From Blastocystis sp. Blastoise (Eukaryota > Protista > Bigyra: Opalinata): 64,000 bases of DNA. A model generated the notes under the pieces. That model ran no database searches, was not told the origin of the DNA, and saw only the letters and a program-made list of their open reading frames with translations. The stretch covers positions 1,984,001-2,048,000 of the forward strand of contig JBBPEB010000014.1 in assembly GCA_039096225.1 (NCBI GenBank), read 5' to 3'. Every line of letters starts with the position of its first letter. Positions within the stretch are counted from its first letter, which is position 1. Position numbers and translations under genes: made by a program. Positions 1 through 64,000 of this stretch are shown here, piece after piece.

Positions 1-280
1 AATGGATGATTAACAATCAGTAATATAGTTTTATTCTTAGACATTTCAAATATATTCTCTTTCTTAGCTGTTTGATATAACTGATAACCGTAATACATAG
101 GTGTCATCTGAACAGCTATATAATAATAATAATATACATATATATATATATATATATACAAGTCACTTTATAATCAAAAGTATAAAAATTAACATCAAAC
201 ATTTGTTTTACATTTCGAAACTCTTTATCTATATATATATATTTATAATAATAATCCTATAATATTAATATAGTATATTG

Positions 281-351
<71 letters not shown>

Positions 352-631
352 CAAAATATCTAAAAGTAACTAATGAATAAACGAGTGCTGTCAAGAGCCC
401 AAATCGAAGATTATATATACCATCATATGTAGGACTATATACAAATCCTGAATGATGACTGAATCGGTCTGGATCCAGCTGAATCTTCTTCCATTTCTCG
501 ATATTCTCTTGACATTTCTGTGGACAAATAGTATTACAATCCTTTTTATATCCCGTCTGTTCGATGTTTTTACATGAATAATAACTATCCTGACACGATA
601 ACCCAGTTAAGGAAGGATTGTTGAAACTATA

Positions 632-694
<63 letters not shown>

Positions 695-972
695 GATTAT
701 TATGATTATTATGATTATTATGATTATTATTATATAAACAAGAAAAAATAAAAGAATAACAATAATAATAATATATATATATATATACATAGATGTTCTA
801 GCTTTGATAATTTCTTTCTTATATTCATCAATCAAATCATTTATATTCCCCACCAAATCCTGTCGATATTTTCTATATATATAATATATATAATATATAT
901 AATATATATATACTTTTCTTCTTTATAAAATAATTTATTTTGTTTCCAGGGTTCATCAAATGATGGTGATTC

Positions 973-1008
<36 letters not shown>

Positions 1009-1935
1009 ATTAGCGTTATTAATAATGTTATATATTACAGTACTACTATTATCATAATTATAATACTATATATTATAATAAAACATTATATATATATATA
1101 TATACCGGGTAAATGATAATTGCTATCATTTTGGAGACGTGGAGTTTCATTATAAACAATATCTATAGTATCTATATGATTACCTATATATATATACATA
1201 TATAGATATACATTATATATATACATATATAGATATACATTATATAATATATATACGTCTAGATAATATAGATTGACGAACATAAGTGTTAGGTTCTAAA
1301 TCTATTTTATTGATATCAGAATCTTTCGTTTCTTTGATAATATATGCTACAAAAAAAAATATTACTATGAAATAAAAAAAAATTAAAAAATACTTTTTTC
1401 ATTTGAATCACTGGATTCTGAGTGTTTTGAGAAAGAAAAATATGTAGCTTTCGAATGCAAACTACTATGATCTGATTTAGCTAATTTTCGATACGATGAT
1501 GAATTTGAATTTGTAGTAATATTGAAAGATTCAGAAATTTCGGAAGTGACAGAACTATTTTTAGAAAGGTTTCTATTCACAGAAGTAGAATTTTTTGAAT
1601 TTTGAGATATAGTCACTGCTGATTCTACTCTTCCAAATAGAGATAATTCCGACGTAGTATTGTTTACTACATCTTCTGACCTAGAAGTGTCTTTATAGAT
1701 ATTAGATGATTTTAACTCTTGAGTTTTTTCCAAACTAAACAAAACAACTTCTTTACCAAAGTTCATATATATATCGTGATTTCTAGAATCATGCATTCCA
1801 GAATTGGCAAATGTCTATTAAAAAAATTTATGAGAATGAAAAAAGAAATACTAATGATATCGTTTTTACATAATACGAAATAAATTCGAGAGATGCAATA
1901 GATATTATCAACAGGATACAGCTTAATAAGTTCAT
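1..1935 (-). CDS. Multi-exon type II membrane protein, fucosyltransferase-like (GT37/GT11/GT23-type N-terminal motif); 3' part runs off the window
   Basis: ATG at 1935 gives MNLLSCILLIISIASLEFISYYVKTISL (signal-anchor). A GT-AG intron at 1815-1851 joins it in phase 0 to the Ser-rich stem ORF 1383-1796. A later exon (~350-627) encodes FVYSPTYDGIYNLRFGLLTALVYSLVTFRYF, resembling the YxxWxxxxGLGNRxLxxxSxxLYALLTxR motif of xyloglucan-type fucosyltransferases. Confidence 0.5.
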
Positions 1936-2459
1936 ATTAATTGCAAATGAAAAAGAAAACGAAACTGAAAATCTGATAAATTCTAAAAACCCATAAAATT
2001 GTAGTCCTTTTTTTTTTTAATTTTTAATTTTTTAGCTTAATTTTTATTGTTATTTTAAGTTATTTTATATAGAAACAATCAGGAAGATGTTTAATGAATC
2101 TTTAAAAAAGATATCAAAGTCAATATTCGTAGATTGTGAAATAAAAAAAGTGAATCGTTCTCTGTATATCAAACAAAATACAGTTATGAATTTCTGGAAT
2201 ATCTTTGGAAGTATTTTTTATTAATATATATGTGTTATACAATGAATTCAACATAATAAAAAAGAATAATTATTTTTAAAAAGTTATTTAATGAAGTAGG
2301 AACAAGAATATATACATAAAACTAAAAACATATTGTCAAAACATACTATTATCATGACGATAACATAAATAAAATGGATTGTATGTAATAAAATGATGGA
2401 AATAATGATAATTATCCAAGAATAAGAACGATACATAAATTTCAATTCTTTAATCTCGT

Positions 2460-5632
<3,173 letters not shown>

Positions 5633-5751
5633 CTTAGAGTTTAGTTTTTACCTAAATAGATCAAAATAAATGCTCTCTTTAAACAAAAAAGTAAGAAAAA
5701 AAAGACATTTACAACATCCAACTAAGTTTTTGTTGTTATCTACTTTTTATT

Positions 5752-5757
5752 CCCGTG
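5752..5757 (-). promoter_or_regulatory. Candidate promoter motif CACGGG upstream of TOM70 (also at 6470, 11905 and 52801)
   Basis: A rare GC-rich hexamer, in sense orientation 108-219 bp upstream of four start codons. Confidence 0.35.
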
Positions 5758-6622
5758 ATTCTTTATATGAAGTCACTAGAATAAGCTATGATTTTCATGT
5801 TATATAAAAACTAGGTTTTGTATCAGTTCATATTCACTTGAGCAACAGTTATTAATCTTTATAATACTTTTTTCTTCTTTGTCTGTATAGAGGTTATATT
5901 CTCAAGAGAAAAGAAATTCATTTTTTCAAAAAAGTTTATGGATGATAGAAATAGCTCATCGCCTTCTATTTTTTATTATATCATTTATATTATATTTATT
6001 CTAAATATGATTTTAAAGTTATTTTCTTTAAATTATCTGATTTATAATGGTCATATCATCTTTTTTATTACTCTGTTCTTACTCGAATATGCTCTATATA
6101 TGTCAGTAGTCGTTTTTATTCATGTGTCATATCATTCAATCACTTTATACTGCTTATATAAAAGAAGATTACTTTTCTTTTCATAGAATAATCATTGCTT
6201 CTCTAATATTATTCCATCACTTTTCTCCCTGATTTCATCAATTTTCATTTTAAAAAGGAATTAATAGAATACGAAAAAAATAATTTTCACTTTCATAATA
6301 GTCACTCTTATAATTCGTTTCCAACTAATGTTTTCCTTATTTTTCATTATTTAGAGGATACTTGAATAGAAATTAAATAAATAGAATATTAAGTATATAT
6401 TTACAGAGAGAAAGAATGATTTGGTTATTTTCGTAAAATAATACAACCCAAAAAAACTTGTTTAAAAACCACGGGGCTCAATAAAAATTCAACGTTCAAA
6501 ATGAAACATAATTTTGTGTTTGATTCATTGAAACAAAAAGAAAAAATATATATTTATTGATTGTATTCTATAAATATATTAAGATAATTGAAGAATACAA
6601 TAGAGAGTTGAATTGAGTCACT

Positions 6623-9107
6623 ATGGAAACTTTAGCCGATAATATAAGAGAAATTGCTTTAAAGGATTATAAGGCAGGTAAGGAGGCATTTGTTATTAAC
6701 AATACCACTCCTTCTGTATTTGAATGTGTTAGCGTAATCTACATGTGTTTACCTTATTATGTTCTTTATCAATATGTTTTTAATTTATGTATACAAAAGA
6801 ATGTAAGTATATCTTCTATATATCTTTCTTTATAATATTGATTATTATTTTTTTAATATTTATATTCAAATATATCTATATATTCAGTGGAAAATATTTG
6901 AAAAGACTACTTTTGCTAGAACTATGCTTTTTTTAATTGATTGTGTTTTCTTCATTATGACAAGTATTCTTTCTCAAGTTCTTCCTCAATGGCATATCAT
7001 TCTTGCTTCTATTGCTGTTATTCTTTCTTTCATTATTTCTGAATACTTAAGAAGGTATATATAATGTTTTTATTTTTATTTATATTTTATTATTATTATA
7101 ATATTATATATATATCTTCTTATAGAAATCCAGTCAATCCGGATGCACGTCTCTATGTGAATCAAAATAAAGATTTCCCTGATTGTTCCCCTAACGACAA
7201 AGTCAAAACCTATTTTACTATGTTTAGAGGAAATGTCATGGTTCTTACTGTAATTGCTATTATGGCTGTTGATTTCCCTATATTTCCACGTCGATTTGCT
7301 AAAACATTAGAATTTGGTAATAGTCTTGTATGTATATTATATATATGTTTATTATGTTTATGTTTATTCTGTTTATTATTATGTTTATATTTGTTATATA
7401 GGCATTATGATTATAATAATATAGTATTAATATTTTACTATTATATATATATATAGATGGATATGGGCGTAGGTATATTTGTTATTAATAGCGGAATGGT
7501 TGCCAGACAAATCAGAAGCAATAAACATGGTCTCAAAACTATATTAAATGCTCTTTCTTCTGTTTCTCCTCTTATTATTTTAGGTGTTGCTAGATTTATT
7601 ATGGTCCTCTGTATATATACATATATATACCCTACTTTATATTTATCTCTATTCCTATTATTTATTCTATTCTATATTTTTATTATTTATTACTATTCTA
7701 TATTCTATTCTATATTCTATTATATATTCCTATTATATATTCTATTATTTATTCTATTATATATTCCTATTATATATTCCTATATATAGTAACTGGTTAT
7801 CAACATATTGTTACAGAATACGGTGTTCATTGGAATTTCTTCTTCACTCTTGCTGCTGTTGCTATTTTCAGCGCTATATTTGCGGGAGTTATGACTACAA
7901 ATGTTCGTATTGTTGCATTTATGATTATTTCCATGGGAATTTATCAATTCTGGTTATTAAATGGAGGTACTGAGTATGTATATAGTATACTATTCTATAT
8001 ATTCATAAATTAAAGACAGATATACAATATAGTATATAATCTATATATATAATTATATAGATACTTACTCAGTGATGTTCGTACTAGTTATTTTGATATG
8101 AATAAGGAAGGAATCATGAGTTGTATTGGTATATTATTATATTTATTATATTTATTATATATGTTTATTATGTGTTTATTATATATATTTATTATATATT
8201 TATTATATATTTATTATTATATTTATTATTATGTTTATTATTATGTTTATTATAATATTAAATATACATATACTACCTTCTACTTTCCCTCTTTCTATTA
8301 TCCATATTCCCTAGGTTATTTCGCTATTTACAGTGGAGGTATTTTAATAGGTAAAGCATTCTTAAAGGAAAGAACTACTAGTCAATGGAATAGTTTCATG
8401 TATATATTATTATGCTCATATGTTTATTATTATTTATTTATTATTTATGTATTATTTATGTATTATTTTCTTACTTATTATTTATTATTTTTTATTCTTT
8501 ATGTATAATGTATTATCTATTATTCAAGTTTTTCTATATATATATATATCCTTCTATTCCTTCTATAGTAAGAAGTATATGCTTGTTATGGTCTTCTTAT
8601 GGGTTCTCAGCTCTCTTGTTAGTACTTATGTTCAACTCCCTTCTCGTAGAATCGTATATAGATTCATAATCATCATTATCATAATCATCATAATTATCAT
8701 AATAATCATCATAATCATAATAACTCTTCAATCCCTTGTTTATTTCCTCTCTCTCTATATATATATATAGGCTAATACTGCTTATGTCTTATTATGTATG
8801 GCTTGTGGAGGTACTTGTGTAGGTATAGGTCTTTATATTCATCTCAAATTGATATATATATATGTACCTGTCATTTATCAAAGTATTAACTACAATCAAC
8901 TCTTAATCTTCCTTGTTGCTAATATTATGACTGGCCTTATTAACTTTACTTTCAAAACATTATTCTTATCCTCTACTGAATCATTTATTGTTCTCACTCT
9001 GTATATATTTATATATTATATCTATATCTATATCTAGTTATACTCTCAGTATTGTATTACTTGGATATGTATTATATTATAAAAATATTAAAGTTAAGTT
9101 TTGGTAA
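6623..9107 (+). CDS. PIGW: GPI inositol acyltransferase PIG-W/GWT1, multi-exon
   Basis: Motifs KAGKEAFV, FRGNVMVLTVIAIMAVDFPIFPRRFAKTLEFGNSL/MDMGVGIFV, GYQHIVTEYGVHWNFFFTL, NKEGIMSCIGY, PSRRIAN and NQLLIFLVANIMTGLIN. C-terminus YKNIKVKFW* with the stop at 9105-9107. Confidence 0.95.
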
Positions 9108-9358
9108 GTAATAAAAAACTAATTAATCATTCATATTTTCAATCTTTTTAAATATCTTAATTGTTTAGTTATCCTTTTTTTTAAAGTATTGTTGCATTTA
9201 TAAATAGTTTTATATATATTCAGTTTTATTAAACAGTCCATATTTGTTTTTATTTAATCATTTTCCATTATATAGAGTAATAAAAACAAAAAAAAAGTAA
9301 ATAGTTTTATAAATATAATAGATCACATATATTTATCACAAAAAAAATCATAAAATAA

Positions 9359-9985
9359 TTAGCAACAAATAAAATTGTCAAAAGTAGATTCAAATCCACC
9401 AGTAATAGGAGAACAAGAATAAATACCAACTTGCATTTCACAATCAATAGGAATAGAAAGATGTCCCATTCTTAATTGAATCCATTTCTCACTTCCATAA
9501 GAACGATAATAAACTAAAAAGTCTTGTCCTTGACGCATGATCTTAAATTCTAAATCAACAATCTGTTCTGTAAAAGGTTGAGTAGCCCAATCAGAAAATC
9601 CATCATCAGTTACTACTGAACCTAAATTAAAAGGTTCATCAACTTCACCTTCAGCAGAAGTCTTAACCCAATGTTCACTATCATAATAAACTATTAATCC
9701 AGCTTGATCATATTGATTAGCAGGAACATAATGAACATGAGATTGAAGAGTAAAATCTCCTGATTTCTTCATAAATAAACAATGACCAGTATCTCTTCTA
9801 AAACCATAATGTGTTCTTTGCCAAAAATCAGTATCTGACTTAGAAGTCCATTTGATCTCAGTTTGACTTGACTTTATATCAATAGGCTCATTATAAAAAT
9901 AAAGTTCACCACTTTTATAGCATTGTTCAATATTAATTGGAGTAGAAGACACTAGAGAAATACAAGAGTAGGAACTACTAATCAT
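9359..9985 (-). CDS. DUF1349 / Ree1-like concanavalin-A-fold protein, intronless
   Basis: Motifs TDFWQRTHYGFRRDTGH, GDFT, QYDQAGL, WVKTSAE, LGSVVT..GFSDWAT and VGIYSCSP, characteristic of DUF1349. Confidence 0.85.
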   Translation of the reverse strand: MISSSYSCISLVSSTPINIEQCYKSGELYFYNEPIDIKSSQTEIKWTSKSDTDFWQRTHYGFRRDTGHCLFMKKSGDFTLQSHVHYVPANQYDQAGLIVYYDSEHWVKTSAEGEVDEPFNLGSVVTDDGFSDWATQPFTEQIVDLEFKIMRQGQDFLVYYRSYGSEKWIQLRMGHLSIPIDCEMQVGIYSCSPITGGFESTFDNFICC

Positions 9986-10838
9986 TTAACTCTATTCATA
10001 CTTTTTATCTATTTACTAATAAGTTCAAAACAGGTATTTATTTTAAAAAGTATATCTCATTTTAGATCAACTCTATAATCTTGAATACAATTTTTTTTTT
10101 AATTTTAAAACTTCCGTTTTTTTTTTTCAAATTTTTAGTTCAAAATTTAATATCATTCATGAATCTATTATATAGTGTATTCAAAATGCATATAAGTAAT
10201 ATATATTATTTGAATATCATATATTAATATATATATGAAATATTAATTAATGAAAAAAACAATAATCAGTTTATTTTTTTCAATTGTATTTATGTTGATT
10301 TAATTATATGAATTCATTTATATATGGCATTTCAATTGAGTGTTTCACCAAAGCATAACTATAATTGAATATATATATATATATAATTTATCTCTCTTTA
10401 CAAGTTTTATTTACATGAATTCTTATAAATATTATAAATACATTCATTTTGATAAATAAAATAATACAAAAAACACTGATAAATAACATAAAGCACAGTT
10501 TTGTTTCAATTTAAAAAAAAACTATTGTCAAAGAATTTAATAAATATTCTTTTTTGATTATCATACATAAAATTAATTATATTTACAATATGAAATCAAA
10601 TATAAATTTAAAAAAAAAGCATATGTAAATCAACAAACAAGAATTTACTTTCATAACATTCAATATATAAATATATATAGACTGTAAAAAAAAATAGAAA
10701 ATAGAAATATTTATTACAAATAATCAAAAGTTAAAATAAAGACATAATTGTACAAAGAGAAAAATAAAAAGTGATAGAATTAAATAAGACGATAATATAT
10801 TACATATCTTTAGAAAAGATAAATATTTATAACATGAA

Positions 10839-11166
10839 TTAATGTCTTGATATAGCTTCTAATCCAAACAATAAGAATTCAGCAAAAGAAATACTTCCAT
10901 CATGATTAATATCTAAATCTTTGAAATGTTGTTTATTGTCTTCTTCAGGGAATCTACAGTTTAAAAGAATTAGGAGACTTTTGAATTCTTCATAATCAAT
11001 TGAATTTGATTCGTCTTTATCTACGATTCTGAATGAATAGAAAATATTATCAAGCTAGAATAGATATGATTTAGAAACATATCAATATGATAGAAATGGA
11101 ATAAAGAAGAAGAAAAAGATAAAATACAATTTTATTATCAATTTGAGCATGAATAACAGAGTCCAT
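10839..11166 (-). CDS. Small two-EF-hand calcium-binding protein (84 aa), absent from the ORF track
   Basis: Exon 11166-11128 (MDSVIHAQIDNKI), GT-AG intron 11055-11127, exon 11054-10839 with loops DKDESNSIDYEE and DINHDGSISFAE. Confidence 0.85.
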
Positions 11167-12017
11167 TTTACTGATTGACTAATAGATGTATACAGTAAAG
11201 ATAATTAATATCTATAAAAGATGATTACGATAAATATAACCTAGAAAATAAGATAGATCAAAGATATTAGTTTCAGATTATTATAAGATTTGAAAATATA
11301 ATTTTTGACTGAGATTCTTGTTGAGAATCGTGGTTTTATATTAATAAGAAATAATCATGAAAAGAAATTATTTTAGAGAGAGAAAAATGAATAAAACTAG
11401 AAATTTCATTTTAATAGAAATAAGAATCTTCATAAAGAATAGAATTGGAGAACTCAATCCAACATTCGGTTGAGAGAATCACAAAACGAGAAATGCCAGA
11501 ATAATATGATGATGCTTCAGGAAAAAGAATGACAGAGGTAATGTCATCAATAAAAATTTGTGGTTGTTATTTTATAACAGAAATAGTTTCTAGAACTAGG
11601 CTAATCTAATATATGAGTAAGATTTAATAACTGTATCTAATTTAAAGTATCTATTTTTTTAAATGAGAAGTAGAGGGGCTTTTTTGGTTTTGAAAGCAAA
11701 AAAAAGACGAAGAGTTGACTACAAACATTACAATCAAAAATAGGCACAAATAATCATATATAATAGAATATTACGACCCATGATTAATATAAATAAACTT
11801 TATACAAACAACGAACACGAAAAATATAAAGAAAAATGAAAACCGTATTTAATGAACATTAAAAACATAACAAAATAATGACATTTTTTAAAAACGACAA
11901 TTTACACGGGAATAGCCCCAAAAGAGGAGAAAAAGATTCAATCCTTTTTGTGTTTTCAATGGTTTTATATAAAAAAATTATATTTATAAGGTTCATTAAA
12001 AATATTCATTCATTTTT

Positions 12018-12496
12018 ATGACATTGTACCCTGTTGCCTATAAACGGACGCTTAGGTTCTATAAACGAATTGAACGTTTCACAAAAGATTATTGTATATC
12101 ATCACAAATATTTTTGAATTAGTTTTAATTTTATTAATTTAATATTTGAATTTCTTGTATGCCTTATATCTATATATCATCTTTAGCACTCAAAGAATAT
12201 AATAATGTCAAAAAGAAGTGGTTACCTGATGAGATTTGTCGGTTGCGAAGAGCTGTTTTTCTTTTTGGGAAGAGTCAAATCAAAGCTATTTCAAGATGTA
12301 TCTATTTTTTAAAAAGTTTTAAATTTATTTTTAAATTTTTTTTTACTTCAGTTTTCTTAGTTCTGTTTTTATTGCTATTATTGATATTTATCAATTTATT
12401 TATTATTATATATATTTCAGATGTTCGAACGAGATCAGAAAGTGCCTGTATAAGTAGACTTAAAAGCATTATCACTGGTCAAGTTATAACAGTATT

Positions 12497-12591
<95 letters not shown>

Positions 12592-12646
12592 TAATAATTT
12601 TTCATTAAATAAATTTTTCAATGTATTTTATATATTATTATTTCCT

Positions 12647-12687
<41 letters not shown>

Positions 12688-13131
12688 AGCAATTTACATC
12701 AAAAGATGATAAAAAGATATTAGTATTATATAAAATATTTGCATCTAAGCACGATCGAAATATTTGGAAAACTATTGAGAAATATATGCCAGGTAGAAGT
12801 GCTAAACAAATAAAAGAACGTTTTAAAAATCATCTTGCTGTCTCTTCAGCGTATATATATAATTATATTTAAAATAATTATGTTTTAATAATTATTTTTT
12901 CTATTTTCTCTTCTTCATTATAATTATTCTTTTTTTATAATATTATAATATATTAATTATATTTATATAATATATCTATTCGTTTATTATTCTATTTGTT
13001 ATTTATATATATAGAGATTGGACACAAGAAGAATTATGCTACATATATAGATTAAAACGAACTGCTACTTTCTCTAAAATTGCACGAGTATCTATTATAC
13101 TTATTATTATATTTTTTATTGAATTATTATC

Positions 13132-13163
<32 letters not shown>

Positions 13164-15144
13164 GTCACTCGGTCGATCTCCTCATGACGTCAAACGAATC
13201 TTTCATCGAATTCGAAATGTATATAATTATTATTACTCCTCCTCTTCTTTCTATCCTTTTATCTATATAGATGGTCCCTGAAGGAGTATTTGATATTCAT
13301 CCCTATATTCCTCTTTCTCTCAAATTCCAGCAGTCTCATAGACGTCAATCAAATCCTGTGAAAAGACCTGATTTGATATGCTCTACAACGACACTTCGAG
13401 ATTTATCACCTTCTCCTGATCTTCTTTGTCCTGTTCCAAACTCTAAATATGCAGTATTCAATTCTATGGATAATCTTCAAAAAAATATGCAAAATCCTCT
13501 TTTCTATCCCTATCTCCCTCAAATGCCTCCTGAAATACCAGTAGAACCTATGTCAAATACTAGATCCTATCCTCTTCTAGATACATATATTAGTAATAAT
13601 AATAATAATAATAATTCTCAAGAAGAATCCATTTCTTCAGTACCTATTCCTTCTCTAAATACTCAACATAATCAAAAAGATCTCAATGCTTCCTCTATTA
13701 TATCTTCTAAAACATCCTTTGAACCACCTATTCCGCCTCCTATTGCTAATATTCATATGCAGAATAACCAAAAAACTTCAGAACATGAAATTTCTACGGG
13801 TGACACATGTCCTGTCATCTCTTCACAATCTCCTCTTCCTCTTCCTCTTTCTAATAAGAATATTAAAAATAATAAGAATATTAAAAATAATAAGAAGAAT
13901 AATAATAAGAATCTTAAGAATAGTACTAAATCAAAAATATCAAAACGAGAACCAGTGCAAAATCTACCTGATTCATCGACATCGAATAATAATAATTTGG
14001 TTAATAATAATAAAACGGTACTATCTACAAATATGAGTGAACAAGATATTCCTAGAGTGATATCTTCAATTACCAAGAAGTCAAATAGGTCATCAAAACT
14101 TGTTGAATCTACTTCAGAATCTGAGAAATCTTCTTATTCTGATGAAAATATTCCTTTCACTGCAGAACCTCGTACCAATAATATAATGCCTAACAACTCT
14201 TCGAACTATATATATACTACTACTCATGATTCTATTCCTAATCCATCTATATCTTCTACTCATCCTCATCCTCTATCTTCTTCTACTTCTTCTATTCTTC
14301 CTCCTCCTACCTATCCTATCTCTATTGATACTACAGAAATATCTAAAGATATAAATATACCACTTAATAAAATAGATCCTGCTACTTCAATACCCTTTAA
14401 AAATATAGATAAGAAATCTAGTACTATATCCTCATCTTCGTCACAAATAAATCATGTCATCTCCCCTCTTGACAATCAGTCTATCTTCACTATACCTACA
14501 CACTATAGGTCTACAGAGAATAGTCAATATACTCCTATTTCTTATAATCAAAAATCAACTTGTGAACCTGTAGCGATCAATAATAATTCTTCTTCTGAAT
14601 ATATATTATCAGCTAATAAAGAAATTGAACAGACATCGTCTATAGCAAATAGTATTCAACCTATAAAGAAATCTTCTTCATCAAAAATGAAACCATCATG
14701 TCCTTCTAACAATAATTTATCTAAGAAATCAACAGTAACAAAGAAACTAATTATAAAAGATAAACAGAAACCCAAGAGTAAGAAAGGAAAAACTATCAAA
14801 ATAAAGATTAATCATACAAATGAATCCATTCAAGATATTCCAGATATTATTGAAACATCTAATAAATGTGTATTAACTCTGCCCGAATCATCTTCTACTT
14901 CTATTTCAAAATCATATCCTGAACAACTTATCCTTTCGGATGGTACTATATATATTAAAAAAACAACATCTTCAAATATAATACCAACATCTATAGTTAA
15001 AGAAAAACAAAATACAAATTATTATTCTACAATATCAAAAGAAAGTCCAACTCGTAATTCGACGGTGGCTTCGTCATATAGTGCTTCATCTACTAAACAA
15101 CCCATTCATCATATTAATGAAGAAAATCCGAAAGTGCCAACAAT

Positions 15145-15221
<77 letters not shown>

Positions 15222-16627
15222 TTTCTTCATCATATACATTAAAACATCAAAATACATATCCTATTCAATATGAAACTTCTTCATCTTCTATTTCTTCTCT
15301 ATATTTTGATTCTTCTTCTTCTTCCTCTTCTCCTATTATACCACGAGAATCATTAAAACGAAAGTATTCATTTTCTCTTCCACCTCCTGAAATTCAAGCG
15401 AAGAACAAGAAAATTGCTCCCTTTTCTAAAAAGGCTATTTCACAAAATCCAAGTCCATCGAATTCTTTCTGTGTAGATAATATAGCTCCTTCTACTATAT
15501 ATACTCCTTCTTCTTTCTCCTTCTCTTCTCAACCTTCTTATTCTCCAGGTATTTATCCTTCTTCTACTCCTCTTCCTCCTCGACCTGTTCCTTACTCTGT
15601 ACCCTCTCTCCCTCAAGGAACACTCTCCAAACCCGCGGAAATCTCTGTAACTCATAATTCACCCAGTGTGACTCACTCCTCTCTAAATCCTACAATGAAT
15701 AAATTAATTTCTCCTTCCTATCCTATTACTTATAATAACACAATATTTCCCTCTCAACAAGTTGGACATCCCTCTATTCTCTCTAGACAAACAATCAATT
15801 CTAATACTTTTTTACCTTCACAAACCTCTTCTGTATCTTCTTCTCCTTATGATGTATATACATCTATACCTATTTCTCAATATACATCCATCGATATGGA
15901 TTCAGCTCATCATCCAATTCAACCTACATATATTACGGAATCCATCCCAAGAAATACGAATTCCATACCCTATAATGTCATGAATCCTTATGCTATTCAA
16001 GCTTCTATAGAGAATAATACAAACACTTATACTATTCCTCCTCCTCCTCCTCTTCCTCTTCCTGATAATACGTCTCCTTTAAATACACCTGTCTACTATT
16101 CTTACAATTCTTCTTATTCTTCTAGAGGTACGCAGAATGTATCTACGAATACTTCGTCATCTTCTAAACCTACTATCGTTTATATTGTACAATATCCATC
16201 AAATGAAACTACATCAAATTCACAATTAGTAGAATCTAAATATACTATAGTAGATCCTATAGAGAAACAGAGAGATATGAATGAGACTCTTAATTATGCA
16301 CAAACACTTGTTAATATGTCGATGAACAGAACACCTATACAATCAACATCAGAAAAGACTATAATACAACCCTCTATAGAACATCCTTATGATGGCGCTA
16401 TTTCAAATGGAGGGAATAATTGTATATTTAATATGCAACAGAGTTCTCATATCTCTGAGAAAACACAAATTACAAAACCAAATCATTCCTTTAATTCTAC
16501 TATTTCAACTACTCCCAACACTCAACTCTATTCAGATCGTGCTGAGCATGGCTTAGATTTATTAGCTAGTGCTATTTATGAAGTTGAAAATCGGGATAAA
16601 ATGAAGAAAAATAATCATTATTCTTAG
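12018..16627 (+). CDS. Myb/SANT-repeat transcription factor (three Myb-like repeats) with a long S/P/N-rich disordered tail
   Basis: Spliced exons give KKKWLPDEICRLRRAVFLFG..VRTRSESACISR, KQFTSKDDKKIL..WKTIEKYMPGRSAKQIKERFKNHL and WTQEELCYIYRLKRTATFSKIARSLGRSPHDVKRIF. These are followed by the 1118-aa terminal exon, which includes a poly-Asn tract at ~15151-15220. Confidence 0.8.
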
Positions 16628-19198
16628 AAAGATCATATATATATAGATCATATATATATATATATTGATATTTATAGTCTCTTTGTATTTTATGATCTAA
16701 AATCTATTTTGATCTTATTTTTGTTTATAATGTTTATATATATATATATATATATATATTCTTCCTTAGTTGTATCTTTTTTTATATACTATTTTCTGTA
16801 TAACAATAATTTATTCATATATTTTTTTATATATTCTTAATCTTTTGGGTTTTATATGGATATTTATATCATTTCTTACTATTTAATATAGACAAATAAC
16901 TGTCACTCTTAGTATACTACGAATGCTCTCCTATTATATATCAAACTATATGTATTTATATTTATTTGTTTTTATTCTATTTTATACTTTATTAGGTATT
17001 TATAATATTCAATTCAATGAATATTTAATTATTTTTTTTTTTTTATTTTTATTTATATTCAAATCTTACTTTTATTTTTCTTATTTTATTTATTAGCATT
17101 TTATTAATCAACGTTTTACATTTGTACAATTGATAATTAAAGTTTTATTCTCTTTTATTTTATTAACAAAAAAAATTACATAGATATATATTTATTTTAT
17201 TATTATCAAATCATTTATCATCATATTTTTATGTATATAATGTATACTCTTTATTCATCTATATACATATTTTGGGTTATTTTATAATTTTCTTCTTTTC
17301 TTTTTCTTTTATTTTTTCTTTTATTTTTTTATTATCCTTTTATTTTTAAAACAAAATCATTATTTTAATTTAATTTCAATCCTATTCATTATTATTCTTT
17401 TTAATATTTATATTAAAAAATTCTATAAATATATTTTTTTTTATTGTTGCAATCATATTGTGATGCTGTGTATCATATTTTTATGACATATATATTTAGT
17501 AATACTGTTGATAATACTTATATTATACTATATATTTTTTTCTTGTACGCTTATATATTCGTCATAATAATAGGGTTATCTTCTATTTTCTATTAGAGAT
17601 ATATATTAATACGTATATATGTTTATCGCGTAGAAGATTAAATGTTTATTTTTATTTTATTTGGGTTTTTATTTATTTTAATAGTTTTTAAACTTCTGGG
17701 ATTATTAATCATAATATTTATTTATATTTATTGTATATATTTTTATATTTGTAGATTATTATAGTATTATCTATATTTTGTATTATATCCTATCATCTTT
17801 TTGATTATCTATTTTATATACAATAAAGTTTTATATATATTTATTTATATCGTATAAATATTTATATCATGTTTATTGTACTTTATAGATAAATCGATTT
17901 AAATCTTTTTTTTTCAATCCTTGTACTATATTTACCAGTAATGGATATCTATATATTACTTCATATTTATTTTCTTTTGTTCCTTATTTATCATTATTTT
18001 TTTTTTATTTAAATTTTTATTTTAAAATTTCTTTTTTATAAATAACAATATTTTTATCATATACTATTCCTCTATTTTTAACTATTCTTTTTCTTGCAAT
18101 TGTACTCTTTATTAATTAGCTGTTGTATATGTTTTGAGTCTATACTATAGATTATCTGCTTCTTTTATAATTAAATATATTAGTTGCTTTTTTTTAACTC
18201 GAACAATTTCATACAATCAATTCCATTGTCTATTCGACTCTTTTTTTTTTGTTTATTCTCATTATAAATTTTATATATACAAATCATTTATGGTAGTATA
18301 TTATAATATATTTTATTCAATTATTATTATTCTTTATTCTTTATGTACTATAAAACTACTTAATACATGCGACTTGGATTTTCAAAAACGCTTTTTATAT
18401 GTATATTTTAATTTATCAAAAATATCATCATAGATTAGTATTATTGTAATACAACTGAATATCATGAAAAGATATATAAATATTTCTTACATTTTCTTTA
18501 ACTATATTCACTATAAGACATTTTTGAGCTTTTAACAAATATGATTGGCTATCTATGATTATTAGTCCAATCAATTTGTTTAAAATGACAAAACTGTCCG
18601 TAGTGATTATCATTTTGTGATATTTTTTTACAAACGTCATCTATTTTATATATATATTTATTGTGTTTTTGTTCCATTTAAAGCATATTTAATGTTTGGT
18701 GTATATCTTAAAAATGTACAATATTTTTTCTTCTCATCACTCAACAACTATCACTGGTGGGCAGCTTTTTCCCTTTTATACCAGGTTCCCCATAAATTTA
18801 TACCAAAATTACGAAAAAATCGGTCTTTAATTTTTTTTATACCGACGAAAGTAATTTATACCACAAAAATAAAAATAAACTTGGTATAATGTTGTGTAGA
18901 CACTCATATAAATTCGTTGTTTTATATTTATATATTTATATCTAAGAAATTGATAGTAAGATGTTTTATTTGTATATTAACTGATAATTTAAGACTTTCT
19001 ATAACATATTCAAGAAATTATCCACAATATCTAGGACAATCATTTTTAATTTTGTTCGGCAATTTGCTTAATTGAATTATTCACGTATACTAACGAATTC
19101 ACAGACTCGAAAGAACATAGAATTGAATATGAATTATGATAAAGTTGCCATTCTTATGAATGTCAGAAAATTGTCACTGGCGGACCATTTTCTTGTCC

Positions 19199-19216
19199 AG
19201 GGTTAGGGTTAGGGTT
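19199..19216 (+). repeat. Telomere-like (AGGGTT)3 inside the CACTG element
   Basis: Sequence agggttagggttagggtt, ~24 bp after a second TIR-like motif CACTGGCGGACCATTTT at 19175. Confidence 0.8.
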
Positions 19217-19493
19217 TGAGTTCAGTTTAAGACAAAAAAAGAAAAAAATCGGTCGAAAAAAAGTCTTTAACTAACAAAAGAAAAAATGTATAAAAAAAAT
19301 TTATTTCTTTAAAAAATCAAAAATTTATTTTTAAGCTTATCCAGCTTTGTTGATTGCTTTTCATTTTTTTTCAAGCATCAACTATCTCAGGAAGTCTGTG
19401 AATCTTTATACTAGTAAATATTTTATAATTATTTTATATACAAATACTTAATCAGTAATTATGTTATCGTTTATTTATTTTTAGAACATATAG

Positions 19494-21571
19494 GTGTCAC
19501 CAACAGTTTCAAGCCTTCACTTTAGTCACGCAGATCTCTTCAAAAGTATATAAATATAAAATATAATAATTTTGTCTAATTTCTATTTTATTTATTTAGG
19601 TTATAATTGAATGAGATCATTCAATTTGGTTGAATGGTAGTAATGGATGGTTTCAAATCAAAAAAATTTCAAAACAAATCAAAAAGGAGAGAATGGGAGA
19701 CATTCATTTTTGTATATATTTATTATTATTTATTTTTTTATTTATTTTTACTTTATTCACTATCTATATTACTCTAGGGTTATTATTGAGTCTTGAAAGA
19801 GTTGCTTAATTGAAAATAAATTCTTTCTTTTTAATTTTTAGGTATATATAAATATTTTTATTATTAGTTTTGTATTTTTATAATATTCTATTTTCTTATT
19901 TTAGATGTAAATTGAATTATAATATATTGGAGAATATTGTTTTATATATTTATTTTATTTTAGATTTATTTATTCACATGTTTATATAGATTTGAATGTA
20001 TAAAAATTTATATTTTTTATTACTCTATATATTTATAAATTATTTATTATCATTATTATTATATATATATTTTTTATATATTCATTCTATTTATTATTTA
20101 TATAGTATCATTTGATTAATTGAACAATTATATCAAAGTTCATTATAGAAAATTATTGTATATATATATATATATATATATTATTATATATTATTATATA
20201 TATATTATATATATATATATATATTATTATATATATATATATTATTATATATATATATTATTATATATATATATTATTATATATATATATTATTAAGAAT
20301 ATTTCTCAATTTTTTCAATATATTTTTAAATTATTAAAATGATTTTGTATTATATATATAGGCATCTAATACTATTTGAATACTGAGAATTAATCAGCAT
20401 AAAGATAGAACATAGGTTATTACTACTTGCTTTCATTATAATATGGTATATATATATTATATATTGTAGTATTTATTATATATCTATGTCAATAGCAGAA
20501 TAAAATATTTAGAATTAAAGAAAACAGTTATTATTATATTGATTATGACGAATCTTAAATGATTTATATATATAATTATGTATATATATATTATTATATA
20601 TATTATTATATATAATGTTTTCTATATACATATATTATTATTATATTGTTTATTATATATATATATATATAGTTTTTCAGTATAATAGAAACTAGACAAT
20701 TGAATAAATTCTTATAGGGAAAAATATAGAAAAGTTTATTCCTTTTAATAAAAGGATTTGGAAAATTAGTATATTAATAATTTTGTTTATATGGATTAAT
20801 CTCGATTATATATTTATATATATATCTTTATTTATATGCATTTTAATGTTATTATTGTAAAAAAATAGTTATATATATATTATTATATTATTATATATAA
20901 TTATATTATTATTATCTTTATTATTACTATTTTTATTTCATAGATATATATGAATATAGATATAGATAGACTTCTCTCGATTGTAATAAGAATGGGTTAG
21001 TGTCAAGAGAGTCTCACTATTTATTGCGAGTTCAGTTTATTTGGAATTATATCAAGTTAAACATATTATTATAAAAGTATATATTTAATTATAATATTTC
21101 CAAATAAATATATTATTATATGTATCTATTATATATAGTTTAGTATCATGAAAAGAAAGTGGTAGAGAAGTTACTATGAACCCTCAAAAATGTCTTTTCT
21201 TTTGGTTAATCTGTTTTATATGGTTTAACATACTATTATGTATATTATTAAATATATATTACTGTTATTACACTTTATATATAACATTATATATTACTAT
21301 ATATTATAAATTCATTTTAGCTTTCTCTATCTATAGTTATATATGTATTAAATCAACAAGGTGATATTATATATATGTTTTGAATATTGTGCTTGTTATG
21401 ATATGAATAAAATATAAAATAAGAATTCGAGATTATTCATATAAGTATATATATTAAAATTACTATGTATTTATTAATTTATATTATAATATATATATAG
21501 TTAAATATATTTATGATTCTTCTTTAGTAGAGAATCACAGTTTACATAAAGTATATATTATGTATATACAA

Positions 21572-21613
<42 letters not shown>

Positions 21614-22000
21614 TTTAGCTACTATTCTATATGTATTTGTCTATATTTATTTTTATATAAACATATATAGTGTAAGAATACATTATTCTTTCTTGAGTAC
21701 TCAATGAAATTTATGTTATTTGTTTCTGGTACTACTATCTCTCCTATAGTATATAATGTTATTATTATTATATCATTTTTTATATTTATATGTATATATT
21801 ATTATACATAAAACTATATATATATATACATATATGTTATTATATACGTTTAACAAACAATTTAGAATACTATATCTATTATATCTATTTATAAATAGAT
21901 CATTTTTCCGTGATTCTTCTTATACTTTTACCTTTAGAATTAATATACTTAAGTAGAAAATAAATGCCTTAAAATGAGATTAATTACTCTTAATTATTGA
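19494..22000 (+). pseudogene. Decayed intron-rich gene inside the CACTG element
   Basis: Short exon-like blocks alternate with host-style GTAT...TAG introns. The exon-like blocks contain stops in the apparent frames, and no family could be recognised. Confidence 0.4.
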
Positions 22001-24770
22001 ATTCTTCAACTAATTAATATATACATATATAATAAAAAGAATAGATAGAAATGAAGACTAATGAAATGAGAGAGTTTTATTTATATAGAGGAATGTGTTG
22101 AATGTTTCAGTATATATATATTCATTTATTTATATTTATTTATATCTATTTAAATATATTTATACTTATTTATATCTATATATATCTATTTATATCTATT
22201 TATATCTATTTATATCTATTTATATTTATTTATATCTATTTATATTTATTTATATCTATTTAAATATATTTATATTTAATTATATCTGTTTATATTTATT
22301 TATATTTATTTATATTTATTTATATATCTGTTTATATTTATTTATATTTATTTATATATCTGTTTATATCTATTGTATATATATTTTTATCTATTTATAT
22401 CTGCTTAAATATATTTATATAGATTAAATAGATATATAATTATTGTAATTCTTTTCTCTACTACTATTACTCTTTCTCTTAATCAGTATTCTATTTTAAA
22501 AAGATAATATATACAATGGAGAATGAACAATATATACGTATATGTACATATAGGTTATATACATGGATTATATATATATAGGTTATATAATAAATGTTTT
22601 ATATATATATAAATCTATCCTAAATTAAAATAATCAACTAGTATTTATTAACTCATTCTTATTATAAGTAATTATATTATATTGTTGTTTTTATATTTAC
22701 TTTTTATTATATATATATATTTTATTATTATAATATTAATAAATTATTTTATTTATTCTCTTTGTATAATATATAATAGTTATTAATCTTTTAGTTTTTA
22801 ATATGATTTTAAGTGAAAACAATTGAAAATAAAGCTTATATATATATTTATAATATTTTTAGAAAATATTTTTATTTATTGAAAATAACCTTAAAACCAT
22901 TTAATTAAGCTTTTTAAAAGCTAATTTTACACTTATTCATCTCTACAAGTGTATTGCTATTAAAAGAAAACATAAATATAATAAAATATTTTATCTCAAT
23001 ATTTGTTAATCAGTTTGATAAAAGTTCATTATTTGTATATATTTTGACTCAAAACGACTCACTGACAATCAATCAACACTATAACGTCAATAAAGCTCAT
23101 AAGTAAAACAAATATGAAAGTAATTGCCTTCAAGAATGGAAGTTTTTTACACCAGTAACCTTAAAACCATTGTCAGAGTACAATTTATATATTTATAAAC
23201 AACCATATTACACAAGCATTAATATATACATTTTTCTTAACTTCAAAGTGAAGTTTTACTAAAAATATTACAGAGTCGAAATAACCCCTGGATTTTAGTA
23301 CTTTTCTTATATATAAAAAAATTCATACAAATTCATATTCAGGGCCATGCTTATTCTTTTTTCAAGAAAACACTTACAAAAATCTTTATATTTATTAATA
23401 TTTATAAAGTTGGTTGTTTTCTTTAAAATGGTATTTTTTTTTCATTCCCTATATATCTATTATTCTATAGCTTGTATATATAACTCAAATTATTCAAAAA
23501 TAAGCACAGATTCTCTTCGTGATTATAAATATAGCTTCTTCTATAACGATCAGCTGACCAGAAATAACTTGATTTCAAAGGTAACCTCTCTTGTTGTTCT
23601 GCTTCAAGGAAATGCGATTCTCCATGAGCTCTTAAACTGTATGTATTTATTTATCCTTTTATTTATTACATTTCTATAATTATATTTTTATAGGTTCCTT
23701 ATATGAGTAGAAAACAAAGTCCCTCGGTCAAAATTAAATAATAGTTTTTTATATTTTACTTTATTTAATTGTTTATTCTTTTATTTTTTTGTATTTTGTT
23801 ATTTTTATTGTTTTTTATGCTTAAACAACTAAAATATGTATTAAAAGAAGACAAAGAAATAATGTGTTTAAAACAGTCTAAAATAATCCTAATGAAAGTC
23901 TAAAATGTAAAATAGATGTTGTTATGGACATTTTTATCTTATATATATCAACAGTAAATACAACCACTGTCATTATGGAATACCAAAAAAAAACATTAAA
24001 AATAAGTCGTAGTCATAAAAAGATACATGGCCCGTCACTATAGGAATACAAAACCCACCATAAGTTTATACCAGGAAAAGTCCTGTATATACCAGAAAAT
24101 CACTTTTTTTATACCAAAAAACAGCTAGGGTGCATACCAGAATTTTCACGATTTTAAAAAGCTGCCCACCAGTGTATTAGTATATAAATGAATAATTCAA
24201 GTATTATCACATATAAATTAAATAACATCAATGATCTTGAAGAGAATAAAATATATATATATACATAGTCTAATATATATATATATAAGACTTTCATAGA
24301 TGAATTATTTTAATATTTGAGTTTTTATACCAGTTTGTTCTTTTAATAGATATATAGATGTTATTCTTTTTATATAATAAAATATAAACTTTATAAACTT
24401 GCATTAGTAAATAGATAATTTTAAAAAATACAAATATAAAACCATCTCTTTCAAAAAAAAATAATGATATCTATTAGTTATTATATACCCATAAAAACAA
24501 TAAGATATAAGACATAAACTGATTAAAGTGATGAATGATATATTTGATATACATATAAAGAATAAAATATTTCAAGTCATTATCAAATGAAATATCTCAT
24601 AATTAAATATATAAATAAAACAAAAAACCATACAATAAAATAATATACACAGGAAAATAATTAAAAACATAAAATTGAGACCAATCATATAAATATCACA
24701 TATATCACATCAATTCTAAGAAATTATATCAATAGAATAAATAAATATACAGTGAACCAAACGAGATCAT

Positions 24771-25081
24771 TTATTCATTTGTATCAAAGAGATCACTAAT
24801 AAAGACTAAGAATTCTGAGAATGTGATATTTCCACTATTATCAATATCAACTTCATTAAAAGCTTCTAACGATTGATTATCATCTACATCAGCACCTAAG
24901 CTTTTCAATAAGATTTTAAATTCTTTGAAATCAATTGTATTGCTGTTATCCCCATCAAGACGTCTGAATGCTAAATAAGTTTTATCAATCTAAAAAATAA
25001 TTAATGAATAAAGAAATGTAAGAATAATTTTTATAAACATAAGACACATACAACACTAAGAGGTAAGTTTATAACACCCAT
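24771..25081 (-). CDS. Small two-EF-hand protein (82 aa), paralog of 10839-11166
   Basis: Exon 25081-25052 (MGVINLPLSV), intron 24990-25051, exon 24989-24771 with loops DGDNSNTIDFKE and DIDNSGNITFSE. The phase-0 intron is at the same position as in the paralog. Confidence 0.85.
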
Positions 25082-25615
25082 GATCAAGAAAATAAAGAAT
25101 AAATAGATAAAGATAATTCACAAAATCTTCTACTTGTTATCTAAACCTATTTTCAGCATTTCATTCAGTTTTCAGTTCCTCTCAAAGAAATTCTGTTTTT
25201 CTGTTTTAAATAATAACGGGGATATCTTCTTCTCATTATTTTTGTTTTCAAAAGGAAATTTGTGAATAGGCAAGTATTATTATTATAATCTTTAGTTATA
25301 GTATATATTATTTATGTTAGAAGGATTATCAAAGTTGTTCTAAGTAGTGTTGGCAGCACTCATTTTATAGATAATTGTTGACTTCGAACATTTTATTAAG
25401 TTTTATCGAAGATATAGTGATATTTATTAGTGTATAAACTCAGTCATAAGTACCAATAGTGACTTTATGAAAATATTTTTAATTTTTTTATTAATATTTT
25501 TAGTTTATGGCAAAAAAACTCTTCATATATTTTTCAAAGTTTTTTTAATTGTTTAATAATAAATGAAATAGCAAATAATAGCAAAAATATAATATTTAAA
25601 GTATTGTTTGAAACC

Positions 25616-27007
25616 CTAATATAATATATAAATGTATTTATAGGAAGATATAAATATTTATAATGATTGTTCTTCATAAAAATCTTTATGTAAATTAAAT
25701 AATCGAATTATTTCATTATAACTTAATGATTTAATATTTAAATTAGCCTAGAAGATATATATTGAATTTAGAGTATTGATAGTATATAAAATATATAAAC
25801 TGTATTTATAGTATTATAGTAATTAGAATATATATATAGTATATAGAATATATATATAGTATATAGAATAGAATACTTTGAGTTTATTCATAATATTATG
25901 ACGTATATTAATATCCATATTATGTTGACTCTCTATGGCATTCACAGCTGTAGCGTAACCCATAAATTGACTTTTACTAAAACCAAATAAACTCACATAA
26001 TCATTACAATACTATATATGTTATTATTATTATAAGTATACTAATAATAATAATATATATATAATAATAATATATATACTTGAAATGATTGTTGAGAAGA
26101 AGGATGACAAAGCATATCGATTTGATTCTGAAGAATCTTTATCACGTGTTTTAACACTTGTATTTGTTGCTATATATATATTAAAATGAATCAACAATGA
26201 ATACTATATGAATATTATGAAAACAGTATAAAATAGAAAAGTATATAGATATATATATATATATACAATATCTTTAACAACACGATAAGTGACACAATCA
26301 TAAAGGTATTTATCGATTTGAGTTGATATCGATGTATATATAGAGATTTGCATGTCTTTTGAGCATGTTTGAAGTACATATTGAATGTGAACACCATGTA
26401 TTAAGAAATATATATACAGTAGAAGAACAGAGAGTATATATATATATATATATTATAAAATAGAGAGATAAAGTGTATAAATCAAGAATAATTGTAATAT
26501 AGTTATAGAGATATAATATAAGGATATAAATAGAGAGAGATGAAGTATACAGTCTGAAAGGAATGGAGGAATATAATAACCAATATAAAGAGTTTTATTT
26601 TCTGAAGATAAACTATCGAAATAGGATGATATATAGAGTTGAATATCACTCTTAAAGTGAGTCATACATTCAGATGCTATAGAAGATAGGAGTGAAATAT
26701 ATAATAACAAGAATGAAGAAAGAGAATAAGCAATAAGAAGAAGAAGAAAGAAGAAAGATGAAAGAGATTATATTATAACAACAATACTAATTAGAAGAAG
26801 AAAGACGAAAAAAATATAAATATCTACATACTCATAGAATCGACTATTGAATTATATATAGCATGTAATTCATTGATGAAGGGTTTAAAGAGATCGAAAT
26901 CATTTGAAATGGCGGCATCATTAGTGGCGGTAGAAACAGAAGAAGGTGCGTCATCAGTAGACTTATTTTTATTTGTAGATAATGTTGAATATAATGATTT
27001 AAACATA

Positions 27008-27052
<45 letters not shown>

Positions 27053-30000
27053 GATGGAAGACATAGTAGATTTACCATAGAATTTCTATATATATAAAGA
27101 GAAATATATTATTATATATACAAGTAAAGAAGACACAGATTGATCATTTTTCTATAAATATAATAATAAATATAATATAGAATCATATATTATCTATTAA
27201 AACAGTATACTTGATATATAAATATAATATATAATTATATATTCATATACATTGGATTCTGAATATTTCTGAATGTTGATGAATATATCTTGTTTGGATA
27301 TATCTTCAAGAAACTGAAGAAGAAGAAGAGCTGACTGAGAAAGACTACTCTCCAAACCAAAGATAGAACTACTATTATTATTCATATATACATTAGCCAT
27401 TGAGAATGAAGAATCAAGGAAGGGATCGCTGTTAGGTATTGAAAGAGGGTTTTCTAACGGCAAGGAGGGATCCAATGTTGAAGTAAATAGAAGCGTATAT
27501 CCGTTACCAAAGTTGAGTACGTCATGAGCTTTTATAATACGGGAGATCATTCTATAGAAAGAAGAGGAAATATATATAATTATATTTATAATAGATATAA
27601 TAATATATTTAGTATTTTAATAATTATATGATTATATGTAATTATATTTATAATTGATATGATAATATATTATTATTGTAATAATTATATGATTACAATA
27701 TAGACTATAGTAAATATATATATATATACTGATTAAGTAGAGGAAGATACACTTTGCAGAAATACTCGATTTGTTTATTAATATCATTAAGAATTTCAAG
27801 TTGATGGAATACTTGACTTAGCATATATAAGAATAACTATATATATATATTTAACTAATAATAATATATATATATATACATATATAGAATAGATATATAT
27901 ACAGTAATACAAGTAGGAGACGATCGTTCATCATCTATATATAAGCATATATATATATATATATATATAAGCATATTTATACCTTCTAAGGGAACTGTAT
28001 TCCAATAATTGGGGATATATATAGTTTTGGAGGATGGAAGAAGGATGGCGGTAGTACTGGGATCCCCCTCTTTAAAGGAGAATATAGAAGAAGTAATAGA
28101 CATAAAGTGAAGGAGATCTGAGGATAACCATACAGAGAAATACTATATATATATATATATTCACATAAGAAAGAATAATAAATAATAATAGAAATACCTT
28201 ATCTTCCATAAAAATATTCATAATTGAGAAATCAGTTGTTTCAATAGATATATCGACTAAAGAAGAAAGTTTTTTTTCAAATAGATTTGCTTCTTTCAGC
28301 ATATTTAAGAAGTATTCAGCATCTAAAGATAAAGATATTCATAATAATAATAATGGTACTCAATAGATATAAATAAAAGTGACAGAAAGAATACCTTCAT
28401 TAGTAATAGCATGATAATCCCCCTTATAATGGCCAATAATATCGTTTAAATCCTTGTAGACACGTGTCTGGAGTGATTTATAAATCAATTGAATATAATG
28501 TTCCTATAAGTATATATATAGAATAATAGTATAAGATAATAGTTATATATATATATAGGAGAGAATAGAAGTATAACGTGATATATGTTTAAAGAGATAT
28601 ATTGATTATCAATAGTTATTATATATATATGTATAATATACTGTGATGATACGCATGGTGCGTCGATCTGTGACGAGTAGAGGGAAGAGAGAGGAGGAAA
28701 GGAAAGAGATATTATTATTCATAAGGGTATATACCCAATCAAAATAACTATATATAATAGGAGATATATAGCATATATATATGTATATATATACATATCT
28801 GGCTTATCAAAGGATACTTGAGAGTATTCAGACAAGAAATGATGTTGAAAACGAATAGTAAAGGAGGATAATAATACCTATATAATATATTATTATATTA
28901 TTATTATTATACATATATGTACTTCAAACACATAATCAGCTGATTTTAAAGGAGATTCTTCTTCTAGTGTCGATGGAGCCAGTTTCTCCTGAATGATAAT
29001 AACATCGTCAATTGCTGATTTCAAAGAATCCAGCTGTTCCTAATATATATATATATATAGATTATAGAATAAAACAGAATATACATACAGAACTAATTCT
29101 TTCCTGAGAGGTTTCAGAGAGAGGGTAATTACATCTATATAATAATATACCTGATACATATATATATACTGTTTTAATATTGCTTTGAGTTGATTTTGTC
29201 CTTGAGTTTTAATTTCATTATGTATATACTTAAATCGTTGAGATATGCACGTCTATATACAGTTATTATTACAATATATATTATAATATTTATTGAATAA
29301 ATTGAAATACACAATATAAGTATCATTAATACCTTATAAATTGAAATACAGACTATTATTATAATAAAAGTATAAGAATCACTAAGAAAGTGTAATACAT
29401 ATATATATATACAACAATTTCTGTTTTATCATCTAGGATTTTATCGATATTACTTTGTGCATAAAGTTCTTTTGTATTCCCAAAGGTAGCGAGAGCATTC
29501 ATATATTTTCCGTCAACTAATAATTGACGACAGACTTCGGTTTGAGATAATATATTCTGTATAGTAACTGCAAAAGAAAGACGTAAAACACATCTCTAAG
29601 GAGGAATATTTATAGATATTTATATAAAGAGAAAGAATATATATACATTATAATCACGAGCTGCTGATAATAATTCATTTTGATTGTCATTTGATGATAG
29701 TAAAATTTGATTAAACTGTTCTGTAAATGCTCTTTATAATATAAAAAGAATTTAAATAAATATATATAATAATAATTTCAAATATACTCTATGTTAACAT
29801 GATTTTTCTTATAAAAACTAGTTTGTTCTATCATGGCTTTCAAGATTTCCTCTTTAAGAGCATCCATTTCTGCTTTCATTTCATTCCTTTTAACATTTAT
29901 ATCTTCATAATGGTGTTGAATATCCGGTAAAATCTTTAGAACCTCATCCATCACAGGATAATTCTGCTCATTTGTTGCATCATCAATTGGAAACAGATTT

Positions 30001-30134
30001 TCAAAGTATCTATATCATGAATATCATAAATAAGCGCATTATATATTTAAAAAAGGATACTCTTTCACTTGAAATCTACCATTTTCATCTTTTTTATGTA
30101 GTAATTCGATACAATCAAGCTTTTCTGAAGGCAT
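25616..30134 (-). CDS. Vps50/syndetin (EARP; CATCHR family)-like subunit, many exons
   Basis: Start MPSEKLDCIELL. Collinear resemblance to Vps50: EVLKILP plus coiled coil; RQLLVDGKYMNAL..TCISQ (cf. EMLEEEDYPGAI..SCISE); SLQTRVYKDL (cf. GLTRIWQDV); IFGLESSL (cf. LYGLAERV); NDYVSLF (cf. ENYIKAY). The 3' end is approximate. Confidence 0.55.
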
Positions 30135-32399
30135 GCTTATCGCTTTTCAAATAAAATATATCAAAGAATGAAGAAATAAGTAGTTTGCCGTTTATAAAAA
30201 AACCAAGATTTTATTTGTATTTTGACTTGCTTATAAAATAAAATCATGAATCCAAATTATTATTGAAGTCTTTCCCACATTTTTAACAATTAAATATGTA
30301 TCTTCTATATTCATGATTGAGAAGATAGAAAATTCAAAGTATATTATAATCATTTCTTAATTGTTTGTCTTATCAATCATAGGTAAAAAAGAAAAAAATA
30401 ATCAATCACGAAATGAAATTGTTAAATCAGTTTATTTTTATATCTATTCAAACAAATAATTATTTCTACAAGAATAAAGTATGAGATTGGTTAAAGTAAC
30501 TATCTATTCAGTTGATTAAACGTAATTTTATGTATCATATACATATTACAGTAGTCTTTGTTACATGAAATCACTTATTTTGTATTATTTAAAGTATTCA
30601 AATAAGAATTCAAGTCAGAAATCCCTTGTTGTTAGTCATTTTTTAGGTTATATAGAAAAAAATGTTTTCGGTTCTTCAATTAATAAATATACAAAATAAT
30701 TATGTATATGCATACTATATAAATTAATTAATTCTTACCAATACACTTTGAAGCCTTCATATTGTATTATGTATATTTATTAATAAAATTAAGAAAATTC
30801 ATATCGTTATTTGAACAGAAACAACGAATAGGCATCTTTTACGATTATATTCAAACAATAGTTTCTATTGAATTTCAGTAACCTTATAAGCCAGTATAAT
30901 GTGTACATTTTTATCTTTATTCATTTATTATTTTATTCTATGGCAAAGAATAATTGGTTTATATATGTGAATAACACCAAAAGAATTTAAATTGTCTGAA
31001 GATAATTATTATTCATGAATTATCTTATTATGATTCTCATTCTTTCTTATCTTCAATGGAATTAAAGAAACAGCTTCTAAAAATTCTTACCAATAATGAA
31101 TTATAAGTCATTATTATAACTAACTCTTTCAAAGTATGAACTCAATCATTCTATATATATATATATATATATTGTAATTTATTGTGTTATACATAAGAGT
31201 TTCTAACTTGGATTAATTTAATTATTTTAAAACTGACTTTTCTTAATGTTATCATCTATGCCAATGTTATTCTTCATATATTTTTTATGTATAACAAAAA
31301 AAAGAATTAATAAAAAGAATGAAAACTAGAATGTTGTGTCTTTTAATTCTTTAGATCATATCATTCTCACTCTCAATATAGTATAGAGAGCTTTTATATT
31401 ATATATCAAAGAAAATCAAAAGCAAACATGACAAATTTTTCCTAAACGAATCACTAGTAGGCACGAAGAAATTTGGTATTTTCTTTTCAGTCAAAAAGGT
31501 GTATTTCCCATGGGGATAACCTAATATTTTTTTTAAATTCAAAAAATGCAAAAGGTTGACTCTTTTTCACTGACTTAGAGAAATTTTTGATAAAAGTTTA
31601 ATTAATGAATTTTCATTTAGAGTCCTTTTAGACAATAAACACATAATAATGACTTAATGTGGTGTCTGAGGCATAGAAAGGCAAAAATAAGTCACTTTTA
31701 AAGGCTTTTTATAATCAGTCAATTAGGCAAGTAAGAGTTGTTGTTTGTTAATTATATACTTATGTATAGACAACTATCTGTAATGTGACAGTTATTTCTA
31801 TTATTGAAAACAAATAGACAGGAGTCGTAATTCAGTCAACTTTTTAAATATTAATTTTTGAATATTTATACAATTATACTATTGTTTACGCTATCATTTC
31901 AAGTCTGATTAGCAACTCAATGAGTTTATATAATAATATTTACCTCAAAATCAGTAAATGTGTTAGGTGACTTGTAAAATAAGAATTATCATATAAATGA
32001 GTCACATATGATATATCTAGTTTATCTGAACATAAAAAATTAAAATAAAATAAAATAAAATGATAAAAAGTGATAAATAAATTTTAATAAATTAATTAGG
32101 ATTTCTTTAAAAAAAATTCCCATAATGACACTCTAGTATGGTGCTATTTTGTTTTTTAAATAAGTTAATTAATTAATAATTATTATTCTTTGTATTCTAT
32201 ATACTGTTTATGTCGTTTATAAAAATTATGAAACAAGTAAAAATAATACATATAAGGAAAAAAGAATTCTTTAATTATTACAATTACTTATTAAAATAAT
32301 TAAATATCTATAATTCATTACAGTGTGACTCTGAATGATAAAGAAACATTATTTGCAATCACAACAATACATAAAGAAAATACATTCAGCACATTGTGA

Positions 32400-35300
32400 C
32401 ATGATTATTCTAATAATAATTCAATAAGACTTTTTATGATACATATTAGCTCTTACAGTCATATCCATAAGTATGACAAGAAATATTTGCATAGACTAGT
32501 TGTTTCTGAAATTCATGTAGAAGTGTTGATAATTATTTGAAGAATGATTGCTTTCTATGAGTGCGGAAAGTACACAAAATATGTAAGAAGCATGCAATAT
32601 GATCATTGTGTTACTTTAAAAAAAAATGGAATGAATTGAATCAACTCTTCTCAACAAATATAGTAACCAAAAATAAATTGGTTACATTCAATACAACACA
32701 CATTACTAAATATGTGCATATTTCAAATAATAAATAGATGGCAAAGAAAACAAGAATTGAGTCAAAAAATTTAAAAAAGAAAGCTGATTTTGATTTTTCT
32801 TTTGATTTGTCTTTTATATACAGAAATGTGTTCTACTATAGTTTAGAATTCATTCTTCGTAGTCTTGATTGTTGGTCTCTTTGTAATTATGAATACTCAC
32901 TAAGTCAATGAATTAAGATATCAATATTTCAAAAGTTTCTTTACTTTTTCTTGGTTGGTCAACAATTCAGATGTTAACGATATAGGAAGTTATTATTGTT
33001 ATTCACATTCCGTATATAATTATAAATTATTTTTTCTTCTTTGTTGTATTTCAGTTATACTCTTATTTTATTTATTAAATACTAACATTGTTGACTGTTT
33101 TATGTTATATTATGTTAAAGTTTTGGTTGACATTAACACATTTCTTTTGATTTTATTATTTTATCATCTTATTATTTATGAATTTATCTACTTTTGCTGT
33201 ATATAAAGTGTTTCAATGATCTTGAACAATCTCTATGATCTATACAATTTTGGTTTTTACATTGTATCAATGAATGAAAGAATTTTCAAATTATTCAATA
33301 TGTGGAACTAGTGTATTATTTTATGGAAATATACAGATTAGGAATTATGATGGTAATATGTGTTATGAAAGTATCTTATATATATACATATTGTCTATTA
33401 TATTATTAACTAGGTTTTGTTCAATCGTTCCTTATTTTAGCTGATGCTATTCATCAGTCTGTTTCAGACATTTTTATGTGAATCATAGTACTTATTATGA
33501 TTGAGCAAATATATGTATAATACATTGTTCTAGGTACACACTAATTATGTAAATACATATGTATTAATAATATAACTATTTTCTTTTTATATAGATGAGG
33601 TTGCATATAGTGGTTATGAACATTTATTTGTAAATAAACCATGGTAATTATTTCAAAATTGTGAATAAAGGATGATGAACATTTTGTAGAGTTTAATTCA
33701 ACGAAGAAAGTAATAATTATGAAATGTATATAAACATATATATAAACATATATTTATATTTTGACACATATATACATATATACATATGTATGCATTTATA
33801 TACAATTTTATATATAGTAAGTTTTATCTTCAGTTATTAGTATTAGCTATTATTGTTTATTATGAAAGTCCTTTTATTACTTGTATTGATTCTACTGATT
33901 TATTTATTTGTAATATTATATACTGCTTATATTGGTTTATTGTTTTCTTACATTTGTTGGTTCTCATGAAAATGTCTACTTAATTATGGATTTGTACCTA
34001 TTTTATATCTTCTATATTTGTACAATATATCGTATTACTGAATTTTGATAACAGTAAACTACCAGTCTTCAATCTATTATTCTATCTTTGCTACTATTTA
34101 AATAGCCAATATTCCTATTATTATTCTATTATGATATATTTATATATATACATATATTTTTTTATAAGATTAGATTTGTTTATTTATACTTCTTCTACTT
34201 CTATAACTGCCATATTATTGCTTCAACTATTCTTTAAACAATTTATTTATTATTGAGTACTTCCTTCTCTAATGGATAATAATTTTTTGTGTTTATACTA
34301 ATCATAATAATCTTCTATATCTATTATTAATTTGATGTGCCTTAATAATTGGATCATTTGTATTTTCTTTGAATGCATATGCTTTTACTCTTACTATAAC
34401 TAGTTTCTCTCGTGTGATACTTTTACTAATTCTCTTTTTATTCTTTATATTATAAAAGCCATGTAAATCCAAAACCCCTAGATATAAATTCATATCCTCG
34501 ATTTGTATTATTTGTTTTATGTTATTACTTCAACCATAATACTGTAATAAATATTTGGATAATTCCACTTATACAATGATTGACATATATATCTGATTAT
34601 TTCCAACATAACGATTAAAGTTATTTCTAAAATGGCTAACCACTCATATATTTTACTTCATTTGGCATTCTAGGATGATTTTATTGAACTATTCCTAGTA
34701 CTACACGTAATTGTTATATTAGTCCACCTACATAAAATAATACATGTTATAGCTCTATATATTTGTACTAATTATGATCAGGTAACATTCTTGTGTTGCT
34801 TTTACTACTGACACTTCTATTACTGTCGAAATATTGTTTATAAATGAATACTATTACTAGTAATAGTACTTTTTCTATCCATTTGAATATCTTTTGTTAA
34901 TCGTATTCCTACTATTCCTTTATATTCTTCTCAATGTTTTCGATAAATTACATTAATCTAATAATATTTCTGTTCTATCTACAAATTATATTTATACTAT
35001 TGCTACATGATATTTATTGGCTATAAAATACTATTACTTCTTAACCATTATTAATTATGTTATTAGTAATAATATTTACCTGATTTTATTCCAAAAAATC
35101 CTTCTAATAACATTAATGATATAATATTTAGATGTTTAATTATATCTTTCTATTACTCATTCTCTTACTATTTATATTAAACAATAAACATTCATATAGT
35201 TATCTCTATTGCCTTAATTAATATATAATTGTGTATATTCGTTTACATATGCATATATAACGTAGAAAAGATTAACTATTTCAACTTTTATTAATATAAA

Positions 35301-38300
35301 AACAATTATTTGAAATATTTTTGTTACCTAAATAAACAATATCTTCTATAGCAAATACTAATACTTCATTTTTATGTTTTAATATTATATTATAATTGGG
35401 TTATTAAAGCAAATTCTTACATAACTAGTATTACTCTTGTTATACTTCTCCTTTTTGTTTACATTTTTATTCCTATTTCATAAATTATTATTATTCTATT
35501 GATGCTCCACCATTAAAATTCATAACAGTAATGCTATATATAGAATTACCACACTACTTCTCATCATACTTGTATTATATTAATTAAATTTGAATCTTCT
35601 GAATCTCTTCTTATCCTCAGAGTATGTTATACTTGAAACATTTTTAATATTTTTCTAATTAGATAACTACTATTATTTATGTGTCATCATCATTTACTAC
35701 TACTAATTCTTCGCTTTGCATTTGTATTGTTCAACATCTACATATTTTAGTTTATTTATTAGTTTTGCTTATAATACTTAAATAGTTACTTGTTCTTTTC
35801 TTACTTATGCTTTTTTTGTTAAGATTACTGATTAATATACTTATTGATGCTACAATAATCATGCTATTATTTAAACAGAATCGATGCTTTCTTCAACATA
35901 TATATTACTAGTCTTATATATTCTTACATTCCGGTTTTTATTATTTAATTATGTATAACAGAGTAGAGATAAAACATTAAAATAAATTCAATTTAATTTC
36001 TCCTTCTTTTCCTTTTAAATTATATTTTTGTGCTATTATTCAGTATTATTGTCATTTGTATCTTATCTACATATACATTCAACAAATAATGGTACAAAAA
36101 AGGTAGTAATACATATATTTATGAGTTATTAATAAATCTTTTGCTACTATATGATATGTTAACTAATATATATGTATTTACTTTTTGTTGATGGTTCATT
36201 TTAATTCATTTTAGTAAAAAATTATATCTTTACTATATGCTATAAAAAAGGAAATATTTCAAATAAATTTATTTCTGTCTTATTGAAAAAAATTAGATTT
36301 CTTTGAATTAAAGAAATGCAACGATCGACTTTTTCTAGTTGTAAAAGAATTAGACAAAGTTAGCATTTTTCTCCTTTAGTCTATTCAAGTTGTAAAGAAA
36401 GTCAATATGATTGTTCATTATGTATAAATCATATAAAATATAAATGTAAAGTTCTTATTGTCTCTATCAATTATCTCATTAATAATATAATAATAGTATC
36501 TATAGATTTTCATTTATATACAGTTTGTATAAAAATATATTTATTATTTCTAATTATTCAATAAGAACATAATATCTGTAAAATGTTTACTGATTATTTA
36601 CATATTGATATTGTTACAGTTCTAAGAATTGTATATATATTTACAGTAGATATTAAACGATATGAGTTAATAGAATTTCTATTCCATTATAGTACTTCTT
36701 GTATTGTTTATTTGTAAATAAATTTAAGTATTTTAAATGATTATATCTTATGTCTTTTGTCCATCCTAATATTATAAAACGAAATAGATAATAAACTCAT
36801 AGGAAATACAATGAAAAGATTGCTAAAAATAGTCGTTTGAGCTTAAGAATAATCTAAACCTTTCTTATTTGTTTCATTCTTGAAAACAATATAATATGAA
36901 TAGTTTTCTATATATATATATAATCAATGCACTATGATATATTCTCCAATCCAAAAGTAGATTTTAAAAAACACAAGTTTGTGAAACACATGAAAAAAAA
37001 TTTAGACATTATGTTTTTTCATGAATAACAAAAACATATTTTGTTATTGGTAAAATACTCTGTAGCATCTGAAAATGTTGGAGATAAATAATAAATCAAA
37101 AAGAACAATACTACATTTGTTAATTTAATATAATGATTGAAAAGATGAAATTTTAAAGTTTATAAATTTATATCCGCAATAGATTTGTTTGTAGTGAATA
37201 CATATTAATGTAAACATAAGCCAAATATGGTATAGTTTGATCTGATTCTATTTGGTAGAGTGTTTCTAGTATTGTTAACAACAGTAATGTTTAACTCTGA
37301 ATCGATGACGACGATTTCATATCAGTATAAATATTGCAAAAACACTACAAAACACATAACAAAACACATAACAAAACACAAGTGTGTTTTGTTTTTAAGA
37401 CAATATCTTTAAGCAAATGATCATACAAGAAAGCAGCAATTGTTGTGAAGATTCAATTTAACTGGATACATCAATGAATAATATATTTTTGAAATACACA
37501 TATTTTATTTTACTTTTTCATGTATAATACATAGAAAATTTACATTTCAGTATTAATTTTTCTATTTGCTTATACTACATTACTGTAATAATATAGCTGT
37601 CTAAATAATTAATGAATTTCTTAATTAGTATCAACCATTTATTCTTGTATTACATTATTACACATTAAAGAAGTTGAGCGACGTCTTGAAATAGTGTCTA
37701 TTTGATTTATTTTGATGATACCTTGATTGGATATTTGATATGAAAAAAACAATTACTTGGCATTTATTGAAAGTACAATGGTATGTTTTATTGATTAGCT
37801 TATTTTCATTTTATATCATATTCTTACATTTAATAATTTTGGTTATCTTTTATTTATTATTTATTTATCTACATCTGTCTAATTAATTCATAAAATTTTT
37901 TTTATAGAATTTTGCATGATGCTTTTGTTCTTATATACAGTGTTAATGAAATAATTGTATATAATATAATAATATTTCATTCGTATTATTATTTATAATG
38001 ATATTTGTATTCATGTATATATTTTTTTAATGTTATTTAAATATAGAAACAGAATCAATTTAAAATGTTTGATATTTTTTAAGAATACAGAAATGATCTA
38101 GTTTTATAAAGATTCGTAGAATTATCTCTTTAAATTACAGTAAAAGTTTTAATGATGTATTTAATGGCTTCTATTATTACTATTGAATTTAGAACTCAAT
38201 GTTGGTTTGTCCATATTTAGGAACTGTACTTTTTATATATAATATTATATTGTTACAAATCTATCATTTGAATATCTTCAATCCATTTTTTCCCTTCATA

Positions 38301-39300
38301 AGTATGTATTTATATCTTCATAATCGACTCTTTAACTTTCTAATAGTAAAGACAAAACTTCTATATACATATATATACATATATATATTTATATATATAT
38401 ATTTATATATATATATTTATCAACATGAATAGATGTATATATAAACGAATAATAAAATCAGTATCTTCAAATTAAATTGGATAGAAATAAAACGTATATA
38501 TATTATATATATGTTATATATAAATATTAGTATTAATGTATCGTTTATATATCCATAGTATACGTTTTCTCAGTCTTCGTAATAAATACTAATGTTACAC
38601 ATCAATGCTACAATATTGCTTAATAATATTGAAAATCACTTACTATTATATATTCTTATAAATATATAAAAACGACTTCTTCTACCGTGAATGCTACCTT
38701 TCTATATTTCTATTACTCTTCAATTTCTGTTATACATTCCCTGAAAACTAGTCATGATTTCCAGACTCGTACAATGTGGTAGTATATATATCAATATATA
38801 TTATTGTGTTATTTTAAAAATTATTCTTTTATATATAGAATTTAGTATATTAATGTAATCGTTGTTGTTTTGCCAAATCTCTGTCGTTATATTAAGATCT
38901 AATGGTATCTATTGTTTATTTTCTTATACATGTTATTATCTATTATCCATTCTTTCTATTAGAACACATTATATATTTGATTTACGGTTTTTCTTGAGTA
39001 TGCTGTTGTCTTTAGATTTTTCATTTATATTGGTAACTCTTTAAACTATTACTGATATACAGTTCTTTATGACTACTTCATTAGGTAATATATACTATTG
39101 CTATTCAAACATATTGAGTTACATTTGAAGATCAATATAACTATGTTGAGTCAATCATTCATATGATATTGAGAGATTCGTGTTCTATTATTATGAATAG
39201 TCTGTCAAAAAGTGATGAGATAAATTAGTATCCGATATCTTATGTCTAAGAATATAAAAGAAAACGGTTAAAAGGAACCAGCAAATCCTACCAAAAACTA
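32400..39300. pseudogene. Decayed coding-like cargo inside the CACTA element (several degenerate genes or TE relics)
   Basis: Exon/intron-like alternation on + (~32400-33720 and ~37000-39300) and a minus-strand purine-biased block (~33800-36200). All frames are heavily interrupted. Confidence 0.35.
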
Positions 39301-39446
39301 AAAAAGAAATGTACATATATATATTTATAACGTAATATTTCATCAAGTTTTATATAAATATATTTTCTAGCATGTATGTTAGTAATAATGTAATAATTAT
39401 GTTTTCATGTTCATTATTATTTTCTTATATCTTATACTTTATAATG

Positions 39447-41396
39447 CCTTATACATTATACCTTATACATTATACAAAATATCTTCTCGTACCTTATACC
39501 TTATTATACCTTCTTATACCTTCTTATACCTATTTATACCTTCTTATACCTTCTAATAACGTATAATACATTATACCCTATAACTTCTTATACCTTATAC
39601 CTACTTATATCTTATACCTACTTATATCTTATACCTACTTATACCTTATACCTACTTATACCTTATACCTACTTATACCTTATACCTACTTATATCTTAT
39701 ACCTTATTATACCTACTTATACCTTATTATACCTTATTATACCTTATTATACCTACTTATACCTACTTATACCTACTTATACCTACTTATACCTACTTAT
39801 ATCTTATACCTTATTATACCTACTTATACCTACTTATACCTATTTATACCTTATACCTATTTATACCTTCTTATACCCACTTATACCTTATACCTACTTA
39901 TACCTTATACCTACTTATATCTTATACCTTATTATACCTACATATACCTTATTATACCTTATACCTACTTATACCTATTAATACCTACTTATACCTATTA
40001 ATACCTACATATACCTTATTATACCTTATACCTACTTATACCTACTTATACCTACTTATACCTTCTTATACCCACTTATACCTTATACCTACTTATACCT
40101 ACTTATACCTACTTATACCTATTAATACCTACTTATACCTACTTATACCTATAAATACCTACTTATACCTACTTATACCTATAAATACCTACTTATACCT
40201 ACTTATACCTACTTATACCTACTTATACCTACTTATACCTACTTATACCTACTTATACCTACTTATACCTATTTATACCTATTTATACCTTATACCTACT
40301 TATACCTACTTATACCTATTAATACCTATTAATACCTACATATACCTACATATACCTACTTATACCTACTTATATTTTATTATACCTACTTATACCTACT
40401 TATACCTACTAATACCTACTTATACCTACTTATACCTATTTATACCTACTTATACCTTATACCTACTTATACCTACTAATACCTACTTATACCTACTTAT
40501 ATCTTCTTATACCTACTTATACCTACTAATACCTACTTATACCTACTAATACCTACTTATACCTACTTATACCTACTTATACCTTCTTATACCTACTTAT
40601 ACCTTATACCTACTTATACCTACTAATACCTACTTATACCTACTAATACCTACTTATACCTAATAATACCTACTTATACCTAATAATACCTTCTTATACC
40701 TACTTATACCTACTTATACCTACTTATACCTTATTATACCCACTTATACCTTATACCTACTAATACCTTCTTATACCCACTTATATCTTCTTATACCTAC
40801 TTATACCTACTAATACCTACTTATACCTACTAATACCTACTTATACCTATTTATACCTTATACCTACTTATACCTTCTTATACCTACTTATACCTACTTA
40901 TACCTTCTTATACCTACTTATACCTACTTATACCTACTTATACCTACTTATACCTTCTTATACCTTATACCTACTTATACCTACTTATACCTACTTATAC
41001 CTACTTATACCTACTTATACCTATTAATACCTACTTATACCTACTTATACCTACATATACCTACTTATACCTACATATACCTACTTATACCTACTTATAT
41101 CTTATTATACCTACTTATACCTACTAATACCTACTAATACCTACTAATACCTACTTATACCTTCTTATACCTTATACCTAATAATACCTACTTATACCTT
41201 ATACCTAATAATACCTACTTATACCTTATACCTACTTATACCTACTTATACCTTATACCTACTTATACCTAATAATACCTACTTATACCTACTTATACCT
41301 TATAATATCTACTTATACCTTATAATATCTACTTATACCTTATAATATCTACTTATACCTTATAATATCTACTTATACCTTATAACATCTACTTAT
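39447..41396. repeat. ~1.95-kb satellite of a 10-bp unit TTATACCTAC with 7/10/17-bp variants and a terminal 20-bp unit x5
   Basis: Read directly. No G on the + strand from 39562 to ~41412. The array ends with (acttataccttataayatct)5 at 41291-41390. Confidence 0.97.
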
Positions 41397-41613
41397 TTTA
41401 TAACAAAACAAAGAATGTAAATAAAGAAATACAATTTTTTAATATAACAGGAATAGACTATTATATAAATTAGAAAGTTATAATAAACATTGAAACATAA
41501 TTAAAAAAATTTAGTTATTATCATCTTCATATAAAATTGCTTTGTATGGTATAAAAACAGATACAATATATGAATCTTTTCTATTTATCTTCTTCAAAGT
41601 TGAGTTGTTGTTA

Positions 41614-44600
41614 TTATTCTCTCCTATCTATAGAAATTATATATATATTGAAATACAATAGATTACTTACATATTCACCGTTGATATCATTAGTTATTTC
41701 TTTCGATATACCGAAATCTACACATATAATATTAAATGGTTTCATTGAGTCTAAAAGAAAGTATTCGTAATCTGTCTCTAGTTGGGATGTAATTGTTTTA
41801 GAACGATTAATAAAGTATGCATATAGTCTTGATTGACTGTAGTTTGAAACAGGATACTTATGCAACTTTAATATTAATACGTCTTCTATTTGTATGAAAG
41901 ATAGTATACTATACAAAAAAGGATGCATTACAAAGTCTCCAGAATCAGACTGGATTGGGGAGATTCTTAATATATATGAATTATTTTTGGCTCCTTCTGT
42001 TAATCCTTTATATACTCTGAATAGAATATTATTATTCACTATAACAGAATCATAACAATATTTTCTCAGTAATTTAAATTTATCAAGCAATTTGGTTTGG
42101 ATATCTATGTTATTTCTTATTATCTCTTCTCTTCTATAAGGAGTGTCTGACTCATGAAATACTTCCGAAAAAAGCTTGGATTGAATTAAAGAAGAGCATT
42201 TAGAAGATAATAATAATATTATTGCAAGTTTATCTCTGTCTATGATATTTGGCAGAGAGTGGCTTTCTTTACCCTTAAATGATTTTATTTCTGGATTATC
42301 TTTAATTAGAATCTCTTTATGTTGTAAGGATGTAAATCTACCGTCATTTGTATTGTTATCAGCAGTAGTAGAAGATATCTGAGGTGCTATATGTATCTGT
42401 ATTGATTCTTGATCCTGAACTTTGATTATTACTGACTCATTAAACGATTTTGTTCCTTTAGTTATTCTCTTGATATTACGATATGATCTTTCTGCTTCCC
42501 AAGTCGAAGTATAGAAAAGAGAACCACAGTCCCTGATACATGACGCTAAATGCTTTATACTATGAATTTGAGTTGTTATTAAAGCAGAAGGTAGAATAGA
42601 TTCAATTATGGATACGAATTGAATACATTTCTTCTCAAAAGTGAGTAGATTATCCTTTTCTGTTATTGGATTAATTCTCATTATATCACTAATAAGAGAA
42701 CCAAATATTTCTATTATTAGTATTAAAGGTGAATCTTCATAAGTAAAATCAGATAGAAGGATAGGAAATACTGTTGAAAAAAGAAGAATACGTGTATGTG
42801 ATGTTGATGAATAGAAGTTCAAGTCATTTAGAATAGATATAAGTTGATACATATCAGTATCATATAATATATTCATATCTTTTATTCTTTCCATAATAAT
42901 CTTCTTGTTTTCCTCATTTAGCGATATTCTTGTAATGAAGTCTTGCATTTCATTTTGAGACATAGTATATTTTAATTTGGAATAAGCGTTTGTCTTTGGA
43001 TAATTCCATAGGTACTCCATGAGTGATGTAGCTACATTATTTATTAAGTGCATTGGATCAAGGGAACATGATTGAAGTATATTGAAGTATGTAAGTTTAC
43101 TGAATCCTAGATTTCTTTCTTCTGGACTCACTTCATTTGTTCCAGGTATTATTGAAGAAGATGATTCAGATGAACGAAGAACAGGACTATATAATGTTAA
43201 CGAGTCACTATATATGCTTGATGAAGGAATCTCTAATGGTGATGATAAGGATACACACATATTTGCATCAATATTTGATTCATCGATGTAATCTACTATA
43301 ATGTTGTTTGTATTCATAGGATCATTTGGACAATAAGTTGGTATAAAAAATGTTGTTATTCCTTCATCTGAAATTCTGAATTCTCGAGATTCTTCATAAC
43401 AACACTTGATTCCTTCATGAAATGCAGAATCTCTAGATCTACGTACTGTCATTCTACAAAAACGGCACGGCTGTACACTTGAAGATGAAGGTGTGTTTAC
43501 CATTTTTGAGACTGCAGGGTAATCTCCATATACATTGAGTAGAATTCCTATTACCCGTTTTGTTTCTTGAATGCTATCTATATAAATATCTAATCCTTCA
43601 TTTAAAAGTTGAAACTCGCTGCTAAGTATATCAATTAAGGGAGAGATCATATTACTCGTGGGGCATGCATAACACCATAATTTTCGATGATCATATTTCC
43701 GTTGCTGGTTATAATTAAGAAGTTTAAGAGTTATAGGATAACTGGATTTATTTTCTTCCTTTTGAGGCTTATTAAATACAGTTATCCCATCAGAAGTCAC
43801 AGAAAAAAAGAGGAAAATATCGCCTTTTTCTACAAGAGGTTGCGTATATTTATAAAATGTAGAACCATAAAAGAAATAAGGAATATCAACTAATGTATTT
43901 TGTGTTATGTCACGAGTATCCATCTCTGATGTTTGAATATAATAGTCTTCATGACTATGAAGACTTAGCAGTTGCATTATATCGTCCTTCTTGTAAAACG
44001 ATATATCTTCTAGAAGATCAGCATTAGAAAGAAGTCTTTTTATTCGTGGGATAATAGGAAGTATTGTTGTATGATACATTTCTATAGAATATAGTGAATA
44101 GTACAATTTTATTAAGTATTTATTAAGATACTTAAATATCATTATATATATATACTATCATCTGAAATATCGTTATGCTCGAAACATTTAATATCGTCGT
44201 AAGATAGGCTGTTTCTAGAAGATGTAGCATTTGTAATTTTTAAACATTCAGGACATATATAAAGTCTCAATGAAGCTGGAAAGAAGAATTGTTTAGATCT
44301 AATGCTTCTGATGTATGTTTGTGAGTCATAATTGCTATTCAGAAGTGTACTATAACTACTATCTACCAATTTGAACGTTGAATTTGTATAAACCAAAATA
44401 TCATGGAATTTTTCATATGGAAGTTCCAGCGTTACCCACAGCTTATAGGCTTCATCTTCTAATTCATCTTTAATTGATTTTGATCCATAAATCGTTGCTT
44501 TATTCTATATATATAGTAATATTTAAATAATGCATATAAGAAGTAAAAATAGCACAGTTTATAAATAAAAAGCAATAATATATAAATATAATTATTATTT

Positions 44601-44944
44601 ATATTAGAAACTAATCTAAATAAATATATTGATTACAATTCATTTTTATTTGCTCTGAAATATATAATAGTAATTTAATTATGGATATTTATATAAAGTT
44701 AGATATTTATTATGTAATAGTAATATATTCTAAATTATAATATTACAAAAAAAAAATTGCTAGAGTATTTACTATATAATACCTTATTATATAAATACGA
44801 TATATATATATAAAGGTTAAAATGAATAATATATGATATGGAAATATAAAAGCTTATTATTTATACTGCTATTTCAATAATTTGGCGAAGTATAACGCTA
44901 TTTTTGCGAATATCCTGGGCTATAGACAACATATGAAGATTCAT
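41614..44944 (-). CDS. CACTA/EnSpm (Tnp2/Transposase_21-like) DDE transposase, spliced, apparently intact
   Basis: Motifs YICPEC, ILPIIPRIKRLL, SVTSDG, VYGDYPAVSK..QPCRFC, LDPMHLI and QIHSIKHLASCIRDCGSLFYTSTWEAERSYRNIK. Intron at ~44083-44155, an upstream exon to ~44505, and a putative first exon 44944-44867 (start uncertain). Confidence 0.85.
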
Positions 44945-45658
44945 GTAATGAAATATAATAAAAGTTTAACTAGTATACAATATATATTGGCTATAAGATG
45001 TTAAACCAATAGATAGCTGATAATTAGTTAGTTATATATTATATAAAATGAAATAATCAATTGAGAATTTAATGAAATAAGCTTATTAATAAATTTAATT
45101 GTTTAGATATTTTTGATAATACTTTATTATACATACTTTCATTAAATGTGTTAATTAAAATGTTTATTTGATTATGGTTGCTTATGGATACATTTCTTTG
45201 AATTGATTCTAAAAATATTGAAACAGTATATAATTATAATTGATATGCAATCTGGTCAAAAAATAGATAGATATGTACTAATCACTGATGGTTTTTTATG
45301 CGCTTTAAAATGCTTTACGGTTGTCATGTTTTATGAAGTAAAGAAAATGGTATTAAGAGTCAATAATTGTTTCTTTAACATAAGTAAAAATGACAAAGGA
45401 TATTACTACAATAGCCTGCATTATGTTATATTTTTGAAAAAATAGTGATTATTTGCATATATATATTCGAACGTGGAAAACGATTATTATGAAAATAGTA
45501 TGAAAGATCCAATAATAAAAGAATCTGTTTATTTATGGCCATTATTTCCAAAAAATCACGGTTATATAGGATATTACGCAAAAATATAATTCTGTTGTGT
45601 TTTAGTTGTTTTTCTTTAACCAGTTAATTATTTTTTATTATATCAGCAGACAAAAAAA

Positions 45659-46519
45659 ATGAATTCATCAGTGGTTAGCGATATTTCATCAACAGATGAA
45701 ACCATTTCTGCTGTTACTTATGATAAAAATAAAACACATGGTAAGAAAAAATTGAAATCACTTCATCGACTAAAACGAAGAACAGTTAAACAAGTCAAAT
45801 CCTTTTTCAAAGGGTTCGAAGACTTGATTAATGGTGGTATTGTAATTTTTTATTATTTTGTAATTATTTTAGGACCGTATAATTATTCCTGTGACATGGA
45901 AGTTGAAGTCTTTTTGAGAAAACTCTGTGTAAAACACCTTGGATATTCTGGATCTTATACATCTTCAAAAAAGAAAATATATGTATGTATTATTTACCTA
46001 TTTAGCTTAAAATCATTACATATTAAGTATTATTTTATATATAGGATGCAGTTAATTTAATTCCTATGGTTTTATCTGACGAAGAACGGACGAATTCTAT
46101 ATATATGTGGGAAAAGAAAAAGGATGCGTATAATTTAAACTTGAATAGCGATTTATTTATAAAAATATCGTCAATTATATGGAATACTTTACATGATGAA
46201 GATGCTGAGTATTTTAATGATCCTTTTCAAGTTCAAATAGTGGTTGCTAACTGTTTCAGAAACAAAAAATACAAAAGCTCGATTCTAAAATTCTTTAGAA
46301 TATCACCAATATCTTTTCCTAATGATGAAGGTGCTCAAAATAATATAGAAACAAATTCATTATTTGTATATATATTTATATTATACTTATTTTATTCTAT
46401 TTCTATAGTCTGCTACTTATACAGCATATCGTATTCTTGATGATTTGTGTAAGGGTTGCAGCGAAAAACTGTCCTTACTGGCTAAGCTTCAAGAAAATTA
46501 TATAAATTATGAATTTTAG
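45659..46519 (+). CDS. Divergently transcribed CACTA accessory protein (TnpA-like role; possible BEN/DUF4806-like domain)
   Basis: Four exons splice in frame: basic N-terminus GKKKLKSLHRLKRR, then AVNLIPMVLSDEE..YMWEKKK..LFIKISSII..QIVVANCFRNKK, ending NYEF* at 46517-46519. Head-to-head with the transposase. Confidence 0.6.
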
Positions 46520-47200
46520 TATGTTTAATACTTTTAATAAATTGATACTCTACATATACAATATATATATATACAGACATATATTTATATATATATTATT
46601 ATGTATTATATCTAATTGTTAAATATTTATAGACCACTTTTATACTTGGTTCTTTGATTTGCTGCCAAGTATTTGTGCTGTATATATATATATTTCATTT
46701 ATTAACTAAAATATATATAGGATGAAAAGTTGTTGTCTGGTTTAATACATTGTTGAATATTATTTTTGTATATATGTATATTTATGTATTATTTCTTTCC
46801 ATTATTCACTATAGTTCTATATATAGTATTCAAACTATGCTAGTTTTTCAATTATTACCATTATCTATGTATGCTATATTATTTGTGTACTATATTATTT
46901 AGAATTCGATTTAAAATTTGTAGATACAAATTTAATTCAAAAATTGCTTTGTTTGTATATATATCATTATATCTTGTTTATTTATTTTAGATGTTTATAA
47001 TTGCTTAGAGTTATTTTTCAGAAATGATTTGGTCTTCATTAGTTGAGAAAACAATTAAACGCTTATTTCTCTACTTATTTTTAAATATTATATGTGTTTT
47101 ATATGTTTTTTAATAAAAAAGTAAATTGTTTTGTTAAATATTAGTAGATTAATAATATTACTGAAAATTTCCTGAATTTAATAGATCGAATATTTAAACC

Positions 47201-47390
47201 GATTTCTATAATTGTAATAATTGCTGTTTCTGCAATTGTGATAATTGGTATTTCCGAAGTTATAATAATTGGTATTTCCGCAATTGTAGTAATTGGTATT
47301 TCCGCAATCGCAATAATTGCCATTTCTGCAATCGCAATAATTGCCATTTTTACAGTTGCAATTTTAACAATTGCGGAAATATTGCCAATT
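47201..47390. repeat. 24-bp subterminal tandem repeats of the CACTA right end
   Basis: Six clear direct units like aattggtatttccgcaattgtagt (47219-47362), a partial upstream unit, and one inverted unit (47367-47390) ~30 bp from the TIR. Confidence 0.9.
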
Positions 47391-48131
47391 CGATGTAGTA
47401 GTGCCAGAAAAACCGTAAATATGCCTACTAGTGAATGAATATTTTATATTATCTTGTTTAAAAAAAGAAATATATTATAAGTATTAAAATCAATTGTGAA
47501 AAGCAATCACGAAACTTTCTTTTGTATTAAATAATATTTAGTTAATTCTGAAAAACGAATTTCTTCTTTTAACTTATTTCAATTCATAAAAAAGAGTGAA
47601 CAGAATATACTAAATTTTCATCTTTAAACGATAATCATCTTCAATTAGTTACTAAAAGAAAAATGTTAGTAAAGAATATCATATTCACAATTAATTCTGT
47701 CTTTTGTGGTTTTATTTTATTTTCATAATGTGTGGTCTTTGTACAGATTTGTAGGGGTCATGCTGAATTTTTTCATTTATTTATAAATAAAACTATAAAA
47801 AAAATAAAATATCTGGAATATTTTACAAAATAATCGTTAAAACCGATTCATTGTGTCAACACTCATTACTGGTCAAACACTACATACCAAGAGTCACTTC
47901 CCCTTCATTTTTTTACTAAAAATACATTAAGGGTATATATAAAACTCGTACCGATTTACGTACAAAAACATGACATATTATTATAAACATTATGAAACAT
48001 AAAACTAGTTTGATACCTATTGAAATCTATTTTATGATCTTTTTCTCATAATATATTTTTTAAAGCAGACATATATATTTATATTTATATTTTTTTCCAT
48101 TCTATTAATTATCTTTTTCATCCAACTAAAA

Positions 48132-49111
48132 ATGTTTTCATTTCAACTATTTATTGTTTTTGCAACAGTGACAATCGATTGTTTTGGGACTTCTCTTATG
48201 ATGGCTGTTATTCCTTTCTTTTCGGAAAAAGTTGGAGGAACAGGATTCGAAATGGGAATGTTCTATACTGCTTATTCTGTTACTCAAATGATAAGTAAGA
48301 ATAACAATTTTTATCATCATATCTTTTTTTCAGGTATATTTTTTATGGGACCCTTATCAGACAAATATGGAAGACGATTCTTTTTATTATTGTCATTATT
48401 CGGATCTTTCACAGGTATTCTGATTACTCATTTAGTCACATTGAGTATATTCCTTTAGGTCCATTATTTCAATCCTTTGCTCCATCAATGCTTGTCATGA
48501 ACATTTTAAGAGCATATACAGGTATTCTAGCTGGTAGTATGACTATCGGTCAAGCTTCAATTGCTGATATGTTTCCACTTGAAAAGCGAGGAAGCTACTT
48601 TAGTTTCCTCCTTGGAATCACTGCTTCAGCCTATATCTTAGGTCCAGTTATTGGAGGGGTTTTAGGAGAAATCTCTCTTCAAATGCCTTTGTATGTTATT
48701 CTAATGTAATAAATATATTTTCTATCTATCTAGTTGGATTTCTTCAATTTGTGCATTTATTGTCTTTATAATAGCTATATTTTGTCTAAAAGAAACGAAT
48801 GCAACAGTTATTAAAAAGACAGAATTAAAAACAAAAAAACATACTCTTCTAAAGAAAACTGGTTTAAGTATATATACTTTATAATATCAACTATATACAT
48901 ATCTATATAGCTATTGAAGAGAATAAACAAGTTGATGAAATTAGAATGGAACTAACCAAACTTAACTCAAAAAGTATGCTTATTTATATAATAATATATA
49001 TATATATATATTATTATAATATAGAAACAAAAGAAGAAAAGAAATCCATGAAAAACGACTGGAATATTCATATGGTATGTTCACTTTTATATATATATAT
49101 ATATTTATATA

Positions 49112-49143
<32 letters not shown>

Positions 49144-50397
49144 CATTTTAGATATTCTGGCTAGTTATTCGATGTATAAATGAATGTATTTGTATTATTC
49201 TCTCCAGTTAGTATTTTTTTATTATCCTTATCTTATATAACAATATACTATAGTTATGGACTTTATATTATCTCCAAACTCAATGCCACATCTATGCATT
49301 ATAGGTATGTATTCTATTCACTCTTTCTTTTTATATATTCTATTCATACTTTCTTTTATATATTCTATTCACTCTTTCTTTTTATATATTCATATGTATG
49401 TAGTCTGACACTCTGTGGTACAGGAATAGCTACAGTCATTGTTCAACTCATTTTCTTCCCTCTTTTCAGAGAAAAACTTCACTTTAGTGTTGGTATGTTA
49501 ACTATATTCTCATAATCTCACTCATATTCCTACATTACTATCATTTATTGCTATAGTATATATTGCAATCGTTGGAGCCATTATTATGCGTATATATATT
49601 CTCTTTATACATTTCTTTATAACCTTTCTCATCATATATATATAGTTGGTGCTACAATACTAGCTACACTTGCCCCTTCTCCCTGGTATGCTGTCTTAGG
49701 AGGATCTTGTATATTCGTCGGATATGCTTTTATTAACCCCATTCCCATTACTGTCCTCTCTGTATATATATTGAATAATTATAACATCTACATTCTATCT
49801 CCTTTCTCATCTTCATAGATTCAAGCACCTCCTGAATGTCAAGGAGAAGTACTCTCAGTTGGTATATATATACATCATTTCTCAATTATTAATTGGTTCT
49901 CTTTCATAGCTACTATTGTATCTCAAGCTGCATATATTATTATTCCTCTTCTTTATGGTTCCTTCTACGATTTCTCTCCCTTCTGGACCATTTCATCCAC
50001 TATTGCCTTTGGTAATTATATCTCATTACTCATTATATTTATCCTTTATATACTCATATTACACCTATATAGCTGGAATAGTGGTCATTCTCTTACTTAT
50101 TTTCTTGTGTGTTCCTGGAAGCCTCACCTGTGCAGACAAAAAAGAAATAAGCAGTATATATATTATATTCATAATGATAATATGATTCATATAGACATTC
50201 AAGAAGAAAAACTTCCTTCAAAATCAGAAAAGACAAAGGAATCGAAAGACTCAACATCTGATTGTAATTCACTTTCTGTTAATACAAATAATGACTCAAT
50301 TATGATATCTACACAATCTAACTCACTTAGTATAAGCTCCATTTCTGATACTTCCATACCTCTCCCTGAACAAGTAATTGTCAACATTTCTTTATAA
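48132..50397 (+). CDS. MFS transporter (TetA/DHA1-like), paralog 1, multi-exon
   Basis: IDCFGTSLMMAVIPF, motif A GPLSDKYGRR, RAYTGILAG..QASIAD..EKRG and motif C ILGPVIGG. Confidence 0.9.
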
Positions 50398-51807
50398 TAT
50401 ATAAACTCTTCTTTATCAATCATCACATACACTTTTATTAACTTATAAATTATTTTCCTAAAATACATTTCAACATATTCTCTTCATCTGCCTATTCTTA
50501 TAGTATAAATAGTATATTATTATAAATAAATTACAATTTACTCCCCATAACATTTTGTTATGATAAATACAAAATATTATATATATTATTATTATTTATT
50601 ATTCTACTATTATTATTATTTTATTCTTATTTTAATTCTATTATTATTTTTATCATTATTATTATCCCAAAAAACTGTTTTTTCTCCATATTTTGTTTTA
50701 CACTTATTATTTTATTTTTAATTTTCTCTAAAATTTTATAATTTATATACATATATATACTACTAGTTAAAGATTAAGGCATCATTGTTTTATTTTTCGT
50801 ATTTGTTTTGTTTAGTTCTTCAATAATAACAACATTTTAGTTATGTTTTTATTCAGTTTTTTGTTACAATTCGATTCACAACACATACAATGAAAAAATG
50901 ATTTTCAATGATCTTATTATTATGTTTGAATCAATAGTATTTATTAATTAAATATATATATGTTTGTAAATAAAACTTATCTAAAATAATGTTGCTATAA
51001 ATAAATATACACCAAATTTTTTCATAACGCTTATCATTAAAATGGAATAATCATAGTAATTATACTATGAATTAATATGATTTATTATTGATTATTTATA
51101 AAACCATCTTGAGTATGAATCTGTTTTTATAAAAATATATCCAACTAGCTTATTTAGCATCTAACGAAAAACAACAAGCTCTATTAGAATTAAAATGAAT
51201 CAAACAAAAAATCTTTCATCTGAAATCTAATTTAAAAAAAAAATGAAATTATGAAAGTTATAGTATCCTTTTTTATAAACAAAAGTGATTCTTTTTATAT
51301 ATCATTCGAGTAACAAATATCAATTCACTATTGATATCAAACTCATATGTCAAAGAAAAAAAATACAAAAAATGAATTTAATTAAAAAAAAATTAATAAT
51401 TATACAATGACAATTGTATGTTGATTGTATACTTTTTTAGTATTCAATTGATTATATTTCGATATTATTATATATATAATGTATAAATTGTTATTGTATA
51501 GAATGTATGTGTTTTTTTGTATTAATTTTCTAAGTATAAAGAAATTGAAAATCAATAATAATTCTTGATTGATATTCTATATTTCTATAAAATATATATA
51601 TATCCTTGTTTATTAAATATAAAACAAACAAAATAATACATTCATATTTTTCATAAGATCTAGATAATTGTCAAATACACGATTTGTTTATGAAAATTTA
51701 CTTTTTTTATCTCCGAAACATATCTGACATCTTTTGTTACTCATGAACAAGTTTTCATATTTAAAGTCTTTGATTTTGAATATATAAAGAAAAAAACATA
51801 CTGCTAC

Positions 51808-52418
51808 AAGAGCGGTTCAAAAGTTGCGAAAAAAAATTGTGATACATTTTATCAAGCATTTATAGGTCAATCGGATATTTATAATCAAATTTAAGGAAAA
51901 CAATATAACGAGAAAGATTAATGTAAATCTTACGAAAAAATAATCAATCTCGAATAGTATCATCAAATTCAAATGATAAAGTCAACTCAATTGATTCATA
52001 TCAAACTCAAATAATAATAGATCAATTGAGATAATTCTAATTAACTGGAAACAAAAAAAAATAACAAGAATGATTAATATAAATCTTATGGAAATATGAT
52101 CAATCTCGAATAGCATTATCAAGCATAAATAATTAAATCAAATCAATCTTTTCATATCAAACTCAAACAATAAATGTTTTTTGGATAAAACGAGTTTGAT
52201 AAAAAAAAGTTTAACATTTGTAGAGCGGTTCAGAAGTTGCGACAAAGTTGTGACAAGTTGCGACAAGTTGCGACACTTTTTAAATATTATTTATAGACCC
52301 AATACTTATTATATTATATATTTAAATATATAATTATAAAGATATTTTCATGATGATTACATAAAGAATTTTTAAATAAATTAAAAATAAGTTTAACACC
52401 CAAAATAAGCGTTTTACA
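51808..52418. mobile_element. Two truncated hAT-family termini stacked upstream of the main hAT
   Basis: AGAGCGGTTCARAAGTTGCGA termini begin at 51808 (first base A instead of T) and 52221. Segment 52221-52418 is a diverged reverse complement of the right end seen at ~54520-54717. A ~156-bp direct duplication lies at ~51925 and ~52081. Confidence 0.8.
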
Positions 52419-53024
52419 TAGAGCGGTTCAAAAGTTGCGACAAATCGAGTTGCGACAAATTTCACAACTTGTCGCAACTTGTCGCAATTTGTCGCAACTT
52501 TTTTTACCCCGAGTATATCGAGAGTACCGCGATTATTTTATTAATTTGGCAACTAAAAAGACTTGTTTAAAAAAAGAATTCAGTGTCGCAATTTGTCACA
52601 ACTTTGTCACAACTTTTCATTTAAACATATATAGACCTATTTTACATTTATATAAAATATGATAATTTATGAAATTCATAGTGGTGAATATAATAAGCAT
52701 CAAGAATTATTTAAATACTTAATTCAAACAAAGAAAAACATTAAAAATACTTTTCAAAAAATCATGAATATTTTTTTTACAGTCAAAAAAATGAAATATT
52801 CACGGGACATTATTAATTTTCAGTCATTTTAAAACGTATAAATAATTGAAAGAAATCATTTCATTTTCATTAATTTATATTTCTATATAAATCGTTCTTC
52901 CAATATAGATTCATTCATCTATTCATAAAGTCTTCTTTAATACTCATTTCTATCAATAAATATATCATTCTAAGAATCAAAAGAAGTATATATATGTATT
53001 CATCATTCTTAATTATCTTTAGAT

Positions 53025-56000
53025 ATGGTTAAAAAAACAATGAAACAATCTAATAATCATAAATTGAAAAGAAAAGAAAAGAAGAAGTCTTCATCTACTA
53101 AGAAAAGTGAGAATGTTAGAACGAGAATCTACAAAATGAATCCAATAAGTCGTTTAACAAAAATAAAATTATCATCAAGTATGAATGAAGAAGAAAAGAA
53201 ATGTTTCATATCAAAGAATAATAATCTTCGTTGTATTTATTGTAATTGTATTGTAGATCATAAAAGATTATCTTCTATTAATAAACATCTCAATACTGAT
53301 ATGCATATTTCTAATATGAATTCATTCATGAAAGAAAAGTCTGCTACTGTACCTTCTGTAAAGAAAACTAATAATATAAAAAATAGAATTATTGAATCTA
53401 ATGTGAATTATATAAGATTTGAAAAATTGATAGAATTATTTTAGAAGAATGTATTCCTATTAATAAATTTAAGAAACCTCAATTTAGAATGAAATTGAAA
53501 AATATATTTGAAATGAATTAGAGCGGTTCAAAAGTTGCGACAAATCGAGTTGCGACAAATTTCACAACTTGTCGCAACTTGTCGCAATTTGTCGCAACTT
53601 TTTAAACCAAGAATAATGGCGAGAGTACCGCGATTATTTTATTAATTTGGCAATTAAAAAAGACTTGTTTATAAAAAGAATTCAGTGTCGCAATTTGTCA
53701 CAACTTTGTCACAACTTTTCATTTAAACATATATTTAATTAATATTTTATATAATAGAATATTTCATTATATGAATTAAGTATCGGCAAATATATATACC
53801 AAATTTCATTTTATAAAAATGAAAATATCATATGAAATGAATTAATGAAAAAATTCAAAATATTTTGAATAATTTTTTTCCAGTCAAAAAATTGATTTAT
53901 TTACGGGATAAAACTATTTTTGACTCATTTTTGAAATTCAATTTTTTAATGACAATTCAAATGAATTTCAATTTTCTTTTCTTCGCATTATTTATCCATT
54001 TTCAATTGAAATCATAGTTTGTATTATTTATAGTATTTGATAATGTGAATGATTTCATTAATACATTGATTTTAAACCATTTTGAACTGAATTTATTTTT
54101 ATCAACTCATTTTATCATCTAATTAAGCATAATATATTTATAATTGACTATTAATTATGATATAGATATATATTTACATCATAATGATTCATTATATGAT
54201 GTTTAATGAAGAATGCTAAAAATTGAATTTTGATGAAATGAAATTATTTGAATATATATGTTATCATTAGGTCATTATTAGCTCATTATGAAGAAATGAA
54301 TCATTTTTAAATATTTTTATACTTAATGAGCTGATTTTATCTTCAATGAAGCTTCTATGACATTCAATTTTTCACTTTTTATATTTAATAACATTATTTT
54401 GATAATATAAAAATAATATAATATTTTAAAAATCGTTAAAAGAATTAAAAAATGATTAAAATAACGATATTTATCTAATGAATTTCACTTATGAATTTCA
54501 AAAATTTCAATTTTTAGTGTTTAAAACGCTTATTTTAGGTATTAAACTTATTTTTAATTTATTTAAAAATTATTTATGTAATCATCATGTAAATATCTTT
54601 ATAATTATATATTTAAATATATAATATAATAAATATATGACTTACAAATGAGATATAAAAAGTGTCGCAACTGTCTTAACTTGTCTTAACTTTTGTCGCA
54701 ACTTTTGAACCGCTCTATCTATGACATGCAATTTTTCACTTTTTATATTTAATAACATTATTCTTATAATATAAAAATAATATAATATTTTAAAAATCGT
54801 TAAAAGATTGTTAAAATGATTAAAATAACGATATTTATATAATAAATTTGACTTTAAAAATTCAATTTTTAGTGTTTAAAACGCTTATTAAGAGTATTAA
54901 ACTCATTTTTAATTCATTGAAAAATTATTTATGTAATCATCATGTAAATCTCTCTATAATTATATATATAAATTTATTATATAATAAATATATGGCTTAC
55001 AAATGAGATATAAAAAGTGTCGCAACTTGTCGCAACTTTGTCGCAACTTTGTCGCAACTTGTCGCAACTTTTTCGCAACTTTTGTCGCAACTTGTCGCAA
55101 CTTTTGTCGCAACTTTTGAACCGCTCTAAAATGAATAATAATAATATGCCATGTTATAATACTATTCAAAAACGAATTATTCCTAAATTATATGATGAAC
55201 GTCTTCAATATGTAAAAATGAGTTTAGATAAATGTCCTCTAGCCGTTCTATGTGATTCTTCTACCTCAGATGCTGGTTCGAATTATTTATCAATAATCGT
55301 AAGAAGATTGAATTCTTTCAATTTGAATGAACCTTTCTACTTAATAAACTTGAAACGAATGGAAAATCAAAAATCGAATAATTATCTTTCTATCATTCAA
55401 GATACATTAGAAGAATGGAACATTAGAAGAAAACAATTCAAATCGTTTCACACAGATAACTGTAATACTATGCGAAATGCTGGTAATAATTATGAATCGA
55501 TTTTTAGTGATGGAATTTATTGTGGATGTTTTATGCATATGATTAATCTAGTAGCTGAAAAACTAAAAGATGGTTTTATTAATACTAAATCATTTATTAA
55601 TCTTATTAATTCATCATTTCGTTTCTTTAGAAAGAAAAATGATTTATGGTTATCCTTTTTAAAGATAAATAATATTCCTTCGTCTTCTTTCTTTTCATAT
55701 GTCGAAACACGATGGATATCTTGGTATAAATCATTAAGATATATTTTGAAACATTTTAAATATTTGAAATCATTCTATGAATATTTAGAAACATTGGATA
55801 TGTTAAGTGAAAAAGATAAAGAAATATTGAATATTCTTGAAAATAATCAATTATCTTCTTCTTTACAAATCGAAATGTCAATTCTCTTGAAGAGTGGAAT
55901 AATGTTTGAAGAAATATTAAAATTATTATCCAATGATAATTTTCAATGTTGTAATGTTTCTAGTTTGATAGATGAGATTGAAGAAGAATTGAAGAATTCA

Positions 56001-56845
56001 AAAGATAATATAATTATGATAGTGAATGAAATATGTGAAGAAAATAATTTATCAAATGTTCAATCTTCATTTATTCAAGAATATAAGAAAAGTATATTAA
56101 TTATTATTATTATTATTTATTTATATTATATAGGTTTTACGAATACATTATTAAAATTGAAAGAAATCAAATTCATGAATAAGAAACAAATGATATTTTA
56201 TAATGAAGTAAAATATTTCAATCCTTTCTTAATGTCTTCTTCATTTCCTTCTTTCACTTTATCTGAATTTTCAAATATTGAGAAGAAAGATTATTTATTA
56301 TGTGTTTCAAAAATGAAAGATTTTATTGATAATGAAAAGAAATAAAATGAATGTTTTCATCAAAATATGATAAGTAAAGAACAAATGATAAAATTATATT
56401 TTCCTCTTCTTAAACAAATTCCTTCTATTTCTAAAATAATTCCTTTCATTCTTCAATTACCTTCTACTACTGTTAGTGTAGAAAGATCTTTCTCTTTTAT
56501 GAATATTCTATTTACAAAGAAGAAATTTGGTTATTCTGTGAAAATTTGTTTAGAGATTTATTTTTCTATATGAATCCACAAATAGATACTATTTCAATTC
56601 AAAATGATTCAATGATTATTGAAGATGAAATAGATACTACAATTAATGATTCTTCAATGACAATTATAGATGATAATGAATCAATAACAAATGAAAGTGA
56701 AAATGAAGAAAAAAATACAAATTTCAATTCAAATAGTGTTTTATCTGATTCACTTGATGATGTTTTTGTCAACTTACTTTTTGATAATTTACTACTTTTA
56801 GTAATTTTTCAGAGATCAATCTTGATTAAATTATTTCTTAATTAA
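53025..56845 (+). pseudogene. hAT transposase (CGGBP-type zinc finger), disrupted
   Basis: Motifs LRCIYCNCIVDHKRLSSINKHLNTDMH, LCDSSTSD, FHTDNCNTM, CFMHMINL, ETRWISWY and PSTTVSVERSFS. Lesions: frameshift at ~53442, insertion 53519-55128, stop at 56343-56345, frameshift at ~56520. Confidence 0.85.
53519..55128 (+). mobile_element. Non-autonomous hAT derivative (1610 bp) inserted in the transposase gene
   Basis: Same TIR as the host element. Perfect 8-bp TSD AAATGAAT at 53511-53518 and 55129-55136. Its left ~215 bp are near-identical to 52419-52632. Removing it restores ...KNIFEMNNNNMPCYNTIQKR. Confidence 0.95.
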
Positions 56846-57135
56846 TTCATAATTTGTATTTTATATGTTTTATTTATGTTTTCATTATTAAAAATTTGTT
56901 TTGTTTATCAAGGAAAAAATGTTTTTAAAAACTATCGCAACTTTGTCGCCACTTTTTCGCAATTTTTGAACCGCTCTAGTTTAGACTTTATCCCATATTC
57001 AGAAGCGACTTAATCAACACAGTATTATATATATTTCACCATCTAAAAACTCTAACAATAGTATTGCTCATAAATTAATTGAATGAATAGTAAAATCGTA
57101 TCTTCAATTAATTAATATATGCGTTATAATAATAA

Positions 57136-59623
57136 GGAACATATTTTATCTGATTAATCATGTATAAATATTCATGGTAATTTTAGAGTCATCAGCTCAA
57201 TGACAATAGACACCATCATAAGTGATAGATTTACTGATATGGAATGATTGGATTATTTTGTTCTTTTAGCAAATGATATCTATTTAATTGATATGACGTG
57301 AATGATGTATGTTGTATATGTCAATTGCATCATTAGATATTTACATAAAAAGCACCAATAGAATAAAATGATGACGTCAGTATATATTGTTTTTTTAGTA
57401 TTTACTGATTTGATCAGTGGAAACAGTGGAATTCTATGTAATTTTTAAATAGCTATATCTCTGGATATAAGCAATATTTTGTCTCAGTTAAAAAAAGATA
57501 ATTCGTTTCAAAAGAAACTCTAGCAGGGGACAAAATTTCAAAGCCCCACTGTCAGTCCTTGGACTGTATGTGTGTACATATCCTCTTATATTATATATAT
57601 ATATATAGTATTACACCTGTATGTATGATATATCATGGTCTCAAGTACCCCTGGCCTTCAAGCATACTACAAAATAACAGCAGTATGTATTTTATTAATT
57701 ACTTATATTTTATATATATTCTAATAGGATATGCTTCTTATCTACTATATATAGATGACTGAAGTTAATAATAGCAATTATGTTTATGTTTCTATTCTTT
57801 GTTTTTGTATTATACTATTGATGTTCCTTCTTGTTTTGTTCTTAACTGAGAGTTATTATTATTATATAGTCACAACAAGTTATATCATAAAGATCAGTCT
57901 TTAATGGCTTAAATATGGATTTACTTGAATGTAGAGTGTTATACAATTAACAAAACAATATATATATAATAGAAATTGATATTAATTAGAAATAGATGCA
58001 TTAAATCTTTGCTGATACTTTCTTTGCGCTTCCTTATGTCTTTCAGCTTTGTTGCGATGCATAAGTTCAATCTTATCATAGTGACACTGAAGAACTTTGT
58101 ACTCCTCTGATCGTAAAGGTGAATCCATTATAGACAGATTTGTCAAATGGGTTAGGGCTTTATTAAAGGAATCAAAACGTTCCTCAGCAAGGCCAAAGGG
58201 TTCTCGAGCTGCTTTAAATACTCTAGTCATCCTTCCAAAATAGTTTTCGATAAGAATTCTATACTTATTAAACGTTATATCATTAACGCCATTAGGAAGT
58301 GATAGGAGTTCAGGATCCGATTCAGAATGGTATCCTTTATCAGCTAATATATAAACAGAACTTATAGTATCTCCTATGTTAGTGAGCATTTCATTTAATC
58401 CAGCCATTATTGCGTGCTTATTCAATCTAAACATTGATATATCACTGTTTGATGCAGGAAGAGAAGGAGAAACATATATACACAGACCCTCATGATTGAT
58501 AATATATTGAGCTGACATTCCAGGGCTATGAAATTTGTGGGAAAAAAACTTACGACGTTGGGCAAATGAAGACGATACAGCAGCGATACGTTGATGACGT
58601 CCATCGATTATAAAGCGTGAAGATTGTCCTTGCTCTGATAGGCGCTGCTTTTCTGCTTCGCTAATCTTAGATGAAAGCTTTGGACAACCTAATGTTGTAC
58701 AAAACGGTACATAGCAAGCTGCTATGGCATCTATTCCCTTTAAGAGGGCAGTTCTAACGATATTACGTTTTTCATGAACCTTAGTAGCCAATTCGCCAAT
58801 AGTACAACATCTTCTTATATAAACCAAAGCCAAAAAAATTGACTTATTTTGAGACAACGAACCTTTTCTGTTTCCTTTAAAGTTAAACATTGCTAGAAAA
58901 ATAGTATAATAAGATAAATATAACATTATTGAACAATAAATACCATCTTGTATTATCATTTCGCATCTTGAACGAGAAAAACCCAGCAATTGTTCACAAG
59001 AAGAGTCACTTAAGAGTCTGTGAAATGATTCAGGGTAGAGTGATTGCTCATCTGGATCATTAACAGTTACATCATGATCTAAGCAATAGTCCTCCACTTC
59101 CCTATCTATTTCCTCTTCTATGTCACAAGAAAACGAATCAATCAAACTCATTTTTATTGTAAATATAATTTTTTTTTGTAAAAAGATATTGTTTTAATGT
59201 ATTGTAAGACGTATTAGTTTTTTAATTAGTGCAAATAAATACATAATATACATACGTAATGACTAAAAGAGAAACATTCATACTTTATCAATAGAAATAG
59301 TACGCGTAATTAGAAAAGTACAATACGTATGTGATACGTACAATCAAATAAAAAATGACACAGATCAATTTGTGATAGACGTTATCAGTCGCATATGATA
59401 ATTTTATTTTTTTTAGTAAGCAAATGATATGTATAATACACACTGATCGAATATTCTTAGATGTTAATAGTTTGATATCATATGATCCACTATTATCGTA
59501 ATTATTTCTTATTTTTCGCAATGATATGATAAATAATTCTGATAATTTAAATATAGTCTGACTCGATATTCTTGTTTCTGATTTAATCTGAATATATCTG
59601 ATTAATCAGTTGAATATGATTCC
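57136..59623. mobile_element. PIF/Harbinger element, putative boundaries
   Basis: Imperfect TIRs GGAACATATTTTATCTGATTAATCA (left) and GGAATCATATTCAACTGATTAATCA (right, reverse complement), each flanked by TAA (57133-57135, 59624-59626), the typical Harbinger TSD. Confidence 0.55.
57982..59151 (-). CDS. PIF/Harbinger (DDE_Tnp_4-like) transposase
   Basis: Motifs FIIDGRHQRI, FFSHKFHSPGMSAQ..GLCIYVS..ASNSDISMF, ILADKGY and RILIENYFGRM..FK. Probable 51-nt in-frame intron at 58893-58943. Confidence 0.85.
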   Translation of the reverse strand: MSLIDSFSCDIEEEIDREVEDYCLDHDVTVNDPDEQSLYPESFHRLLSDSSCEQLLGFSRSRCEMIIQDGIYCSIMLYLSYYTIFLAMFNFKGNRKGSLSQNKSIFLALVYIRRCCTIGELATKVHEKRNIVRTALLKGIDAIAACYVPFCTTLGCPKLSSKISEAEKQRLSEQGQSSRFIIDGRHQRIAAVSSSFAQRRKFFSHKFHSPGMSAQYIINHEGLCIYVSPSLPASNSDISMFRLNKHAIMAGLNEMLTNIGDTISSVYILADKGYHSESDPELLSLPNGVNDITFNKYRILIENYFGRMTRVFKAAREPFGLAEERFDSFNKALTHLTNLSIMDSPLRSEEYKVLQCHYDKIELMHRNKAERHKEAQRKYQQRFNASISN

Positions 59624-61092
59624 TAAGCTAATTTGTGATAAACATATTTTTTTTTATAAAATAATTTGGGGTATTCTTATTTGAACAACTAGATATCATT
59701 TATTTTTGAGATTTTTAAAAACAGTATGGAATTATTCAATTATAAAAAAAAAAAAAACATGATGTCAAAAAAAATATATAAAATTATTAATAGTAATTTG
59801 TATATATTTTTATATACTCTAAATTTTTTATAATATACACAATTCGTTTTGTTATTTTAGATTAAAAAATTTTGATAAGCCACTTATATGTGTCAAAAGA
59901 TCACAAGTGTAATATAGTAGTATAAATAAACATATATGAATTGATTATGATAATATCATATATTTGAAGTATTTGTGTTTTTATGGATGATATAGGGTTT
60001 CGTTGTCGTTGGTCAAAGTGGTTTATAAGAATAGAATCATATATTATTGTTCTTGATATCATTTCATACTTTCAATATGGATAAAAAGATTTTTTTTTTC
60101 AGTTTCATTAGAGAAGAAGAATGATGTTTTGTATCATAGAGAATAATGTTTGAGTTACCAAATATATGTATAGATTATTATATTATATATAGACATTTAA
60201 TTAACAAAAAGTTCTAAAGTCTTTTAAGAGAATCAATTGAAAATGGTTATAAGAATACTCTAGGAATATATAATTAATATATAATAAATTAACATTCTAT
60301 TTTATAGAAGAACTAACAAATTAAAGAAATGATTGAGATGTCTTTTTTCTCATGTTATCTTTAAACAATGGCATATTACTTTATTTGAATATAAGGTGTA
60401 AGATTCAACTTGATATATAATAGAAATTTAATTTAATCAATTAAAGGAATGATAGACTCGAGTGTTTTAAGTGAATTTAGTTTAATTGGCCACAATATTA
60501 TTCTTTAAGTATTTTTTAATTCCATATAGTTGATTTATATATAGATAAACTTGATTTAGTGGATCAAATGATGATTTCATGAAGATTATAAGAATTATGT
60601 ACATTGATATACTTTAAAGAAAGCATTTATTCATTCATTTATGCTTTAATATCATACATATATCCATATCAAAACAGAATTACACATCAATTAAGCAACA
60701 TCAGTTGTGACTGAAGAAATTAAGTTGTTTATATTCGTCAAAAACGTATTATAGATTTCACTATAAAAATCTCTACAAGATTCTCTATTTAATATTTTCT
60801 ATATATACGAAAGAAGCTTCTATTCTTGATAAATGAAATGAAATAGCTTTTGAATGATTTGAATAATTACGGTTTTTAATGAATTGGAAGGCGAGAGTTT
60901 TTATTGGGAAATTCTTGAAGAGAAATGGGTTGATTGGTTTCGATTCAGCTCATTTTCGAGAGTCAGCTTTACTTTTGTTTATCCATTTTCATTTTTTATA
61001 AATGATGTTTTGTTCATATTTTAATTTGATTTGATTCAAATATAAATAATATTAATTAATTCGATAATATTTTTGATTAAGAATTCAATATA

Positions 61093-61662
61093 ATGATGCA
61101 AGTATATAGAAGTGTTCCTGTAATGCAGCTTGCTGCTACTCATGCTATTCGTGCTTCTCCTCTTTTAATACAGAAGAGAACAATGATTCTTGGATTTGCA
61201 ATTAAATCAGCTATTGGTATGTATTTCTCATTTACAAAGATAATTTCTATTCTATTATTGAATATATAATGATTTATTTTATATAGATTTAACTGCAATT
61301 TCTACAAGTGCTGCTGCTGTTCGTAGAATAACTGGCTTTGAGTATTTTTTTCTAACTTATTATTTTTTTTATAAATATTATATTATTATAGTTTTAAACC
61401 TTATGCTATGAATATAAAAGATGAAAAGATGCGTAACTTCTCATTAGGATATTTATTTTATGGTGAAAAATGGGCTGATTTCTTTGTAAATCAATGGGAA
61501 CGTTGTACTTTAAAATGTAAAAATGAGAATAGAGAGAAATACGAAAAGTATCAAAGACAATATGATAGCAAAAAAAACCAATATTCTGATGAATTCCAAA
61601 GATATAAAGATGCTAAAAATTATGATTCCAGCAAACATATGTATCCTGATAAATATGAATAA
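61093..61662 (+). CDS. Mitofissin (Atg44/Mdi1; DUF1748)-like protein, 149 aa, with a presequence-like N-terminus and a charged C-terminal tail
   Basis: Exons 61093-61216, 61287-61341 and 61392-61662 (450 nt, GT-AG introns). The core MILGFAIKSAIDLTAISTSAAAVRRITGFD..IKDEKMRNFSLGYLFYGEKWADFFV fits the DUF1748 pattern G..h...D..LvST..Agi+R.TG...mRn....YL..GE...D. Confidence 0.75.
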
Positions 61663-62562
61663 ATTATATTCATTAATTAATTGATTTATTCTATTATTAT
61701 TATTCTTTTTTTGGGATTTTTTATGATATATATTATGATTTTTTAATATATATATATTGTGATTTTTTTAGATATATATTATGGTTTTTTAATATATATT
61801 TCTTTCTATTTATGTTGTGCATTCTACATGTATTTAATAACTTTATAAAATTGTATGAGTATATTTTTTATTATTAAATAGGTTTTATTGTTTATTAGTT
61901 TTGTTCAATTATATAAACCTTTTTATAATACTTGATTATTATCAAAAATACTTTTCGCTTATATTAATGAAATCACTAGGCTGTTAATAAATAAATTTTG
62001 TTTTATATTTTGAAAAGAGATAGAATCACATAAATGTGTTGATAAAATATTTTTATACATTTCTTACATCCTTTATTTCCTTGTATTTGACTTGTGTCCC
62101 CAGTAGTAATAAAAATATGCTCATATTTTGTATCGAATAGAAACATTTTGTATATTTCAAAAATTATTCATTTAATACTTCTGATTGAATTTCAAGAGTT
62201 AGTTTTCTGACCATTTTGTTTCCTATGTGTTTGTTTTAACAAATATATTACTGAAATTGATTGATAGTACTGTGATTATCAATTCAAGTGAAATATTAAT
62301 AAATAGAATTAAACCAATAGAAACACTATTAATTGAAACAAACAATATAAGGGTATATATATTTTGATTTGCTCGTATTCTAAGAAAAGTTATAGGTAAT
62401 AGAAAAGAAAGTTGAGATATATTAATCATGTTATGACCTATTTATCAGTTTCTCGAGCTATGTCTATTGTCAACCATTATCAAAAATAAAAATTCATGAA
62501 TTCAGAGTGTAAATCATTATTCTACATTTGTTTTCATTTGATTTCATCAAGAGGTTTGTGTG

Positions 62563-63369
62563 ATGTTTTCTTTACAGATTTTCATTGTTTTTGTTACGGT
62601 TACAATTGATGTTTTTGGGATATCTCTTGTGATGGCAGTAATTCCTTTTTTTTCTGAGCAGGTTGGAGGTACTGGATTTGAGATGGGAATGTTCTTTACA
62701 TCATATGCAATAACTCAAATGATAAGTAAGGATATATTTGCTTTTTTTGTGATTGTGTATTGCGTTAGGTGTATATTTAATGGGATCTTGGTCAGATAAG
62801 TATGGTAGAAAGTTGTTTTTGATGTTATCATTATTTGGATCATTTACAGGTCCTTTATTACAATCTTTTTCAACATCTATGCTTATGATGAATATATTCA
62901 GAGCTTATACTGGATTATTAGCTGGAAGTATGACTTTAGGTCAAGCAGTGATTGCTGATTTATATCCTCCTGAAAAACGTGGAAGTTTATTTAGTTTCTT
63001 ACTTGGAATTGCTTCATCTGCATTTATTATTGGACCAGCTATTGGTGGAGCCTTAGGAGCTATAAAGATTCAAATGCCATTGTATTTTTATAGTTTATTT
63101 GTTTTATGTTATGAAATATATTATAGTTGGATATCTGGTGGTTGTGCTGGAATTATGTTTGCAATTGCTTTATGCTATTTGAAAGAATCAAATGTGATTG
63201 TAATAAAAAAGAATGATTTGAAATCGAGACGTCAAAAACTACTTAAGAAAACAGCATTATGTATATATATATATGTAGTGACATTATGAGTTTATTGCCT
63301 CTATAGCTGATGAGGAGACAAAGGAGGTTGATATAATTACTGAAGAATTGAATAAGATGAATTCAAAAA

Positions 63370-63453
<84 letters not shown>

Positions 63454-64000
63454 ATAAGCAATATATTTCATTATATGTATATCTATAGAGACAAAGAAAG
63501 AGGAGGAGAATATTCAACTTCATTGGAATAAGTTTATGGTAAGCTATATTCTATTTATAACAATAGTTTTGATATTCTTATTACATATAGATATTGTGGC
63601 TTATCATCCGTTTCCTGAATGAATGTGTTTCGGTTATTATTTCTAGCTAGTATTTCATGTTCTAATGTTATATATATATATATATATATATAGTTATGGT
63701 CTCTACATGATATCCGCGATTAATGCCACATCTCTACATTATAGGTATATATATATATATTGATACTATCTATTGTATATAGTATATACCTCTGCTGTAC
63801 AGGAACAGCAGCTGTCATTGTTCAAATTATTATATTCCCGTGGTTAAAGGACAAACTACATATAAGTGTGGGTATATATGTATATATAATGTAGTATAGT
63901 GATTCATTATATTTCTATTCTTTTTTCTTCTCTAGTTTATATCGCACTAATTGGGGCTATTATCATGTGTATATTCAATTATATATATTATTATATAGAT
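62563..64000 (+). CDS. MFS transporter (TetA/DHA1-like), paralog 2; 3' end beyond the window
   Basis: MFSLQIFIVFVTVTIDVFG, GSWSDKYGRK and IIGPAIGG. Clearly homologous to 48132-50397. Confidence 0.9.

Follow-up and report, generated by a model that had tools for sequence, protein, structure and literature searches.

Mitofissins were reportedly defined in yeasts in 2023, and the locus studied here raises the question of whether Blastocystis, a stramenopile retaining mitochondrion-related organelles, encodes a member of this family and, if so, by which route such a protein would reach the membrane on which it acts. The window, i.e., the whole stretch of 64,000 nucleotides that was analyzed (G000:C8:1984001-2048000), belongs to a 33.3 Mb assembly of 34 contigs and is AT-rich, with GC values between 0.17 and 0.28. 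The source isolate, Blastocystis sp. "Blastoise", comes from a Russian tortoise (PMC10690189). At positions 61093-61662, an initial annotation of the window had proposed a hidden, three-exon gene for a non-fungal mitofissin carrying a mitochondrial presequence-like extension.

Gene structure and the intronless duplicate

As read from the sequence, the plus strand at 61093-61662 contains three exons with a summed length of 450 nt, corresponding to 149 codons and a stop. The features of the locus and its surroundings are the following (C2 denotes a second locus of the same genome):

57137..59623: insertion of 2.49 kb, absent from the collinear C2 locus, with TAAG at both junctions
57982..59151, minus strand: 389-aa ORF contained in this insertion, probably a transposase
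60841..61092, plus strand: proximal upstream block of 252 nt, common to the C2 copy with 3 mismatches; presumed 5' UTR and promoter-proximal DNA
61093..61216, plus strand: exon 1 (124 nt; codons 1-41 and the first base of codon 42), with the start ATG-ATG, the 30-codon N-extension and the beginning of mitofissin helix 1
61093..61182, plus strand: N-extension, residues 1-30, acid-free with 4 K/R, QKRT then M31; candidate cleavable organelle presequence
61189..61500, plus strand: coding span of the mitofissin domain (residues 33-96), split by both introns; PF08520 match obtained with the identical intronless ORF
61217..61286, plus strand: intron 1 (70 nt, GTATGT...TATAG, phase 1), missing precisely in the C2 copy
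61287..61341, plus strand: exon 2 (55 nt), completing helix 1 and encoding the conserved loop motif VRRITGF
61342..61391, plus strand: intron 2 (50 nt, GTATTT...TATAG, phase 2), missing precisely in the C2 copy
61392..61662, plus strand: exon 3 (271 nt), with mitofissin helix 2, the tail and the TAA stop at 61660-61662
61504..61659, plus strand: C-terminal tail, residues 98-149, of K/E/D/Y-rich composition
61663..61826, plus strand: 3' flank, common to the C2 copy, with small indels and an AT-rich repeat in 3 versus 1 copies
62560..64054: MFS-transporter gene following the mitofissin gene

A plain list of open reading frames shows the locus only as a 58-aa ORF (61093-61269, running from exon 1 into intron 1) and an 84-aa ORF (61408-61662). 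Nevertheless, the splice pattern is more than a prediction, because the C2 locus carries an uninterrupted 149-aa ORF (G000:C2:703383-703832, corresponding to L001:1405-1854) that equals the three exons (124, 55, and 271 nt) with 0 mismatches. Positions 1-124, 125-179, and 180-450 of this ORF represent exons 1, 2, and 3, and both introns are gone to the base, so that the proposed 149-aa product and its two introns were borne out by a natural copy of the spliced reading frame. The gene can be called hidden only with regard to the plain ORF list, since an identical 149-aa protein (P0001), occurring on two contigs, is deposited at NCBI as hypothetical protein WA158_002497 with a precomputed PF08520 assignment.

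In total, three mitofissin loci were found in the genome (C8, being the window locus, C2, and C29), each of them followed by a paralogous MFS-transporter gene (window 62560-64054, L003:2925-3347, and L013:3090-3732). The MFS genes are old duplicates, with DNA identities of 68% (C8-C2), 70% (C8-C29), and 67% (C2-C29). Locus comparison by blastn with default scoring revealed a different picture upstream: ahead of the gene, C8 and C2 are collinear for 2 kb or more at 91-96% identity, and the genome contains this block in two copies only; the identity rises to 99% in the proximal 252 nt and 100% in the coding sequence. This high identity ends about 165 nt past the stop codon, near window position 61826. 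The difference between the MFS genes (67-70%) and the mitofissin segments (99-100%) thus indicates recent gene conversion or re-duplication ending near 61826.

Introns 1 and 2 occupy the same positions and phases in the C29 paralogue and in the homologue of Blastocystis ST3, the latter featuring a third intron besides the two common ones. The occurrence of both introns in ST3 indicates that they are ancestral. The absence of both from C2 at first recalls a retrocopy bounded at -252/+165 relative to the coding sequence, and their precise removal is indeed what a retrogene would display. However, no poly(A) tract was found at the C2 copy, the homology reaches beyond the transcript, at least 2 kb upstream, the apparent 5' edge is an insertion, an MFS gene comes next at C2 as at the other two loci, and C8 and C2 are collinear DNA duplicates; the retrocopy was rejected on these grounds. 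We read C2 as a DNA-level duplicate or gene-conversion partner of the window locus that, judging from the alignments, later lost both ancestral introns precisely. Recombination with reverse-transcribed spliced mRNA, the standard explanation of precise intron loss, would account for this event. The C8/C2 pair therefore represents a clean and recent case of precise double intron loss in which the flanks are ordinary DNA-level duplicates, within a genus with shrinking introns.

The insertion at the C2 locus (G000:C2:700083-703130; L023:3084-6131) is 3,048 nt long, is flanked by a 10-nt direct duplication (AAATAGCTTT), and lies 252 nt 5' of the ATG. It carries a 257-aa ORF resembling a hAT dimerization domain by eye, and may cut the C2 mitofissin copy off from its promoter.

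The C29 paralogue (L013:1628-2230; G000:C29:520995-521597) has the same exon structure as the window gene and a 7-codon insertion in the tail. With about 80% protein identity and an overall dN/dS of 0.16, it represents the older paralogue. Its intron 1 ends in TG rather than AG, with no in-frame alternative acceptor, and the GenBank model of C29 (P0002, 101 aa) starts within exon 2. The TG acceptor could reflect recent damage to the splice site or an error in the sequence.

Family membership and relatives within Blastocystis

To assign the protein to a family, the intronless ORF (L001:1405-1851) or the database protein P0001 was used for full-length searches and fold prediction, while the window copy was searched exon by exon. 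The PF08520 (Mitofissin) profile matched the intronless ORF with 41.1 bits (E 1.5e-10; residues 33-96 to model positions 1-62 of 69), clearly above the Pfam cut-off of 27 bits, as the initial annotation had anticipated for such a profile check. A six-frame scan of the genome with the same profile yielded 42.3 bits, the C2 match being stronger than that of the window locus. Within the window, exon 2 reached 19.3 bits (model 9-28) and exon 3 reached 15.4 bits (model 28-62), whereas exon 1 by itself gave no Pfam match.

The nearest known system is Atg44/Mdi1 (S. cerevisiae YIL156W-B and S. pombe SPAC26A3.14c; PF08520, PDB 7ydo), which is characterized by residence in the intermembrane space, cardiolipin-dependent binding to membranes, and membrane fission (assay methods in PMC10520655). 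A profile built from five Blastocystis homologues matched chain 7ydo_A among the PDB sequences (E 1.1e-5, 28.7 bits), with profile positions 39-96 aligned to chain residues 18-73 and the alignment covering the AG(I/V)RR..G loop and the YL.FGE motif. The profile was required, since single-sequence phmmer reached merely E 0.21 for 7ydo. The AG(I/V)RR(S/I)(S/T)G loop and YL.FGE motifs are thus common to the Blastocystis protein and the crystallized S. pombe Atg44, with an identity of only about 28%.

Fold comparison pointed in the same direction, but its evidence is weak, because the alignment behind the AlphaFold2 model was shallow and confidence in the model is low (mean pLDDT 58.8; helices 10-20, 23-57, 62-66, and 71-135). 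In a Foldseek search with this low-confidence model, 7ydo_A was the top hit and the sole standout for the putative two-helix core (E 0.055, prob 1.00, TM by target 0.66, rmsd 3.4 over 61 columns). Structure matches from the ESM-Atlas consisted of HisKA-type helical hairpins and were dismissed as meaningless for a two-helix protein, and the nearest ESM-Atlas clusters were DUF1748 families of Ascomycota (top) and Chlorophyta. Altogether, mitofissin membership is well supported by sequence and weakly by the predicted fold, and that the locus is a real gene of this family can hardly be doubted.

The protein differs from its fungal counterparts in several respects. Mitofissins are typically microproteins of about 70-100 aa without a targeting extension, small size being a typical rather than a defining trait of the family, whereas the Blastocystis protein adds a 30-aa N-extension and a 52-aa tail and, at 149 aa, is twofold larger than Atg44 (about 73 aa). 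Furthermore, it belongs to a stramenopile whose mitochondrion-related organelle is anaerobic, unlike the fungi in which Atg44 is found. The initial description as a non-fungal mitofissin was therefore correct, but its implicit view of the family as purely fungal was too narrow, considering the Chlorophyta DUF1748 cluster nearby and the members already reported from algae and some plants in addition to fungi (PMC10473966). Among the papers searched, none treats Blastocystis together with mitofissin, Atg44, or Mdi1. What appears to be new is the combination of a presequence-like head and a constrained tail on a known family, kept across a genus with reduced mitochondria. The protein would be a first candidate for an internal division factor of a mitochondrion-related organelle, in a very common eukaryote of the human gut.

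To determine the distribution of the protein, 1.84 billion representative sequences were searched with phmmer, resulting in four matches (P0002, P0003, P0004, and P0005). P0002 is the C29 paralogue from the same genome, P0003 (158 aa) originates from the Logan run SRR24541401, and P0005 (108 aa) from the Blastocystis ST3 strains NMH and DL. The fourth match, P0004, is a shrimp Ig-repeat protein aligned in six short stretches and was treated as spurious. This exhaustive HMMER search returned Blastocystis-like proteins and the spurious P0004 only; it linked no fungal or algal member and provided no phylogenetic placement. When the full protein or its domain served as the query of a word search, nothing beyond the paralogues of this genome was found; with a profile as the query, P0012 and the fragments P0013 to P0016 were recovered from assemblies of gut metagenomes. 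As far as sequence comparison goes, conservation of the protein spans both the tortoise clade and human-associated Blastocystis subtypes, two groups sharing about 40% amino-acid identity genome-wide (PMC10690189).

These data also bear on a possible fungal origin. A fungal contaminant or a very recent fungal transfer into the isolate would fit a family best known from fungi and the Ascomycota cluster topping the Atlas results. This explanation is most improbable, however, since the gene resides in megabase contigs with the 23% GC of the host and possesses host-type, short, AT-rich introns, occurs at three syntenic paralogous loci, and shares both intron positions, including their phases, with homologues in human-associated ST3; moreover, all its significant matches in the set of 1.84 billion representatives are Blastocystis-like. 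One conceivable origin is an ancient transfer into the stem lineage of Blastocystis.

Several minor observations were made on the relatives. L020:844-1320 and L022:65-637 are uninterrupted homologous ORFs, and the close relatives P0013, P0014, and P0015 run into introns at the conserved sites; the L020 and L022 contigs may have been assembled from transcripts or may represent additional copies that lost their introns. Just 5' of the ATG in L022, at positions 1-54, an internal piece of the same gene is repeated (encoding VCADKIVNFFQRNVSEK), representing either a tandem copy or an assembly artefact. P0012 reads 32 codons beyond the stop of P0003, which recalls the genomic stop codons missing in human-associated Blastocystis subtypes (PMC10690189).

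The N-terminal extension as a candidate presequence

Whether the 30 codons ahead of the domain are translated decides whether the protein has an unusual head at all. Translation could begin at M31 (MILGF...), which stands two residues ahead of position 1 of the Pfam model, leaving an ordinary mitofissin without presequence and an in-frame leader upstream; in ST3 reference genomes, moreover, GTG takes the place of the extension's Met and the annotated start lies downstream. A start at M31 nevertheless seems rather improbable in view of the coding signature of the segment. The upstream frame is open and shows a coding-like GC content of 0.39, as compared to 0.24 in the 250 nt further upstream. 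The C29 paralogue retains ATG-ATG and all 30 extension codons without indels, with four conservative replacements and a dN/dS of 0.26. Extensions with a start Met are also present in P0003, P0012, P0015, and P0016, and in the independent pair L020 versus L022, the 47-codon extension shows a dN/dS of 0.18 at a near-saturated dS of 0.93. Finally, the acid-free composition is improbable by chance, and the GenBank model, taken from an annotation made with RNA sequencing, uses the upstream ATG. The extension is thus very probably translated.

The initial annotation had described it as devoid of acidic residues and as ending like an R-2 cleavage site, and both statements proved accurate and turned out to apply to the other Blastocystis homologues as well. 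Mitochondrial presequences of the cleavable type comprise 15-60 N-terminal residues, carry a net positive charge, lack acidic residues, and are rich in S/T/A/L/R. The window protein has an extension of 30 aa with 0 D/E and 4 K/R ending in QKRT|M; in the five other homologues, extensions of 13-47 aa are likewise acid-free and basic, giving 0 D/E and 2-6 K/R for all six (6/6). A stretch of 30 aa would lack acidic residues by chance with a probability of 0.01, and one of 41-47 aa with a probability of about 0.001. Furthermore, the extension ends with QKR(T/N) followed by M, F, or L immediately before the domain in 6/6 homologues, the junctions being KRT|M here, KRT|F in P0003, P0012, and P0015, and KRN|L in P0005 and P0016. 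An arginine at -2 combined with a hydrophobic residue at +1 represents the classical context of the processing peptidase. An ARASP motif is also common to the extensions of the Blastocystis homologues. Amphipathicity is moderate (maximum hydrophobic moment 0.48 in an 11-residue window), and the helix modelled at residues 10-20 has pLDDT values <50. M16 peptidase loci are present in the genome, as are a single S26 peptidase, a dynamin-family gene (Dynamin_N), and ATG8.

The selection values of the two pairs and the conserved composition uphold the earlier proposal of a presequence-like and coding segment, and composition and junction motif together suggest, with a probability of roughly 65%, that the extension is a cleavable organelle-import presequence.

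The ST3 lineage deserves separate mention. In strain NMH (GCA_039096215.1; L021:2917-3003), the extension has GTG in place of its initial Met codon, and the annotated start codon, an ATG, is found 28 codons further downstream; the intervening stretch has remained open in frame and reads ALFVASSSVLPSLAFQAARASPRIIQ. In the metagenomic P0016, near-identical to ST3, ATG is present upstream and the downstream Met is absent. Either a natural start-codon shift or non-AUG initiation would explain the ST3 start. Given the GTG and the downstream annotated start, the long extension may be dispensable in that lineage.

The constrained tail and the proposed site of action

The tail (residues 98-149) comprises 13 K+R, 10 D+E, and 8 Y residues and is the most constrained part of the protein, with a dN/dS of 0.06 in comparison to C29; conservation and purifying selection were observed for all three parts of the protein. 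The model presents the tail as a continuation of helix 2 (helix 71-135, pLDDT 63-79). The Blastocystis homologues combine their acid-free N-extensions of 13-47 aa with charged, Tyr-rich tails of 30-50 aa, and Atg44 has neither.

Core and tail invite comparison with Mfi2 (Mco12), the outer-membrane mitofissin of budding yeast, which likewise consists of an Atg44-like core and an additional C-terminal region that Atg44 does not possess (PMC12936173). By analogy, the extension could be translated without being a cleaved matrix-type presequence, and the protein could be located outside the organelle, as is Mfi2, or be anchored. The tail would then block import, as was proposed for the tail of Mfi2 (PMC12936173), and the N-extension would serve as a membrane-targeting or regulatory segment; the strong constraint on the Blastocystis tail would suit such a role. 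As compared by description only, however, Mfi2 occurs in some yeasts only, lacks an N-terminal extension, requires just its first helix for localization, and has a tail reported to be disordered (PMC12936173). The Blastocystis tail, by contrast, is modelled as helical, the extension has the composition of a presequence with R at -2 and a hydrophobic residue at +1, and Pfam places the protein in PF08520. Both a location outside the organelle and a tail that blocks import therefore appear unlikely.

Following the preferred reading of the extension as a presequence, we infer the following course of events. Within the mitochondrion-related organelle, the processing peptidase would cut after R29-T30, placing R29 at -2 and the hydrophobic M31 at +1, so that the mature protein would start at M31, matching the start of fungal mitofissins. 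By homology, the two-helix core (residues 31-97) would bind organelle membranes via its amphipathic helices and aid severing at division, with the strongly constrained, Tyr/Lys/Glu-rich and presumably helical tail as the third part of the protein.

Given import, a matrix-facing location and one in the intermembrane space are about equally likely. A plain presequence delivers by default to the matrix. Cytochrome b2, Mgm1, and Smac/DIABLO, in turn, are presequence-dependent proteins of the intermembrane space with bipartite signals. Like these, the Blastocystis protein has a positive N-terminal signal directly followed by a hydrophobic helix, which would permit stop-transfer. Unlike in these proteins, however, K38 and D42 lie within the helix, the segment after the putative cut site is only weakly hydrophobic (Kyte-Doolittle maximum of 1.27 over 19 residues), and a second cleavage motif, as present in bipartite signals, was not identified in the Blastocystis protein. 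In view of the low hydrophobicity and the two charged residues, stop-transfer to the intermembrane space is possible, but not evident.

Delivery to the matrix face via the TIM23 route, with the inner membrane being cut or destabilized from inside and the Tyr-rich tail acting as a lineage-specific adaptor, can be put forward only as a speculative scenario. In that case, the inner membrane would be severed from a side for which, to our knowledge, there is no precedent in the family, i.e., in a new topology for mitofissins. In yeast, Atg44 has no presequence and nevertheless enters the intermembrane space (PMC10403340). A mitofissin may thus enter the reduced mitochondrion of Blastocystis by a route unlike that of yeast, as the initial annotation had suggested along with an action from the matrix side, and the Blastocystis form offers a natural experiment on the import route and on the side of the membrane where mitofissins act.

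The tail also contains a C98-x3-C102 motif (CTLKC, window 61504-61518) that is identical in C8, C2, and C29 and unconserved in other subtypes. Substrates of Mia40 contain a twin motif, and a lone C-x3-C does not qualify. The initial annotation had additionally noted a K/E/Y/D-rich tail with a duplicated octapeptide. The composition and both octapeptides, YDSKKNQY (117-124) and YDSSKHMY (137-144), are present as described, but a true duplication is unsupported, because only 5/8 residues match and the third-position Ser is encoded by AGC in one case and by TCC in the other. The tails of the homologues differ in sequence, yet are similarly charged and Tyr-rich, with Y110 and Y113 being invariant in the alignment (A5).
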